This document shows, one piece after another, positions 1 to 50,710 of a DNA stretch of 50,710 bases. The position numbers and the translations under genes were made by a program. The DNA is from a virus (lineage: Duplodnaviria > Heunggongvirae > Uroviricota > Caudoviricetes > Ackermannviridae). The DNA is taken from IMG/VR virus record IMGVR_UViG_2974616520_000001, positions 113,328 through 164,037 of that record. One strand, written 5' to 3'. The notes under the pieces were generated by a model, which was not told the DNA's origin, did no database searches, and saw only the letters and a list, made by a program, of their open reading frames with translations. Numbering within the stretch: position 1 is the stretch's first letter; every line of letters begins with the position of its first letter.

Positions 1-167
1 GACGGGACGCCTACACGGTCTTTGTCATAGTTGCGACCATTTCGGTTGATCTGGTTACACATGACAAACGGTCCTTCGATGAACATCGCCTTTCCACCGG
101 ATTGAGTAGCCGATTCGGTAAGCGACAGCTCCTCTCTGGCTCCGGTCTCATCAACAAGCAGTTTCAT
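1..167 (-). CDS. gp21: Prohead core protease (T4 gp21-like), 5' part; runs off the window edge
   Basis: Manual translation from ATG at 167: MKLLVDETGAREELSLTESATQSGGKAMFIEGPFVMCNQINRNGRNYD. The FIEGxF..NRNGRxY pattern is the gp21 N-terminus; synteny after portal and core genes. Confidence 0.85.
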   Translation of the reverse strand, partial: MKLLVDETGAREELSLTESATQSGGKAMFIEGPFVMCNQINRNGRNYDKDRVGVP

Positions 168-178
168 TTCATCGTTCC

Positions 179-484
179 TTATTTGAGGCCCATCATCTTA
201 CGGAAGCGCATGGCCTTCTTCTGACGACGCACGATCTTCTTCTGGTAACCGATGCCCATACGCTTTTTCGAACGCAGTGCTTTGCGGTTGCCCATCTTCA
301 GAGTGCGGCGCTGACTTGCATCCATCACTTCACAACGGGTGCCATCAGCTGACAATTTAAAGCCGGGACCGCACTTCAGGCGGCGACGGCGTTTGCCTTT
401 GGCGTTTACCTTATCGATGATGCCTTGCTCTGTGAGCTGGCGCTCAGCAAGGAAATCGGCGAAGGTTGGCATTCTGTTGTCCAT
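179..484 (-). CDS. Prohead core protein (T4 gp68-like), very basic
   Basis: Track ORF 179..571; likely start MDNRMPTF at 484 after a GGGG SD. K/R-rich C-terminus; position between portal and gp21. Confidence 0.7.
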   Translation of the reverse strand: MDNRMPTFADFLAERQLTEQGIIDKVNAKGKRRRRLKCGPGFKLSADGTRCEVMDASQRRTLKMGNRKALRSKKRMGIGYQKKIVRRQKKAMRFRKMMGLK

Positions 485-494
485 GACGCGCCCC

Positions 495-662
495 TTACTC
501 GGTTGCTTCAGGCTTGTCACCTTCTTGGACATTAGCCAGGATGAACTGACGGCCCTGCTCGATAAGATCATCGCGACGGGTGTTCATCTCAACAGTCAGT
601 TCAGCTGTAGCTGTAGTCAGGTCACCTGCCATAACAGCGTCGATAATATTGCGTACACTCAT
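495..662 (-). CDS. Small acidic prohead core protein (gp67-like), 55 aa, absent from the ORF track
   Basis: Manual translation MSVRNIIDAVMAGDLTTATAELTVEMNTRRDDLIEQGRQFILANVQEGDKPEATE*. GGAGG SD and a TAAATA late box at 689-694 upstream; syntenic with T4 gp67. Confidence 0.7.
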   Translation of the reverse strand: MSVRNIIDAVMAGDLTTATAELTVEMNTRRDDLIEQGRQFILANVQEGDKPEATE

Positions 663-711
663 GATAATTCCTCCAATCCAGTTTCCGATATTTAGTTGAA
701 ATATTTCAAGC

Positions 712-2364
712 CTATTCGTTGTCTGGACTCGAAGGGGCTGGAATGCGATTTGGTGTAAACTTCATCGGGCTGACGTCGGCTGGGTTATCCCCTTCCATCA
801 CATCAGGATATTTACCTTCCGATTTTTCTTTCTCAATCTGGGCCTGCTGATCCTTGATGTCTTGTTCAGACATACGCAGGATATTACGCTGGGCATACTC
901 GATAGAGAAGACCTTGCCGATATATGGCTCCACTGTTGCCAGGGTGCTCATACGGCCCGCCAGAATCTCGTTCTCCTGCTGCTCTTTGATGAAGTTATCA
1001 GAGGTGAACTCATAACGGATACGGTTCTTAAACAGGCGTTGCCAGTCGTCTTCTGTCGTGATCTTTTTCAGAATACACTGACGACGCAACAGGGTTTCAA
1101 AGATGGAGCTATACTGACGACGCAGGCGTGTACAGAACTTGGCGAAGCGATACTCCTCACGAGTCACCTCAGCAAGGTCTGAGCCACCAATGTTGATATT
1201 ACCACCACCGTCGTCGATACGGCTGGAGGGGATCTTCAGGGCACGATACAGCTTCTTGAGGAAGTACATGACATGATCCATGTTCCCCAGCTGATCGCCG
1301 CCGCCCAGAGTATCAATCTCTGTAGCATTCTGGCCTTCACGACGCGGCAACCAGTAGTCCTCAGCGATACCCATCAGGCTGGTGCCAGTCTGGATCTTAC
1401 CGGAGGTGCGGTCATACGACATGTTGGTTTTGAACTTAGCCATCATCATCTGCATGTATTCTTCAGCAGACTTCTTAGGCAGTGTGCCCACGTCCAGATA
1501 CCAGGCCCGCTTCTCAGGTGCACGAGTGATTGCATAGATGACAGTTGCATCTTCACAGGTGACCAGGTTGTTCAGTGGGCGAATAGCCGGGTTCAGGAAG
1601 CCTGGAACAATACCATTGACAAGAGACTCAAGGCCGCTGTCGGCATAGACGATAGAGTCTTCATCGAACATCAGTTCCTGACCATTCGGCTTGATACCGC
1701 CTGAACTGGTGTTCTGGCCTGTGAAGGTATTGCGAACGTTATTCGGGTTGTAGTAATACTGTTTGCGGATCGATTTGATCGCCTCTACACCCTTCTCACG
1801 CGCTTCACGTTCAATGATCGTTACCGGGCGCACACAGCGTGAGTCGAGCTGGATGATCTTCTGAATCCCTGCAGTAGTGTTCTTATCGTCGACGATAACG
1901 TGGAACGCCTGACGTCCATCAACGTACCAGCTGCGGATCTTGTCGTAGGCAGTATCATCAAAGTTCATCAGAAGCAGGATATTTTTGAATTCATCCGCTA
2001 CTTTCTTTTTGATGTCTTCACTGATGCCGTCCAGCTGATCCATGTTCAGGGTGACGGGTGACTCTTCTTCATCACAGGTGACCACGTCATTGATGATAAT
2101 ATCGATCGCTTCCTCAACCTCGGGTTGTTGAGCCATCGACTGATATTCTTCCACAAGGGCTTTGACACTGATCAGCTCACTGGCGACAGTATTTGAATGG
2201 AATGAGTTATTCCCGCCTTGTAAGATGATAGAGCCTTCAACTGCATCATCAATAGCAACGACGGTCGCGCGGTCATACAGGCGATCCTCCTGCTTCAATG
2301 TCTTCGCAGAAGTCTCTTTGGTCTTTACTTCATAGTTGTTAAACAGGCCGCCGAAACCAAGCAT
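712..2364 (-). CDS. gp20: Portal vertex protein
   Basis: T4 gp20 motifs (PEVEEAIDIIIND, WYVDGR, YAITRAPEKRAWYLDVGTLPK, EDYWLPRREG, YFLKKLYRALKIPSSR). Likely start ATG at 2364 with GAGG SD (track starts at 2391). Confidence 0.95.
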   Translation of the reverse strand: MLGFGGLFNNYEVKTKETSAKTLKQEDRLYDRATVVAIDDAVEGSIILQGGNNSFHSNTVASELISVKALVEEYQSMAQQPEVEEAIDIIINDVVTCDEEESPVTLNMDQLDGISEDIKKKVADEFKNILLLMNFDDTAYDKIRSWYVDGRQAFHVIVDDKNTTAGIQKIIQLDSRCVRPVTIIEREAREKGVEAIKSIRKQYYYNPNNVRNTFTGQNTSSGGIKPNGQELMFDEDSIVYADSGLESLVNGIVPGFLNPAIRPLNNLVTCEDATVIYAITRAPEKRAWYLDVGTLPKKSAEEYMQMMMAKFKTNMSYDRTSGKIQTGTSLMGIAEDYWLPRREGQNATEIDTLGGGDQLGNMDHVMYFLKKLYRALKIPSSRIDDGGGNINIGGSDLAEVTREEYRFAKFCTRLRRQYSSIFETLLRRQCILKKITTEDDWQRLFKNRIRYEFTSDNFIKEQQENEILAGRMSTLATVEPYIGKVFSIEYAQRNILRMSEQDIKDQQAQIEKEKSEGKYPDVMEGDNPADVSPMKFTPNRIPAPSSPDNE

Positions 2365-2442
2365 GATATAGATCCTCTGAGGTGTTCTCAAATTATTTAG
2401 TGAGAGGAATATAGCGGGGATTTCTCCCCGCTTGAGAGGATC

Positions 2443-2976
2443 TTAGAGGGTGCGGTCTGAGGTAGACTGCAGGTAACGCAGGTCGACGGTGAACTGGGTG
2501 TAGGAGTCCATAGCAGACATATCCAATTCCAGCTGGCCAAGGTTCATCGGCCAGGCACCCTGGAGGGTGAAGGTCTTGGTCACCCGATCTTGTGAGTCCA
2601 GCAGTTCCAGTACGACATCACGGAAATATTCATCCGCATCTGCACTGGCACGGTTGTTCTCGTTACCGTTGATATACTGCTGCCACACTTCAAAGGCATT
2701 GTATGGCGCGTTGTCCACACAGTTGATGAAGGTGATAGGCAGTGCCTCAAAGCGACGGTCACCCGGCATAGGGATCTCACGACCACCCCAAGGCACCAGG
2801 ATCTCACCCAGCTGACCGGTAGGGGTATTCGTGGTCACAGCCAACAGCGAAACACGCTGTGTAGTCGTGGCGTCTGTCACGAAGGTTGGAAAGTTGAGAC
2901 TTACACGCCAGCGGTGTTGACGTTGTACGCCACCACCATTCTGGATTGCAGCTCGGAATTGAGAAACTGTAGCCAT
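2443..2976 (-). CDS. gp19: Tail tube protein
   Basis: 177 aa; WGGREIPMPGDRRFE and GAWPMNLGQLELD match the T4 gp19 family; follows the sheath gene. Confidence 0.92.
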   Translation of the reverse strand: MATVSQFRAAIQNGGGVQRQHRWRVSLNFPTFVTDATTTQRVSLLAVTTNTPTGQLGEILVPWGGREIPMPGDRRFEALPITFINCVDNAPYNAFEVWQQYINGNENNRASADADEYFRDVVLELLDSQDRVTKTFTLQGAWPMNLGQLELDMSAMDSYTQFTVDLRYLQSTSDRTL

Positions 2977-3029
2977 TTTTCGTTACTCCTCAAAAATAGA
3001 TCTGGATCTATTTAGTTCAAACTGTTTAG

Positions 3030-3047
3030 AAAAGCCCCCGAAGGGGC
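3030..3047 (-). terminator. Rho-independent terminator after gp18
   Basis: Minus strand GCCCC-TTCG-GGGGC-TTTT. Confidence 0.8.
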
Positions 3048-3053
3048 GATTCA

Positions 3054-4970
3054 TTAAGACGCTGAAACGATACCGCCACCAGACTCGACTTCTGAGAACT
3101 CGATGTCTGGACGTACTGCGGCAAAGTCCAGATAGATCCAGTTGATGGAGTAGGCTGGCTTCAGCCACACACCCGCGACCATCTGGTTAGCAGCCACAAT
3201 CGCTGCCGGGTTGTTATCTTCATCACACTTAACCTTACCGTCTGAGATTGCTCCCAGGCCGATCAGTGTACGGATGTACGGTGCAATTGAGTTAGTGAAC
3301 AGCAGACGCGTGTTGGCATCGTTGTTCTCACCCAGATAGTATTTGGCAGACGCGGTGATGTTCTGCTCAGCCATAATGAACAGGCCACGCACGTTGATAC
3401 GGTCAAACGCTGAAGGAGCGCTCAGGCCGGTCTTATCACCATACAGCACGATGCCTTCGGTTGGGAAGGTAACGATGCTGTTCACGCTCACCTTGTACAG
3501 CTGGGTGCGCTGACCGCTATCGGCTGACCACGCCATCTTATTGAAGCCAGAGTACTTGCCACGGTTGTGGAACGCCGGGGACTTATAGATACCCGCTGTG
3601 CGGATGTTACGCGCCCAGACACCTGCGGTAGCGCCACAAGCTGGGATCCAACGGTAAACGTCGTTATACTTGTCGTAGTAGTAACCCCAGTTGTCATCCA
3701 TGAAGAAGTAGCTGGAATCACGCAGGAGGTCACTACGCCATTGCTCAACAGCATCGGCTTCGCGGCCACGGTTATTCACAACAGCATCACGCGGAGGAGA
3801 TACGAATGTCACAGTATCACGGCGGGATCCAGATACGTCGATCATGTGCTGGTGAACACCGATCTCGTCAGCATAACCGAAGATTGGCTTGGCAGAGTAT
3901 GCTTCGGCATTCTTCAGCATCTCATAACCTTCAATACGGTCGATGTTGTCATCGTCCACGCCACCAGTCAGAAGAACACGACCCGCCGCCAGAGTGTTTG
4001 CCAGGACATACACCCAGTAAGAAGAACCGTTGATCACGTCTTTGAAGTAGGCGTTGGAACCATCAGTACGCTTGGCACCCGGATTCAGCTGAAGCAGCTG
4101 GAAGGTCTCGCCAGGGACGATCGTACCGGAAGAGCCAACAGTGGTGGTAGAAATCTTACCGACGATGCCATTGGCGTCGTTTACCACAGCCGACTGAGTC
4201 TGAGGGCCGATAGCCGCCAGGGTCAGGGTAACTGTGTTGGACTTGTAGCCCACGTCAGACCAGATCTGTGCTTCGCCAGTCAGTGCTTTCAGCTTGTCAG
4301 AGATCTTACCGGCGACTACAGCAGCAGTATCGTCTTTGGCATAGGTAACATCAGTGCCGTTGACAGTGATCTTACCAGCAGCAGTCGCAGTACCAGTCAG
4401 CTGGATACGCTCAACCTGAGAGGTCGCGCCATTGGTCCCAGTGATGCGGCCGACAGTATCGACTACAACAACGTGGAATTCACCCGGCTGTGGTGTGTAA
4501 GCGAACGCGTTGCGGAACTCCCAGGTAGGGAATGTCGCGCTGTCACAGACGTCGATCACCAGGTCATTCGCCAGAGCGCCTGGATAGCGGCCCGCCCAGG
4601 TTACTGATGCTGAGACATTAACGCCTTCGAACTCATCGCTGTTTTTGATGATGATCGCAGTCTGACCTTTGGTGACAGCATTCTTCGCAGTCGGGCCGAC
4701 CATACGGCATACCCAGGCAACAGAAGAAAGGTTCAGATAGCTTTCAGTGACCAGGAAGTCCATGGCAGCCAGCGCGTCATTCTTCGGTTTGAAGAACTTG
4801 GCAACCAGACCATCAGCACCATTGGTCACACGGATTGGTTTCTCGGCTTCACCCCATTGGAATGCGCCTACGGTCGCTCCAATCACGTCTACAGACGGAG
4901 TGGAGTTCAGGGTAACGTCACGTTCTGTGAATTGTACAGAAGGTGCGACGCTAAAAGTTTGTGTTGCCAT
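3054..4970 (-). CDS. gp18: Tail sheath protein
   Basis: 638 aa; APSVQFTERD, GAFQWG, RYPGALAN, YDKYNDVYRWIP, LYGDKTGLSAPSAFDRINVRGLF are gp18 motifs. Confidence 0.95.
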   Translation of the reverse strand: MATQTFSVAPSVQFTERDVTLNSTPSVDVIGATVGAFQWGEAEKPIRVTNGADGLVAKFFKPKNDALAAMDFLVTESYLNLSSVAWVCRMVGPTAKNAVTKGQTAIIIKNSDEFEGVNVSASVTWAGRYPGALANDLVIDVCDSATFPTWEFRNAFAYTPQPGEFHVVVVDTVGRITGTNGATSQVERIQLTGTATAAGKITVNGTDVTYAKDDTAAVVAGKISDKLKALTGEAQIWSDVGYKSNTVTLTLAAIGPQTQSAVVNDANGIVGKISTTTVGSSGTIVPGETFQLLQLNPGAKRTDGSNAYFKDVINGSSYWVYVLANTLAAGRVLLTGGVDDDNIDRIEGYEMLKNAEAYSAKPIFGYADEIGVHQHMIDVSGSRRDTVTFVSPPRDAVVNNRGREADAVEQWRSDLLRDSSYFFMDDNWGYYYDKYNDVYRWIPACGATAGVWARNIRTAGIYKSPAFHNRGKYSGFNKMAWSADSGQRTQLYKVSVNSIVTFPTEGIVLYGDKTGLSAPSAFDRINVRGLFIMAEQNITASAKYYLGENNDANTRLLFTNSIAPYIRTLIGLGAISDGKVKCDEDNNPAAIVAANQMVAGVWLKPAYSINWIYLDFAAVRPDIEFSEVESGGGIVSAS

Positions 4971-5006
4971 TTCATTTCCCTCTTCGGAGTCAACTCGGGT
5001 TGCAAG

Positions 5007-5013
5007 TATTTAG
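5007..5013 (-). promoter_or_regulatory. Late promoter box CTAAATA before gp18 (similar boxes at 689, 2394, 8823, 15416, 31776)
   Basis: TATTTAG on the plus strand in each intergenic gap upstream of a structural gene; related to the T4 late consensus TATAAATA. Confidence 0.7.
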
Positions 5014-5029
5014 TGAAACAAGTTGGAGC

Positions 5030-6772
5030 CTAATCTTTGAACCAATCTTCCATACTGATACCGGATCTTTCGTCTACGACTCGGACTCCGTTGTAACCAG
5101 CAACATCAGTAACCGTTGTGTGCTGTATTGCTTTCGTTCCACCGAAGGGGAAAATCTGAGCAGATTCTGTCATGCTCAGGCGCTCACGCATATCGGCCGA
5201 CGCACTGCGATCGGTCAGGTCAACAAACCATTCTTGCTTAACCATCCATGAGAACAGAACCAGAGGCATTACACAGTCGTCGTGACAACCGTCGTCTGCT
5301 TCGTAGCTTGTGTTCACTGCAATGAACGTACCGAGTTCATCGATCGTTTCCTGGTCATTGATAACCAACATCTCACGTTCAATAAGAGACTTCAGGTTAG
5401 CACAACCCACTGCCTTAACCTTACGTGTGGTGTTGATACCCGGCTCAGGGCGACGTCCACCAATACGCTTACCTGTACCTTTGTTGTCCGTTGAGGTGTA
5501 GATGATGTTTTCGTATTCAATTTCGTGGTGGAGGATAGTGATAACCGTACCGCCGACATCATTGTTCGTCTCAACTAACACAGGACAGGTTCCGTACCGC
5601 TCACACAGATCAGCAATCGTGTAGGCATACAGCATCGGAGGTATGGTGTTGTTTCGATATTTAGCTGCGATCGAGTAGGGGTACTCAGTGACGTCGATGA
5701 TTGTCAACACTGAATAGTCACCCTCAACGCCCTTGCCAGTATCGGCGATCCCAACATACGTGTGGTTCTGATCGTAATCTTTATAGATCTTGGTAAAATC
5801 ATTTGGCTCTGAATACAGAGATGAGCACATACGCTCCAAGCACTTGGTCGGGATAAGTGAGCCAACAGAACCACGGAACTTGATACCGAATTCCTGGTCA
5901 AAGCGGGCATCACCAAGACGGGCACGCTGTTTCTGTTCCCAGCCATCCTCATCACGGTACGATGGAACACGATACCATGGAACCTCAGTGAGGTGGAAGC
6001 TGTTGTACGCCTGGTGGTCTGGGTTGGCCTTCGTGACAATATCGTAGAAGAGACCTCGCTGGCCTTTCGGCGTACTCGTTAGAATACATTTTGAAGTCTG
6101 TGCTGATGCGATAACCGGGAACGTTGATTCCCAGAACTCGAAGTCATTCTCGATGAACGCAACCTCATCGATGTACAGGAGTGCAACTGAACGACCACGA
6201 ATGGAGTCAGAGGACGTCGCGTAAGCAAAGATCTTGGAACCGTTCTCAAACTCTACCAGGGTTGAACCGAACTTCTCAGCGCCCTGCTGAAGGAAGAATG
6301 GAAGGTCTTGATAGGCTTTACGAATACGGTCAAGGATCTCAATCGCCTGCTTCTCTTTGTTGGCGAGGACTGCGATCTCTTTGTCATCATGGAAGATGGC
6401 GTACCACAGAAGGAATGCTGCCACCACAGTCGTCTTACCTGACTGACGGGCCTGAGTCACGACGTTGAAGCGGTTGTCCTGGAAGTCACGGAAGAGCTGC
6501 TCCTGATAGTCGAACATGTCAAACAGGATGAAGCCCTTATCGATGGTCGTGATCTTGTAGTAGTTCTTGGCGAAGTACAGGGCATCCATGGAACACTTGA
6601 GCCATTCCTCTTCCTGCTCTTCAGTCATGTCCACTTCGATACGAGGAGCACGTACAGACGGCTTGCGCATGAACGTCTGGTCCATACGCAATTTGACGTC
6701 TTCAATTTTGAACCCCTTCTTCAGGGGCGCATAATCAATCTGACGTGGTTGTTGCTGATGCATCATCGGCAT
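5030..6772 (-). CDS. gp17: Terminase large subunit
   Basis: Walker A ARQSGKTT, Walker B LLYIDEVAF, TSTPKG coupling motif, RNase H-like IADTGKGVEGDYS and HDDCVM. Confidence 0.96.
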   Translation of the reverse strand: MPMMHQQQPRQIDYAPLKKGFKIEDVKLRMDQTFMRKPSVRAPRIEVDMTEEQEEEWLKCSMDALYFAKNYYKITTIDKGFILFDMFDYQEQLFRDFQDNRFNVVTQARQSGKTTVVAAFLLWYAIFHDDKEIAVLANKEKQAIEILDRIRKAYQDLPFFLQQGAEKFGSTLVEFENGSKIFAYATSSDSIRGRSVALLYIDEVAFIENDFEFWESTFPVIASAQTSKCILTSTPKGQRGLFYDIVTKANPDHQAYNSFHLTEVPWYRVPSYRDEDGWEQKQRARLGDARFDQEFGIKFRGSVGSLIPTKCLERMCSSLYSEPNDFTKIYKDYDQNHTYVGIADTGKGVEGDYSVLTIIDVTEYPYSIAAKYRNNTIPPMLYAYTIADLCERYGTCPVLVETNNDVGGTVITILHHEIEYENIIYTSTDNKGTGKRIGGRRPEPGINTTRKVKAVGCANLKSLIEREMLVINDQETIDELGTFIAVNTSYEADDGCHDDCVMPLVLFSWMVKQEWFVDLTDRSASADMRERLSMTESAQIFPFGGTKAIQHTTVTDVAGYNGVRVVDERSGISMEDWFKD

Positions 6773-7442
6773 TTGGCTTCTCCTCTACATCTTCCACGTC
6801 AACATCAACTGCTTCTGCATCACGACGGCGCTGTTCTTCTTCCTTGCGCTTCTCTTCCTGCTCCTGGCGAACCCGGTTGGCCACTTCCATGAGGTCACGT
6901 GAGGTGCGGCGCTGGGTTGTTTTGCCAACAGTAACTCGGGTGCCGCCTTTACCGTCTGACTCGACGCTGATTTCGGTTTCACCTTCGTCATTCGTCTTTG
7001 GCTCTTCGCCCATGGTGACGCTCTTGAAGCTTTTCTGGTTCTCCATGAGGTCTTTGTTCAGGCCGCGCATGAGTTCACCCAGCTCTTTAAAGACGCTGAA
7101 GGCACGAGGAGCCTCTGTAGCAGCAGCCAGCTTAGCAGCCTCACCCAACATGAGCATCGTTGCTTCCTGGAGTGCGTAGGTGGTATCACGGACACGGATG
7201 TAGTCCGTGCGGGCATCTGAGTGCTCGAACTCCTTGACATTCGTCTCTTTAGACGTGACCTTGATCTCAGGGGCTTCCATCGGCTTGTAACCGTCTGGTG
7301 GATCACCCATCCATTCGCCGGTTTCTTTGTTCGTGTTGGCTTCAAACGAGTTGGTCGCCTCAGCCGACAGCTCATCACGTGCCTTGAGAGCATCCAGCGT
7401 ATTCAGGAGGTTCTCAGACATCTTTGAATTTTGGTAGCTCAT
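6735..7442 (-). CDS. gp16: Terminase small subunit (gp16-like, long form)
   Basis: DYIRVRDTTY...PRAFSVFKELGELM resembles the gp16 core (DY..VR....PRA.EV); overlaps the gp17 start. Confidence 0.75.
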   Translation of the reverse strand: MSYQNSKMSENLLNTLDALKARDELSAEATNSFEANTNKETGEWMGDPPDGYKPMEAPEIKVTSKETNVKEFEHSDARTDYIRVRDTTYALQEATMLMLGEAAKLAAATEAPRAFSVFKELGELMRGLNKDLMENQKSFKSVTMGEEPKTNDEGETEISVESDGKGGTRVTVGKTTQRRTSRDLMEVANRVRQEQEEKRKEEEQRRRDAEAVDVDVEDVEEKPNADDASATTTSD

Positions 7443-8152
7443 TTGGAATCCTCCGGATGATGTACGCCGTCTTTATCAACCCGGAACCACTCAGGAAGAT
7501 CCGACCAATGCATCTGCATATCCTGTCCCAACTCAATGATCACTTCTTTGATCAGGGTCGGGTCTACGTCAGAGCCTTCACCCTTGGTCCAGAAGTCACG
7601 ACCATACAGATAGCCGTGGAACTCAAAGGTGAATTCAGCATCAATATGCTGTGGCTCAACGCCTTCACCTTCCCAGTTGTCATCGATGTTGTGACCGGTG
7701 ATCTTGAAGTGGACGCCCTGTTCATGCTGAAGAGACTGGCTATCCCTGATCCTGCAGTCCAAAGACGGGTAGAACGCAGCATAGATCTGTTCAACGATCT
7801 GCATCATCTCACCATACTTCTTACAACGCACGTTGTATGTCATCGGGAAGATAACAGGAAGACGGTTGGCAGAACGGGCCGTAGGCGTAACCAGCTGATT
7901 GTTGCGATTAGTTGTGACCGATTTATCGATCTCAAACGAGCTGCCATACATGATGGTCGCAAACGGGAGAGTGTTGGAACCCTGCTGGCGGTTCAGGTTG
8001 TTACGACGCCCAATAGCTGTCGCCAAAGGAACCTGCATCAACCCACGTTCGGTATCAATCTTCAGCTCAGCCATAATGGTACTGAACAGGGCCAGATACA
8101 GCTCCTGTGTGCCATTATAGAAGTGTTTGTTGAATGGACCAGACATCATCAA
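7439..8152 (-). CDS. gp15: Tail sheath stabiliser / tail terminator
   Basis: HFYNGTQELYLALFSTIM...QVPL matches the gp15 N-terminus; synteny 13-14-15-16. Confidence 0.8.
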   Translation of the reverse strand: MMMSGPFNKHFYNGTQELYLALFSTIMAELKIDTERGLMQVPLATAIGRRNNLNRQQGSNTLPFATIMYGSSFEIDKSVTTNRNNQLVTPTARSANRLPVIFPMTYNVRCKKYGEMMQIVEQIYAAFYPSLDCRIRDSQSLQHEQGVHFKITGHNIDDNWEGEGVEPQHIDAEFTFEFHGYLYGRDFWTKGEGSDVDPTLIKEVIIELGQDMQMHWSDLPEWFRVDKDGVHHPEDSK

Positions 8153-8802
8153 TCTCCAAAATCAATTTTAGACTTGTCGATAGCCAGTTTTTGCTCGAAC
8201 ATGTCAGCGAACTCATTATCAGAGTCGCGCAGATTGTCCTTGTAAACGGCCTCGCCAGCGTCTGGGTCGTCAATCTGCTCAAGGCGCAGAGTGATATCGT
8301 CAATGTTACCGTCACCTGTGTTGATATCCTCATTGCCATAGTGGTAGAGGGTGCACTGCAGGTTGAAGGTGTAGTATTTGCCGAACTGATAGAAATCTTC
8401 GTCGTCATTGCTCTTATTTACCTGATACAACTGCCCTGAAATCGGGAGGTAAATGAGGTCACCTTCTTGGGGAACCTGGTCAACAGCGCTACCGTTACCG
8501 ATAACCTGCTGCCAGCGACGACGGCTGACCTGGAACTGAACTTCGTCCTGCATGGTCAGACCACCGAACTTTTCCCACAACATGGAGTTAGCGCCGGTAT
8601 ATTCAGCGATATACATCTCAATGTCATAGGCCTCACTGAACGAGTGGTTCGCCTGCTTGAAGATTACAGTAGGGTCAATAATGGCACGAGGGATATACCG
8701 GACATCCACGCCGCGCTGCTCTATCATTTCTTGAACCAGGTCTTCAATCAGCTTCTGAGTGCCGACATGGTTGGTGTAATTGAAGTACTTGGAAGTGGCC
8801 AT
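8149..8802 (-). CDS. gp14: Neck protein
   Basis: YFNY..TQKLIEDLVQEMIEQRGVDVRYIPR, KFGG, EGDLIYLP, FYQFGK are gp14 motifs. Confidence 0.9.
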   Translation of the reverse strand: MATSKYFNYTNHVGTQKLIEDLVQEMIEQRGVDVRYIPRAIIDPTVIFKQANHSFSEAYDIEMYIAEYTGANSMLWEKFGGLTMQDEVQFQVSRRRWQQVIGNGSAVDQVPQEGDLIYLPISGQLYQVNKSNDDEDFYQFGKYYTFNLQCTLYHYGNEDINTGDGNIDDITLRLEQIDDPDAGEAVYKDNLRDSDNEFADMFEQKLAIDKSKIDFGD

Positions 8803-8877
8803 AATATCCCCCGTTATTGTTTTATTTAGTGTTGAACAATAACAGGGTACACTGATAGTCCATTCATAGGAGGATTT

Positions 8878-9126
8878 ATGTTTTCTATTAGCCTGATTAC
8901 ACTGAATGAAAAAGAGAAGTATGTGACTGCTGATGGTCGACCAGTGCGTTTCATTGCACGTGACGCCAAAATTGGTGGGGGTTCGTTTGACCTGGTCGCT
9001 CTTATCACAGAGCCGGACGGCAACGAATTCATCGAGTGGTATGAGAGCTCAAAGGCGTATGTTGAAGGGCACGAATGGGTTATCCCATGCGATGCTGGCG
9101 CTGAGCGAACTGTCCGCTTCAGCTAA
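8878..9126 (+). CDS. Hypothetical protein, inserted antisense between gp14 and gp13
   Basis: 82-aa ORF with AGGAGG SD, a promoter-like sequence upstream and a hairpin terminator downstream. Confidence 0.7.
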   Translation: MFSISLITLNEKEKYVTADGRPVRFIARDAKIGGGSFDLVALITEPDGNEFIEWYESSKAYVEGHEWVIPCDAGAERTVRFS

Positions 9127-9157
9127 AAAGAGAGGGGCAATTAAGCCCCTCAGTTTT
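9125..9157. terminator. Bidirectional terminator between the inserted ORF and gp13
   Basis: GAGGGGC-AATTAA-GCCCCTC flanked by A and T tracts. Confidence 0.75.
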
Positions 9158-9902
9158 ATCCTACGAAGAACTCAATCGGATACTGCTGACCAGTACGCAG
9201 ATCCTCTTCCAGCTTATCCATCTCGTCACGTGCTTCTGACCACATGGTGTCACCATCAAGTTCAATGCCTCCTGGCAATTTAATGCCCCGAGCCTTTTTG
9301 AGCACCTCTCCCCAACGGAGTTTGGTACAGGCGGTGGCATAAGCCTTTAACCAGATATCGTTCCAGGCATCTGCAGCATCCGGGTCAGTGCGTGGATCAA
9401 CGTTCTCATAGCACTGTACAGCCAGCAGCTGGTCTTTGACAACCGGGAACTGAAGAATCAGGCGGCGCTTATATTTGTTGAACGAGAACGTGTTCTTCTT
9501 ACGCAGTACGCTGCTGATGTCAGACAGGCGCTGCTGCATGGACACATAGTCGGTCAGACGGATAGAGACCAGAGCAGACTTGGGTACAAGCATCGCCTGA
9601 GCCATCTGCCACTGAGGGGTTGCCCAGTTACCGATAGACTCAATCGGCGGCCCGTCCAGGATCTCTGTAACGTCATGAATATTGTCCGGGAACTTGATAA
9701 AGTTCTGGAACAGATCCGTTTCAGTCACCTTGTAGATGTAGGCCGTCTGGATGCTCCCATCACGATGGTACTCCCAGAACTTCTGCAGGGCGTCAGTGAT
9801 AGCATCCTCGACCTGAGTCTCATCAAGGTTGATTTGAATTACCGGCGCACCCAGCTTACGCAGGATGTATGCCGTGAATTCCTTCTCATTTGCTATTGCC
9901 AT
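9156..9902 (-). CDS. gp13: Neck protein
   Basis: YILRKLGAPVIQINLDETQVEDAITDALQKFWEYHRDG and WLKAYATA..K..WG...K..GIKLPGGIELDG are gp13 motifs; likely start MAIANE at 9902. Confidence 0.92.
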   Translation of the reverse strand: MAIANEKEFTAYILRKLGAPVIQINLDETQVEDAITDALQKFWEYHRDGSIQTAYIYKVTETDLFQNFIKFPDNIHDVTEILDGPPIESIGNWATPQWQMAQAMLVPKSALVSIRLTDYVSMQQRLSDISSVLRKKNTFSFNKYKRRLILQFPVVKDQLLAVQCYENVDPRTDPDAADAWNDIWLKAYATACTKLRWGEVLKKARGIKLPGGIELDGDTMWSEARDEMDKLEEDLRTGQQYPIEFFVG

Positions 9903-10227
9903 CACGATGTTCCTCTTGCTGTAACTGCGTGACAGTGATACGCAGATCACGAACATCATTGCCCAGCGCCGATGAGTTGGTCTTCAGGTCACGCATGTTC
10001 TCTTTGACGTAGGTCAGGTCAGTACTGAGAACAGCAAGCTGGCTGCTGATAATATTGACCTTATCCACCATCACATCAATCTTGCTCGAGCCGGATTCCA
10101 GGTTCTTCACCCGGTTGTCCAGGCCGCCCATGAACCAGGCAAAGGTCGCGCCGGAAACCAGGGCAGAAGTGATAACGCCGGTCAACACAGCTTTGTAGTC
10201 GATTGGTGCCTTATCAGTCGTGCTCAT
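9886..10227 (-). CDS. Membrane-anchored coiled-coil protein
   Basis: Likely start MSTTDK at 10227; one hydrophobic helix (AVLTGVITSALVSGATFAWFMGG) followed by a heptad-rich region. Confidence 0.7.
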   Translation of the reverse strand: MSTTDKAPIDYKAVLTGVITSALVSGATFAWFMGGLDNRVKNLESGSSKIDVMVDKVNIISSQLAVLSTDLTYVKENMRDLKTNSSALGNDVRDLRITVTQLQQEEHRDGNSK

Positions 10228-10477
10228 CGTCTTTTTCCTCAGTTTCCTTTGGGATAAGCGAATCAGGCACACCCACATGTTCCATAAGCGCTCTCATTTG
10301 GTCCTGGAGCTGGGTGATCTGTATCGCTTGCTCTTGAACTAATTCGTTCTGGGCCTCTTGGTTCTGACGTGCCCGCAAGGCTGCAGCTGCTGCCTCGGAG
10401 TTGTTAGAAACGATCAGGCCAGGGATAGCATGGCTGCGTACCAGATTTGCATGCCCCTTGACTTTGATTCCCCGCAT
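10214..10477 (-). CDS. Hypothetical late protein downstream of vrlC
   Basis: 87-aa ORF with GAGGTG SD; overlaps the next gene. Confidence 0.75.
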   Translation of the reverse strand: MRGIKVKGHANLVRSHAIPGLIVSNNSEAAAAALRARQNQEAQNELVQEQAIQITQLQDQMRALMEHVGVPDSLIPKETEEKDDEHD

Positions 10478-10529
10478 AAATCACCTCGTTAGTATAAATC
10501 AGGGGCAGCGTACCGCCCCTTTTCTTTAC

Positions 10530-13500
10530 TTATGCCAGTGCGATCAGACGGAAATCTTTCGCAGATGGAGACGCGATACGATTACCTCTGAACATTGCAC
10601 GAACCTTCAGACCCACGAATGGGTTGGTGGAGGCAGCTGTGTAGTCATACTCGTATTCAAAGAAGTTTGAACCGTCGTTGACCAGAGGTGCCAGCGGGTT
10701 CAGGGTCACCCAGGCGACGTCAGCTGCAGTCTCACCAGAACGGATCGGCTTGATCTGCACGGTCATTGAAGACTGGCTTGGCAGCAGCATACCGAAGTAC
10801 AGCTTGGCAGTCGTACAAGCACTGTCAAAGTTGATGTCTTTGGTCACATACTTGAAGACGTCTTCAAAAGGATCGACTGCAAACGTGTTCAGCACCACTG
10901 TGATGGTGTCTCCATCAATTTGCGGGGCCGTAAACGTATTGCCTGCGCCTGGTGTCATGGTAGCACGGATTTGGAAGTCCGTAGTAGCACGATACACGCC
11001 TTCTGTTGGCAACAGGACGTCAGTGTCAGGGGTAAACTGGATCCACGCTGAGAACGTGTTAGAGGACGCGTCACGGTAGCGGTATTCCAGTTTAAGAGCA
11101 GTCCCATCAACCACAGTGTTGGTTACGCTGGCATAGAACATATCTACCAGGTAGTTGCCCAGGTAAGACGCCTGCTCACCACCAATGTTCCCGTTGCTAT
11201 CAGCATTGGTCGGCATGGTGATTTTGAAGGTAGAGAACGTCGCATCAGTCACTGTGAAAGACTTGTTCAGCTGATCTGCTGTGAAGCCACAACCGTCGGT
11301 CAGGTCTTTGAACGTCACTGTGTTACCAGCAGTCAGGCCGTGGCCGATTGCCTTCACAGTAATCACAGGAGAGTTCAGAGCACAAGACAGCACACTGGCT
11401 CCCAGCGGACGGTATTTTGGACCGGCCTTCGGACTGAACACAACCACGTTATCTTTCTGGGCATATTTGGAGCGCAGCACACGGAACTTCATGTCAGCCA
11501 TCTGGTTTGGAGACCAGGTGGTGCCGTTTGAAGAGGTGAAGAACACACCAGTATACGGCTGCTTGGCGATAAACTCGTTGGACAGCAGGTTCTTTTTACC
11601 CATCTCAGCGATGTAGGCGTTGTAGTCCTGGGTGTTAGCCAGCAGCACAATCGCAAACTCGGTATTCGCTTCCAGGTAGACCGGATAATCCAGCGTGAAC
11701 CGGGTAGCCACAGATGAATCTGAAGATACGCTGACCTGGGCTGGATTCAGAGTCTTCTTACAGATGATCGTGGTTGACGGCAGGCCGTTGGACATCTCAC
11801 GGAGTTCCAGGGTGATTGGAATATCACGTGACTTGGTGGAGAAGTAGACATCAAACGCTTCTACAAACTCGCCGCCCCGCGCTGTCTGCACCATGAACGA
11901 CTGAGCGATAGGGTCAGCCCAAGATGCAACAACCTGCTCACCTGAGTTGGACGTCTCCTGGCTGGTGCCGACCACAGTGTAACCCAGAACGCGGGTGTTC
12001 ACATAGGTCTTCTGCAGCCCCTGCTTCTTACCGAATGAACGGTGCACTGCTTCTGCTGAGGTACGAGTCTCATCAGCGTCGGTGCTGTTGTTCGGGTTGT
12101 CAGACAGGCGGAACACGTTGTCACCGGTATTGAATTTCAGTGCATCGTTCAATGGAACAAAGAAGTTACCGGTAGCCGAACCATTGGCGTCGGTGATAAT
12201 CTGAGCACCCAGAGCCTTACCAGTCTGCTGACACTGCGCTGCTACTGAACGACCTGAGAAGAACGGATACAGGCTTGTGAACGGGCGCAGGCCGGTAGCT
12301 TCAAAGGCAATGGTAGACTTACGCATGTATGGAATGACCTGAGTCTCCACAATCTGCTCACCAGCATAAGTCGTGGTGGTCGTGTCAGTGAACGCATAAG
12401 TGGTCACATCGCGCACAGAAACCGTGGTACGATACAGGAATGCTGTGAACACGCCGCCCGCACCATGTGGTTCCCAAAGGCGCTCTGAAACACTGACAGT
12501 ACGCCAGGTGCCATATACAGAACCAGGCTGAACTGAACCGCGTGTGTTCACAGTTTCGTTAATGATACGCGGGGCGACATAATAGTTCTCAAACCAATAA
12601 TCGGTTGATGGTGAGAGCTTCATGTAGCCGTTCCAGTTGAACACAGCATACGGGTTCACGTTGATTGAGGACGTGGCGTAAGGCTGAGCAACTGAAACAT
12701 CCAGTACAGATTCACAGGTCACGATGCCGTCTTTGGTATAGGCCCAGGCTGGATCAACAGCCATGTCAATGGCATTCTGCTGAGTGAACGGGCGCAGGCG
12801 ACCATTGTTGGTGTCGATTGAACCTACCCACTGATCAGACAGATCATCAATGATACGGAAGTCTTTGAATGGATCCGCTGCAATCCCGTTTTTGTAGCGC
12901 GGGTTGCCTGAGATTGGATCAAAGACTTCCTGAGTCGCTGCTGAAGACTCCAACTGGGACAGTGTGGTGTAATACTCCACGTTGGTGATACGTTTGTCCA
13001 GCTTGCCGATATCGCGCATCGTGTAGTTGCGGTTATCGATAGTCACGATTGAGATCTGGTCGATCTTAGGCGTGTATGGAGGCAACGTCAGTTCATACAG
13101 ACGCATACTGTTGTCTGGAATAGCCGGGGCCGCCAGACTGTTTGAGCTGATACCCCGCGCTGCGCCAAATTTACCTTCAGACGACACGTAGATCGCATCG
13201 ATACGCGGCAGATAATACTGAAGATCCATGATGATCGCAGAGTTCGGGCGAACCATCTCAGTATCCGAAGCACCTGACGTGATCTTAGGACGGAAGTCAA
13301 TTGCATCACCCAGGCCGTAAATCACACCAGAAGACTGAGAGGTGTAAGTCGGGATATCCTGGTAGTTGATAGACGTGTACGAGTCAGCTGTGAAGAAGTC
13401 ACCTGTGCTGTGAGCAAAGTAGCTGTACTTCACAGAGAACGCACCAGTGATGTTACCCGCACTCGCCTTCAGAGTTGATTTGTAGTAGGCTGCGTCACGC

Positions 13501-15383
13501 TGACCGCCGTCCATCACAAATGCTGAGGTGACGGCGTTGCCTTTGTCATCACGAACCTGCAACAGCACCTGGCCATCATGGTTCCCCAGAGTAACGGTAG
13601 AGCTGGCTGCAAAGTTCACGGTCTCAGTGACTGTGGTCAGCGTTTTGGTTTTGATGTTTGCAGTGGTACGCACCATCATTGCCATCACGTTGATAACCTG
13701 GTTTGCGTTACCTGTACCCATGCTCAGGGTCAGCGCTGAACCAACAGGAGTACCCGCCAGAGCCAGAGCACCAGAAATATTCAGCTGGGCTGCCGTACCG
13801 TCACTCTTGGCCCCGGCATACAGCGCAAACTCAGGTGAGAAGCTGTAGCCTGCAGGCGCTGACACTGAACCCACACCAGATGCATCCAGGGTGATCAGGT
13901 ATGAGCGGAAGACGCTGTAGTTGATGTCAATCGTCTCACCTGTTACCAGGGTCTTCACACCGTACACAGGCAGTTCAAACAGCAGGTCAATAGATGATGA
14001 ACCTACGAACTGATTGCTGTCCAGGTCTGAGATGAACCGGGTGACGCCAGACTCCTGATAAGAGATCTTGGCAAAGGTGGTGCGGTCACCAGTCCAGGTG
14101 ATATCGCGAAGGTACAGGCGGAACTCAGAACCACTGCGCTCAGCAGAGATAAGGAGAGCTGAACCGATCTGCACACCAGCTGCGGTCAACAGGCGGTAAC
14201 GCGTGTTCTTACTGATAACAGGAACGCCTTTAGAGTTCTTGGTCAGTAGGAAATTCCCTGTAGCCACAGCCACAGGTGTGTTGTTCACGAGGCCGGTATC
14301 ACGCGATTTATCGATGACAACCATTTCTTCGCCAACGTTCTGTACACGGTAGCCACGCACATAGGAGACGCCTGGTTTCAGGACAGCGACCAGCTTACTG
14401 GCATCACCGCCTTCTTCAGCTGTGTAGACGCCACCGTTGCCGTTCTCGTTCAGGTGCTCACGCAGGTCGACCAGGTGGGCTGAAACGTTGTAGTTGCCGT
14501 TGGTCTCAAAGGTACGCTGAGCCATAGCATCTTCGAGCAGGTTGTAAGTGGTCTGAGTGACCATAGACTGGATTTTACCGGTTTTGATCTTAGCCAGTTC
14601 AACAAAGTTGTCCAGCACTTCATCGTAACCGGCACGGGTCAGGGTCAGGTCGACACGCAGGCGATGAGCGCCAGGGGCTTTAGAGTTCGGAGTACCCTGG
14701 GCATTTGAGAACAACGAAGTGTCTTCGGCCTCAGTGATGATCTTCTCTTCAACCAGGAAGCCGACCTTGTTGTCAGACACGTTGCTGTGTTTGTCAACGA
14801 TCAATACCTGATCCTGCACGTCCAGGAACATGCCACGGATGTAGTAGACGCCCTTGGTCATACGGGCTACGATAGCACCAGCGACAGTCTCAGCCACGCC
14901 GAAGCCCACACGAATTTCTGTGTCGTTGACGTCATAGCTGTTGAAGTAAAGGTCTTCACCCTGGATGAACTTCGCCTCTTTACCTGTACCGGAGTCAATG
15001 ATCTCCATGATACAGAACATGGTGTCAGAGGCTGAAGTCACGCGCTCCAGGGAAAGAACACGGCCACGGACGCCGTTCGCTTTAGAGACCGCATACAGTT
15101 CCTTGATGTTCTCCAGGTCGGTGAATTCGCTACCGCCTGCAAGATGGAACTGCATTGACACCTGAGAGTTGGTTACAGTCAGGCCGCCAGGGATTACAAT
15201 GGAGCCTTCCTTGAAGAGGTGGTTGCCAACCTTCTCAATCTGGTTCTGCAGGATTGCCTGCATCTGGTTCATTTCGCGTGTCTGCACTTTGATCGGATTC
15301 GGCCGGAAGAGGACACGCGCAAAGCGTTTCTCCGGATCGAAGTCGTCGAAGTACGGCTTTTTATTCAGGTTGGTAGATTGCAT
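10530..15383 (-). CDS. vrlC: VrlC-like large virion/baseplate protein (DUF4815 family)
   Basis: 1617 aa. N-terminus NLNKKPYFDDFDPEKRFARVLFRP...QTREMNQMQAILQNQIEK.GNHLFKEGS and DPIAQSF...DVYFSTK are typical of VrlC-like proteins of T4-like cyanophages and Ackermannviridae. Confidence 0.88.
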   Translation of the reverse strand: MQSTNLNKKPYFDDFDPEKRFARVLFRPNPIKVQTREMNQMQAILQNQIEKVGNHLFKEGSIVIPGGLTVTNSQVSMQFHLAGGSEFTDLENIKELYAVSKANGVRGRVLSLERVTSASDTMFCIMEIIDSGTGKEAKFIQGEDLYFNSYDVNDTEIRVGFGVAETVAGAIVARMTKGVYYIRGMFLDVQDQVLIVDKHSNVSDNKVGFLVEEKIITEAEDTSLFSNAQGTPNSKAPGAHRLRVDLTLTRAGYDEVLDNFVELAKIKTGKIQSMVTQTTYNLLEDAMAQRTFETNGNYNVSAHLVDLREHLNENGNGGVYTAEEGGDASKLVAVLKPGVSYVRGYRVQNVGEEMVVIDKSRDTGLVNNTPVAVATGNFLLTKNSKGVPVISKNTRYRLLTAAGVQIGSALLISAERSGSEFRLYLRDITWTGDRTTFAKISYQESGVTRFISDLDSNQFVGSSSIDLLFELPVYGVKTLVTGETIDINYSVFRSYLITLDASGVGSVSAPAGYSFSPEFALYAGAKSDGTAAQLNISGALALAGTPVGSALTLSMGTGNANQVINVMAMMVRTTANIKTKTLTTVTETVNFAASSTVTLGNHDGQVLLQVRDDKGNAVTSAFVMDGGQRDAAYYKSTLKASAGNITGAFSVKYSYFAHSTGDFFTADSYTSINYQDIPTYTSQSSGVIYGLGDAIDFRPKITSGASDTEMVRPNSAIIMDLQYYLPRIDAIYVSSEGKFGAARGISSNSLAAPAIPDNSMRLYELTLPPYTPKIDQISIVTIDNRNYTMRDIGKLDKRITNVEYYTTLSQLESSAATQEVFDPISGNPRYKNGIAADPFKDFRIIDDLSDQWVGSIDTNNGRLRPFTQQNAIDMAVDPAWAYTKDGIVTCESVLDVSVAQPYATSSINVNPYAVFNWNGYMKLSPSTDYWFENYYVAPRIINETVNTRGSVQPGSVYGTWRTVSVSERLWEPHGAGGVFTAFLYRTTVSVRDVTTYAFTDTTTTTYAGEQIVETQVIPYMRKSTIAFEATGLRPFTSLYPFFSGRSVAAQCQQTGKALGAQIITDANGSATGNFFVPLNDALKFNTGDNVFRLSDNPNNSTDADETRTSAEAVHRSFGKKQGLQKTYVNTRVLGYTVVGTSQETSNSGEQVVASWADPIAQSFMVQTARGGEFVEAFDVYFSTKSRDIPITLELREMSNGLPSTTIICKKTLNPAQVSVSSDSSVATRFTLDYPVYLEANTEFAIVLLANTQDYNAYIAEMGKKNLLSNEFIAKQPYTGVFFTSSNGTTWSPNQMADMKFRVLRSKYAQKDNVVVFSPKAGPKYRPLGASVLSCALNSPVITVKAIGHGLTAGNTVTFKDLTDGCGFTADQLNKSFTVTDATFSTFKITMPTNADSNGNIGGEQASYLGNYLVDMFYASVTNTVVDGTALKLEYRYRDASSNTFSAWIQFTPDTDVLLPTEGVYRATTDFQIRATMTPGAGNTFTAPQIDGDTITVVLNTFAVDPFEDVFKYVTKDINFDSACTTAKLYFGMLLPSQSSMTVQIKPIRSGETAADVAWVTLNPLAPLVNDGSNFFEYEYDYTAASTNPFVGLKVRAMFRGNRIASPSAKDFRLIALA

Positions 15384-15460
15384 TTCAATGCTCCGATGAT
15401 AGGTGCTATTTCCAATATTTAGCTTACTGTCAACCGGCGCATTGAATGACCGGAATATTA

Positions 15461-15485
15461 TTCAATAACGGCAACAGGGTATAAA
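15461..15485 (+). promoter_or_regulatory. TTCAAT-N13-TATAAA promoter (Ackermannviridae-type)
   Basis: TTCAATAACGGCAACAGGGTATAAA upstream of the plus-strand cassette; the same box recurs about 10 times. Confidence 0.7.
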
Positions 15486-15518
15486 GTTCAGTCATTCCTA
15501 ATTAACGAGGTCAACATA

Positions 15519-15731
15519 ATGAAATACGAACCAGCTAAAGCCCAGCCATCTATCGAAGAGATGGAAGCATATGAGCGCGGTTACAACATGGCAACTGCTG
15601 AAGCTGTACCACCCGCCACTCATTTTTACCCAGACGATGCTGTCCTGTTGGACGCTTTCATGACCGGCTGGCATGACAAGGTGACTGGTGCACTGCGTAA
15701 TGAGCTGATGGCATGTTTAGTCAACCCATAA
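15519..15731 (+). CDS. Small protein with a ribosome modulation factor (Rmf)-like motif
   Basis: GAGGT SD and a TTCAAT-box promoter upstream. AYERGY...P...YP...FMTGWHD resembles Rmf (AHQRGY...CPY...WLGGWRE). The family call is tentative. Confidence 0.55.
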   Translation: MKYEPAKAQPSIEEMEAYERGYNMATAEAVPPATHFYPDDAVLLDAFMTGWHDKVTGALRNELMACLVNP

Positions 15732-15955
15732 CCTGCTGCAAGTGGTGTGCGAAGGAGCTCTCCTATGAGTACGAGGAGACCGCGTCCTATATACCTCACA
15801 TGATGTGGCAGGTGTGTCCAAAACATGGCCGGGTATCTTTCTATCGTTGGAGTCCTGGTCATCAACTGGAACGCCCGCTGAACCCGTTCACCAAAAAGCT
15901 GATCTCCTGGTCTGAATTCAGGAAGATATTGGAAGAGAAGAAGTTACTGCCATGA
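15713..15955 (+). CDS. Hypothetical protein, possible zinc ribbon (CxxC...CxxH)
   Basis: CKWC and CPKH motifs; overlaps its neighbours in an operon-like way. Confidence 0.6.
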   Translation: MFSQPITCCKWCAKELSYEYEETASYIPHMMWQVCPKHGRVSFYRWSPGHQLERPLNPFTKKLISWSEFRKILEEKKLLP

Positions 15956-16167
15956 AAATAAGTGCTCACAGTTCATATGCAGCAGCATTGGTTCAGATGG
16001 CAGAATATGCCATCTCGGAACGAATTTCATTTCTGGATTGTCAGCCTAAGCTGCATGAGATGGAAACAGAAGAAGAGCGGGAAGAACTCAAGTGTCTCAT
16101 CCGTGAGACAACTCTTGAGATTGCTGACTTTAGAAAGATCCAGGCTTATCACCAAAGATCATTATAA
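15952..16167 (+). CDS. Hypothetical protein
   Basis: 71-aa ORF coupled by an ATGA-type overlap to the upstream ORF; converges on the fibre gene. Confidence 0.6.
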   Translation: MKISAHSSYAAALVQMAEYAISERISFLDCQPKLHEMETEEEREELKCLIRETTLEIADFRKIQAYHQRSL

Positions 16168-18780
16168 CAGATCCTTCGGCACAACCGAGCCAACGCTATC
16201 AGATGGCAGATCAGCCTCGGTCACCATAGCGGCTTTCAGGGCTGCTACACGCTCACGAGCACGTGCCATATCTGAGTCGTTCAGAATCATGTCCAGAAGG
16301 TCCACGATTCCTTTGATAGCCTCTGTATGGAACGCTGCTGAAGCCCCTGAAGTGTTCAGGCTCTTGAAGTCTTTGATCTCCGCACCGTTGGAGAATTTAC
16401 GCTCAGATGTTGACACCGCTTCTGGGCAAGACTTCTCAACGTCTTGGGCGATCAGACCGACCTCCATTTCGCCATCCAACTTCTGGTAGACCATACCACG
16501 CCAAGACATCACAGCCAACAGTGCGTCTTTTGGTTCCCCGCCCGCCATTTTCTTTTTGAACTTGTGACGAATATCCGATCCAGACATCCATGAACCCGCT
16601 GCCCGCGCATTACCGTTCTGAACGAAATAGAACGCCGCATTTGCAGTAAACCCGCTGACTTGCAAAATGCCCGAATAGATATCACCCACGTGCTCCTGGG
16701 AGTAAAGACTGACATATGCGTAAGGGGTTCCATTATAGTTGCCGCGTGAACGGAAACCAGAACGAATCTCAGGCGTGTTCAGATACTCCCCGACTCCCGG
16801 ATTAACTGGGTCATTGGCCAATCTTGTTACAATCGGTGAGGTCAGATAGTTCATATCGGCATACAAAATTTGTGTACCGTTGAAGTTGAGAGCTGTGATG
16901 CCCGAGGTTCGGTTGATCACAGCCTGACTATTATCAGCAGTGTTGATACCGATATTCATTTCTTGCGTACCAGAAAGGTTGCGCATACGAAGAGCGCCGC
17001 CCGGTAAAGCAAAACTCCCGTCAATTGCGAACTGGAATGCCTTAGAGGCAACCGTAGTGCTCGAACGATCCTCGATAACGACTTCCGCACCTTTCGTACT
17101 AGCTGAACCGCCAATTGTTGTGCGGGAACGGAATTTCGAAACCATATAGTCAGCGCCAGCGACCTGATAGTTGGAAACCAAATCGCCACCATAAACAATC
17201 GTGTTGTTTGCAGGCACTGCTGTGTCGGCGTTGATCACGTTGAAGTTGGTGTTCGCTGCGCTGAACTTTCCATTCAGACGAATGATCCAGATACCCTTAA
17301 CGCTGTTTGGGCGGACTTCAGTAGTCGAATCCTGGCCGTAAACAGAATTAGAACGGCTGGCGTCAAACATATACTGACTTGGTATTAGTGAACTGGTTTG
17401 TGGTGGTGTTCCAACATTAGCTGGTCCGTTAGGATACAACGCACCAGTACCACCCTGAAGCGATGCAGCTCCAGCTGCAGATAAACCACCCGTAATATTT
17501 GGAGCAGCACTCTTACGGATAACGCCGACGCCGGTCCCTGTATTGGGAACAGCACCATCACCGCGAAGGAACAGCGCTGGAATAGAGTTCAATGCAGAAT
17601 TGGTCGGATGTTGCCAAACACCGTTCAGGTCAGGAAGACGGAAAGTAGTTGAGCCATCACCTGTAGAGTATGCACCGCGTGCTGTAGGCGTAGACTGCCA
17701 ATCAGCATCAGAAACGGACACATATACACCACTGTTGATAGCATTCCACAGATCTGAATAGTCAGCACGCTTCAGTAACTGACCATCACCGGCACCATGA
17801 CCAGCAATGATAGAAGCACGTGTACCGTTGAACCAATGAACAGCACCCAGGTATGAGTTCATCACACCATTCATGTTAGCGCCGCCAGAACCGCTTCCAC
17901 CATTGGCGAGGAGCTGCTTCAAGGTAACGGCGTCGTATTGGTTGACAGCATCGCCGCCCAAACGGAGAGGGCCGGAGAGCGCGTTGAGGCTAGTAATGTC
18001 GTCGTTGTCACCTGCTTCAGCGACGACCACGTCACCAGAACGACCATTAACGCTGAGTACCTGGTTCGCGATTTCTACAAACGGCTTCCAGTTGTCCAAT
18101 TTAGAAGCAGGCAAAGCGCCCAGGAAATAGATGCGTCCATTCTGGTCTGAACGGGTTGCTGTATCACTGATCTTTGCATCCAACGCCAGCATTGCAGTCT
18201 GGTTAGCCACAGGGAAATTGACTGGGTTGGAATTGATAATAGCCTGGAGCACTTCTTGGTAACGAGCGTCGGCGTCGTCGCGCTTTTCATAAGCAGACAG
18301 AGCACCCTTGCCGCCGTTCAGGATGATGTAGACCTGTTTGTCGGCGACCATGGGATTAGTGAAGTTGATATCACGACCAGAGGTAGTGTAATCAACACCA
18401 GGTGCCCAGGGCTTGTTGTCATAGAAGAACAGGACTGAAGAGAAATCTGCGTCAGCCGTATACTTGTTCTCACCACCCGTTGAACGATAGGTGATCACTC
18501 GAGCATACTGGCCTTCAACTTCTCTTGGTGACCATGAAGTGTTCAGATAGAACACGGCTTCATCGCCTGCTACCAAAGGAGGTGTGAGGAAGACGTCCCG
18601 GCCATCCACAGTGAAATCTTCACCTGGGGTCAGGGCACCTTTGTTGACTGTAACGCCGATTGTCACAAAGTCTTTGTCCATCGTGACTTTGGGCGTAGAC
18701 GCCGTGGCGTGAAAAACTTTGACGGACTGACGTGGTGCTGTCGCCAGGCCGCCAAAGATATCTTCTAAATTACGACTCAT
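16162..18780 (-). CDS. Receptor-binding tail fibre: TSP2-like N-terminal hub domains, tail-collar domain, C-terminal S74-type chaperone
   Basis: N-terminus MSRNLEDIFGGLATAPRQ resembles Ackermannviridae TSP2 (MTRNVEELFGG..APHQ). GDGQLLKRADYSDLWNAI...TTFRLPDL is the collar motif; SDIRHK...GLIAQDVEK is the intramolecular chaperone motif. Confidence 0.85.
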   Translation of the reverse strand: MSRNLEDIFGGLATAPRQSVKVFHATASTPKVTMDKDFVTIGVTVNKGALTPGEDFTVDGRDVFLTPPLVAGDEAVFYLNTSWSPREVEGQYARVITYRSTGGENKYTADADFSSVLFFYDNKPWAPGVDYTTSGRDINFTNPMVADKQVYIILNGGKGALSAYEKRDDADARYQEVLQAIINSNPVNFPVANQTAMLALDAKISDTATRSDQNGRIYFLGALPASKLDNWKPFVEIANQVLSVNGRSGDVVVAEAGDNDDITSLNALSGPLRLGGDAVNQYDAVTLKQLLANGGSGSGGANMNGVMNSYLGAVHWFNGTRASIIAGHGAGDGQLLKRADYSDLWNAINSGVYVSVSDADWQSTPTARGAYSTGDGSTTFRLPDLNGVWQHPTNSALNSIPALFLRGDGAVPNTGTGVGVIRKSAAPNITGGLSAAGAASLQGGTGALYPNGPANVGTPPQTSSLIPSQYMFDASRSNSVYGQDSTTEVRPNSVKGIWIIRLNGKFSAANTNFNVINADTAVPANNTIVYGGDLVSNYQVAGADYMVSKFRSRTTIGGSASTKGAEVVIEDRSSTTVASKAFQFAIDGSFALPGGALRMRNLSGTQEMNIGINTADNSQAVINRTSGITALNFNGTQILYADMNYLTSPIVTRLANDPVNPGVGEYLNTPEIRSGFRSRGNYNGTPYAYVSLYSQEHVGDIYSGILQVSGFTANAAFYFVQNGNARAAGSWMSGSDIRHKFKKKMAGGEPKDALLAVMSWRGMVYQKLDGEMEVGLIAQDVEKSCPEAVSTSERKFSNGAEIKDFKSLNTSGASAAFHTEAIKGIVDLLDMILNDSDMARARERVAALKAAMVTEADLPSDSVGSVVPKDLL

Positions 18781-18783
18781 GTT

Positions 18784-18820
18784 AATACCCCATAAAGGAT
18801 AACCAATATGGGGTATTTAG
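18784..18820 (-). promoter_or_regulatory. T4-type late promoter CTAAATACCCC with an SD-masking hairpin (before the 16162..18780 gene)
   Basis: AATACCCCAT/ATGGGGTATT 10-bp inverted repeat; TAAATA overlaps the 5' arm. Confidence 0.75.
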
Positions 18821-18825
18821 CTCTA

Positions 18826-19200
18826 TCACTCTACCTTCAGTGATTCCTGATAGGCATCGTTATCAACAATTGAAAATTGTGAGCTGGCACCAGTTGCCAC
18901 TGACTCGTTCTTTTCATTGAGGATAACGCGGTATGGACGCCCATCATCACCGATAACACCTGCTTCGTCCCAGATGATTGGAGCGGTGATACCGTCGGCA
19001 TCAGTGAACTCGTCACCTTTACCGGCCACAACCTGATATTCGCTACCTTCTGTAAATTGATCAGCGTTTTCACCCTGACCTTTGATGCAGCGAACGGTCA
19101 TACCCTTCTGAGATTGATGAGACATCAGACGGAAGGTGCCTTGGACACCTTCAAACGCCTTTTCAACAATCTCCTGTTTTACTAATTTAGACTTTCCCAT
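18826..19200 (-). CDS. Hypothetical protein in the receptor-binding cluster
   Basis: 124-aa ORF with AGGA SD directly after the spike gene. Confidence 0.75.
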   Translation of the reverse strand: MGKSKLVKQEIVEKAFEGVQGTFRLMSHQSQKGMTVRCIKGQGENADQFTEGSEYQVVAGKGDEFTDADGITAPIIWDEAGVIGDDGRPYRVILNEKNESVATGASSQFSIVDNDAYQESLKVE

Positions 19201-19209
19201 GATATTTCC

Positions 19210-22029
19210 TTACGCAACTGTAACTGTGGTAACAGGACCGAACGTTGTGACACCGTTACCGCCTGAGCCGTTGTTGGCGCGGACTGCAAGACGGTACTGC
19301 CCAGAGTCAGTTGTCTGCACATTCGCTTTGGTATAAGTCTGAGCAGTACCGGATGTGGTGATGTTCGACCAGGTGGTGCCGTTGTCAGAAGAATACTGCC
19401 ACTGCTGGGAGATCGCGTCGGTAACAACCGGAGACAGCGTCAGTGTACCGCCTACAGCAACACTCAGTGTAGCCGGGTTGTTGGTCGTGAACACTGGCTT
19501 CCACGCGTATACCGGCACCGCAAGTTCCTGACCACCAACTGCCATACGCATCCAACGAACTACGTTTGGATGAACTGGCTCACTACCCAGCTGGGCATCA
19601 GTTGCAGGGGTGGAAGTACCGCCATTTGCGCCTGCAGTCAGTCGTGAAGTGATCTCAACCACATCTTCGTTAGCACCAAAACCTGCTTTGTTGGTGTTGT
19701 AGCTGAAGCGACCTGGAATTGCTGTCAGGTTTGGTGAGGTGTTTGTAGTCACGCCGCTCGGAGTAAACTGAGCAGGTACACCAGATTCACGACGAGTCAG
19801 GCCAGTCGATTCAACAAAGATAGAGAACTCAGCTGTGCGCGCCCGGATAGGCACCCAGATCTCAGGGATCACAGTGTTGAACGTCTGTGGCTTATACTGA
19901 GGAGCTGAAGTACAAACACCACCGTTAATGTTGTGGAAGCTGATCTTCGGCGTCGCAGCAGTACCACGGCCCACATAGATGATTGTCTCACCCGCCAGAC
20001 GGTCGGTCAGCATGTTCTGGTTGCCCGCTGTGTTATAGTACGGGTTGCCCACGATACGGATTTTGAATGTACTGCCATTCGTTGGGCTTGAGAAGGAACC
20101 AACGTTGATCCACAGGGTGTTATCTGTATTGTTCTCACCGCGCAGAACACCACGTGTATATTTCGGCTGCACCACGCAATCGAAGTAGGCACCGTTGTTC
20201 ATCAGCAAGTAAGAACCCTGGCCATAACCTTCAGACCACGCGGTGATTGCAGAGCCATCTGGGTTAGTGGTATATGAATTCCATTTACCGCTGGTCGGTG
20301 AATCTGTATCAATGCCGTTACCCGTTGGAACAGACAGGGTACGGACAGTGAATTTACAGTTCCACGCTGTTGCGTTCTTGGTACAGTCTTCGATACAGAC
20401 CATGTCCATATCCCACTGACCGTTGTTAATGTCGAAAGGAACATAACCGTGCTCAAACCAGACGTTACGCATCAAACCCTGGCCAACACGTGGTAACCAC
20501 AAAGCAGGTCCCATCGGACTGGAACAGTTAATGTTCGTAATCTCGATAGAAGTACTGTGGTCCCATGAGCCCTGATACTGAGCCTGTGGATCTGACCAAC
20601 CAGTTTTCAGCCATGGAGCAGCAGTGTTAGAGCTGAACACTTCATTGACTTTAGAATCAAGAGTATCCAGAACGTAGATGCCATGGCCACCAATATTGTT
20701 AAACTGGAGGTTTTCGAGTTTCATATAACAACCACCCGGACATTCATTGGTCAGGAACGGCTGTTTGTTGGTCAGGAAATTGGGCTGGTCGGCAAGTGAG
20801 GTTGCACCTACTGCCAGGTTCGTTCCTGTTGGGTTCGTATCTTTGTTGTACGCATTACGTTGGGTTGTCTGTTGACCATCCCAAATAATGTTTCGAACTG
20901 CAAAGCGGCGATGGTTGATCAGGAAGACCGGATTATCTGACTTGTCTGAAATGATCTTAGTACAAATCAGACGACCAAAACTCGTAACCGCACCTTCGAT
21001 ACGCATACCGCCTGCCGCAGTGTAGCCTGATGGGTTCAGCGCAAGTTCGGTCGCAGTGTATGCTTTGTTTCCAAATTTATTGTAAACGCCAGGCGTTTGA
21101 TAGTAAGTACCAGCACCATAGCGAAGTGTCAGATATGGGGAATACCCGCCGCCGACCGTATTACCACTTTTAGTACCATTGGTCCGAAGACGCGCATAAT
21201 CACCAAACAGGAAATTAATGTAACGCTGGAATGCAGGCTGAGCATCGGTTACGCCATCAGCAGGCGCACCGAAGTCACCAATATACAATTCTTCAATTGG
21301 CTTATCTCGTTCCCAATACCAGGTGCTGTTCACCTGGGCAATGAAACCGCCATCGTCGGCCATGGTCCCTTTGCGAGCAACGAACCAACCATCACCTTCA
21401 GGGAGGAAAGTTGTCAAAGCAGGCGCTGTATGGCAACGAATATAAACACGCTGACCTTCTTCGTCAGGAACCAGTGATCGCAAGGCGTTAAAATTGGCCA
21501 GACCGTCAACGTGAGCCTTCGGCTTACCGCCCAGTGTTTTCAGGGAAGCAGGTTTATCCTGAAGGTCAGTCAGGTTGTTGTTAATTTTCAGAACGGTGGA
21601 AAGGTCAGCATCACCGCCGCCGCTTCCAGTGCCGTTCAGGAGCTTCCAGGCACCATCTTTAACACCGCCAGTTGTTTCAGGAGTAGAGTTAGCTGGAATC
21701 ACTTTTGGATAATCACCGGTCCAGAAGTACCACAGACCAGTAGCCTCGTCAATAACGAACTCTTTGATGTTATCGACTGTGCCGCCAGCTTTGAAGGATT
21801 CACCCTGGATGCTGTTGGAACCGCCTGAAACCAGCGGGCCTACACTTACCCAGTTTTCATTGTTTGGTCGAACGCCTGGAGTGACGTTGAAAGGTTTTGG
21901 ACGGACACCAACATAACGATACCAGTTACCATCCTCATCTTGGATGATACTGTATTCGTCAGTAACGACACCACCGGCCCAGAAGTTACCTGAGCGGCGG
22001 TAATCGGTATTGGTTGAATTCGTTGCCAT
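19210..22029 (-). CDS. Tailspike / putative exopolysaccharide depolymerase with an AmsF-like beta-helix and a C-terminal Ig-like domain
   Basis: Tandem N-terminal attachment domains (GNFWAGG.., WYFWTGDYPK). FGAPADGVTDAQPAFQR is a spike neck motif. LDTLDSKVNEVFSSNT..GWS..WDHSTSIE..PRVGQGLMRNVWFEH..NGQW recalls Erwinia AmsF. QWQYSSDNGTTW...DSGQYRL is I-set Ig-like. Confidence 0.8.
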   Translation of the reverse strand: MATNSTNTDYRRSGNFWAGGVVTDEYSIIQDEDGNWYRYVGVRPKPFNVTPGVRPNNENWVSVGPLVSGGSNSIQGESFKAGGTVDNIKEFVIDEATGLWYFWTGDYPKVIPANSTPETTGGVKDGAWKLLNGTGSGGGDADLSTVLKINNNLTDLQDKPASLKTLGGKPKAHVDGLANFNALRSLVPDEEGQRVYIRCHTAPALTTFLPEGDGWFVARKGTMADDGGFIAQVNSTWYWERDKPIEELYIGDFGAPADGVTDAQPAFQRYINFLFGDYARLRTNGTKSGNTVGGGYSPYLTLRYGAGTYYQTPGVYNKFGNKAYTATELALNPSGYTAAGGMRIEGAVTSFGRLICTKIISDKSDNPVFLINHRRFAVRNIIWDGQQTTQRNAYNKDTNPTGTNLAVGATSLADQPNFLTNKQPFLTNECPGGCYMKLENLQFNNIGGHGIYVLDTLDSKVNEVFSSNTAAPWLKTGWSDPQAQYQGSWDHSTSIEITNINCSSPMGPALWLPRVGQGLMRNVWFEHGYVPFDINNGQWDMDMVCIEDCTKNATAWNCKFTVRTLSVPTGNGIDTDSPTSGKWNSYTTNPDGSAITAWSEGYGQGSYLLMNNGAYFDCVVQPKYTRGVLRGENNTDNTLWINVGSFSSPTNGSTFKIRIVGNPYYNTAGNQNMLTDRLAGETIIYVGRGTAATPKISFHNINGGVCTSAPQYKPQTFNTVIPEIWVPIRARTAEFSIFVESTGLTRRESGVPAQFTPSGVTTNTSPNLTAIPGRFSYNTNKAGFGANEDVVEITSRLTAGANGGTSTPATDAQLGSEPVHPNVVRWMRMAVGGQELAVPVYAWKPVFTTNNPATLSVAVGGTLTLSPVVTDAISQQWQYSSDNGTTWSNITTSGTAQTYTKANVQTTDSGQYRLAVRANNGSGGNGVTTFGPVTTVTVA

Positions 22030-22035
22030 GAGATT

Positions 22036-22071
22036 CCCCTAGTGTTTAATTGAACATCTAGGGGTATTTAG
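22036..22071 (-). promoter_or_regulatory. Late promoter CTAAATACCCC with an SD-masking hairpin (before the spike gene)
   Basis: CCCCTAG/CTAGGGG inverted repeat. Confidence 0.75.
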
Positions 22072-22074
22072 TGA

Positions 22075-22692
22075 CTAGACGGCTTCCTCTGTTTGTTCGG
22101 CCCGCCCTGCTGTACCCTGTGCAGGAATAGACACAGGAGGCTCAGGCCAGGTGATATTTGGTGCAGTGCTCGTGTCCACCCGGTTTACGGCAACCCGGAA
22201 CTGCTTCCACTTCTTGAGGAGAGCCACTTCTTCATCGGTCGCATCGTCCAGATCTACTGCATCTTGAAGAGGATTGATGGCAACCGTCGCCTGAGCCAGA
22301 AGATAAGTCTTCTTGCGGTTGGCTTCGGCCAGGTAGTCAGCCGGGGTTGGAGGCGCTGGATCTACCAGAATTGGATACCCATTGGAATCCTGAGAGATCA
22401 CGCGCCCGTTGGCCTGACCCACAATAAGTTCTGACCAATACTCATATGTCAGTTCAAACTGGGCGTCGTTCATTCGGTTTTCAGTAAACCCGGTCGACAC
22501 ATGATAGAAGATCGGGCGAAACTTGGTTGAAGGATATCCCTGGGCGTTTAATACAATATAAGCGCCATTCTGAAGATCTGCCAAGATGCTCTGATAATCT
22601 TTATCATAGACATAGACTTGCTTATCAGAAACTTGTTCAGTTGTGAAGCCGTCTTTTTCAGAGTAGTACATTTCGTTATTCTCCTGGTTCAT
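22075..22692 (-). CDS. Tail fibre assembly chaperone (Tfa-like)
   Basis: C-terminal [55 protein letters not shown] is the lambda Tfa / P2 gpG-type signature; follows a fibre gene. Confidence 0.9.
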
Positions 22693-23558
22693 TACGCTGA
22701 CCCTAACATAATATACTTGAATCCAAGGATCGAACCATTAGCTGGAATCGTACCCGCCGCGTCTTTTGCATAGATTCGCAAAACACTGGCAGAAACTGGC
22801 GAACCAGAATATGACATGACGATTGCTCCTGGATCTATCAACACTGCTGTGTAACCGGCTGAAGCGAATGCCATCGGGAGAGTAAAATCAGCTGTGCCGT
22901 TATTGAACGTGGCCTGCCCAGTACCTTCCATCAGACGCTTCTGGCCAGCGATATTGATAAACGTGTAAACGCCGTTGGTTCCACCTGTGGCGAAGGCGCT
23001 CATATCTGGGATGTTTCCAGCAGCTAAACCAACGGTCTTCAGAGCAGCACTACCCAGGCCCAGAGTTGTACGCATGTCGGCTGCGGCCGCATTAGCCAAC
23101 AGGGTTCGAGCAAACGCTGTAAGAGACGTGGTCGCCAGTTTATCGACATCCGTGAAGTAAGCCAGTTTGTCAGCTGCAGTTACCAGACCTGCGAGTGCTG
23201 CCAGAGTTGCGTCAGCATCCTGCTTTGAAGTTCCCAGATTGGTGACGGCAGTATTGAGCTGTGTTACCTTCTGTAATGCAGCATCAAGGTTTGCCAATTG
23301 CACGCGTACCAGATCGTAAACCGATGCTGCTCCGACATCCACCCAGTTGGTTCCTGGTGAAGAGCCTTTTGGAACATTCATCGGTAATGAGGCAGTGCCA
23401 GTATACTGCCACCAACTCCCGTTACCGCCATGATCTTTGTCAGAATATACGACGTCTTTCTTGGAGCTGATGGTAGCGCCTGAATGGAATGCCCCGCGCC
23501 GGTTGAAATAGGCTGGCTCGACATCACCGACACCGGCCAGGAAGTTGTTAATCGACAT
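22692..23558 (-). CDS. Short tail fibre with a spike-type N-terminal attachment domain
   Basis: N-terminal [28 protein letters not shown] module. [31 protein letters not shown]...[11 protein letters not shown] is a common temperate-phage fibre motif. Coupled to a Tfa gene. Confidence 0.8.
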
Positions 23559-23565
23559 TTTGAAT

Positions 23566-23600
23566 TACCCCATAAAGATGCCCAGTTATGGGGTATTTAG
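23566..23600 (-). promoter_or_regulatory. Late promoter CTAAATACCCC with an SD-masking hairpin (before the short fibre gene)
   Basis: TACCCCATAA/TTATGGGGTA inverted repeat. Confidence 0.75.
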
Positions 23601-23601
23601 T

Positions 23602-25830
23602 TTACTGCAACACCTCTTCAGCACGGACAAAGGTGAAGACAGCTGTACCACTGGTGTTCGCTGTCCGGATCCTTACATACTTGCCTGCAGGAATCCAGCC
23701 GTTGACATTACCAGACCCGATGTTCACCACGTTGAGAACGCCACTGGTTCCGTTCACAGCCTCGTTCACTGTTACCAGGTTTGTTGTCATGGCAGCGTTA
23801 TCAGCATACTCCAATATCACTCGACCTGTCGTACCACCGAGCAAGAGGGAAGTTGCCGACACATCTACCGTATAGTTGACATTGGCGTCCTGAGTTGCAC
23901 TGACCTGAAAGGCAGTGTTCAGAGCACGAGTTGGATAATTGAATACGCGCTGACGCCCGCCTGTTACCCGGCCCTGAGCATCTGTATTCACCGAGACCAT
24001 GTTGTTCTTGGCTGTACCGACGTTGGGCATACTGATTGTACCAGAGCCAGTGATCGTACCGCCTTCCAACCCAGTTCCCGCCTGGATACTCGTGACTGTG
24101 CCAGGGTTAATGGTAGGGAAGGTTGCCAGAGAACCGTCGCCGCGAATGTACTGACTAACACTCCCTGTTGGCTTGGCGAACTTACCTTCCATAGCCTGAG
24201 TCAGAGCATTGACCTGAGTCTGCCAACCCCCTACGTTGTTCTGTAGGGTACTGACAGCATCAACCACGCTCTTGACAGACAGGTTCAGGGTGCTGATTGC
24301 CTGGCCCTGTGAATCAACCTTCTGGGCCTGAGCCTGGATAGCCTGAGAGTTGGTGGAACCCGTTTGGGCCGCCGCCTGAACAGAGTCACCGAGAGTCTTC
24401 AGAGAGGTTGTGTGTTCTGACAACGTCTGGGTATGTCGTTGAGTGAGATCTTTGAGGCCACTGACATCAGTCCCATTCGTGTTCACAGTGCTTTGGATGT
24501 TCTCAATGCTCTTACCATGAGCTGTGACCACAATATCCTGATCGGTGTCATGCTTCTTCAGCGCCGCAATATCATCAGTGTTGGTCTGAATAGCCTTACC
24601 CTGATTGACCAGTGTTGTACCCTGATCGTCTGAGGTCTTCTTCAGGCCATCGATCACAGCCTGTCGAGTTTCATTATCCGTCCCAGCCTGATCTAAGCGA
24701 TGCTGAACGGCTGTCACAGACTCACCCAGCGCCTTGATAGTAACGCCCTGGTCATTGGCCTTGGACTCCTGAGAGCCAATTCTACGGTCCAGATCACCCA
24801 TCGCCTGAGATTGAGTTGCGTCTGTCTGCTCTGTTGCCTTCACCCGGTTCTGTAAATTGGTGATCGCAGTATCCTGAGCATCAAGCCGCCCGTCCTGGGT
24901 GTCATCACGCAGATCGTTGGAATCAATACGGGCCGCCAGACTGGACTGTGAGATCTGGATGCGAGAGACTGACTCCTGCTGCTTGGACAACACTTCGGTC
25001 TGTTGACGAGTGGATTCCTTGACCGCGTTGATGGAAGTGGTTTGGTTGGCGATAACCTCATTCTGGGTTGTGACTGCCTGGCCCATCTGATTAACAGAAT
25101 CAGCCAGCTGTCCCATGTCGACATGGATACCCTTTATGGAAGTGGTGTTCTTGTCCGTCTGAGCACTTACTGCACCCATACCCTCTTGGACTGCATCCAT
25201 AGCAACAGAACCATCCTGAGAATCCTTCTCAAGGGTGCTCAGCCGTTGTACAACAGCAGTGAGTTGCTGGCCCTGACTCCCATTATGTTGACCCTGGGTG
25301 TCCTGATCGGCCTGGAGCTGGTCAATCGTCCCAGCCTGTTTGACCTGCATATCATTAAGCAGAATGATAGTTTCAGACTGGTTGGACACCAGTTGCTGTA
25401 GAGCACGGATATTGGTGAGATTCTGAGAGATGAGACCTTCGATAGGCATCCATGTTTCTGAACTGACACCACCAGTGAGATCAACAGAAGAGTGCGGCGG
25501 TACTTGCTTTGGTAGTGGGCCGTTCCAGTAGTACCACATCCCTGATACTTCATCAAGAACGAACTGGTTCTTGTTTTCGATCTTACCGCCCTTGTCAAAG
25601 GTGACATCCTGGTCTGTAATACCAGAAGCCATGAGGGTTCCGACGTTGACCCAGCTGTTAGAGTCGGGCCGTTCCCCTGCCATTACGTTGAAAGGTTTGG
25701 TTCTTCTATATCCTGTATACTTCCACCAGTCGCCATTTTCATCCTGTAGAACGCTATACTCATCAACTATGACGCCACCGGCCCAGAAGTTACCTTTAAA
25801 ATAATACTTTCCGGAAGTCTCGGTTGCCAT
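23602..25830 (-). CDS. Receptor-binding protein with a long coiled-coil stalk
   Basis: Same tandem N-terminal modules as 19210..22029, then roughly 390 Q/T/S/D-rich heptad residues, a GTVTSI.AGTGL.GGTIT motif and a beta-rich tip. Likely start MATETSG at 25830. Confidence 0.8.
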   Translation of the reverse strand: MATETSGKYYFKGNFWAGGVIVDEYSVLQDENGDWWKYTGYRRTKPFNVMAGERPDSNSWVNVGTLMASGITDQDVTFDKGGKIENKNQFVLDEVSGMWYYWNGPLPKQVPPHSSVDLTGGVSSETWMPIEGLISQNLTNIRALQQLVSNQSETIILLNDMQVKQAGTIDQLQADQDTQGQHNGSQGQQLTAVVQRLSTLEKDSQDGSVAMDAVQEGMGAVSAQTDKNTTSIKGIHVDMGQLADSVNQMGQAVTTQNEVIANQTTSINAVKESTRQQTEVLSKQQESVSRIQISQSSLAARIDSNDLRDDTQDGRLDAQDTAITNLQNRVKATEQTDATQSQAMGDLDRRIGSQESKANDQGVTIKALGESVTAVQHRLDQAGTDNETRQAVIDGLKKTSDDQGTTLVNQGKAIQTNTDDIAALKKHDTDQDIVVTAHGKSIENIQSTVNTNGTDVSGLKDLTQRHTQTLSEHTTSLKTLGDSVQAAAQTGSTNSQAIQAQAQKVDSQGQAISTLNLSVKSVVDAVSTLQNNVGGWQTQVNALTQAMEGKFAKPTGSVSQYIRGDGSLATFPTINPGTVTSIQAGTGLEGGTITGSGTISMPNVGTAKNNMVSVNTDAQGRVTGGRQRVFNYPTRALNTAFQVSATQDANVNYTVDVSATSLLLGGTTGRVILEYADNAAMTTNLVTVNEAVNGTSGVLNVVNIGSGNVNGWIPAGKYVRIRTANTSGTAVFTFVRAEEVLQ

Positions 25831-25911
25831 GACTCTGTTCCTCATGAAATAAGTCAAATTAATCCATGAAGAATTATATTAAATTTTCTTACCTTCCGTA
25901 ACCTTTTAAAA

Positions 25912-25941
25912 TAAAAACCCCTCAAAAGAGGGGTTTATTTT
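25912..25941 (-). terminator. Terminator after the TSP4-like gene
   Basis: AAACCCCTC-AAAA-GAGGGGTTT with flanking T-rich runs. Confidence 0.8.
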
Positions 25942-27901
25942 ACATCTCTGCAATAAACAAGAGCTGCGCTCCGACTGAAGATCTGACCGATTGTCGCCCA
26001 ACAGCAGTTGCCTGGAAGTTGACGGTGCAAGAACTCGGGCTGGAGTTGAATGTCAGGGTATTGGATGTGTTCGAGCTATAGATCCACTGACCAATCTGTT
26101 TCACTGTTGGGGCAACCCGCATCGGGACTTCCATGACAATCGTCTGATAGTTGTTCTGGCCCGGTATATCCGAGTATCCTGACCAACCAATTGACCCCAC
26201 ACCATCAGCATCATTGATTACACGCTCATAACGAGACACATCACGGATCACCTGACTGAGAGTCTGTTGTGGATACGGCGTAGGGAACGTGCTGTCCTCA
26301 AGTTTAACCTGTGAGATCTGCAGGAAGTTACCCACAGCCGAAGCCAGGTTGACCCCATTTTTGACCAACGACAGATTACCGTTGCTCCACTCACCATCGT
26401 TACCGCGATAGTTCATGCCAGCATAGAAGCCGAAGCGCAGTTTCAGACAGTAATCGTTACCTGCGAACCAGTTCTGGTTTGGGCAAGTCTTCATGTCCAA
26501 CAGGATGGTCTTGTATTCCCAGGTTTCCACATTGAAGATGTCGTACCCGGCGCAATATGAATACTCGTTACTGCCAGGGCCGCTGTTGTCAGGTTTGACA
26601 AACACTGCAGTGTGCCGACCCCTGACATTAGACTTAGCCCAGAACGACAGTGTGAGCACTCGGCCTGCAATTGAGTTAACAGACATACTGCCTTCGATGC
26701 ACTGGCGAATGCTCGACTCATCATCTGCTGAAGGTGAAGCATTGGCCTTTGTAACTTCAATGCGAAGTGAGTTGCGGCTTTGGGAATTAGGAACATCCGC
26801 AACCTTCTTCACCATGAACTTGGCAGAACCCTGAGTCTGACCAAACACCCAGCGCGAAGCTGTAATTGTATTGTCAGCAGCCTCGGGGAATGCGTCACCC
26901 TGATTCCAGAGTTCAAAGTTGGTGTTCTGTAAGAGGTTGGGCTTGGCGAATGTATCCAGTTCCAGACCTTTACGACCCAAGGCCGGAGTATTACCACCGA
27001 TACCACCCTGAGCAACTGTGAGCGGCGTTGTGAGACCTTTGATTTCGGTGATATCAGAGTTGACGCCTGATTTGGCTTTGCCTGACTCTACTGCTGCGAC
27101 GCGGGCTGACAGCTCGTCATTAGGATCGGCAAGCTGTACCGGCGTATATTCCAACACCTCAATCGTTGAACCAGAAGGGACAACTGCTTTGAAGTGGATG
27201 CCATCAGTCTCAAGAGTATACTGAGATTCACGATAACGGTTGCCGCCAACGTAGATGTCGACCATCTCAGGGATAGCGCCGATATCCAACACTGTCGTAT
27301 CTTGCGTCAGCACAGTCTCAAAGACGTTACGACGATATGTGCGTCCAGACCCCAGGCCAGCCGCCGAAGTAACGATCCAGCCCTGATCAGCCCCGGTATA
27401 GGTGAAGGTGAAAGCAGCATAGTCAGTGTTAATGACCATATCATCGGTTGAGCCATAGATCTTGGTGCCGTTACCCTGGATTTTCATCGGGTGAACAGAC
27501 AGACCGCCGAATAGGTCAGCAAACGATACTGAGAGGCCAAGGCGTTTTGGATTGAGAGGCAGAACGACTGTGGCTGCATTGGTCCGGCTGTCAATGAAGT
27601 AGCCGCGCCCGACTTCGGGAGTATATTTGTTGTTGACGCCTACGCCCAACTCCCAACGAATACCGCCACCGCCGAGAGCACGCCAGCCGTCTGAATAAGA
27701 GCCTTCGAATTCATCAGTTTCTGGATTGTATCGAAGAGCTGAAGGATCAATGATGACAGTATCATCGCCCTGTGGAACCTGAAGAACAGCGTCTGAAGTA
27801 TGACTGATAAGGCCATCATTCAGAACGCCTTTGTGAGCAATGATCTGGTCTTCGGCTTCCAGGCCCATTGGGTAAATGGGCTTTGTCAATTTATTAGCCA
27901 T
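25940..27901 (-). CDS. TSP4-like branching hub protein with a non-beta-helical C-terminus
   Basis: N-terminus (MANKLTKPIYPMGLE..RYNPETDEFEG..GGGGIRWE..GRGY..QGWIVTS) recalls CBA120 TSP4. SGVNSDITEIKGLTTPLTVAQGG is a fibre motif. NLLQNTNFELWNQG.. resembles a carbohydrate-binding jelly-roll domain. Confidence 0.85.
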   Translation of the reverse strand: MANKLTKPIYPMGLEAEDQIIAHKGVLNDGLISHTSDAVLQVPQGDDTVIIDPSALRYNPETDEFEGSYSDGWRALGGGGIRWELGVGVNNKYTPEVGRGYFIDSRTNAATVVLPLNPKRLGLSVSFADLFGGLSVHPMKIQGNGTKIYGSTDDMVINTDYAAFTFTYTGADQGWIVTSAAGLGSGRTYRRNVFETVLTQDTTVLDIGAIPEMVDIYVGGNRYRESQYTLETDGIHFKAVVPSGSTIEVLEYTPVQLADPNDELSARVAAVESGKAKSGVNSDITEIKGLTTPLTVAQGGIGGNTPALGRKGLELDTFAKPNLLQNTNFELWNQGDAFPEAADNTITASRWVFGQTQGSAKFMVKKVADVPNSQSRNSLRIEVTKANASPSADDESSIRQCIEGSMSVNSIAGRVLTLSFWAKSNVRGRHTAVFVKPDNSGPGSNEYSYCAGYDIFNVETWEYKTILLDMKTCPNQNWFAGNDYCLKLRFGFYAGMNYRGNDGEWSNGNLSLVKNGVNLASAVGNFLQISQVKLEDSTFPTPYPQQTLSQVIRDVSRYERVINDADGVGSIGWSGYSDIPGQNNYQTIVMEVPMRVAPTVKQIGQWIYSSNTSNTLTFNSSPSSCTVNFQATAVGRQSVRSSVGAQLLFIAEM

Positions 27902-27909
27902 GTTTGATG

Positions 27910-27951
27910 ACCCCTAGAAATAAAATCGGCTTATGTTCTAGGGGTATTTAG
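27910..27951 (-). promoter_or_regulatory. Late promoter CTAAATACCCC with an SD-masking hairpin (before the TSP4-like gene)
   Basis: ACCCCTAGAA/TTCTAGGGGT inverted repeat. Confidence 0.75.
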
Positions 27952-29118
27952 TCAGAAGTTCGCGAGAATCTTATAGCGAACTGTCATGGCACCTGTGGCA
28001 GTGTTGGAACAGATCAGGTTGATATTACCGCTTGTGACAGTAGCAGCAAACGTCGCTGGCGCTGTTCCGCTGGTGTTCTTGATACGCTGAGTTGTAGAGA
28101 TCAGTGTTGTGTTGTTCATAAAGATCTCATAGAGGTCAGTCACCCCATCGGCTAGAGCAGTAGACACCAGGAGCTGGATACAGTTGGCCTTGGGAAGTGT
28201 AACCACAGTGCTGGTTGTGTTGTTCCCGTTGATAGAGACCTGACCGTCCTGAGCATAGCCTACTTTTCCAGCGATCGCTGTATCAAACACGGTTTGTTCA
28301 ACTTTGGTACTGACAGCACTATTGAGGCCAGCAATCGCAGTATTGTAAGACGACACTTCCACCTTGTTGCTCAGTGAGGCGTCCAGCTGAGACATCTTGG
28401 TGTTGTAGTTTGAGGTCAGTACGCGGTTGCCGAGTGCCGAGTTAGTTGCTGCCAGGTCTGCGTTGTAGGACGAGATCAAGACACGGTTGCTGACAGCAGT
28501 ATCCAGCTGGGACATCTTGGTATCATAGACCGACTTGTCCAGCTTACCCTGGAACGCATCCGTGGCTGTAATACCGGCGATGAAATCGTCATATGACAGC
28601 TTGTAGTTACCGGTTGAGGTCGCAACTGGAACAAACGCTGGAACAGTGTTACCGGGCGCGGGATCAAGTGTGGTGAAGTCCACGGTCAGGGCCAGGTAGC
28701 CGGTTGACAGCGCCCGGATAGTCAGCCCTTTACCAGCGGAGTCATCTACAGACAGACCATGATCACGCAACATTGCCAGGTTCACAGCATCTGTGGCTTC
28801 CTTGGCTTTGTCTGTGATCGAGATCACCTGATCCTTCGGTACTGTCAGACCTTTGTTGAAGGCGGTGACAGCAGCAAATGTCTTCTTCCCGTTGACAGTC
28901 TGGTCGCCTTCATCAATTCGAAGAACCTTGTTGTCTTGGAAGGACTGAAGTGACTCCAGCTTCTTGTATGCTTCGCTCATCAGGCGTGAAGAAGCCGGTG
29001 TCTCCGTATCGCCTCGGGCCGCATCATCAACGATGTCGGCTTTGTTTACCTTGTTGTCCACTTCACCCAGCTTCTGGTCAATTTCCTGGCCGGTGTAGTT
29101 ACTCAAATAATCTGCCAT
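27952..29118 (-). CDS. Putative baseplate-associated fibre-like protein with 20-aa repeats
   Basis: MADYLSNYTGQEIDQKL N-terminus; position between the baseplate gene and TSP4-like gene as in ViI-like phages; internal repeats. Confidence 0.75.
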   Translation of the reverse strand: MADYLSNYTGQEIDQKLGEVDNKVNKADIVDDAARGDTETPASSRLMSEAYKKLESLQSFQDNKVLRIDEGDQTVNGKKTFAAVTAFNKGLTVPKDQVISITDKAKEATDAVNLAMLRDHGLSVDDSAGKGLTIRALSTGYLALTVDFTTLDPAPGNTVPAFVPVATSTGNYKLSYDDFIAGITATDAFQGKLDKSVYDTKMSQLDTAVSNRVLISSYNADLAATNSALGNRVLTSNYNTKMSQLDASLSNKVEVSSYNTAIAGLNSAVSTKVEQTVFDTAIAGKVGYAQDGQVSINGNNTTSTVVTLPKANCIQLLVSTALADGVTDLYEIFMNNTTLISTTQRIKNTSGTAPATFAATVTSGNINLICSNTATGAMTVRYKILANF

Positions 29119-29122
29119 GATC

Positions 29123-29974
29123 TTATCCTCTTGAACTTTCTAAGAATACGGTAAACCCAGCCGGGTGGAAGTGTTCACGGAATACTTTGTTGAATACGCC
29201 TTCAAACTGGCTGACGTCGCCGGGTACTGTGATCACATACGAGTACTCGTCGTAATAGTAGTCGTCACGCATACCAACAGTTCCATCCAGGTCGAAGTTA
29301 TCGTCCAGGCCACCGATTTCTTCCTTTGGATATTTAACCTGAATTGGGCAACCAAAATAGATCCAGAAGAACAACTCGATCGCTTTCTTAGAGCCACGGA
29401 TACGATAGATGTGCTTCAGCAGCTTCAGCCAGCGAACATGGTCCAGGGTACGACGCTTGGTGTCAGCCACGTACACAGAGAAGTTGTCACCGTTGGAGGT
29501 AATGAACCGCTCACCATTTTTATCCGCAAACCGGGCGAAGTTCTGGAACGCCTTGTCAGCAGTACGCTGGAAGCCAAAGCTGTCATACCAGTTATCAATC
29601 TGTGTATCGTGATCGACTTCGCCAAACAACGGTCGACCATCAACATCAAGGAGCTCTGCATCAAGGCTGAATGCCTTCTCAAAGCCGCGCACCAGGTAAT
29701 GATCCTCCAGGTGATTCTTGATCTGGCGACCCGGCGCTTTCTGTGATTTGATGGCAATCAGTTGCTCAAGGGGTGAATCTGTTGTGAACGGATCCAACCA
29801 GTCTGACGAGTTCTTGATGTAGTCTTCGATCTCTGCGGCGGTGAAGCCTTGCTGGTTGTACAGCCAGTTATAGAAGACGTCCATGAACTCGATGAACTTG
29901 GGGTACTCCTCAAGGAAGTACAACGGCACGTCATAGCGCGTACCGTTGGAGCCGTCATTAAGCGCGATTGACAT
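29123..29974 (-). CDS. Baseplate wedge protein (gp7-like, short)
   Basis: PLYFLEEYPKFIEFMDVFYNWL, LLKHIYRIRGSKKAIELFFWIYFG and HPAGF are T4-like baseplate motifs; follows gp6. Confidence 0.75.
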   Translation of the reverse strand: MSIALNDGSNGTRYDVPLYFLEEYPKFIEFMDVFYNWLYNQQGFTAAEIEDYIKNSSDWLDPFTTDSPLEQLIAIKSQKAPGRQIKNHLEDHYLVRGFEKAFSLDAELLDVDGRPLFGEVDHDTQIDNWYDSFGFQRTADKAFQNFARFADKNGERFITSNGDNFSVYVADTKRRTLDHVRWLKLLKHIYRIRGSKKAIELFFWIYFGCPIQVKYPKEEIGGLDDNFDLDGTVGMRDDYYYDEYSYVITVPGDVSQFEGVFNKVFREHFHPAGFTVFLESSRG

Positions 29975-31733
29975 ATCTCACCTCTGTGTCAACGTTGATG
30001 TCACCGATACGCAGGATCTGGTTGTTGACAGAAGTGAAGTTCTGGTCATCACCTGCTGGAGACACAGTAACACGGATGCCGCCAGTATCAAACTTGGAGA
30101 CCATGAAGGAGCTGATGTCCACCAGACCTTTGGTGTAGTCAACGTCCCCAATCGGGCCTACCGCGAATTCCTTGCCGTCTGCGTTGATCTTGTAGAGGTT
30201 AAGCACGCCTGCTGCATCCCGCATTGCATAAGTGTAATCCACCTCAGCTGGCACAGGCTTGAACCCCTTGACGCTCACAGACCCCTCTTTGATAGAGCGA
30301 CCGAACCCGATAGAGAACGCCTCGGACACACCAGGAGTGGGTGAGAAGTTCTTCCGGAAGCTGACTGTGGTGATGTTCGAGTTGATAGAGCGCTCAAACT
30401 TGGTGATGTCATCTGCCAAAGTCTGCCTATCAAAGATCCCACTGAAGCCCTGAAGAGCAGACATACCCCAGCTGACGATCTTGTCTTTCACCAATGCCTT
30501 CAGCTGGTCCACTGTGTAGGCGGTAGCCGTAGGATCCCAGAACAGAAGCGTGTTGACATTGATATAGTAGATCTCTGCGTCAACAATCTTCGGTGTGATG
30601 GAGCCGACGTTGTATTTGTCCAGCTGGGCCTCCATATCAGCCTTCTCTTCCGCTGTGAAGGTCTCACCAACAGAAGGTATGGCAGCAATGTAGACGTAGC
30701 CGCTTGATGGCGTCTCCAGCGTCTCGCCACCATAGGCCCGCGCCTGAGCAACGTTGGAGAACAGCTTCTTCAGCAGAACGCCATAGTCGCCTTCAGCAAT
30801 CGCCGAACCATCAGCCTGGAACGCCAGTGGAGCCATACGCTGCATGTTCTCAATTGACTCCGGCTCGCTCCCGCCTACTGAACGCGCATTGTCGGGTAGG
30901 GTGATATCAATACGGCTGAAGCCACCGATACTTGAAGCAGCCGACAGTGAAGTGATGTCATTGCCATCAACACCATCGGTTGCCAGGTACTGAACAAAGA
31001 TCTCATTCAGGTCTTCAAGGCGGCGTGAGATATAGCCGTCACCGAATTCAATGTTGTATCGTCCGTTGATACCCAGGTCAATAAAGAACAGGTTTGAATA
31101 CTGATCCAGCTGATAAGGCGTCTGGTAACGGGAGAATGTGGTGAAAGTATCAACAGTACTGTCGGCCTGGACCTGGACCCGGATATAGTCGATGTCCACA
31201 TCTTCAGACGGGATCGGGTAGGAAGAGATGGCAGAACCTTCAACCGTGTAGGTCTTGTACATCCAGGTGCCCTGAATGAACTTGACATTCTTGAAGAGGT
31301 ACTTTCCATCAACCAGGGACGTCTGGATAGACTCGCTCACTGTGAACGGATAGGTCTTGCCGTCCTTTGCCCCCACGAACATCGCCTTGCTGTCCATGAC
31401 CAGAGTATCCGGCGCTGTGGCAACGTCAAATGGCGTAACAACCACGTCTCCATACATGTATGCAGCGCGGTGGTTGTACGGGGTATATGATAGCATCTGA
31501 GCTGCCAGAGCTGCATTGGAGCGCTGCTGAGCAGTCAATAGGTGGCTCTCACCAGACAGCATGTTAGCCAGGAAAGCCAGGTTGTTGGAGTCCATGGCCA
31601 AGAGGCGCAGGATAGCAGCAAGGCCGCCGCCCTCAAAGTTGTAGTCACTGAATGTTTCATCAGCTGCCATGCGCTTCTGTAGAATATACTGAGTCGCCTG
31701 GACGTCAAAATTAGTGATCGATTGCTTGGCCAT
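29958..31733 (-). CDS. gp6: Baseplate wedge subunit
   Basis: FSDYNFEGGGL..ILRLLA, AQQRS...YTP, FGDG, GGSEPESIE..APLAFQA..DY are gp6 motifs. Confidence 0.92.
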   Translation of the reverse strand: MAKQSITNFDVQATQYILQKRMAADETFSDYNFEGGGLAAILRLLAMDSNNLAFLANMLSGESHLLTAQQRSNAALAAQMLSYTPYNHRAAYMYGDVVVTPFDVATAPDTLVMDSKAMFVGAKDGKTYPFTVSESIQTSLVDGKYLFKNVKFIQGTWMYKTYTVEGSAISSYPIPSEDVDIDYIRVQVQADSTVDTFTTFSRYQTPYQLDQYSNLFFIDLGINGRYNIEFGDGYISRRLEDLNEIFVQYLATDGVDGNDITSLSAASSIGGFSRIDITLPDNARSVGGSEPESIENMQRMAPLAFQADGSAIAEGDYGVLLKKLFSNVAQARAYGGETLETPSSGYVYIAAIPSVGETFTAEEKADMEAQLDKYNVGSITPKIVDAEIYYINVNTLLFWDPTATAYTVDQLKALVKDKIVSWGMSALQGFSGIFDRQTLADDITKFERSINSNITTVSFRKNFSPTPGVSEAFSIGFGRSIKEGSVSVKGFKPVPAEVDYTYAMRDAAGVLNLYKINADGKEFAVGPIGDVDYTKGLVDISSFMVSKFDTGGIRVTVSPAGDDQNFTSVNNQILRIGDINVDTEVRYVNRA

Positions 31734-32095
31734 GTGAGTTTAACTCCAGCACAGGGAATGTATATGTGTTGAAGTTATTTAGGCAGGTGTGTTCTGAGGA
31801 TCTTGCTCTCGCGCGGTTTATTAATACTATAGGCGGCAGAGCCGCCGTTCTTAATAAAGTCTTATTTAATTCTTATCACTCGCTACGCTCGGATAACTAC
31901 ACTAACGCGTCATTTCTCACTTCGTTCGAAATAACTTGTTACGCAGAGCGCCAGTGTACCCATTTCTCGAGGTGTTGAAAAGCGTTATTTTTCCTCAACT
32001 TAAATTCAATTTCATCTTGCTCATATTCCATCGGCGATATTACAGTTATTAAACATTTTAATGCCTCATTAATCAAACTTATAATCCTGGAGTAA

Positions 32096-32119
32096 TTCAA
32101 TAACTGTAACGAGTATAAT
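32096..32119 (+). promoter_or_regulatory. TTCAAT-N12-TATAAT promoter
   Basis: TTCAATAACTGTAACGAGTATAAT. Confidence 0.7.
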
Positions 32120-32150
32120 AGCTCCTAAATTGATACCACAGGGCTATATC

Positions 32151-32738
32151 ATGAAGCAACGAATCAGTACTATCATCAACGATAACCTCACTCCCATTTT
32201 ACTTCATTACGCGGGCCAGGTGTGGACGCCAGAGTTTGCCCGCGCCGTCCAGCGTGACATCTATGAGAAGACGGGCAAATATGTCGGTTTTCGTTCTGTC
32301 AATATTCAGGCATTGAAATATGCTCAGGGTGATATCAATCACCTGCCGACCTTCTCTTTCAACATTGTACCGCTGGCCTCACTGGTTGACGAATACAATC
32401 TGTCATCGGATGCCCGCCGCGCCCGGTTTGCTAACATCTATAACCCCAGGCCGCTGCTTGATGACAAAGTGTTGTTGATGAACCGCTTCCAGATCGCTTT
32501 ACCGAGCATCCGCTCTAAAAAGCAGTTTGATGTTCAGGTTATCATCGACTCACGTGGCAAGACCTGGCCTGTAGCCGTTATCGGCTATTACGGTTCCAAC
32601 ATGAACAGCTGGGCCAAGCGTGTGGGCTTACAGCAGACCTTCGGGCCTCACAAGCACCCGTCAACACATTATATGAGTTCGTCCATGGGCGCTCCATATG
32701 TTCACTTCCTGGTGTCAATCGCGGAGAAGTTTGTATGA
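32151..32738 (+). CDS. Hypothetical protein
   Basis: Track ORF 32130..32738; likely ATG at 32151 behind the TTCAAT promoter at 32096. Confidence 0.75.
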   Translation: MKQRISTIINDNLTPILLHYAGQVWTPEFARAVQRDIYEKTGKYVGFRSVNIQALKYAQGDINHLPTFSFNIVPLASLVDEYNLSSDARRARFANIYNPRPLLDDKVLLMNRFQIALPSIRSKKQFDVQVIIDSRGKTWPVAVIGYYGSNMNSWAKRVGLQQTFGPHKHPSTHYMSSSMGAPYVHFLVSIAEKFV

Positions 32739-33460
32739 TCACTAATCAAGAACTGGCCGGGTTTATCAAAGAAATGATTGATGCAGCACGCCCAGTAAGC
32801 AACACGCTGTACAACGTTATTCAGCAAAGCAGGCTGGCAATGCCTCATTCCGAACAAGAGGTTCATCGTGGCCGTATTCGTAACCTGGACACATTTTGCA
32901 ATTCAGGCAGGATTTTGGTAGACAGCGTCAATGCGATGTCTAAAATCACCAAGCCTGTCACAGCCCCGGCCCCGGTAGAACAACACCCTGATGATGAGGC
33001 TATTGATGCATTTGCCGCAGCCATGAAGGCGAAGATGGCCCGGTCACGCGATAAGGGCCGCTCTGGTTGGGAAGACAGAGGTATGGTCACCGATGAGCAG
33101 TTGGCAGAAATGCTGATCGAGCATCTGGGTAAGACCAATGCCGGTAACTTTGAAGATGTTGCAATCTTCTGTATGATGCTCCATCATCGCAAAGCACCGA
33201 CTGACATCATCATGAGCACCCAGAATCCCGAGCTGACAACCGAGCTCATGAACGAAGCGCTGAAGAAACACTACCTGGTATTCGATAAACCTTCTCAGAT
33301 GTCAGATAGTTTCCGGGCCGGTGCCCGCTGGGCTGTATCAAATGCACGTGAGTGTGAGCACAACTTCAAAACAACAGAAGTTCGCTTCCTGACTTCTGTT
33401 AAAACCTGCACCAAATGTGGTGAAAAGACCGGTGAGCCAATCTCACCCCTGGAGGATTAA
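32735..33460 (+). CDS. Hypothetical protein with a central all-alpha (MazG-like) module common in phages
   Basis: HPDDEAIDAFAAAMKAKMARSR.KGRSGW...LAEMLIEHL.K...DVAIFCMMLHHR recalls a widespread phage helical domain; C-terminal C..H...CxxC zinc motif. Confidence 0.6.
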   Translation: MITNQELAGFIKEMIDAARPVSNTLYNVIQQSRLAMPHSEQEVHRGRIRNLDTFCNSGRILVDSVNAMSKITKPVTAPAPVEQHPDDEAIDAFAAAMKAKMARSRDKGRSGWEDRGMVTDEQLAEMLIEHLGKTNAGNFEDVAIFCMMLHHRKAPTDIIMSTQNPELTTELMNEALKKHYLVFDKPSQMSDSFRAGARWAVSNARECEHNFKTTEVRFLTSVKTCTKCGEKTGEPISPLED

Positions 33461-33700
33461 ATGAAGTACGCAGATATCACTAAAGTTGTTGATTTACGCA
33501 ATCAGATGGAAGAGATGATCAAACAGCGTAATTTGATTGGAAAAGCTGCTGAAGACCGTTATTTGGGTGTGACCCTTCACGGCACGTATCAGGATCCTGA
33601 ATTCGTCAATGAAGTTCGTCCTGCTGTGGTCGCAGTACTGAACAAGCGAATCAAACTGATCCATGACCAGCTGCTGGAACTGGGCGTAACCCCGGATTAA
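33461..33700 (+). CDS. Hypothetical protein
   Basis: 79-aa ORF with GGAGG SD directly after the previous stop. Confidence 0.75.
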   Translation: MKYADITKVVDLRNQMEEMIKQRNLIGKAAEDRYLGVTLHGTYQDPEFVNEVRPAVVAVLNKRIKLIHDQLLELGVTPD

Positions 33701-33712
33701 TAAAGCGTTTTG

Positions 33713-33737
33713 TTCAATAAGCATTAACCAGTATATT
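33713..33737 (+). promoter_or_regulatory. TTCAAT-N13-TATATT promoter
   Basis: TTCAATAAGCATTAACCAGTATATT. Confidence 0.65.
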
Positions 33738-33811
33738 TGTTTCCAGGCAAGCGAGCCTGGCCCAACGAGAGAAGGGCTGTGAAATCGCAGAGTATCAAAG
33801 CGAGGTAGCGC

Positions 33812-33961
33812 ATGGTTCTGTTAATCATTGCCCTGCTGCTTATCCTCGTAACTGGCTCCTCATTTACCCTGATGAAAGCCAGTTGGTTCCTCCTCGTGGA
33901 ATCATTCAAAGCGAACGGAACATCTTCGGCTCGTGAGAGCGCAGTACACTGGGTACTGTAG
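33812..33961 (+). CDS. Putative 49-aa hydrophobic membrane peptide (not in the track)
   Basis: GAGGT SD 6-7 nt before ATG; MVLLIIALLLILVTGSSFTLMKASWFLLVESFKANGTSSARESAVHWVL*; downstream of the promoter at 33713. Confidence 0.45.
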   Translation: MVLLIIALLLILVTGSSFTLMKASWFLLVESFKANGTSSARESAVHWVL

Positions 33962-33988
33962 AAGACGAGGAACAGGGTGAATTGTAGC

Positions 33989-34013
33989 TTCAATAAAGAT
34001 TTTGCAGTATAGT
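33989..34013 (+). promoter_or_regulatory. TTCAAT-N13-TATAGT promoter for the ncRNA cluster
   Basis: TTCAATAAAGATTTTGCAGTATAGT. Confidence 0.7.
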
Positions 34014-34157
34014 TAAGTCTCAAGGGGAAAATAGCACAGTGGCGACTCTTAAGGAAGCCAGTATGCCCTAAGCCGGGGAATTGTGTGAATAGGTCAGCAT
34101 CAACCCACTGCCGTCATAAGGGGACGCCCTAGACCGTACGAGATACGAAACATCTCA

Positions 34158-34307
34158 TCTGAATGACCTGTAGCTCAGAAAGTTACCACTGACAAGTGTC
34201 CGCCTGTGGCCAAGGCACGAATCAGGAGAGGAACGAGAGCAACTCGATGGCGAGTCGACACCATCATTGAGAAGGTCGGGGGCTGGTAATCCCTCAGGTC
34301 ATTCAGA
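34158..34307 (+). ncRNA. tRNA-like structured RNA with an expanded D-loop and a 13-bp closing stem
   Basis: TCTGAATGACCTG (34158-70) pairs perfectly with CAGGTCATTCAGA (34295-307). Inside are TAGCTCAG..GAGC (D-stem), an AGGTC variable loop and a degenerate T-arm. Confidence 0.55.
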
Positions 34308-34308
34308 A

Positions 34309-34399
34309 CCCATAATCATGTACAGTTCCAGCGTATGCAATCAGATGAGTGGCCATAATCTGAATGTGACAATGGGCCAAGACTGTACATGATTATGGG
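34309..34399 (+). ncRNA. Structured RNA or inverted repeat with an 18-bp perfect closing stem
   Basis: CCCATAATCATGTACAGT (34309-26) / ACTGTACATGATTATGGG (34382-99); internal TCAGAT/ATCTGA hairpin. Confidence 0.55.
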
Positions 34400-34495
34400 G
34401 ACTGCCAGAACTACAGCCAACGGACTTTCACACCAGGACGCTGCCATGGATCTGGGTAAACTTTCCCCACCAGAAATGATTAAAGTAACGGTTTG

Positions 34496-34520
34496 TTCAA
34501 TAAGTAAAATGCAGTATAGT
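34496..34520 (+). promoter_or_regulatory. TTCAAT-N13-TATAGT promoter upstream of the tmRNA-like RNA
   Basis: TTCAATAAGTAAAATGCAGTATAGT, nearly identical to the 33989 box. Confidence 0.7.
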
Positions 34521-34526
34521 TAGTCA

Positions 34527-34836
34527 CATAGCGGCAACCTGAGTGAGCAGTTCACTCAAATGTTCAGTCAGGTTTTCGTTCTCGTCGTAGCGATTATGCG
34601 GGTTTTTAGAAACAGACCAAAAATATAATCGCAAATGATAATGAGTTCAAAGTAGCAGCCTAACGGCCAATGCGCTTTCTGGGTATGTGTCTGCCCCCAG
34701 TTACCAATCGACCGGAGTGTGTCCCCGACTCTGTATTAAAGAACGGGGAACATAACTGAATGTGTGCTCGAGAGGTTCGATTCCTCTTTGCCTCGGCAAG
34801 TCCAGATGGTGACGGAGAGCATCCAATCAGTTATGT
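34527..34836 (+). ncRNA. tmRNA-like RNA, circularly permuted, with a closed acceptor stem (YrlA-like tRNA-mimic module)
   Basis: Tag-like frame GCA AAT GAT AAT GAG TTC AAA GTA GCA GCC TAA (34631-63) after AAAAATATAATC. H-type pseudoknot at 34713-49. 10-bp helix 34750-59/34827-36 enclosing a T-arm AGAGG-TTCGATT-CCTCT, a TTGC-CTCG-GCAA hairpin and a D-arm TCC-AGATGGTGAC-GGA. The 5' end is estimated from the promoter at 34496. Confidence 0.7.
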
Positions 34837-35066
34837 CTGGCACACCGGGTATAACGATGACTTGTCACATTTTTGCAGATTTAGAACACAGGCAGTGTCC
34901 TGTAAATGAACTGAAGCCCTAAGAAGTGGATGTTCCAGAGCTTGGCATCTCTGTTATCGAAGCTGCTTTGGATTGAAGTGAGAAATACATCATAGACAAT
35001 TTAAACCTGCTTATGATCGGATTTTAAAGGCCACTTCAGTACACGTCATCCCCACGTTACGGGGAA

Positions 35067-35162
35067 CACAACTGAGAGGCTCCTGGTAAGAGTCGAAGGG
35101 TAAGGCGCATCGTGTAGATGGAAGCGGGTTCAACTCCTGCTATCAGTGGCCTCTCAGTTGTG
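35067..35162 (+). ncRNA. Minimal tRNA mimic inside a 14-bp closing stem
   Basis: CACAACTGAGAGGC/GCCTCTCAGTTGTG. Core has a CTGGTA/TATCAG acceptor-like stem, a D-like arm, a 4-bp/5-nt stunted anticodon arm and a T-arm GCGGG-TTCAACT-CCTGC. Confidence 0.6.
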
Positions 35163-35685
35163 GTGAAGTAGTAATTCAACAGCGGACATCGGGGTGTCGG
35201 AACGTTCACACCGCCTTCAGCTGCAGCCACAACAGTCGTGATCAAAGGAGAGCGCTCCAAAGCGTGAGAGCGTTGAAGTGCCGGTTACAGCTCCGGTGAG
35301 GCGGGAGAAGTATCCTGGGGATTAATACCAGGTGTTCGGAGACCCAACGAAAAGACTACACCACCATCACGACAACTCAACCTGGTCATTGCGACTATCA
35401 ATCGCTCACAGAGGTGACAGGGTTGTTACAAGCCTCGTTTGGTCCGAACGTCAGAGGACAAGTAGAGGGGAAATGAATCCCATTGTGGTCTTAGTACCCT
35501 CCGCGAACTGAGTTTGTATCTGGTTGTCATCGTCCTTTCATCGGTCTGATCAACTGATTTGGGATAAGCCAAAAGACCATGCGCGGGGTCGGCGTTGACA
35601 ACACAAATATGAATTTGTTCGGCAGGGAGTTAACTTCCTGGATGGGTGCTGACTGTGTCAACCCTGTCGAACATCTTAAACAAAT

Positions 35686-35831
35686 GCTGGTCGATTATAA
35701 GTGACGATTCGATGGAACCAATAACACCCCTGCGGCGGCAGAAAGGATGTTGGGAAAGTCGGATAACAACGAAGGCAATCGTGGGTGGGATGGCCTCCCC
35801 CTTCTCGGTTCGAACCCGAGGGCCAGTACCA
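35686..35831 (+). ncRNA. Enlarged (146-nt) tRNA-like RNA ending in an encoded CCA
   Basis: GCTGGTC (35686-92) pairs with GGCCAGT followed by ACCA; perfect T-arm CTCGG-TTCGAAC-CCGAG; interior has several hairpins and no canonical anticodon arm. Confidence 0.55.
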
Positions 35832-35834
35832 AAG

Positions 35835-35910
35835 TTCGTGATAGCTCAGTTGGTAGAGCAGCCTCCTTTTAAGAGGCAGGTCACTGGTTCAAGTCCAGTT
35901 CACGGCACCA
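35835..35910 (+). tRNA. trnK: tRNA-Lys (anticodon UUU)
   Basis: 76 nt; TAGCTCAGTTGGTAGAGC D-arm, GCCTC-CTTTTAA-GAGGC anticodon arm, ACTGG-TTCAAGT-CCAGT T-arm, encoded CCA; 1:72 mismatch. Confidence 0.95.
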
Positions 35911-35964
35911 ATAATGTGGTATGTGGTGAGTCCTGATAATAATAGTTGCCTGTTGTAATTATCC

Positions 35965-36000
35965 AGCCCCGATACAAGGAATTGTGCGGGGCTTCTTTTT
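35965..36000 (+). terminator. Terminator closing the tRNA/ncRNA cluster
   Basis: GCCCCG...CGGGGC followed by TTCTTTTT. Confidence 0.7.
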
Positions 36001-36090
36001 GCTCCTCGTTCTGAACTATCCCTCCCAGATTCTCCTTGGGTATTGAGCCGCCCCGGTATACAATACCACGAAATACACAGGAGATTCGTC

Positions 36091-37467
36091 ATGTCCGACT
36101 TCACAAATAAAGTAATACAGAAACTTGATGATAACATTGAGTGGTTGAACAAACAAACCCGCATGGGGGCGGAAGGGGGCTACCCAGTTCAACCTTTGGC
36201 AACGCCTGACCAGCTGCGTCTTCTAAACCAGACTGTACAACGTCTGAACGGCTTACCGCAGAAGACCATCTTCCCTCTCCAGACTCTCGACCGCACCAAG
36301 ATGAAGTGGGACGACTACCTGTACACCTTTACGCCGTGTGAGCTGGTAGAGAACCCGGCCACCCAGCAGAAGACCTGGTTCAAGCGTGAGGACTACTTCG
36401 CCCCGCTCTCCAACTACGAGAACGGCCAGCAGGGTATCAACGGCTCCAAACTCCGTCAGGCCATCTGGCTCCTACAGCAGCATATCCTGGCAGGCGGCTC
36501 CCCTGATATCGTTCATGGTACTGTCATGGGTTCGCCTCAGTCACCGATGGCAACGGCTGTCTCGCGCCACTTCGGCGGCAAGACCACTACAGTCCTGGGT
36601 GCTACCAAGCCGTCAACCTGTATGAAGGCTGGTATGGTTGAGATGAGTGCCTGGTTCGGTAGCGAATTCAACTTCGTCGGCTCTGGCTACAATACTGTCA
36701 TTCAGCCACGCTGTAAGCTGCTCCTGGAAGGCACGAAGCCGGATGCGTATTACCTGGAGTACGGTATCACCCTGGATCACACAAAGCATGCCTCAGCGCG
36801 TCTGGCAGCGTTCCATGCCCTGGGTGGATACCAGGTACAGAACATCCCAGATCATATCACCGATCTGATTATCCCGGCTGGCTCATGTAACAGCTGTACC
36901 AGTATCTTTACTGGCCTGGCCATGTATCCAAAGCCTAACATCAAGAATATCTGGCTTGTTGGTATTGGGCCGAACCGCCTCCGCTTCATTGAGGAGCGCC
37001 TGGACATCATTGGTAAGGAGCTGGGGCTTCCTCACATCCGTGCGTGGACTCGTGATTACCGCGACAATCCAGGCTTTGGGAAGGACGCACCTGCACCGAA
37101 GGCCAAGAACCTGCTAGACATCATGAAAGCGGGCCGCCAGACTGGTAAAACAGAGATGGCCCAGGCTGTTATCGATTCGGCTAAACCGCGCTTCACTGTC
37201 CACCATTGGGACCTGCATTCCACCAACTGGGTGCGCTACAATGATCTCATGGATTATCAGTGGGGTGATATTGAGCTGCATCCACGCTATGAAGGGAAGG
37301 TGATGCGCTTTGTACAGGAACGTGCGCCTGAGCTTCTGAATGAGAATACCCTGTTCTGGATCGTGGGCAGCAAGCCATACATCGAGCCGATGAAGAAGAA
37401 CTGCCCTGAGCTGGGTGATATCCCAACGGAAGTCGAGGTTAACGCTTTCAACCCGGTTAAAAAGTAA
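36091..37467 (+). CDS. PLP-dependent enzyme of the thymidine hypermodification pathway (ViI gp226-like)
   Basis: FKREDYFAPL...INGSKLRQ (PLP lysine), SPQSPMA and IIPAGSCNS fit the fold-type II PLP family seen with hmU-modifying genes. Likely start MSDF at 36091 with CAGGAG SD. Confidence 0.8.
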   Translation: MSDFTNKVIQKLDDNIEWLNKQTRMGAEGGYPVQPLATPDQLRLLNQTVQRLNGLPQKTIFPLQTLDRTKMKWDDYLYTFTPCELVENPATQQKTWFKREDYFAPLSNYENGQQGINGSKLRQAIWLLQQHILAGGSPDIVHGTVMGSPQSPMATAVSRHFGGKTTTVLGATKPSTCMKAGMVEMSAWFGSEFNFVGSGYNTVIQPRCKLLLEGTKPDAYYLEYGITLDHTKHASARLAAFHALGGYQVQNIPDHITDLIIPAGSCNSCTSIFTGLAMYPKPNIKNIWLVGIGPNRLRFIEERLDIIGKELGLPHIRAWTRDYRDNPGFGKDAPAPKAKNLLDIMKAGRQTGKTEMAQAVIDSAKPRFTVHHWDLHSTNWVRYNDLMDYQWGDIELHPRYEGKVMRFVQERAPELLNENTLFWIVGSKPYIEPMKKNCPELGDIPTEVEVNAFNPVKK

Positions 37468-37470
37468 GCG

Positions 37471-37496
37471 TTCAATACACTGACTTCAGCGATAAT
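37471..37496 (+). promoter_or_regulatory. TTCAAT-N14-GATAAT promoter
   Basis: TTCAATACACTGACTTCAGCGATAAT. Confidence 0.6.
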
Positions 37497-37500
37497 TACG

Positions 37501-37524
37501 GAAGGGGTTCGGCCCCTTCCTTCT
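37501..37524 (+). terminator. Hairpin terminator after the PLP enzyme gene
   Basis: GAAGGGG-TTCGG-CCCCTTC followed by CTTCT. Confidence 0.6.
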
Positions 37525-37542
37525 ATAACATGAGGCTACACT

Positions 37543-38340
37543 ATGCGTAACGTACAGCAATGGCGTCGCAAATCTGATCAGCGCGTACTGCGTGTGTTCA
37601 AATCAGGCGGCATCAAAAAGACTCTGGAGAAGTTCCTTCAGGACATCTATAAAGTCACCAACACTGCTAGACGCGTCAGCGGGCAGGTTATCCATACTGA
37701 TGACAACCAGTATCAGATCACCAAAGGCGATTACCTGGTTGTTGACTGGACCACCAAATCACTGACTTTGTTCAGCAACGAAGCCCAGATGTTCAAGTAT
37801 ATGCTTGACAACAACTTCGGATTTGAAGGCGTTGAGCGTGTTAACAACATGCAGATCAGCAATGAGATTGACAACACTGCGTTGATCACGCGTTGGGGTA
37901 ACTGGGCATATTCTGGTGAGAAAGCGTCTACCGTGAAGCGTGTGGAAGTAGAAGGCGGTGGAAACGCAGTACTCCCGGATACTCAGAAGATCCAGACCAT
38001 TGCGGTTGATGGTACTGCCACAACGCATATGATCACAGCAGCGCTGGCGCAATCGAAGAATGTCGCTGATCCTTCAAATACACTCACAGTTCCTGCGGAG
38101 CCTCGCTCTGGTCAGCCAGTGATGGAAAATACCTGGGTCAATACCTCTAGTAAACCGGTAGCGAAATGCGGGATCCCGCCTGCAGGTTGGGAGTGTACTC
38201 GCCCTGCAGGTCATGGAGGCCCATGTGCTGCCGTCGATGTTGGTTTGAGTGATGAACCTCAGAATGACCAGCCGGTCAAAGCGAAGAAGAAAACCTTCGC
38301 TCAGCGCCTGTTAGGGTTTCTGTCAGTCTTCCGCCGCTAA
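37543..38340 (+). CDS. Hypothetical protein with a C-terminal Cys/His motif
   Basis: 265-aa ORF with GAGG SD; CGIPPAGWECTRPAGHGGPC (C-C-H-C). Confidence 0.8.
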   Translation: MRNVQQWRRKSDQRVLRVFKSGGIKKTLEKFLQDIYKVTNTARRVSGQVIHTDDNQYQITKGDYLVVDWTTKSLTLFSNEAQMFKYMLDNNFGFEGVERVNNMQISNEIDNTALITRWGNWAYSGEKASTVKRVEVEGGGNAVLPDTQKIQTIAVDGTATTHMITAALAQSKNVADPSNTLTVPAEPRSGQPVMENTWVNTSSKPVAKCGIPPAGWECTRPAGHGGPCAAVDVGLSDEPQNDQPVKAKKKTFAQRLLGFLSVFRR

Positions 38341-38352
38341 TCACCTCCCGCA

Positions 38353-38388
38353 CTAAATAACCCCATTAGGCTACTTCCTGATGGGGTT
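38353..38388 (+). promoter_or_regulatory. Late promoter CTAAATAACCCC with an SD-masking hairpin
   Basis: AACCCCAT/ATGGGGTT inverted repeat, ATG at 38395. Confidence 0.7.
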
Positions 38389-38394
38389 TACCAA

Positions 38395-38850
38395 ATGACT
38401 ACTTCCAAACTGTTTGAAGCCGTAGAAGACGACTCTCCTATCTGGGTCGGGATCTTCAACGGCAGCACTATCGAGATCTATGACCGCCCAGAGACCGGCG
38501 CTGAAGAGATCTATTCATCGGCCGACACTATCGAAAAGGCTGCAACTGACCTTGCTGCCTTCCTGGACAGTGCCCAGCCAGAAGATTACCGGGCTGAGCG
38601 CACCCCTGACGCCACCGATGAAGTTGTGGTGTACGTGGGTAACAGCCCTTGGACCTCCTTCTCTATTGAGGGTTCTGAGGATGGACAGATGGTGGTAGCG
38701 GGTGACATTCAATTGGATGATGCTGAGCTGGACTACCTGCAACAGAACGGCGTACTGCCAGATCCGGACAAGTTCGGTGATGTGACGATTGACATGGATA
38801 ACCCGGACGATGATTTCTGGGTGTCACCGAGTGGTGCAGGCGTAGAATGA
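38395..38850 (+). CDS. Acidic late protein (probably virion-associated)
   Basis: 151-aa D/E-rich ORF behind a plus-strand CTAAATA late box with an SD-masking hairpin. Confidence 0.75.
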   Translation: MTTSKLFEAVEDDSPIWVGIFNGSTIEIYDRPETGAEEIYSSADTIEKAATDLAAFLDSAQPEDYRAERTPDATDEVVVYVGNSPWTSFSIEGSEDGQMVVAGDIQLDDAELDYLQQNGVLPDPDKFGDVTIDMDNPDDDFWVSPSGAGVE

Positions 38851-38853
38851 AAG

Positions 38854-38878
38854 AAGGGGGCCAAACGGCCCCCTTTTA
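38854..38878. terminator. Bidirectional terminator between convergent genes
   Basis: AAGGGGGCC-AAAC-GGCCCCCTT-TT. Confidence 0.8.
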
Positions 38879-39211
38879 ATTGCGGTAGATTGCAGGAACT
38901 ACCAGGTTGCGATTGCGGCCGTTCAGGTAGTCAGAAACCATTTTCTTAGCTTCAGCAATGCTGGCAGCACGCGTCTTCATCCGACGCCAATCCCAGCCGT
39001 CCGTGTCCTGACGGTAAACCGCTAACCAGACTTCTAAATCCAGGTTCGTTGCATCTTTATGGGTAGCCGGGTGATAAGAATCCTTACAGCGGATAGACGC
39101 GCAAGTGTTTCCGTTTGGATATTCGGCGCTTGGGAATCCGCGCTGAGAAAAAGAGCGGTAACGCCCGGTCGCTTCTGGTTCTACGCGCCATTTTGGTATG
39201 ATCTTGGCCAT
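38876..39211 (-). CDS. Hypothetical protein
   Basis: Track ORF 38876..39217; likely start MAKIIPKW at 39211 after GAAGGAA SD. Confidence 0.75.
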   Translation of the reverse strand: MAKIIPKWRVEPEATGRYRSFSQRGFPSAEYPNGNTCASIRCKDSYHPATHKDATNLDLEVWLAVYRQDTDGWDWRRMKTRAASIAEAKKMVSDYLNGRNRNLVVPAIYRN

Positions 39212-39218
39212 AATCAAG

Positions 39219-39571
39219 TTCCTTCATTTCAACTGAGTTTATGACTGCGCCTCGCAAGACGCAGGGTATAAAATCAGACGTAATCTTTTGCCTGCTCTAC
39301 CAGTGAAGCCAGTTCTTTGCGGGCGCTTTCAAGACCTGGTTTGTTTTCAGGTAGGCCACAGCACATGATAATCCAGTGGTCAACAACCCGGCATGCCGAA
39401 CTTAACTCTTTCTGAATTTCAGCTTTCTTTGTTGCCATACCACGTTTGGCGCGGCGCTGGTTGTAGGAGCGGGCATAGTCATAAACTTCTGTGTTGGTCA
39501 TGGTGTAGTTCCTTCGTTTCAACTGAGTTTATTCATGCGCCCCGGTAAGACGCATGGTATAAAGTCAGGCG
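39219..39571 (-). repeat. Two imperfect direct repeats (about 60 bp, 39219-39280 and 39509-39571) forming gene leaders
   Basis: CCTTCRTTTCAACTGAGTTTAT...TGCGCC...AAGACGCA.GGTATAAA.TCAG.CG occurs twice, each copy just upstream of a minus-strand ORF. Confidence 0.85.
39274..39501 (-). CDS. Hypothetical protein
   Basis: Track ORF 39274..39522; likely start MTNTEV at 39501 after GAAGGAA SD. Confidence 0.7.
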   Translation of the reverse strand: MTNTEVYDYARSYNQRRAKRGMATKKAEIQKELSSACRVVDHWIIMCCGLPENKPGLESARKELASLVEQAKDYV

Positions 39572-39723
39572 GGGGAGACGTTAGAAATATCATCCCAGAA
39601 TTCCTGATCCCCGTCACTCAATAAAACCGAATTACCGTTGACAGCTTTGACAGTAAGGACGGCTTTGCGTGCAAACTGGCCCATCCAATTGATTTCTTTT
39701 ACCTTCGCGCCTTTCTTAATCAT
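39565..39723 (-). CDS. Hypothetical 52-aa protein (not in the track)
   Basis: MIKKGAKVKEINWMGQFARKAVLTVKAVNGNSVLLSDGDQEFWDDISNVSPA* with GAAGGGA SD. Confidence 0.65.
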   Translation of the reverse strand: MIKKGAKVKEINWMGQFARKAVLTVKAVNGNSVLLSDGDQEFWDDISNVSPA

Positions 39724-39806
39724 AACGTAATCCCTTCAGTTCAAGTTTGTTTAATGCTGCTGTGAACTTCAATACTACGCCAGTTATTGAACTTAGTAAA
39801 GCATTA

Positions 39807-40034
39807 TCAATAAATTTTATACGTTTCCCCTTTGTAGGGTATTTCTGTTCTGATTTCAGCCAGGGCGCGGTTGGGTACGCGGATATCCCATTGGAGGCCG
39901 AATTCATCTGAGATGGTCAGGATAGAGATTCTGTTGTTAACCGGTCGCTGCTTGAGGATCTTTCCGCTCAGGGGTTCGATCATATTGGAGCGCACTCGGA
40001 GTTGCATTCCGATCACGTTGTTTACGCCTTTCAT
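39807..40034 (-). CDS. Hypothetical protein
   Basis: 75-aa ORF downstream of the minus-strand TTCAAT promoter at 40051-40075. Confidence 0.6.
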   Translation of the reverse strand: MKGVNNVIGMQLRVRSNMIEPLSGKILKQRPVNNRISILTISDEFGLQWDIRVPNRALAEIRTEIPYKGETYKIY

Positions 40035-40050
40035 AAGTTAGATGGCCAGT

Positions 40051-40075
40051 ATAATACTGCTAAACGGATATTGAA
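40051..40075 (-). promoter_or_regulatory. TTCAAT-N13-TATTAT promoter (minus strand)
   Basis: Reverse complement reads TTCAATATCCGTTTAGCAGTATTAT. Confidence 0.65.
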
Positions 40076-40095
40076 GGGCGTCCGTGCCCTTGTTG

Positions 40096-40710
40096 TTAAG
40101 GTGACTTAGGTGGATCTTGTGGCTTCATCACAGGCCAAACGTCAGCATTCTTTTGAACCTGGGTGGGATCGGGAGCAGCATCACCAGTGCCAGCAACGGT
40201 AACTTCTTTTTCAACTTTGTTGGCACCATATCCAGTAGCTTCCTTGACCACGGTAACACCAAAATCTTTGATGGCATCGGTCGCTGCATCCTTTCGACCG
40301 TTGGCCTTGTAATGGTTGTACCCTTTGATACCAAAGGACGCTGAGATAGCAGTCAGTAATGAAGCAGTATACCAGTCAGGGGCTTTGTCAAGCGCCATCA
40401 TGCCACTGATGACAGCATTGATAAAGTCGCCTTTGTGGTATTCAGTGTGGTACAAAAACAGTTCCACAACAGGGGCAATCATAACCAGGATTGCAGGCAC
40501 GGCCAATACAATGGTCCAGAACTCGTCTTTCCAACTACCGCCCACTTCTGTGATCTTAGCCAGTTCCCAGTCGCTGGTAGACTTGATTGCTTCAAGTTTC
40601 ACAGCATGCTGAGCCTGATTGATTTCACGCTTGTAGGCGAAGTAATCGGTCCCAAGGTTCCAGATCTGTTTGAGCGCACCAGGCACCAGGCTTAAAAGTG
40701 GTAAGGCCAT
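40096..40710 (-). CDS. Membrane protein, holin-of-3TMs-like
   Basis: Likely start MALPLL at 40710 (AGGAG SD). SWKDEFWTIVLAVP...PDWY...ISASFGIK matches a holin-like membrane family. Confidence 0.6.
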   Translation of the reverse strand: MALPLLSLVPGALKQIWNLGTDYFAYKREINQAQHAVKLEAIKSTSDWELAKITEVGGSWKDEFWTIVLAVPAILVMIAPVVELFLYHTEYHKGDFINAVISGMMALDKAPDWYTASLLTAISASFGIKGYNHYKANGRKDAATDAIKDFGVTVVKEATGYGANKVEKEVTVAGTGDAAPDPTQVQKNADVWPVMKPQDPPKSP

Positions 40711-40795
40711 AGCGCTTACTCCTTTGTCAATGAACAACAAACGCCTATTATATACACCACGTGCTAACGGTACGGATAAAACCTGAGGACATAAC

Positions 40796-43700
40796 ATGTC
40801 AGTTTTCTACACGAACGTATCCCGTGATGGCGGCGATTTATTGGTTCGAATCGCAGACCACGAGGGGAATCGTAGACTCACCCGCGTTAAGAAATTCACC
40901 CCAACTCTCTATTTACCAACCCACGATTATGCGAATGCTGAAAAAGTCGGCCTGCTGGGTGAACCCCTGGTGCCCAAGACCTTTGACAGCATGCGCATGG
41001 CCGAGAACTATATTGAGGAATACAAGGACGTCCATGGCGCGGCCATCTTTGGCCAGACCAACTGGGCCTTCCAGTTCATTGCTCATAAGTTCGGTGGGAC
41101 AATTACCCCCGACTTCACTAATATCCATATCGCCAACGTCGATATAGAGGTGTTCTCAGGTGGGTGGGATCCTGACTCTAAGCAGCTTCTCAAAGGCCCG
41201 TTCCCTGAGCCGGTAGTCAGCCAGGAAGGTAAGATTGGGCGCAACCCAACCAGCCTGAAGCGCTACATTAAGAAGGCCAAGGCCAGTCAGGAATTCGTCC
41301 GTCACCACTTCCCCAACTCTTATATTGACCCGGCGCTAGAAGCCCTGGACGTTGATGACCTAGATGACAGTAGCCAGATAGACGCTGAGTCCCTGAACGC
41401 AGCCTTCCCTATCCCGCTGATCCAGCTACAGGATATGGCCAACAACAAGTATCACATCTTCGGTATGCCGGCTCTGAAGGATCGTATGAAGTTCAAATAT
41501 GATCCCAACGATAAAGAGATCGGCGGCCTTGAGGTGGTCTACCACGAGTTTGAGACCGAGCAAGACCTGCTGCGGGCCTTCCTTGATCACTGGCAAGAAC
41601 GTCAGTATGACGGCTGGACCGGCTGGAACATCGAACAGTTTGACTGCCCGTACCTGGTTGAACGTATCAACAACGTCTTGGGTGAGGGTGCCTACAGCCG
41701 CCTGAGTCCCTGGAACATCGTCAAGAAGCGTTACATCAAAGATGCCAAGGGTGACATCAAGACCTATGAGTTCGTGGGCTGTGAAATGCTGGACATGCAG
41801 CAGATCTATAAGAAGCACACCTACACCACCCGCGAACGTTACTCCCTTGATTGGATCGCATACTGTGAGCTGGAAGAGAAGAAGATGGACTACAGTGAAT
41901 CGAAGTCACTGAACACCCTCTTCTTCAACGATTATGCCAAGTACTGCCGATATGGTATCAAGGATACCAAGCTGGTCTGGCGTCTGGAAGAGAAGCTGAA
42001 GCTGTTGCAGCTGATGTTCGTGTTAGCCTACACCACCAAGTCAAACTACCGCGACGGCCTGGGTACAGTAGCCCCCTGGCTGGCCATGTGTTACTACAAG
42101 CTGTTTGAGAAAGGGATCGTCCCTAAGATCAGGCGTGTCTACAACGGGCCGACTGACTTTGAGGGTGCCTTCGTCATGGAGGTTACGGCAGGGCGCTACA
42201 GATGGGTGTTCAGCCTTGACCTTAACTCCCTGTATCCTCACATCATCCAGCAGTACAACCTTGGGCCTGAGACTATCATTGATGATCCGCATGTACGCCG
42301 CGAACTCATTGAGGCTATGGTCAAAGAACTGGAAGCCAGCATTGGCCTCAGTACGCCTATGCACCTGCGCACCCGCTACAAAGCCCTGGCTGATAAACTG
42401 CGCCGCGCTGTCGATGAGCGCCTGCATGTTGTTGAAGAGCTGGTTGCCTGTGGTAAGTTTGAGTTCAAATGTCTGAAGGAAGCCAATGTGTCCTTCACAC
42501 CGAACGTTCAGTTCTTCCGCAATGACAAGATGTCGTTCCTGTCTGAAATCATGCGTTGGGTCTATGGCTCACGTAAGGTTGAGAAGGCTACTGGTCTGCG
42601 CTATGAGCAGTATGACAACTGGTGTACTGAACTGGCGGCTGGTAAGTTCTCTGTAGAGGCTGCTCGCAAGTCTAGATTCTGGGATGAAGAATGGTATCAG
42701 ACCACACTGAAGATTGCCGAGCCGTTGCTCAAAGACGCTGCCACCGAGTGGGAGAAGAAGGCGATTGTCCAGGACGTACTACAGCAGGGTCTGAAGATCT
42801 TGATGAACGCTGGTTATGGTGCTATCTCTAACGTCTGGTTCAAGGAATACTTCGACCTGCGTATTGCTGAGGCGATCACCACATCTGGTCAGCTGATCAA
42901 CAAGTGGAACAAGAAGCACACCGACGCCTTCCTGAACAAAGAGTTTGGTACAGGCGGCCTTGACTACGTTATTGCAGGTGACACCGACTCCAACTACATT
43001 ACGCTGGAGCGCCTGGTTGAACGTGAGTGGCCGGGTGAGACCGATATGCACAAGATCGCCGACAATATCGATGAGTGGATTCGTAAGACCTACTCCCCGT
43101 TGGTGAACCAGTGGTGTGAGGATCTCTGTGGCACTGTGAACGGCTTTGAGCAGCGTATGGTGTGGGAACGTGAGGTTATCGCCCCCGAAGCCATCTGGCG
43201 TGCTAAGAAGATGTATTGCATGGCAGTCATTGACTCAGAGGGTGTGCGCTACGATACGCCTAAGATCAAGTTCAAAGGTCTTGAGGCCCGTAAATCGTCC
43301 ACCCCTGAGTGGTGCCGTAACAAACTCAAGGACTGCTACAAGACCATCCTTCTGGGTACTGAAGAGCAGGTACAGAAGCAGATCAGTGAAATCAAGGCAG
43401 AGTACATGAAACTCAGCGTTGAAGACATTGCCAAGGCCTCATCAGTCTCTGACCTTGAGAAGTGGATGGATGGTGACAGCTACCGCAAGGGAACCCACTA
43501 TGCGGCCAAGGCGTCTATCAACTACAACCGCCTGATTGCAGCCAAGCCTGACCTGGAGATGACAGAGATTGAATCGGGCGATAAGGTGCTGATAGTCAAC
43601 CTCAAGCCTAATAACCCGATAGGCGAGAACAACCTGGCATTCCCGGACTATCTGGAACCTGAACTGGATATGCATAAGTGGGTTGACTACAACGTCTCCT

Positions 43701-43813
43701 TCACCAAAGGCTTCATTGATCCGATTCAGTCTATCCTTGAAGTGGTGGGCTGGAACTGGAAGCGCCGCGTCAATCTGATGGCGATGCTGAAGAAGCAACA
43801 GGATAAAGGTTAA
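40796..43813 (+). CDS. gp43: DNA polymerase, family B (T4 gp43-like)
   Basis: ExoI DIEV, GWNIEQFDCPYL, motif A DLNSLYPHII, motif B KILMNAGYGA, motif C AGDTDS, KKMY and KFKGLE. Confidence 0.97.
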   Translation: MSVFYTNVSRDGGDLLVRIADHEGNRRLTRVKKFTPTLYLPTHDYANAEKVGLLGEPLVPKTFDSMRMAENYIEEYKDVHGAAIFGQTNWAFQFIAHKFGGTITPDFTNIHIANVDIEVFSGGWDPDSKQLLKGPFPEPVVSQEGKIGRNPTSLKRYIKKAKASQEFVRHHFPNSYIDPALEALDVDDLDDSSQIDAESLNAAFPIPLIQLQDMANNKYHIFGMPALKDRMKFKYDPNDKEIGGLEVVYHEFETEQDLLRAFLDHWQERQYDGWTGWNIEQFDCPYLVERINNVLGEGAYSRLSPWNIVKKRYIKDAKGDIKTYEFVGCEMLDMQQIYKKHTYTTRERYSLDWIAYCELEEKKMDYSESKSLNTLFFNDYAKYCRYGIKDTKLVWRLEEKLKLLQLMFVLAYTTKSNYRDGLGTVAPWLAMCYYKLFEKGIVPKIRRVYNGPTDFEGAFVMEVTAGRYRWVFSLDLNSLYPHIIQQYNLGPETIIDDPHVRRELIEAMVKELEASIGLSTPMHLRTRYKALADKLRRAVDERLHVVEELVACGKFEFKCLKEANVSFTPNVQFFRNDKMSFLSEIMRWVYGSRKVEKATGLRYEQYDNWCTELAAGKFSVEAARKSRFWDEEWYQTTLKIAEPLLKDAATEWEKKAIVQDVLQQGLKILMNAGYGAISNVWFKEYFDLRIAEAITTSGQLINKWNKKHTDAFLNKEFGTGGLDYVIAGDTDSNYITLERLVEREWPGETDMHKIADNIDEWIRKTYSPLVNQWCEDLCGTVNGFEQRMVWEREVIAPEAIWRAKKMYCMAVIDSEGVRYDTPKIKFKGLEARKSSTPEWCRNKLKDCYKTILLGTEEQVQKQISEIKAEYMKLSVEDIAKASSVSDLEKWMDGDSYRKGTHYAAKASINYNRLIAAKPDLEMTEIESGDKVLIVNLKPNNPIGENNLAFPDYLEPELDMHKWVDYNVSFTKGFIDPIQSILEVVGWNWKRRVNLMAMLKKQQDKG

Positions 43814-43814
43814 G

Positions 43815-43840
43815 TTCAATAACTAAAGTGGGGTGATAAT
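43815..43840 (+). promoter_or_regulatory. TTCAAT-N14-GATAAT promoter
   Basis: TTCAATAACTAAAGTGGGGTGATAAT. Confidence 0.65.
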
Positions 43841-43877
43841 AGCCCCACTTATCTCACTCCATCCAGGAATTAACCAA

Positions 43878-44246
43878 ATGAAACGTATCATCATTGCTAC
43901 TCTCGCTCTTGCTATGTCAGGTTGTGCTCTTCAGGCTCCAACCCCTAACGAAGTCTACACTGAGGCCAAAGCCTCTGAGCAGATGGAGAGCTTTATCAAG
44001 GCTCACGCTGCCCTGAGCAACACCACCCCCGGCCCGATGGAAACCCGCTGCGCCCTGATGGAAAAGCTGGACGAATCAGAGACCAACGAATACGCCTGCG
44101 CCACCCTGATCAAACAGCAGAACGTGGTGCTCGAAGCCGACTGCTCAATCGATGCAGGTTGTGAGGCTACCGGCTACAAGGTCTGGGATGCCACCCAGGG
44201 TAAATTCGTAGAACCAAACCCGGCGCTGGCTGAGGTGGCTCCATGA
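43878..44246 (+). CDS. Lipoprotein
   Basis: Start MKRIIIATLALAMSG-C at 43878 is a classic lipobox signal peptide; four further Cys residues. Confidence 0.8.
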   Translation: MKRIIIATLALAMSGCALQAPTPNEVYTEAKASEQMESFIKAHAALSNTTPGPMETRCALMEKLDESETNEYACATLIKQQNVVLEADCSIDAGCEATGYKVWDATQGKFVEPNPALAEVAP

Positions 44247-44974
44247 ATTCATTCTTCCCAAAGAAGATCTTCCGTGTTGGCGTAGATTTTGATCTGACCA
44301 TGGTAGACAGCCTGTGGCCATGGATCCAGTGGTTTAACACCCATTTAGAACGCATGAACGCCTTTGCCAGCTGTGACGGTAGTCAGCAGGCCATACTCAT
44401 CACTCATGAATGCTATCTGGCCTTCCCTGGTGAGCAACTGGCTGACCTGATGAATGAGCGCCAGGCGCATCTGGTTGTTGAAGACCGCCTTAATCCTATG
44501 GCGTACTGGCGTCAACATGATCTGTATGACAATATGCAGCCGCTGGCAGGCGCTCGTGAGTTCTTCACTGCCTTACAGAAGCGCATGATGACATACCATG
44601 GCTTCATGGACGTCGAGTTCGTCTGTGTGACCAAATGTGAACCAGAGCACGAACTCAGTAAGCGCCGGTTTGTGGAAACGCACTTCAGCGATTTGTTCAA
44701 CGGGTTTGTCAGTACTGATGATAAACACCTGGTTTCCATGGATTGTCTGATTGATGATAATCCTAAATATGTCAAACCTTGCAATGAGAATGGGATCTTT
44801 CAGATCTATGTTCCTCAGGGTCAGGTTAAAGAGTTCACGCATGTCGACGACTTCTGTGAGGAGTACTTCACCGTGGCCCCGAGCGCTGAATTTGAGAACC
44901 ATTTTGGTTATCTGAATCAGCAGGTGGATGCAATCGCCGATATGCTGGGCCGTCATTACAACTACATTCGCTGA
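44243..44974 (+). CDS. 5'(3')-deoxyribonucleotidase (HAD, NT5C-like)
   Basis: GVDFDLTMVD (DxDxT), PLAGAREF and DCLIDDNP are NT5C-type HAD motifs. Confidence 0.85.
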   Translation: MNSFFPKKIFRVGVDFDLTMVDSLWPWIQWFNTHLERMNAFASCDGSQQAILITHECYLAFPGEQLADLMNERQAHLVVEDRLNPMAYWRQHDLYDNMQPLAGAREFFTALQKRMMTYHGFMDVEFVCVTKCEPEHELSKRRFVETHFSDLFNGFVSTDDKHLVSMDCLIDDNPKYVKPCNENGIFQIYVPQGQVKEFTHVDDFCEEYFTVAPSAEFENHFGYLNQQVDAIADMLGRHYNYIR

Positions 44975-44981
44975 GGCAACC

Positions 44982-45332
44982 ATGGCAACAAATGAATTCA
45001 CGTATAACCACGCTGGCGGCGGGAAAATGATTCCGCTCAAATATCATCCGGAAATTAAAATCAACGAACCACATAACAGTGTGGAAGAGCTGACTGCGCT
45101 AGTTCGCGATACTATCCGCGACTGGGAAACAGCAACCCCTTTGACTGCTTGTCAGCATTTGCACAGTCACCTCGTGTTGTGTGGACTCCGTGATCCTGAA
45201 GAGGACATTCTTTATGACCACGATGAGCACTATAAGGTTAAGTTCAATATCGGTGCTGTGGCGTATTATTTTGAGATATGGCGCACCTGGCAGGGTGCTT
45301 TGAATTGGGTAATAGCAGAGGATAAATCATGA
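44982..45332 (+). CDS. Hypothetical protein
   Basis: Track ORF 44928..45332; likely start MATNEF at 44982 after GAGG SD. Confidence 0.7.
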   Translation: MATNEFTYNHAGGGKMIPLKYHPEIKINEPHNSVEELTALVRDTIRDWETATPLTACQHLHSHLVLCGLRDPEEDILYDHDEHYKVKFNIGAVAYYFEIWRTWQGALNWVIAEDKS

Positions 45333-45679
45333 GCACACATACATTACCAGCTGAGGTCGCAGTTGAGTACCTCAACAAGCTGTTTGCAATTTGCCCAGAG
45401 GCTATGGAGCATCTGGCCCGCGCCCGCGTTATTGTTGACGACCCAGAAGAAGTAGAAAAGCTTCTGGCTGAACCGGGCCGAATGGTTGTCCTGAAAAATG
45501 ATGAGTACAACGAGTTGGCGTTTGGTGTTGTTGGCTTACTGAACGGCTTAGTTACCGAAGGCCGTGTGGCCGCAGTGTTTGAAGGTGAAGAGCCGCAATC
45601 TGCGCGTGTTCGCTCTACTTTCATGGGTTTCAGAGCAGTTACTGACAGCCATTATTCTGAACAGGTAGGTTCAAAATGA
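45329..45679 (+). CDS. Hypothetical protein
   Basis: 116 aa with ATGA overlaps on both sides. Confidence 0.75.
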   Translation: MSTHTLPAEVAVEYLNKLFAICPEAMEHLARARVIVDDPEEVEKLLAEPGRMVVLKNDEYNELAFGVVGLLNGLVTEGRVAAVFEGEEPQSARVRSTFMGFRAVTDSHYSEQVGSK

Positions 45680-46569
45680 GAAACATGATTGTCATTAAGG
45701 GGCCGTCAGGCTGCGGTAAGGGCACTCGCGTTGCTCAGTTCATCGAGTTCCTGCGTACCAAAATGGAACCGCGTGAAGTCAGTTATGAGCACGGCAGTAA
45801 GACCAAGCTGCTGGGTCTGGCATTTGACGAGCTGAAGCTGCTGTTCATCGGCCAGTACACGGTCTCTAACAAATCAGGTCTGGCCAGCTGGACTTCCATG
45901 GACACCATCCATGGCTCGTTAGGCGGCGTCACAGCGCGTGAGTTCCTGAAGGATGAAGTCGATAACGGCTTTACACTGGTCTGTGAAGGCGAGCCGCTGA
46001 TGCTGTCTGATAAGTGGCGTCCGGCCTACATGTTCGACTATTACAAGTTGGACTGCGTGAGTATGCTGTACTTCCATTACCCGGACCGTGCTGAGTATGA
46101 TGCACGCATCATCGGGCGCTCTGGTAAAGCAGCAGGCGATAGTGCCTGGGGCCGTAACTCAGAGTATCCAAAGGAGTTTGAGAAGACTCTGAATGAGATG
46201 CGTAACATCATCACAATGGCTGGTGTTGAGCAGATGAATGAATCTGAAACTGGCAAGACACACATGATGTGTGATACTCCTAATGCCTGGTCTGAATTCA
46301 CGCTGATGCCGCATGATGCCGCCCTGGCTTGTGTAGGCCGTGCCATTATGTTCCAGTTACGCCAAAAAGGTGCGTCTCAACCGTTTATCAAAAATACGAA
46401 AGAGTTCGAGCAGTTCTGTATCGACCATCCGATGCTCCGCTCTGTAGACGGTCCGAACCCGCTTGAGCACCGCGTACCAGTCAAAGCTGCCAAGGCCACG
46501 CCGGTTAAGGAAGAGCCTGTTCCTGTGCGTACCAATAGCATCCTCCGCCACTTTGGGGCATCGAAATGA
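45676..46569 (+). CDS. P-loop kinase linked to thymidine hypermodification (putative hmdU/DNA kinase)
   Basis: IVIKGPSGCGKGT Walker A, LVCEGEPL Walker B-like, YDARIIGRSG lid; in an operon with the aGPT-PPlase2 gene. Confidence 0.75.
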   Translation: MRNMIVIKGPSGCGKGTRVAQFIEFLRTKMEPREVSYEHGSKTKLLGLAFDELKLLFIGQYTVSNKSGLASWTSMDTIHGSLGGVTAREFLKDEVDNGFTLVCEGEPLMLSDKWRPAYMFDYYKLDCVSMLYFHYPDRAEYDARIIGRSGKAAGDSAWGRNSEYPKEFEKTLNEMRNIITMAGVEQMNESETGKTHMMCDTPNAWSEFTLMPHDAALACVGRAIMFQLRQKGASQPFIKNTKEFEQFCIDHPMLRSVDGPNPLEHRVPVKAAKATPVKEEPVPVRTNSILRHFGASK

Positions 46570-46733
46570 GAGAGATCTGTATTCTATTGCAGGTGGTTGT
46601 AGCCATTATGAACCTGGCAGGCGTGATGTTGGGGTTTCCGGCCTCACCAGAGAAGATGAATTTCATCTTTGGCCTGAACGCCGGGGTTGCCCTTATCACT
46701 ATCATCACACTGGTGTTTGAGAAAAGAAAATGA
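46566..46733 (+). CDS. Small 2-TM membrane protein, 55 aa (not in the track)
   Basis: MREICILLQVVVAIMNLAGVMLGFPASPEKMNFIFGLNAGVALITIITLVFEKRK*; ATGA overlap with the kinase stop. Confidence 0.7.
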   Translation: MREICILLQVVVAIMNLAGVMLGFPASPEKMNFIFGLNAGVALITIITLVFEKRK

Positions 46734-46906
46734 AACCTTACCCGATAGCCAGAGCAGTTCTTACAGTGTTCGTCATTCTGATTGGAGTGGCCGCCTTCCT
46801 GGTTGTTCTGGCTACGGGTAAATTTACTGACCTGATCCAGGGTGGTGCTGTGATAGCTGCGTGCGTGGCCGCTGTTTGGGTTATCAATCTGGAGTACCGA
46901 TATTGA
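46730..46906 (+). CDS. Small 2-TM membrane protein, 58 aa (not in the track)
   Basis: MKPYPIARAVLTVFVILIGVAAFLVVLATGKFTDLIQGGAVIAACVAAVWVINLEYRY*; ATGA overlap. Confidence 0.7.
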   Translation: MKPYPIARAVLTVFVILIGVAAFLVVLATGKFTDLIQGGAVIAACVAAVWVINLEYRY

Positions 46907-47103
46907 AACGCGAAACATTCATCCTGATAGTTGCCTTCATGACTGTTGTCCTTGGTGGCTGCATACTCATGGGCAACCGGGGCTACATGCCTGATTACTC
47001 TTTCTATATTTATCCTTTCTTCATTGCGGGGTTTGTAGTTATCATGTGTACTCACCCCATTTCCAAACTGTATCACTGGTTCCAAGTGAGGCACAACAAA
47101 TGA
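46903..47103 (+). CDS. Small 2-TM membrane protein
   Basis: Within track ORF 46861..47103; TTG start at 46903 overlapping the previous TGA, GGAG SD; two hydrophobic helices. Confidence 0.65.
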   Translation: MKRETFILIVAFMTVVLGGCILMGNRGYMPDYSFYIYPFFIAGFVVIMCTHPISKLYHWFQVRHNK

Positions 47104-47318
47104 TTCAAGAATTCATTAAGGGGTTCTGGATTTATGCGCTGCTCCTGGTCTTCTATACCCTGGTGTTCTCAAATATCTTCGTGATGCGTTGGGTATCCAA
47201 GATAACTGTGAGCGAATTCCAGTATGACATAGCAATGAGGGGTGTCAGCTTCTTGATCTCTCTGTTGTTGACCGTCGGCTTCTGTAAATGGATACAATAT
47301 TATGATCTACACTCCTGA
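47100..47318 (+). CDS. Small 2-TM membrane protein
   Basis: Within track ORF 47046..47318; ATG at 47100 (ATGA overlap, GAGG SD); two hydrophobic helices. Confidence 0.7.
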   Translation: MIQEFIKGFWIYALLLVFYTLVFSNIFVMRWVSKITVSEFQYDIAMRGVSFLISLLLTVGFCKWIQYYDLHS

Positions 47319-48552
47319 GAACCTCCGTCTGTCAAAGCTGCCGGGGGCGCTGGGCTATCAACCGCCTGAGAGCTGGAAGTATCCGATTGACCTGACCGTC
47401 GATTATCGTCTTCCCGAGCACCGGCCTTACCTGCTCAAGGCGTGGCTGGAAGCACTCTCCTATACCGAAGAGCACAATCAGCAGCTGCGTCTGATGGACT
47501 ACGCTATTGAGAAGCATCACGGCGCTGACGTTGAGATGAAGATCTGGTTAGCCTTCCTGTGGGGCTGCTGCTATAATGCCATCGGGCCGTGGACCATCCT
47601 GTCTGAATTCCCATACCCGCCTCAGTCTGAAGGTGAGATGCAGCGCTTCAAAGACTGGTATAACCTGAACTTTGACCGCATGCGCTTTGACACAGACTGC
47701 CGGTATCGCAAGTCCAAGATGATCGCCTGTGTCCAGTCCTATGTTGACTGGGTGGGTGACATCGATACGCGCTCGCAGTTTGAAGCCTTTGAGCCGATGT
47801 TGGAACAGACTGGTGAAGACCGTCAGGCCAAGCAGTTCCAGTTGCTGTGGGATACCTCCATGAGCTGGAAGTACTTCGGCCGTCTGAGCTGCTGGAACTT
47901 CCTGGAGGCTCTGAACCTGGTCTTCGGTAACAAGTACAAGATTGACGTCCCCGGCTTCATGCTGCGTGACCGCGAAGGCAGTGAGTCCAACCGTAATGGC
48001 GCAGCCTTCATGAGCAATCGTGACGACTGGGTGACCAAGCACGGCAAGAAAAAGATCAACGGTTGCCCTATCACCGATGAAGAGTGTGACATCCTGGAGT
48101 CTGACCTTGAGGAAGCCTTCCTTGAGTGTAAGATGGAGTTCGGCCACATCACCTTCATCAACCGTCTGAACTTTGAAACCTCTGGTGCCTGCTGGCTCAA
48201 GAAGTTCTTCCGTGAGAAGTCTACCCGCTACATCGGCTGGGATGCCGAGCGTACCTGGGAAGAGATCGACTACATGGAGCGAGAGTGGCCGGAGTACTCC
48301 TGTGCGCCCCTCTGGGAAGCGCGGGCCGCCTGGTTGCCTGATTACCTCCTCTGTGAGAAGGATCCCTCAGGGGAGCGCGGAGTCCGTAAATGGAAGATGC
48401 CTGTGTTCTTCCGTACCGGCGCTCCATTACACATCTGGCATCTGCAACAGGGTACGCGTTGGATCAATGAGGGTGAAGCTGCCAAGACCCTGGATAAAGC
48501 GTTGGCTCCCGCACCGAAATCGAACAACCTCCTCAGCCTCTTCGGTCGGTAG
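47302..48552 (+). CDS. Amino acid:DNA transferase (aGPT-PPlase2 family) for thymidine hypermodification
   Basis: WLAFLWGCCYN, RMRFDTDCRYRK, WKYFGRLSCWNFLEAL, ETSGACWLKKFFR..RYIGWD resemble the HhH-fold aGPT-PPlase2 protein of ViI-like phages (gp247-type). Confidence 0.8.
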   Translation: MIYTPENLRLSKLPGALGYQPPESWKYPIDLTVDYRLPEHRPYLLKAWLEALSYTEEHNQQLRLMDYAIEKHHGADVEMKIWLAFLWGCCYNAIGPWTILSEFPYPPQSEGEMQRFKDWYNLNFDRMRFDTDCRYRKSKMIACVQSYVDWVGDIDTRSQFEAFEPMLEQTGEDRQAKQFQLLWDTSMSWKYFGRLSCWNFLEALNLVFGNKYKIDVPGFMLRDREGSESNRNGAAFMSNRDDWVTKHGKKKINGCPITDEECDILESDLEEAFLECKMEFGHITFINRLNFETSGACWLKKFFREKSTRYIGWDAERTWEEIDYMEREWPEYSCAPLWEARAAWLPDYLLCEKDPSGERGVRKWKMPVFFRTGAPLHIWHLQQGTRWINEGEAAKTLDKALAPAPKSNNLLSLFGR

Positions 48553-48556
48553 TTTA

Positions 48557-48582
48557 TTCAATAAATGGGGTTACAGTATGAT
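48557..48582 (+). promoter_or_regulatory. TTCAAT-N14-TATGAT promoter
   Basis: TTCAATAAATGGGGTTACAGTATGAT. Confidence 0.65.
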
Positions 48583-48613
48583 AGCTGTAACCCCATATTA
48601 ATGAGAACCGGCT

Positions 48614-49210
48614 ATGAACGATAACGAGCATGAACCTTTCGATCCATCTGAGCTGCCAGATTTCCCCAGCCTGACTTATAAAGAGGTTGAACAGGCCAAA
48701 GAACGTGTCAAGCAGCATTTGGATGAGATAGCCAATAACTCGGATCTCAATCAAATGGGGGTTGTCCATTGTTCAGAGATTGACTTTGAAACCTTCAATG
48801 GTTGGTTTAAATCTTCATTAAAGCATGCTCATGATGAACAGATGGCGCGACGCGTATTCAACGCAGTTGTGGACCTGAAGCTGACAGGCCGTAACCCCAA
48901 AATTCTTATTGTAGGGAATGCTGATACTTCCTCAGATCACCTTATGAAGCTGCTTGAGAAGATTGATGCGCAAGTCGAGTTCCGTGACATCAATAGCATC
49001 GACCAAGGCGGAGTCTACTCGTTGGACGCTGTTATCATCGACGAATTTGCTATGCCAAAGGACATCAAGAACGGGCGTCATTACGGGCGTGCCCTGTTTA
49101 TGCCACCGGAAAGCACCCGCCTTGGTCATAAGAGAAGCCAGAGTGACAACCCCTCTGACCGCTGGATCAAACCTAAGAAGCTGCGCCGCGCCAAAGGAGG
49201 CCGGAAATGA
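48614..49210 (+). CDS. Hypothetical protein
   Basis: 198-aa ORF behind the promoter at 48557; basic C-terminal tail. Confidence 0.75.
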   Translation: MNDNEHEPFDPSELPDFPSLTYKEVEQAKERVKQHLDEIANNSDLNQMGVVHCSEIDFETFNGWFKSSLKHAHDEQMARRVFNAVVDLKLTGRNPKILIVGNADTSSDHLMKLLEKIDAQVEFRDINSIDQGGVYSLDAVIIDEFAMPKDIKNGRHYGRALFMPPESTRLGHKRSQSDNPSDRWIKPKKLRRAKGGRK

Positions 49211-49458
49211 GTACACAACGCACTGTGCTCCTGTCACAATGCCTGGGCACCCTTTCTTCTCTTGCTGTTAAACAGGCTGAGATGAGAACTATCCGTATTG
49301 GTCGCGATGCTGGAAAGACTCATGTCTTTGACTGGATGGTGCCGAGCGCTTCTTTGAGTCCACGTGACAACTACCAAGCCCCGGCCCGCCTGAAGGGTGC
49401 TGCCAAAGACAAACGCGCTTCCAAGAAGGCCAAAAATAAAAAGCGAGGCCGGAAATGA
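49207..49458 (+). CDS. Hypothetical basic protein
   Basis: 83 aa, ATGA-coupled, K/R-rich tail. Confidence 0.7.
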   Translation: MSTQRTVLLSQCLGTLSSLAVKQAEMRTIRIGRDAGKTHVFDWMVPSASLSPRDNYQAPARLKGAAKDKRASKKAKNKKRGRK

Positions 49459-49715
49459 GCTATGAATTCACGGATGCCATGACTATCCTGGACATGTTAT
49501 TTGAATATGAAGAATACATGATCCGTCGTAAACACAGCAAGAACACGCGTGATGGAGACTGGCCTTCTGAATCTGAAATTCACGATGAAGCTGAAAGTGT
49601 TATCAATAGTTACAGTAACACTGAGCTTTTGCGTCAGATGCAGTTTGTCCTTGATGAACGTAAGAACCAGAGGGAGCGCCGTGAAAAAGAGAAGTTGTCT
49701 GTGCAAGCCGGGTAA
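49455..49715 (+). CDS. Hypothetical protein
   Basis: 86 aa, ATGA-coupled, GAGG SD. Confidence 0.7.
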   Translation: MSYEFTDAMTILDMLFEYEEYMIRRKHSKNTRDGDWPSESEIHDEAESVINSYSNTELLRQMQFVLDERKNQRERREKEKLSVQAG

Positions 49716-49842
49716 GCAGCCATGGGACGGTAAGTGCCCATGGTGTCGCACCCCGCAAGAATCTAAAGAGCATGAGCGCAAGATGCAGCTGTTACCCAAA
49801 GACGGCGCTCATGATTGGTATTCCCTGTATCGGAGTCTGTAA
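49681..49842 (+). CDS. Small Cys-rich protein (CxC...CxxC)
   Basis: GTG start at 49681 after GGGAG SD, within track ORF 49549..49842; SCLCKPGKQPWDGKCPWCRT. Confidence 0.5.
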   Translation: MKKRSCLCKPGKQPWDGKCPWCRTPQESKEHERKMQLLPKDGAHDWYSLYRSL

Positions 49843-50243
49843 TGAAACTGACTGAATCACTCACCCTGAACCAACAGCAGCTGATCATTGACGGTGTGCT
49901 GGAACTGGCTTGCCGCGCCGGTATCATCAAATCACGTTCGCTGGTCTGTAACGGCCAGGAGGTTCTGATGTTGCTTGATGACATGGCCGATATGCTCTCT
50001 AAGGAGCGCCCGATCAAATACTTCACCGAAGGCGTGATCATGCCCCAGGGTAGCGCCTGGCTCACCATGCAAGACGAAGTGGACGAGCGTACTGGCAAAC
50101 CGCGTCAGGTGAAGACAGCGCGGGTTATCTCTGACGCTACCCAAACCAGCGTCACTGAGTTCGATACCCTAAATACAGTGTATCGTGCAGTTCCTGGTCT
50201 TACCATCCGTGATCTGCGAGTTCCACAACCCGAAGAAGACTGA
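49815..50243 (+). CDS. Hypothetical protein
   Basis: 142-aa ORF; the true start may be ATG at 49842 after a GGAG SD. Confidence 0.7.
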   Translation: MVFPVSESVMKLTESLTLNQQQLIIDGVLELACRAGIIKSRSLVCNGQEVLMLLDDMADMLSKERPIKYFTEGVIMPQGSAWLTMQDEVDERTGKPRQVKTARVISDATQTSVTEFDTLNTVYRAVPGLTIRDLRVPQPEED

Positions 50244-50257
50244 GGCATTTATGTCAT

Positions 50258-50602
50258 TTGATATTGAAAGTATTGTTACTCCTAGTGTTCGCATGCAGCT
50301 TATCCAGCATCTTCGTCGATGTTTTCATGGCTGAACTTGCCCTGGGTTCAGTCAGCGATGAAAACATCGAGTACATTAAGGCCACCGGCTTTAAGGTCAC
50401 AGCCTTCGCAACCGAGTACGAGGTGGAGATCGCGGTTGTCAAAGTAGACAGCGGCATCGCAACTTCTTCTCTTCTGCAGCTGGAAAACGTGAAGCCAGTC
50501 GCTCCTAAGACCACCCGTCTGCTCATGAGCGCGTCGCTGAGTGAGATCCTTGAGCCGGGTGATAACTTCCCGCGCTTTGAAGCCCTCTTCGTCAAAATCT
50601 GA
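50258..50602 (+). CDS. Hypothetical protein
   Basis: 114-aa ORF followed by a terminator; the start codon is uncertain. Confidence 0.55.
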   Translation: MILKVLLLLVFACSLSSIFVDVFMAELALGSVSDENIEYIKATGFKVTAFATEYEVEIAVVKVDSGIATSSLLQLENVKPVAPKTTRLLMSASLSEILEPGDNFPRFEALFVKI

Positions 50603-50610
50603 TTCTGATC

Positions 50611-50634
50611 AAAGCCCCTCATGCAGGGGCTTTT
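50611..50634 (+). terminator. Rho-independent terminator
   Basis: AAAGCCCCT-CATGC-AGGGGCTTTT. Confidence 0.8.
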
Positions 50635-50660
50635 CAATAATACCTCTCCGCGTATAAAAT
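50633..50660 (+). promoter_or_regulatory. TTCAAT-N14-TATAAA promoter
   Basis: TTCAATAATACCTCTCCGCGTATAAAAT. Confidence 0.65.
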
Positions 50661-50710
50661 AGCCGCTGTAACCACCACCTTCCTTATTGTTGAACAGGAA
50701 CTTCTATACC

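Follow-up and report, generated by a model that had tools for sequence, protein, structure and literature searches.

A two-promoter array of predicted small structured RNAs in an Ackermannviridae phage includes a headless tmRNA-like RNA with an arm antisense to host tmRNA

The "gene desert" of about 1.9 kb at positions 33990-35910 of the window (the whole stretch of 50,710 nucleotides that was analysed, taken from the 164-kb genome of an Erwinia-type phage of the Ackermannviridae) holds, on its + strand, a row of predicted folded RNA genes. The best reading of this row, and one that we consider probable, is a locus with two promoters and one terminator that gives rise to separate small structured RNAs, which may act on host translation. 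The most telling module of the array is a tmRNA-like tag RNA, located at the start of its second unit. We establish here the anatomy of the array, its conservation and covariation, the codon constraint on the tag, the antisense complementarity, and the lack of a chargeable tRNA-like domain; for promoters, processing sites and RNA ends, what we give is predicted from sequence. Table 1 gives the positions of the features.

Table 1. Features of the RNA array, in window coordinates; z compares the folding energy with that of shuffled sequences.
Feature	Position	Strand	Basis
Promoter P1 of RNA unit 1 (predicted)	33989..34015	+	-10 TATAGT; exact motif, 0 expected by chance
M0, structured leader RNA of unit 1	34020..34157	+	compensatory changes
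M1, cloverleaf tRNA look-alike	34158..34307	+	covariation, z -2.97
M2, hairpin module	34309..34399	+	18-bp perfect stem, z -6.19
Promoter P2 of RNA unit 2 (predicted)	34496..34522	+	0 mismatches to motif
5' leader hairpin of unit 2	34528..34570	+	34528-34630 folds at z -3.31
"Headless" tmRNA-like RNA, start of unit 2	34571..34749	+	tag, stop hairpin, two pseudoknots
Arm antisense to host tmRNA nt 67-105	34571..34608	+	duplex energy
Tag frame GCA...TAA = ANDNEFKVAA*	34631..34663	+	U(-5)A(-4) context upstream
Stop-codon hairpin (cf. tmRNA helix 5)	34649..34678	+	98.4% paired, 4/4 pairs compensatory
First H-type pseudoknot 3' of tag	34679..34712	+	helices 97.7% and 89.1% paired, 7 compensatory pairs
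Second H-type pseudoknot, CGGAG/CUCUG + UCCCCG/CGGGGA	34713..34749	+	structure-aware count
M3, tRNA-elbow mimic, YrlA order	34750..34836	+	z -4.25, MFE = centroid
M4, helix with T-arm and stunted body	35067..35162	+	14 bp (22-nt arm), z -5.49
33-nt Ackermannviridae-wide motif, contains UGGUCCGA	35431..35464	+	conservation
146-nt tRNA-like RNA	35686..35831	+	fold
tRNA-Lys(UUU)	35835..35910	+	ARAGORN, Rfam (model match 35835-35907)
Intrinsic terminator at array end (predicted)	35966..36000	+	hairpin + U-run, -18.4 kcal/mol, z -3.8

An earlier note on this DNA had described a region with almost no coding sequence, lying between two near-identical promoters and one terminator, and each of these points was borne out. 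The ORFs of 49-96 amino acids within 33990-35910 matched no PHROG family; among three flanking ORFs put to the same test, two had a match and the third, a 49-aa ORF at 33812-33961, had none, and a Pfam search with six flanking ORFs gave no match. The predicted promoters are both exact copies of the motif TTCAATAA-N7-GCAGTATAGTTA. P1 is 100% identical in phage phiEa2809, the closest relative found, which is 96% identical over an aligned 87% of the stretch, and the segment that holds P2, 34481-34527, is 81-100% identical at 13 related loci. A third copy of the promoter repeat, with three mismatches, lies at 33713-33739. The hairpin and U-run of the predicted terminator follow the last module.

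The four closing stems reported for the region are exact: perfect Watson-Crick helices of 13, 18, 10 and 14 bp join the ends of modules M1, M2, M3 and M4 respectively, and closing helices lengthen to arms of 23, 20 and 22 nt when mismatches are allowed. Compared with dinucleotide shuffles, these helix-closed modules have z-scores between -2.97 (M1) and -6.19 (M2). Several stretches between the helices are at z of about 0 (34020-34157, 34840-34960 and 35163-35560), and the region is thus not uniformly hyper-structured. About half of its length (34840-35066, 35163-35430 and 35531-35685) has neither an exceptional fold nor conservation beyond phiEa2809, and could consist of spacer or of decayed sequence. 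The four T-arm-like or tRNA-like domains that had been announced are also present, as three hairpins at 34771-34787, 35124-35140 and 35806-35822 and a degenerate one inside M1.

Unit 1 begins with two modules, M0 and M1, that are conserved across four Ackermannviridae lineages. The fold of M0 taken as a single sequence is unexceptional (z 0.27); in an alignment of nine sequences from these lineages, 10 of its 24 consensus pairs are compensatory. M1 has the layout of a cloverleaf in which the 7-bp acceptor is lengthened to 13 bp, the D-stem GCUC/GAGC is accompanied by an insertion of about 55 nt, and a 10-nt loop, CRAGUCGACA, stands where the anticodon loop would be and is near-invariant while its flanks diverge. 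The T-loop is non-canonical (CUGGUAA-type) and there is no CCA. M1 thus lacks the 7-nt anticodon loop and canonical T-loop of a decoding tRNA, and neither ARAGORN nor Rfam, the latter also at E<=10, calls it as a tRNA: the cloverleaf rests on covariation, with 12 of 24 pairs compensatory and all seven acceptor pairs covarying. The earlier note had made the conservation or covariation of the stems among related phages a test of its proposal, and the proposal withstands it: the closing stem of M1 covaries, and the stems of M3 and M4 belong to a frame, described below, whose helix covaries in other phages. M2, the third module, occurs in single copy and only in this genome and phiEa2809, both its own genome and other phages having been searched.

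The tag RNA of unit 2 follows a leader hairpin whose interior differs among genera. Its frame is exactly 10 codons long at 129 of 131 loci, with the pattern AN[DE]......[AV]A. Entropy at the three codon positions is 0.61, 0.50 and 1.11, and codons 1-3 and 10 vary at the third position only. The resume region aligns best to the consensus of beta and permuted tmRNAs. Directly 5' of the resume codon, in the position of PK1, lies a nested helix that is 82.9% paired, with weak covariation. The second pseudoknot 3' of the tag was counted with a structure-aware script, MAFFT having misaligned it between subfamilies; it is found in 62 of 63 representatives, with six recurrent types of the S1 helix and many of S2. 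All-against-all covariation between columns is too noisy here because of the two deep subfamilies. The proposed helices have a covariation score of 0.332, compared with 0.172 in shuffles (none of 500 as high) and at most 0.11 in slid controls.

This module is present, with covariation and third-codon-position drift, at no fewer than 130 phage and prophage loci, in phages of at least four named families and in unclassified ones. In phage DS8 it lies behind what appears to be its own sigma-70-type promoter; it adjoins tRNA genes in the Schitoviridae, Grimontviridae and Drexlerviridae loci examined, and in the one E. coli prophage examined it is flanked by the Q antiterminator and the holin gene. 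Among 5426 complete E. coli genomes, 137 (2.5%) carry it, unannotated in the records listed. Our literature search found no description of such a headless tmRNA-like element.

The first nucleotides of the tag RNA form an arm complementary to host tmRNA over the 3' strand of PK1, the resume codon and codons 2-5. The duplex, computed with 36-nt arms since the whole leader against the whole tmRNA only sprawled in RNAduplex, has an energy of -33.2 kcal/mol, against -24.3 +/- 2.8 in shuffles. Alone, the arm is weakly structured (z -0.37). All 45 distinct arms of the relatives match the same tmRNA site. This target shows little or no variation in most of the Enterobacterales sampled, including Erwinia, with Yersinia the most divergent; consequently, host-specific covariation of the arm is uninformative.

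What the tag RNA does not have is a chargeable tRNA-like domain. ARAGORN, in its tRNA and tmRNA modes, was negative for all 125 distinct sequences, and the Rfam tmRNA scores are 22-34 bits, with 31 for the match in the window, the cut-off being 47. ARAGORN and a search by hand found no acceptor with G3-U70 and free CCA near the module; T-arms around it have no constant position and come without a G3-U70 acceptor. Several candidates were tried and rejected: a pairing of the GCGGCAA at the transcript's 5' end with sequence 3' of the T-arm, the ...UCCA ends of Kuttervirus relatives, and the 146-nt CCA RNA of the present array. All of them lack G3-U70, and all lack a consistent linkage to the tag. 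In T1-like phages the 5' and 3' ends of the tag RNA seemed to be joined by a closing helix, but its strands belong to neighbouring hairpin modules. One difficulty for our reading is that codon-level selection on the tag implies translation, yet for an RNA with no chargeable tRNA-like domain there is no evident route by which it is loaded on the ribosome.

M3, directly 3' of the tag RNA, presents in order a long helix, a T-arm, a closed acceptor-like hairpin and a D-like hairpin. No more than 4-5 bp make up the acceptor-like stem, in place of which relatives have a 4-nt linker. The same layout is found directly 3' of the tmRNA-like RNA in L012, L014 and L120, and phiEa2809 carries other cargo inside the stem of M3. 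The stems at 34750 and 35067 both belong to a frame, CAYAAC-helix-cargo-helix-GUURUG, that is common to other phages, in which we found 24 covarying variants of the helix; the motif pairs continue for 6 bp or more in 40 of 388 cases, compared with 3 of 388 in a slid control. This frame points to a cassette system that would be general among small RNAs of phages. Further along, the 33-nt motif occurs once in each of 269 records, whose names place them in Ackermannviridae genera; its identity is at least 90%, and the flanks diverge. A Y-RNA-like long-range helix can be drawn by hand between 35432-35448 and 35766-35790. The 146-nt RNA has a 7-bp acceptor that includes two G-U pairs, a canonical T-arm, a discriminator A and an encoded CCA; acceptor and T-arm appear in both the MFE and the centroid structures, with a z of only -0.9, and its homologue was found only in phiEa2809. 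For M2, M4 and this RNA the sole homologue is nearly identical, and hence yields no covariation read-out. The array ends with tRNA-Lys(UUU), the only canonical tRNA of the genome according to ARAGORN and Rfam, in agreement with the single real tRNA of the earlier note. Apart from it, the Rfam search of the window, at gathering thresholds and at E<=10, returned only sub-threshold fragments of tmRNA.

Several known systems resemble parts of the array. With tmRNA (RF00023; permuted RF04321 and RF01849-51), the tag RNA shares the GCA resume codon, the U(-5)A(-4) context, a 10-codon tag of the AND...AA type, the stop codon within a hairpin and pseudoknots 3' of the tag; contrary to tmRNA, it has no acceptor with G3-U70 and free CCA, falls below the Rfam cut-off, and has, apparently in place of a PK1 in cis, the 5' arm complementary to host tmRNA. 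Other phage-borne derivatives of tmRNA are the full-length ones (Bxz1-type, Bacillus phage G) and the "TLD-only" tmRNA of mycobacteriophage DS6A, thought to inhibit host tmRNA (PMC4131195). Where DS6A retains the tRNA-like domain, the present RNA retains the tag and pseudoknots, and its hosts belong to the Enterobacterales. No enterobacterial phage is named in the 2014 survey of tmRNAs (PMC4131195); in the portions of its 2025 update that were accessible, 79 phage sequences go unnamed in the text, and the accessible supplements contain none of the phage names searched. M3 has the long terminal helix, T-arm, acceptor-like and D-like hairpins of YrlA-type Y RNAs, in their permuted order (PMC4201824), but its acceptor-like stem is short, a protein-family search of the complete phage genome found no TROVE (Ro60) gene, nor one for SmpB, and no Y RNA or YrlA covariance model matches the window at E<=10. 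The STnc100/PasD prophage sRNAs (RF02076; bioRxiv 10.64898/2026.05.13.724894) are matched by a module of the related Klebsiella phage T765 that scores 48.8 bits, for a cut-off of 47, and sits after the 33-nt motif; the window has no such match, and only the upstream motif is common with T765. T1-like arrays show the same GUGGUGAA...CACCAC frame. The tRNA gene cluster of T4 includes stable non-tRNA RNAs, species 1 and 2 (rnaC and rnaD), co-transcribed with the phage tRNAs; we know of no function for them so far. Judged by description, the present array is larger, has more types of modules and includes a tag RNA.

The following scenario would fit these elements. P1 would drive unit 1, that is, the leader RNA M0 and the non-decoding cloverleaf M1, and P2 would drive unit 2, with the tmRNA-like RNA, the elbow mimic, the hairpin-framed modules, the 146-nt CCA RNA and tRNA-Lys. 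Long transcripts would be cut at the long closing helices, which resemble RNase III substrates, and tRNA-like ends would be made by RNase P and 3' trimming; the earlier note had named RNase E as a further possible nuclease. The products may then act on the translation or tRNA machinery of the host: in particular, the tag RNA would pair with host tmRNA over the resume codon, and block or redirect the tagging of products from stalled ribosomes. The row of RNA genes suggests that the phage tampers with the translation quality control of its host. A bolder version, doubtful though conceivable, is a trans-translation in two RNAs programmed by the virus, in which the tag RNA docks on alanine-charged host tmRNA and writes a phage tag. 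The host resume codon would be masked, the phage resume context and tag frame being offered instead; a phage-written tag would be expected on the products of stalled ribosomes in infected cells, and in lysogens that express the prophage late region; elbow mimics and CCA-bearing RNAs could assist, or else titrate, SmpB, RNase P or EF-Tu.

Other explanations must be weighed against a locus of separate RNAs. A decayed tRNA cluster, with modules that are tRNA pseudogenes or debris kept as spacer around the working tRNA-Lys, would account for the several real tRNAs at the same locus in relatives, for the many modules that keep tRNA pieces such as T-arms or a GUAGCUCAG start, and for the lineage-specific segments that fold no better than shuffles. 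We nevertheless judge it quite unlikely: across genera and families, compensatory changes have preserved the helices of M0, of M1 and of the tmRNA-like RNA, the 10-nt loop of M1 and the 33-nt motif hardly vary amid diverging flanks, and the dedicated promoters are conserved. Decay probably holds for some spacer segments only. It is also unlikely, if somewhat less so, that the tRNA-shaped modules serve as sponges for PrrC, RloC, retron- or VapC-type nucleases or tRNA-binding enzymes, with tRNA-Lys(UUU) replacing the PrrC target. The only real tRNA of the genome is indeed the Lys-UUU tRNA, the substrate of PrrC, and M1, M3, M4 and the 146-nt RNA keep elbows or acceptor ends while being unable to decode; but none of the modules has an anticodon stem-loop like that of a known nuclease target, M1 having its conserved 10-nt loop. 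The general idea has been set out elsewhere (PMC10264068). Such decoys, which the earlier note had proposed against anticodon nucleases, are compatible with the reading that we prefer, and do not exclude it.

The size of the region, its absence of ORFs and its place beside a phage tRNA gene recall the large non-coding RNAs GOLLD and ROOL, and the earlier note had offered a single RNA of this kind, assembling as a whole, as one possibility. This we find barely credible: no large-RNA family of Rfam matches at E<=10 with permissive filters, a predicted promoter lies inside the array, and modules turn over independently. In phiEa2809 the cargo of M3 and the segment 35234-35431 are replaced; M2, M5 and the 146-nt RNA are lineage-specific; and single modules occur alone in unrelated phages. 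The locus is thus an array rather than one giant RNA, and the polycistronic non-coding operon suggested by the same note stands in part, as a locus of structured non-coding RNAs predicted to run on the + strand from promoters of its own to one terminator. Very improbable, too, is an element acting as DNA, its repeats being hairpins or cruciforms, recombination sites or MITE-like insertions. The perfect repeats of 18 and 14 bp, located in lineage-specific insertions, do look young, and the exchange of cargo within conserved stems suggests recombination at the stems. Against this, the conserved helices of the tmRNA-like RNA and of M1 contain G-U pairs, which cannot pair on the complementary strand (in M1 they become A-C mismatches); T-arms, a tag frame and pseudoknots are present, framed by the predicted promoters and terminator; and M2 has no further copy in the genome or in other phages.

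Annotation usually reduces the tRNA loci of phages to their tRNA genes with nothing in between. In this phage the gaps contain RNAs that are conserved, that covary, and that mimic components of the translation apparatus. If the tag RNA blocks or rewrites rescue tagging, it would reveal a new kind of conflict between virus and host over translation quality control, and would make the dependence of some phages on trans-translation directly accessible to experiment.

The predicted promoter P2, which opens RNA unit 2, is followed by a headless tmRNA-like RNA, here called the tag RNA, whose tag frame encodes ANDNEFKVAA and then a stop codon. About 190 nucleotides around the tag show 72-80% conservation in unrelated phages, the module being without annotation in the phage records examined, and a pattern scan of IMG/VR yields more than 100 additional loci. 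The tag is exactly ten codons long and fits AN[DE]......[AV]A in 129 of 131 loci, and these loci give 20 distinct peptides from 35 distinct nucleotide sequences. Codons 1-3 and 10 vary at the third position alone, and the mean entropies over the tag are 0.61, 0.50 and 1.11 for codon positions 1, 2 and 3: such third-position drift reads as a signature of selection on the translated peptide. Among 5426 complete E. coli genomes, 137 also carry the module, with no annotation in the records listed; the one prophage copy examined, in a lambdoid prophage of an E. coli chromosome, has the Q antiterminator on one side and the holin gene on the other. The late promoter sits at this site, and in Stx phages the same interval houses tRNA genes.

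Clustering at 88% identity gave 64 clusters, and the structure was evaluated with 63 representatives. Pairing reaches 89-98% in the stop-codon hairpin and the first pseudoknot, where 11 of 13 pairs show compensatory changes. The covariation score of 0.332 exceeds the 0.172 of shuffles, none of 500 being as high, and drops to at most 0.11 once the partners are slid; the second pseudoknot is found in 62 of the 63 representatives, in many compensatory variants. Just upstream of the tag, the phage sequence agrees with the consensus of permuted and beta tmRNAs (CAUAAAUGC.AACGAU). Totals under the tmRNA models stay below threshold, at 22-34 bits versus 47, and ARAGORN calls a tmRNA in none of the tag-RNA sequences. 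The T-arms near the module sit at different places in different phages and are not alike in sequence; no acceptor with G3-U70 and a free CCA can be built from any of them, and the tag RNA has no chargeable end. A 2014 survey of tmRNAs lists phage tmRNAs only for mycobacteriophages and Bacillus phage G (PMC4131195), the 2025 update of the tmRNA database counts 79 phage sequences, whose names are absent from its text as available, and the literature searched does not describe a headless tmRNA-like RNA of enterobacterial phages.

The 5' arm of the tag RNA is antisense to the host tmRNA. Against E. coli tmRNA, each of the 45 distinct 5' arms has its best duplex at nucleotides 67-105, a stretch that includes the resume codon and codons 2-5 as well as the PK1 3' strand. 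Predicted duplex energies range from -25 to -38 kcal/mol (-33.2 for the arm of the window), against -24 +/- 2.5 for shuffled arms; alone, the arm folds weakly (z -0.37). Among the 18 Enterobacterales sampled, most have an invariant or nearly invariant target, Erwinia, Klebsiella, Salmonella and Proteus among them, and Yersinia diverges most. Consequently, pairing with the tmRNA of the natural host is plausible on these predictions, and lies beyond the reach of co-variation. If docked on the host tmRNA, the tag RNA could have its tag read by a ribosome without a linked chargeable tRNA-like domain.

The window comes from a complete virus record of 164 kb. Erwinia phage phiEa2809 (Ackermannviridae, Nezavisimistyvirus) is 96% identical to it over the aligned 87%, and tRNA-Lys is the sole annotation of the CDS-free 3.4-kb span in its record. 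The earlier note had described an array of RNA modules, almost devoid of coding sequence, between two near-identical promoters and one terminator. The closing stems it claimed for M1, M2, M3 and M4 are exact, at 13, 18, 10 and 14 bp, and their arms lengthen to 20-23 nt when mismatches are permitted; these modules fold far more stably than their dinucleotide shuffles, with z of -3.0, -6.2, -4.25 and -5.5 respectively, and several inter-module stretches fold no better than shuffles (z near 0). The promoter repeat is exact at P1 and P2, with a weaker third copy upstream, none being expected by chance; the terminator is strong and closes the region; ARAGORN and Rfam give only Lys-UUU there, the sole tRNA of the whole genome; and the internal ORFs (49-96 aa) match no PHROG family, which two of three flanking ORFs tested do. 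The observation therefore stands, and about half of the array length is backed by nothing except its ORF-free status.

Positions of the features (unprefixed coordinates: the window; L, homologous loci; G000, the complete genome)
Feature	Coordinates	Strand	Remarks
Weaker promoter copy	33713
Hydrophobic ORF, 49 aa	33812-33961
P1	33989-34015	+
Unit 1	P1 to about 34400	+	homologues in Taipeivirus, Kuttervirus, Miltonvirus, related loci
M0	34020-34157
M1	34158-34307
M2	34309-34399
P2	34496-34522	+
Tag RNA	34571-34749		190-nt module also in Grimontviridae (7-11/SE131), Schitoviridae (Bp4, Pylas), Drexlerviridae (Snitter), DS8, other Ackermannviridae
5' arm	34571-34608
Tag frame	34631-34663
Tag module, E. 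coli prophage	L131:3501-3688
M3	34750-34836
M4 (14-bp stem)	35067-35162
33-nt motif	35431-35464		also L007:4152-4184; L006:3386-3419; L132:3001-3036
CCA-bearing RNA, 146 nt	35686-35831
Terminator	35966-36000
tRNA-like RNA, ~130 nt	L006:2700-2830		same element in L035, L058, L065, L081, L096, L007
STnc100 match, phage T765	L007:4179-4393
Further promoter	G000:C1:35712-35739	-	beyond the window

The ORF downstream of the weaker promoter copy has no family match; in phages T765 and PhiSH19 the equivalent position holds small ORFs whose beginning is hydrophobic in a similar way. The further promoter is of the type TTCAATAA...GCAGTATA, with a spacer one base longer than that of P1 and P2; the scan that located it used this longer spacer and missed both, hence it gives no genome-wide promoter count.

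Are these modules the parts of one giant RNA? The earlier note had proposed, as one possibility, a single large RNA similar to GOLLD or ROOL: Rfam includes both models, and neither is matched. The comparison of sequences favours a row of separate genes, because there is an internal promoter, because the closest relative found has other sequence in place of the M3 cargo and of the segment 35234-35431, because module sets vary between genera, and because single modules stand alone in other places.

In unit 1, the consensus fold of M0 comprises 24 pairs, and compensatory changes occur at 10; these include a helix that reads GCACA/UGUGU in the window, ACCCGC/GCGGGU in phiEa2809 and GCCUGC/GCAGGU in phiMAM1. 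RNAalifold gives a cloverleaf for M1, with covariation at all seven acceptor pairs among four lineages, an invariant D-stem (GCUC/GAGC), a variable D-loop insertion of at most 55 nt, largest in the window, an extended arm capped by the conserved 10-nt loop CRAGUCGACA, and a T-like arm whose G-U pairs are conserved and whose loop is non-canonical. It lacks CCA. M1 is a conserved tRNA look-alike rather than a pseudogene and, from this model, would be unable to decode. M2, the 18-bp hairpin, is restricted to this lineage, and no second copy was found.

Downstream of the tag RNA, M3 is predicted to fold as a long helix with a canonical T-arm, a short closed acceptor-like hairpin and a D-like hairpin, in the permuted order known from YrlA. 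The same layout lies directly 3' of the tag RNA in three other loci, where a 4-nt linker replaces the acceptor hairpin; in phiEa2809 the outer stem encloses an unrelated cargo with no T-arm, so the tag RNA does not require M3. The frame CAYAAC-helix-cargo-helix-GUURUG, into which the M3 and M4 stems fit, is seen again in the arrays of T1-like phages, N4-like phages and prophages: pairing continues for at least 6 bp in 40 of 388 motif pairs, versus 3 of 388 in a slid control, with 24 distinct covarying helix sequences. Helices of 16-22 bp would be natural substrates of RNase III. The 146-nt RNA is confined to this lineage; its fold has an acceptor of 7 bp and a canonical T-arm, and the sequence supplies discriminator A and an encoded CCA. 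Another tRNA-like RNA, about 130 nt long, is common to the arrays of Kuttervirus and Taipeivirus; it has a 6-bp acceptor and a 3' end made of T-arm, AACGGC, U and CCA, and its layout, but not its sequence, is like that of the 146-nt RNA.

Each of 269 phage records, assigned by name to Ackermannviridae genera, has a single copy of the 33-nt motif, at 90% identity or more and between diverging flanks. Within the motif lies UGGUCCGA, identical to the 5' strand of the helix that Ro binds in animal Y RNAs; the complete phage genome has no TROVE gene.

A module starting with GUCCAGACGAUAUCUGAGUGAC, 3' of the tag RNA, is common to a DS8-type phage (DS8; L009/L061) and the N4-like phage Bp4 (L003); these phages trade many small RNA cassettes. 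The window has no match to STnc100, a family of sRNAs from E. coli and Salmonella prophages. In Klebsiella phage T765, an RNA 3' of the 33-nt motif passes the threshold of this family (48.8 versus 47 bits), a match that ties the RNA arrays of virulent phages to the sRNAs of lambdoid prophages.

Follow-up and report, generated by a model that had tools for sequence, protein, structure and literature searches.

The stretch 34530-34749 of the window (the whole 50,710-nt piece of an Ackermannviridae genome that was analysed; all features described lie on the + strand) corresponds to an RNA which derives from tmRNA, is conserved and structured, and keeps its tag frame intact. Its membership in a large, unannotated family of phage 'headless' tmRNAs is well supported, as is the make-up of the family: the RNAs keep the resume context, a 10-codon tag, the stop hairpin and two pseudoknots, and are devoid of a tRNA-like domain of their own. 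Hundreds of phages of enterobacteria, among them P1 and ViI-like, N4-like and lambdoid phages, conserve the message half of tmRNA alone, and standard annotation (ARAGORN, Rfam, PGAP) overlooks the family entirely. In the window the complete set of family features was found, i.e. a block complementary to host tmRNA, the resume context, the 10-codon tag, two pseudoknots, and a closing helix with a variable cassette. No published description of a tRNA-less, host-complementary form of phage tmRNA was found in the literature.

The resume context (..AAAAAUAUAAUC) and the tag frame are located at 34612-34663. The frame noticed in a previous, sequence-only reading of this DNA is present at 34631-34663: GCA...GCC TAA, preceded by AAAAATATAATC, in which the 10 codons 34631-34660 specify ANDNEFKVAA and the stop occupies 34661-63. 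A resume codon context, a short tag with a hydrophobic end and a stop, as expected of a tmRNA, are all contained in 34619-34663. The stop hairpin described in the same reading was also recovered. The GCC-UAAC-GGC element at 34658-34667, read from the sequence, holds the stop in its loop, like tmRNA helix 5, and is replaced by GCU/AGC or GGC/GCC in relatives; the alignment register shifts at this element.

Tag frames have been compared throughout the family. The 33 distinct frames encode 20 peptides, all made of exactly 10 sense codons plus a stop, which may be TAA, TAG or TGA. The ends of the peptides are fixed (AN(D/E) at the start, (A/V)A at the end) and the middle varies freely, as in ANDDLMMVAA, ANDDVVLMAA, ANDEQFLAVA and ANEEMYLAVA. 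Changes at codons 9 (Ala or Val) and 10 (Ala) are almost confined to third positions, where entropy is 1.5 bits, as compared to 0-0.2 at first positions. The alternative +1 and +2 frames are open in just 1 and 6 of the 33 sequences, respectively. Between the window and its closest relatives (phiEa2809 and the public contigs X2 and X3, see below), the sole differences in the tag are AAT>AAC and GAT>GAC, which are synonymous. Across the sequences compared, the conservation of the tag frame is the pattern expected of a translated frame.

Relatives are numerous and widespread. In a blastn search with 34480-34900 as query, the tag and pseudoknot core (34561-34761) matched 427 of 50,697 phage records, at 70-86% identity. 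Matching phages include Ackermannviridae (ViI, Menlow, phiMAM1), Salmonella phage 7-11, Klebsiella phage Pylas, and the N4-like Gamaleyavirus members Bp4, ECBP1 and KP8; annotation at the matching sites is almost absent in the 427 records. A pattern scan of IMG/VR identified >120 loci, in phages or prophages, 106 of which feature a tag frame of the same kind. In lambdoid prophages the element resides between the Q antiterminator and the holin gene; of 5,426 complete E. coli genomes, at least 186 contain it, without annotation. In phage P1 it is located downstream of the C1-controlled ban promoters, directly after the annotated 'dicF-like region' and before tRNA-Asn, and is equally unannotated; its tag frame there encodes ANDDLMMVAA. 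ARAGORN called no tmRNA at any of the 106 IMG/VR loci, and a canonical T-arm is absent in 89 of 107 members, searched from -700 to +400 nt around the resume codon; the family is accordingly viewed as the message half of tmRNA without the tRNA half. The same count speaks against the unity of tag and tRNA mimic proposed in the sequence-only reading.

Two pseudoknots follow the tag. Base pairs were counted in an alignment of 43 non-redundant members, 33 of type B and 10 of type A, the window belonging to the latter. The first pseudoknot (34679-34712) had previously been overlooked. It is made by the stem CUGGG 34679-83/CCCAG 34696-700 and by the loop pairing GUC 34689-91/GAC 34710-12; this second stem is weak in the window, and measures 4 bp in relatives. 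Stem 1 is 99-100% paired, and 3-4 of its 5 pairs are changed on both sides; stem 2 is 100% paired in the 33 sequences of type B, where 2 of 4 pairs are changed on both sides. The second pseudoknot, an H-type knot already reported in the sequence-only reading, spans 34713-34749 (CGGAGU 34713-18/ACUCUG 34728-33; UCCCCG 34722-27/CGGGGA 34744-49). Its stem 1 is paired in all of the 10 type-A sequences and covaries, 3 of the 6 pairs being changed on both sides; most of stem 2 does not vary. In controls, in which the partner was slid by 1-2 columns, 17-69% of the positions were paired, and 20-55% in those for stem 1 of the second knot. Pair counting reveals compensatory changes in both knots. Pseudoknots flanking the tag are a mark of tmRNA. 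Two covarying ones are found on its 3' side; an equivalent of PK1 was sought on the 5' side of the tag, and none was found. Resume context, 10-codon tag and covarying pseudoknots together bear out the derivation from tmRNA.

The RNA may alternatively be regarded as a decaying relic, i.e. the functionless leftovers of old phage tmRNA and tRNA genes. The setting would suit such a view. The RNA locus sits inside about 2 kb with few ORFs (34000-36040), in a tRNA-gene neighbourhood made of several tRNA-like fragments and a single intact tRNA; tRNA-Lys, at 35835-35910, is the only call made in the ORF-poor stretch by ARAGORN and by Rfam at gathering thresholds. Conservation across hundreds of phages of unrelated families, compensatory changes in the pseudoknots and a tag frame intact in every member make decay highly improbable. 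The phage record nearest to the window is that of Erwinia phage phiEa2809; Erwinia amylovora phage vB_EamM-Bue1, an Ackermannviridae member, is reported to carry one tRNA-Lys (PMC6211352).

A promoter had been proposed upstream of the RNA. A promoter-like motif is indeed read from the sequence at 34493-34522 (-35 TTGTTC, 34493-98; 17-nt spacer; -10 TATAGT, 34516-21), and a second, near-identical copy is found at 33982-34015, but the 34493-34522 site is not among the calls of a consensus promoter scanner. The motif TTCAATAA..TGCAGTATAGTTA occurs twice (33982 and 34493) against 0.01 occurrences expected, and TTGTCA-N16/17-TATAGT is found upstream of the homologous RNA in ViI and phiMAM1. Transcription of the RNA would start from the 34493-34522 promoter, within an array of RNA modules of about 1.5 kb which would end behind tRNA-Lys, and the RNA would be excised at long helices. 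Long perfect helices measure 19 bp at 34309-34399, and 10 + 6 bp at the cassette; on sequence grounds, they would suit processing of the array by RNase III. No RtcB gene was found in the phage.

The 5' end of the RNA, GCGGCAACCUGA, pairs with UCAGGUUUUCGU to form a hairpin (34530-34580; fold z -3.49) which occupies the slot where permuted tmRNA genes carry the tRNA-like domain (TLD). When relatives are aligned to the Rfam model RF04321, the TLD slot of about 95 nt is filled by a plain hairpin of just 34-48 nt, and the outer helix of the model, normally around the tRNA-like domain, aligns to the phage 5' hairpin. The plant-metagenome contig X3 diverges from the window exactly before 34530, and carries, in place of the promoter, a tRNA-like 3' end with CCA. 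The switch right before 34530 marks this position as a module boundary.

The locus was compared with tmRNA and Y-RNA models, as the sequence-only reading had suggested, by an Rfam search over 33800-36600 (4227 families, E up to 10). The best match is that of the tag region to tmRNA_permuted (RF04321; 31.2 bits, E 7e-4), below the gathering score of 47; the other two-piece model, RF01850, reaches 17.7 bits against a gathering score of 84, and beta_tmRNA also matches the tag region, weakly. The one-piece model RF00023 (gathering score 47) matches nothing but a fragment at the T-loop, with 7.6 bits, and ARAGORN called no tmRNA at the locus. The link to permuted tmRNAs was in this way recovered at a sub-threshold score, but no Y-RNA family was matched at E up to 10 in the same interval, a result which bears on YrlA itself if its model is among the 4227 families.

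A one-piece tmRNA closed by an acceptor stem made of 34531-37 and 34788-94 was considered and rejected, because of a C-U mismatch and the lack of CCA after the stem. The sequence-only reading had singled out the same pairing as fatal to its own proposal. GCGGCAA (34531-37) pairs instead with 34573-79 in the 5' hairpin, which disposes of the standard tmRNA alternative, and is kept in phiEa2809, whose cassette offers no partner to it. No 7-bp acceptor stem joining the two ends of the RNA and followed by a 3' CCA was found, and the alanine identity pair G3-U70 is absent from either candidate stem. The RNA was previously described as apparently unchargeable, and the description holds: as encoded, it features no free acceptor end, CCA or G3-U70. 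Neither was an upstream acceptor piece found, as two-piece tmRNAs have, the slot being taken by the 51-nt hairpin, which has no T-arm. In the whole 164-kb genome canonical T-arms occur only at 34771, 35124, 35804 and 35883, and none complements the RNA 5' end. The sole other CCA-ended T-arm element, at 35686-35832, was discarded as a hidden acceptor piece, not being complementary to the RNA 5' end.

Next to the second pseudoknot is a closing helix (arms 34750-59/34827-36) which encloses a cassette (34759-34826). The helix is extended by 6 bp (GUGCUC 34764-69 with GAGCAU 34817-22) and followed by a T-arm (34770-88; 6 bp, loop UUCGAUU), a closed stub (UUGC-CUCG-GCAA, 34788-99), and a D-like hairpin (34800-13; 3 bp, 8-nt loop with GG). 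The lowest-energy fold of 34748-34838 is a four-way junction (-34.4 kcal/mol; z -3.84; equalled by none of 200 shuffles), and agrees with the helix, T-arm, stub and D-arm that had been outlined in the sequence-only reading, as with their order. The acceptor-like stem is there, closed by CUCG, but has no more than 4 bp, and just 3 in the fold of lowest energy, rather than the 4-5 bp claimed.

In the fold of 34748-34838, T-arm, closed acceptor-like stem and D-arm follow one another on a helix as they do in YrlA Y RNAs. A search for Ro60/Rsr (TROVE, PF05731) in the complete phage genome gave no match, while positive controls matched. The GNCGAAN0-1G motif is absent from the closing helix; its single occurrence in 33901-36100, at 35092, belongs to a different cassette. 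Since TROVE gene and motif are absent, the stem measures 3-4 bp and no Y-RNA family of Rfam is matched at E up to 10, the module is classified as YrlA-like but not YrlA, and the membership previously suggested is not supported.

The cassette is exchangeable. The phiEa2809 sequence is identical to the window over 34480-34758 and 34827-34900, save 10 differences (substitutions and one inserted base) within 34593-34695. Between the identical helix arms, the phiEa2809 interior is an unrelated sequence which folds without a T-arm. Four public contigs, X2 (38.9 kb), X3, X15 and X19, were compared over 34400-35000: the cassette of the window is unchanged in X2 and X3, X15 shares that of phiEa2809, and a third one occurs in X19. 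In all divergent cases the breakpoints are exactly 34758/59 and 34826/27. The cassette alone has no DNA homologue among the 50,697 phage records. The notion of one designed, circularly permuted tmRNA does not survive these data. There is good support for the view that the conserved closing helix accommodates at least 3 interchangeable cassettes, one of which is the tRNA-like structure of 34759-34826. Prophage members repeat the design, with a conserved bulged helix (5' arm ACAACAGGUAAGAGC plus a matching 3' arm) and at least 23 different interiors, some with a T-arm in normal order, some with the T-arm first, one with a hammerhead ribozyme core; Rfam has no family for the helix cassettes of the prophage versions.

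These data bear on two readings centred on the cassette. In the one advanced by the sequence-only reading, tag and closed tRNA mimic form an unchargeable decoy, which would titrate SmpB or occupy stalled ribosomes. T-arm and GG-bearing D-like loop could form a tRNA elbow, the position of the module, immediately behind the last pseudoknot, is that of the TLD in tmRNA, and the same cassette is found in X2 and X3; yet the tag RNA stays while the cassette is replaced in phiEa2809, X15 and X19, the T-arm is missing in most family members, the stub is just 3-4 bp long, and the module matches no YrlA or tmRNA model beyond the 7.6-bit T-loop. Such a decoy appears improbable. Alternatively, the CUCG loop might be cut, e.g. 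by RNase P, and CCA added, to give a two-piece, chargeable tmRNA in which the tag is joined to the T-arm side. The topology would make a valid tmRNA circle, and M. smegmatis YrlA provides a precedent, its closed acceptor being cleaved by RNase P and provided with CCA in vivo (PMC4201824). Cleavage and CCA addition have been shown for M. smegmatis only and are tied to a 7-bp acceptor stem (PMC4201824), as opposed to 3-4 bp here; G3-U70 and discriminator-CCA are lacking, and the arrangement is not kept in relatives. Opening and charging of the cassette are hence unlikely, and a chargeable two-piece tmRNA has a very slim chance of being the correct reading. The cassette would be dispensable for the tag hand-over discussed below, and is probably a processing or stability element, or a separate tRNA-elbow mimic.

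The most conserved stretch upstream of the tag is a block (34570-34611) whose reverse complement reads like nt ~65-106 of E. coli ssrA. The target includes the pseudoknot 1 3' strand, the AAAAAAUAGUC linker, the resume codon and tag codons 1-5. The block had been overlooked in the sequence-only reading. RNAduplex pairs the window block with ssrA 61-112 at -34.7 kcal/mol (shuffles -15.6 +/- 3.2; z -6.0), the 52-nt target having been picked after the position of the best match was seen. All the 76 unique family sequences form duplexes of -30.7 to -41.1 kcal/mol (shuffles average -15.4 +/- 3.1), with a mean z of -7.2 (range -4 to -12.6). Pairing of the block with the tag region of its own RNA yields -14 to -22 kcal/mol, and the host target is the better one in 76 of 76 cases; across the whole ssrA, the best pairing site is at nt 65-106. 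The target, ATAGTCGCAAACGACGAAAACTACGC, is invariant in 20 Enterobacterales species, save one base in one genome, and the 20 ssrA genes are 87-96% identical overall to that of E. coli. A search for GTTTTCGT as a general trait of alphaproteobacterial two-piece tmRNAs gave chance matches only (ARAGORN, 0 of 37 candidates).

Other measures are less favourable. In gapped complementarity alignments against the whole E. coli ssrA, prophage forms score z 2.8-3.4, and the window z 0.3, which is not significant. The dimer of lowest energy in whole-molecule cofolding does contain the duplex. The net gain from pairing (-9.3 kcal/mol) does not stand out, however, from that obtained with a shuffled block (-7.5 +/- 3.0). 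Pairing would require the opening of host pseudoknot 1, and this counts against docking. Taken as a whole, sequence complementarity suggests that the RNA may pair with host tmRNA.

A model in which docking of the RNA on host tmRNA hides the host template, so that the phage tag is handed over and the cassette has an accessory role, is the one preferred here, at a little short of an even chance. The complementary block would pair with host tmRNA and cover the host tag template, host Ala-tmRNA and SmpB would supply the tRNA function, and the resume codon of the docked phage RNA would lie about 20 nt past the duplex, on the pseudoknot 1 side, near the position expected for that of the host. The host's own resume codon is located 11 nt beyond pseudoknot 1. 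Rescued proteins would end in ANDNEFKVAA, and not in ANDENYALAA. Hand-over is favoured because the tag frame shows conservation of the coding type, and because trans-translation is the only known way in which a frame without a start codon can be translated. We know of no precedent for a tmRNA template supplied in trans.

The main rival to hand-over is pure inhibition without translation. The RNA would act as an antisense inhibitor or sponge, which pairs with host tmRNA, possibly inducing cleavage by RNase III, and switches trans-translation off; the tag would never be translated, its sequence being kept as a tmRNA mimic for binding a factor such as S1, or for folding. The evidence from complementarity applies equally to inhibition, most family members have no tRNA-like domain, and the mechanism is the simplest one. 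Synthetic anti-ssrA oligonucleotides block tagging, a precedent which supports both the sponge and the docking readings. Inhibition leaves unexplained why the tag always has 10 codons with a stop of varying identity, why Ala and Val codons vary in third position, and why the peptide middle is free between the fixed AN(D/E) and (A/V)A ends; it is considered unlikely, and still a serious contender. The terms 'anti-tmRNA' and 'inhibits trans-translation' occur in papers dealing with in-vitro assays (PMC3384345, PMC7038980).

Extending the preferred docking and hand-over model to the family, enterobacterial phages of many families may encode a trans-acting replacement template, which docks by base pairing on host tmRNA and causes the rescue machinery of the host to append a phage-specified tag. 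The extension is put forward as a tentative, rather doubtful generalization. tmRNA is commonly seen as self-contained, and its copies in phages are taken to be complete; hand-over, if true, would be the first case in which a second RNA re-programs tmRNA. In the host tag, the ENY part is read by the SspB adaptor. The phage tag has no ENY part, and the fate of proteins rescued during infection would be rewired. If the model is correct, phages would routinely manipulate ribosome rescue and protein tagging via RNA-RNA interaction, which would represent a new layer of host takeover.

Among known systems, the coding piece of two-piece tmRNAs (RF04321, RF01850; Caulobacter type) shares with the phage RNA the resume context ..AUAAAU/AUAAUC GCA, the AND(N/D)...(V/A)A tag, the stop-codon hairpin and the post-tag pseudoknots, as well as an outer helix closing the region upstream of the resume codon. 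The phage RNA differs because it has no acceptor piece, scores below threshold, is ARAGORN-negative, and carries the host-complementary block; unlike two-piece systems, it resides in phages of Enterobacterales, which have a one-piece tmRNA. A two-piece tmRNA has been described in the OM43 phage Melnitz, and tmRNAs detectable by ARAGORN occur in 2.3% of phage genomes (PMC9004378). One-piece tmRNA (SsrA, RF00023) shares the message-like domain with the tag and a post-tag pseudoknot which resembles PK2 of E. coli and, in the phage of the window in particular, a T-arm after the last pseudoknot. In contrast to one-piece tmRNA, the phage RNA has no 5' acceptor strand, 7-bp stem, CCA or G3-U70, and its T-arm is part of an exchangeable cassette. 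YrlA Y RNAs are defined by a T/closed acceptor-like/D module on a Ro-binding helix, by the GNCGAAN0-1G motif and by adjacency to Ro60/Rsr (PMC4201824). The cassette shares the order of T-arm, closed acceptor-like stem-loop and D-arm on a long helix, but the phage has no TROVE gene, the closing helix lacks the motif, and the cassette has a much shorter acceptor-like stem and no covariance-model match. Mycobacteriophages also carry tmRNAs, and the TLD-only tmRNA of mycobacteriophage DS6A has been proposed to interfere with trans-translation (PMC4131195). Like the members of the headless family, DS6A carries a phage-borne tmRNA fragment; it keeps the tRNA-like half without the message half, and the headless family is the reverse.

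The RNA modules of the window form an array of about 1.5 kb, ending behind tRNA-Lys (35835-35910). A promoter-like motif, TTCAATAA..TGCAGTATAGTTA, occurs in two near-identical copies (33982-34015 and 34493-34522), and a strong terminator hairpin is found only at ~35965-35996, suggesting that the whole array, tRNA-Lys included, may be transcribed as one or two long precursors. A perfect 19 bp inverted repeat around ~53 nt, located at 34309-34399 (fold z -7.0), probably serves as an RNase III-type processing hairpin of the array.

A second cassette, spanning residues 35050-35165 (fold z -4.93), is bounded by a 15-bp closing helix starting at 35067, and is preceded by a CCCC/GGGG hairpin in which the 3' half of the pseudoknot (34722-34749) recurs. 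The cassette holds a T-arm in the normal order (35124-35140), as well as the sole GNCGAAG motif of the region, of the type found in YrlA RNAs, at 35092.

One helix-bounded cassette in each of two prophage loci hosts, on the minus strand, a candidate hammerhead ribozyme core (L115:1884-1908 and L063:7938-7962), made by CUGACGA, stem II, GAAAC, stem III and GUC.

Immediately 5' of tRNA-Lys resides a tRNA-like element of ~147 nt (35686-35832), which features a 7 bp acceptor stem (GCUGGUC/GGCCAGU, two of its pairs being G-U), a canonical T-arm (CUCGG-UUCGAAC-CCGAG), a discriminator A and an encoded CCA. The element was not called by ARAGORN or Rfam, and its overall fold is no better than that of shuffled sequences (z -0.98).

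Relatives of the tag RNA, the headless tmRNA-like RNA starting at 34530, are found in a metagenome contig and in other phages. In the plant-metagenome contig X3, the promoter is replaced by the 3' end of a tRNA-like sequence, with a T-loop, a 3' acceptor strand and CCA, five bases ahead of the tag RNA start. In phage P1 the annotated 'dicF-like region', with its terminator, is immediately followed by the tag RNA (L269:677-778, AF234172 68791-68892); C1-repressed ban promoters lie upstream, and by this location expression would be expected on induction only. In phage ViI and Salmonella phage 7-11, CCA-ended elements similar to that at 35686-35832 are found downstream of the tag RNA.

Follow-up and report, generated by a model that had tools for sequence, protein, structure and literature searches.

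Phages that hypermodify thymidine face a timing problem, in that the modification enzymes must find nascent phage DNA before restriction and packaging. PMC5889632 summarises early work in which the timing of hypermodification was given as "coincident with or immediately after" replication, with no mechanism proposed. The question raised by the locus analysed here is whether short hydrophobic peptides on its modification enzymes, which an earlier note read as clamp-docking motifs shared with the DNA polymerase, tie these enzymes to the phage sliding clamp gp45.

Motif-bearing enzymes in a ViI-family phage genome

The window, the whole stretch of DNA analysed (50,710 nucleotides), is the final 50.7 kb of a 164-kb phage genome. 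Its proteins are 98–99% identical to those of Erwinia phage phiEa2809 (Ackermannviridae, Nezavisimistyvirus), and by this measure the source phage is a phiEa2809-like member of the Ackermannviridae, in the ViI family. Functions of the ViI orthologues gp226, gp243, and gp247 in the 5-NeOmdU pathway are as given in PMC8989533. Positions below are those of the window unless marked as genome positions.

36091..37467, + strand: PLP-dependent O-serinyl-thymidine decarboxylase, ViI gp226 orthologue, 458 aa (67% identity; fold-type II PLP fold)
37099..37125, + strand: putative gp45-docking motif in the hypervariable insertion loop of the PLP enzyme (core NLLDIM at 37108-37125, residues 340-345)
40796..43813, + strand: family B DNA polymerase, gp43 (Pfam PF00136/PF03104, PHROG 262)
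43760..43789, + strand: polymerase C-terminal clamp-binding peptide, by homology to the RB69 gp43 tail (core NLMAML)
45676..46569, + strand: 5-hmdU DNA kinase 2, ViI gp243 orthologue (PF18747; 52% identity)
46528..46554, + strand: kinase C-terminal motif, deviant form SILRHF, followed by GASK
47302..48552, + strand: serine:DNA transferase (aGPT-PPlase2/ADDT), ViI gp247 orthologue (PF18724; 72% identity)
48517..48543, + strand: transferase C-terminal motif on a disordered tail, conserved in homologues (core NLLSLF)
genome 93164-94399 (L006:3167-4399), - strand: gp160-like aGPT-PPlase1 (PF18723), outside the window
genome 97396-98061: gp45 sliding clamp, outside the window (PHROG 223, E 5e-58; PDB 1B77 match)

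The AlphaFold2 model of the PLP enzyme is of fold-type II, with D-cysteine desulfhydrase as best match (D-cysteine desulfhydrase/ACC deaminase-like), and the context of its catalytic lysine is identical to that of ViI gp226. The clamp is homologous to RB69/T4 gp45 (E 4e-12), its gene is adjoined by those of the clamp loader (gp44 and gp62), and beyond the window the genome also encodes gp33, gp55, and a gp67-type kinase. The gp160-like enzyme is 74–75% identical to the ViI copy; its gene is 83% identical to that of phiEa2809 (KP037007), as against 99% for the polymerase, clamp, and PLP enzyme, which suggests a recent exchange of this gene.

The interval 37087-37125 (+) encodes exactly APAPKAKNLLDIM, residues 333-345 of the 458-aa PLP enzyme, as had been noted earlier for both sequence and position. 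In the model of this enzyme, pLDDT exceeds 90 in the core and falls to 61–70 over residues 331–360, and the loop segment ranges from 13 to 62 residues among 120 PLP homologues. Within this loop, the core (NLLDIM here) is kept in all 18 close orthologues while its flanks vary: residue 340 is N or S throughout the 18 closest homologues, residues 341 and 345 are hydrophobic in 18/18 and residue 344 in 15/18, and a lysine often precedes the core. The A, P, A, and P positions of the preceding APAPK run, by comparison, are kept in just one or two of the 18. Because positions 340, 341, 344, and 345 are kept and the A-P-A-P run is lost, the conserved unit, as judged from these alignments, is [NS]-Φ-x-x-Φ-Φ within a drifting linker, and the Pro/Ala run that the earlier note had counted as shared is lineage-specific. 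The APAPK run was thus rejected as the motif itself, and also as a recent DNA copy between genes, given several synonymous differences.

The C-terminus of the polymerase was aligned without gaps to RB69 gp43 by phmmer, with VNLMAM opposite ASLFDM. RB69 gp45 has been crystallised with the C-terminal 11-mer of RB69 gp43 (PMC2988020; PDB 1B8H), and the alignment therefore bears out the proposal that the polymerase motif sits at the known clamp-peptide position. The sequence earlier described as the end of the polymerase is present, although it starts at 43751 rather than 43770 and is followed by seven further residues (KKQQDKG). All motif forms recovered in this work fit one register, (Φ/T)-x-x-Φ-Φ, which is also the core of the RB69/T4 gp43 tail. 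The forms found here are neutral or basic, as is the cognate polymerase tail, and do not match the acidic LDFLF consensus of T4; since the RB69 sequence (SLFDMF) differs from that of T4 too, LDFLF is best regarded as a T4-specific spelling and not as a family-wide requirement.

The motif sits in an internal loop of the PLP decarboxylase and on the C-terminal tails of the kinase, the transferase, and the gp160-like enzyme, so that all three carriers proposed earlier were recovered and a fourth, outside the window, had been missed. The kinase peptide is present as described (coordinates refined to 46528-46554, with GASK after it); SILRHF has a histidine at one Φ position, whereas kinase orthologues conform, and one of two motif forms occurs in the last 16 residues of 73 of the 74 kinase homologues. 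The transferase tail at 48505-48549 agrees exactly in sequence and position. Of the 47 closest transferases, 32 have the motif within their final 16 residues and most of the others have visible variant endings such as xxLW; the motif was absent from the tails of the 13 most distant transferases. The background for these kinase and transferase forms is 0.7% of random 16-mers, for patterns that were written after the data had been seen. The gp160-like enzyme ends in SLTSLF followed by GGLKK, and related peptides are present at the C-termini of its orthologues, that of ViI among them. It carries the motif in every lineage checked, which suggests from sequence that it acts on DNA beside the other pathway enzymes. 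The ViI pathway enzymes themselves carry the motif; the gp67-type kinase does not. Flexible placement was judged from pLDDT for the PLP loop and for the transferase tail (45–58 over residues 391–416, against 85–98 in the body), and from sequence for the kinase and gp160-like tails.

Within the genome, four of the 214 ORFs have the strict pattern in their final 16 residues (0.65 expected), namely the polymerase, the transferase, the gp160-like enzyme, and gp54, a false positive; the kinase variant SILRHF fails this pattern. When the 214 tails were ranked by BLOSUM similarity to that of the polymerase, the transferase came 6th, the kinase 33rd, and the gp160-like enzyme 47th. This ranking within one genome is weak; it is conservation and co-variation that provide the signal. 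The tail tube initiator gp54 (L003:7508-8512, +) has a conserved C-terminal helix that matches the enteric pattern, and the enteric form is therefore a generic amphipathic pattern that is not specific by itself. As a clamp client gp54 was rejected, being a structural protein with a helix-like context and no switch of form in Vibrio.

The motif also serves as a search handle for clamp clients, and it flags a protein beside the DNA ligase gene. Directly upstream of the ligase lies a gene (genome 30053-30271; L002:11056-11271, - strand) whose 72-aa product has four cysteines, resembles a zinc ribbon, and belongs to no known family. All clades checked have the motif of their lineage at its C-terminus: the phiEa2809-like phage has GILQLF, the enteric phages VNLLSLM, Cygsa01 NSLLDFF, Vibrio TKRLW, and phiA8-29 GVLRFF. 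The ligase of the phiEa2809-like phage lacks the motif by strict pattern scan, and for this reason the small protein is a candidate clamp-ligase adaptor or clamp client.

Co-variation of the peptides with clamp-client tails

Conservation of the motifs in orthologues, the check proposed with the original observation, was confirmed across lineages, and the enzyme motifs were found to co-vary with the tails of orthologues of the T4 clamp clients gp43, gp33, and gp55, a more demanding check whose outcome is the firmest evidence obtained. Six divergent lineages use four different peptide forms, and polymerase and enzymes agree in 5/6 of them. In an automatic best-6-mer comparison over six genomes, 3 of 720 permutations of polymerase against enzyme tails equalled or exceeded the observed score, or 2 of 720 with the PLP loop included; as the genomes are few and related, these values are supportive and do not amount to rigorous p-values. 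The likeness of tails within a genome extends to non-homologous proteins, and common ancestry does not account for it there.

Vibrio phage 207E48.1 illustrates the pattern. The form [TSA][KRN][KR]L[WF] occurs in 7 of its 203 ORFs, and the carriers are the polymerase (SKRLW), gp33 (TRKLF), the kinase, both aGPT enzymes, the PLP loop (T-[KR]-[KR]-L-[WF] in these four enzymes), and one small ORF before the ligase. The polymerase (L010:10675-13704, -) retains the older VNLFAL, followed by a lysine-rich linker and SKRLW at its end, and these tandem motifs may record a change of motif in progress. Tandem polymerase motifs with a lysine-rich linker are also seen in Vibrio phage YC (L012). A kinase with the motif is present in this phage; a genome-wide search found no gp160-like gene, and none of the genes near the polymerase is a transferase. 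The phage may have a truncated or different modification pathway.

Other lineages have their own spellings. In Pseudomonas phage Cygsa01 the polymerase has SVMDFF and the enzymes NVFDLF, DLMGFF, SVLDLF, and SLTSFF. A 141-kb metagenomic phage (L050) combines TSALW on the polymerase with NDLW, SSLW, NALW, and NSLW on two kinases and two aGPT enzymes; its kinases are tandem HMUD2 paralogues (L050:8531-9988), both with the local form. PhiW-14 has LGAFF on the polymerase, LGGFA on gp33, LGGFF on the kinase gp37, and LGSFF on the transferase gp109. Table 3 of PMC5889632 groups PhiW-14 gp37 with the gp67-type kinase, and BLASTP gave no link between gp37 and the gp67-type kinase of the genome studied here. 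No relatives of the Vibrio-type or L050-type transferases were found in viral contigs, and the search for related loci with gp45 yielded one locus.

The correspondence is not strictly lock-step. Aeromonas phage phiA8-29 has one form, V-L-[KR]-F-[FI], on the polymerase, gp55, and the zinc-ribbon protein, and another, T-x-[KR]-L-[WF], on gp33 (TARLF) and four enzymes (TKKLW, TKRLW), so that its enzymes match gp33 and not the polymerase. The enteric phages likewise have SKKLI on gp33 versus NLLSMM on the polymerase. Two forms in one genome would fit either one degenerate pocket or two sites, and weaken any claim of lock-step change.

Further phages served as controls. No gp45 was found in phage M6, which has a sister pathway, and no such tail is present on its enzymes gp51, gp52, gp54, and gp55. 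Further homologues without the loop or tail lie in small RecT/DnaB-type or lambdoid-type phage loci, where the absence of gp45, other than in M6, was judged from local context. In T4-like phages (L046, L083, L084), a cluster of TET/JBP, PLP enzyme, transferase, and P-loop kinase genes lies just upstream of gp45, with SLEDFF-type tails on the TET enzyme and transferase and similar peptides in the PLP loop. An amino acid:DNA transferase in a phage-like contig (L049:11082-12233) ends in VQSLF, which resembles a beta-clamp motif; this contig has a gene for a Pol III beta-type clamp, no gp45 was found in it, and the tail may be a parallel solution.

Proposed clamp docking and competing explanations

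We consider it likely, from the conservation of the peptides and their co-variation with clamp-client tails, that they are gp45-docking motifs which tie these enzymes to clamps on newly made 5-hmdU DNA, at the fork or behind it. The shared docking motif proposed at the outset is thereby supported. The words "to the replisome" are too strong, because gp45 left behind the fork would serve equally well; T4 late transcription uses gp45 left on DNA in this way (PMC9690074). Each enzyme would dock by placing two or three hydrophobic side chains in the gp45 pocket that receives the peptide. Once docked on clamps of freshly made 5-hmdU DNA, the enzymes would be locally concentrated and more processive, and the three steps of phosphorylation, serine transfer, and decarboxylation could be carried out shortly after the DNA is synthesised, ahead of packaging or restriction. 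The clamp would make the pathway more efficient without being required for catalysis: 5-NeOmdU is reconstituted in lysates by five ViI genes with no gp45 among them (PMC5889632), so that a tether would add efficiency and would not enable the chemistry.

We propose more tentatively, and with some doubt, that the kinase, the transferase, its paralogue, and the decarboxylase share the three sites of one clamp trimer as a tool-belt that channels the phosphorylated intermediate. If so, the gain of a clamp peptide would be a general and repeatedly evolved way for phages of the T4 superfamily to couple anti-restriction chemistry to replication, and modification would compete with the polymerase and with late transcription for clamp sites.

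The motif might instead dock on another shared partner (clamp loader, SSB, or a scaffold) or on a second site of gp45 such as the subunit interface, in which case the peptides would build a modification complex that is not simply clamp-borne. The enzymes of phiA8-29 are far more like one another than like their polymerase, concordance among enzymes (3–5/720) is as strong as that between enzymes and polymerase, and at least two attachment sites are available on T4 gp45 (PMC2988020). Against this stand the facts that gp45 is the sole established partner common to gp43, gp33, and gp55 (PMC2988020), that gp33 of phiA8-29 carries the form of the enzymes, and that in Vibrio the polymerase has gained the form of the enzymes after its older one; we regard this explanation as unlikely.

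It is very unlikely that the peptides are amphipathic helices for folding or oligomerisation, or C-terminal degrons, that merely resemble clamp motifs. The same pattern is indeed conserved in the virion protein gp54, and AlphaFold draws short helices at PLP residues 341–350 and transferase residues 410–414, but these are of low confidence (pLDDT 45–70) and gp54 keeps its form in Vibrio. If the peptides served folding, there would be no reason for four unrelated folds to change together with the polymerase; the enzymes of clamp-less M6 work without tails, and an internal loop would make a poor terminal degron. Binding to the host beta clamp (QL[SD]LF-type), whose consensus we take NLLSLF to resemble and which the distant VQSLF transferase in a contig encoding a beta-type clamp might favour, is highly improbable, since there is no conserved Gln (every Ackermannviridae form has N, S, T, or K at position 1), the spelling of the motif tracks the phage polymerase and not the highly conserved host clamp, and the phages encode their own gp45, gp44, and gp62.

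Docking on gp45, the reading we prefer, is directly testable, as purified ViI enzymes and assays for them already exist and the enzymes could be detached from the clamp by a few point mutations that leave catalysis intact. Addition of gp45 and its loader might also raise yields in enzymatic DNA labelling.

Relation to known clamp-bound enzymes

The closest models are the gp43, gp55, and gp33 epitopes of T4/RB69, which are likewise short hydrophobic peptides on a variable linker, and which in T4 are interchangeable (PMC2988020); orthologues of gp33 and gp55 have matching forms in several of the lineages studied here. The putative docking peptides described here differ in being on base-modifying enzymes and in being basic instead of acidic, with NLLSLF, TKRLW, NALW, and LGGFF in place of LDFLF. 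T4 ligase uses a GLDFLF peptide in an internal loop to bind gp45 with a Kd of 10.7 uM (PMC6212786; PDB 6DRT), and the placement of its motif midway along a flexible insertion of the catalytic domain is like that in the PLP enzyme; it is a different enzyme with a different sequence, and the strict pattern scan finds no such motif in the phage's own ligase.

Among modification enzymes, T4 alpha-glucosyltransferase was reported in 2004 to interact with gp45 (Sommer 2004, cited in PMC13216743). The enzyme co-purifies with gp45 and the interaction is confirmed in vitro in the 2026 journal version (PMC13216743), which supersedes the claim of no binding in the 2025 preprint; according to that paper, expression and activity, and not clamp affinity, set the modification ratio. 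This too is a post-replicative hypermodification enzyme that associates with the phage clamp, but it is a single cytosine-glucosylating enzyme for which the available text names no motif, whereas four thymidine-pathway enzymes are implicated here. The ViI 5-NeOmdU pathway (gp243, gp247, gp226, and gp160) consists of direct orthologues that carry the motif too. The available portions of the ViI literature (PMC5889632, PMC8989533) do not describe these tails as functional, and the words "clamp" and "replisome" do not occur in PMC8989533. A search that covered few subscription journals found no paper on thymidine hypermodification enzymes and the clamp. The earlier suggestion that the link had not been described thus holds for the thymidine pathway as far as this search extends, and does not hold for the general idea, which has its precedent in T4 alpha-glucosyltransferase.

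The eukaryotic methyltransferase DNMT1 is recruited by PCNA through a PIP box. It shares with the present case a DNA-modifying enzyme held on a sliding clamp by a short Φ-x-x-Φ-Φ peptide, although it concerns maintenance methylation and a canonical Q-containing PIP box and is an analogy only. The concept is therefore anticipated by T4 alpha-glucosyltransferase, T4 ligase, and DNMT1-PCNA, which limits the surprise: a clamp motif in an internal loop and the binding of alpha-glucosyltransferase to gp45 were known, and what appears to be new here is the putative clamp motif on thymidine hypermodification enzymes.
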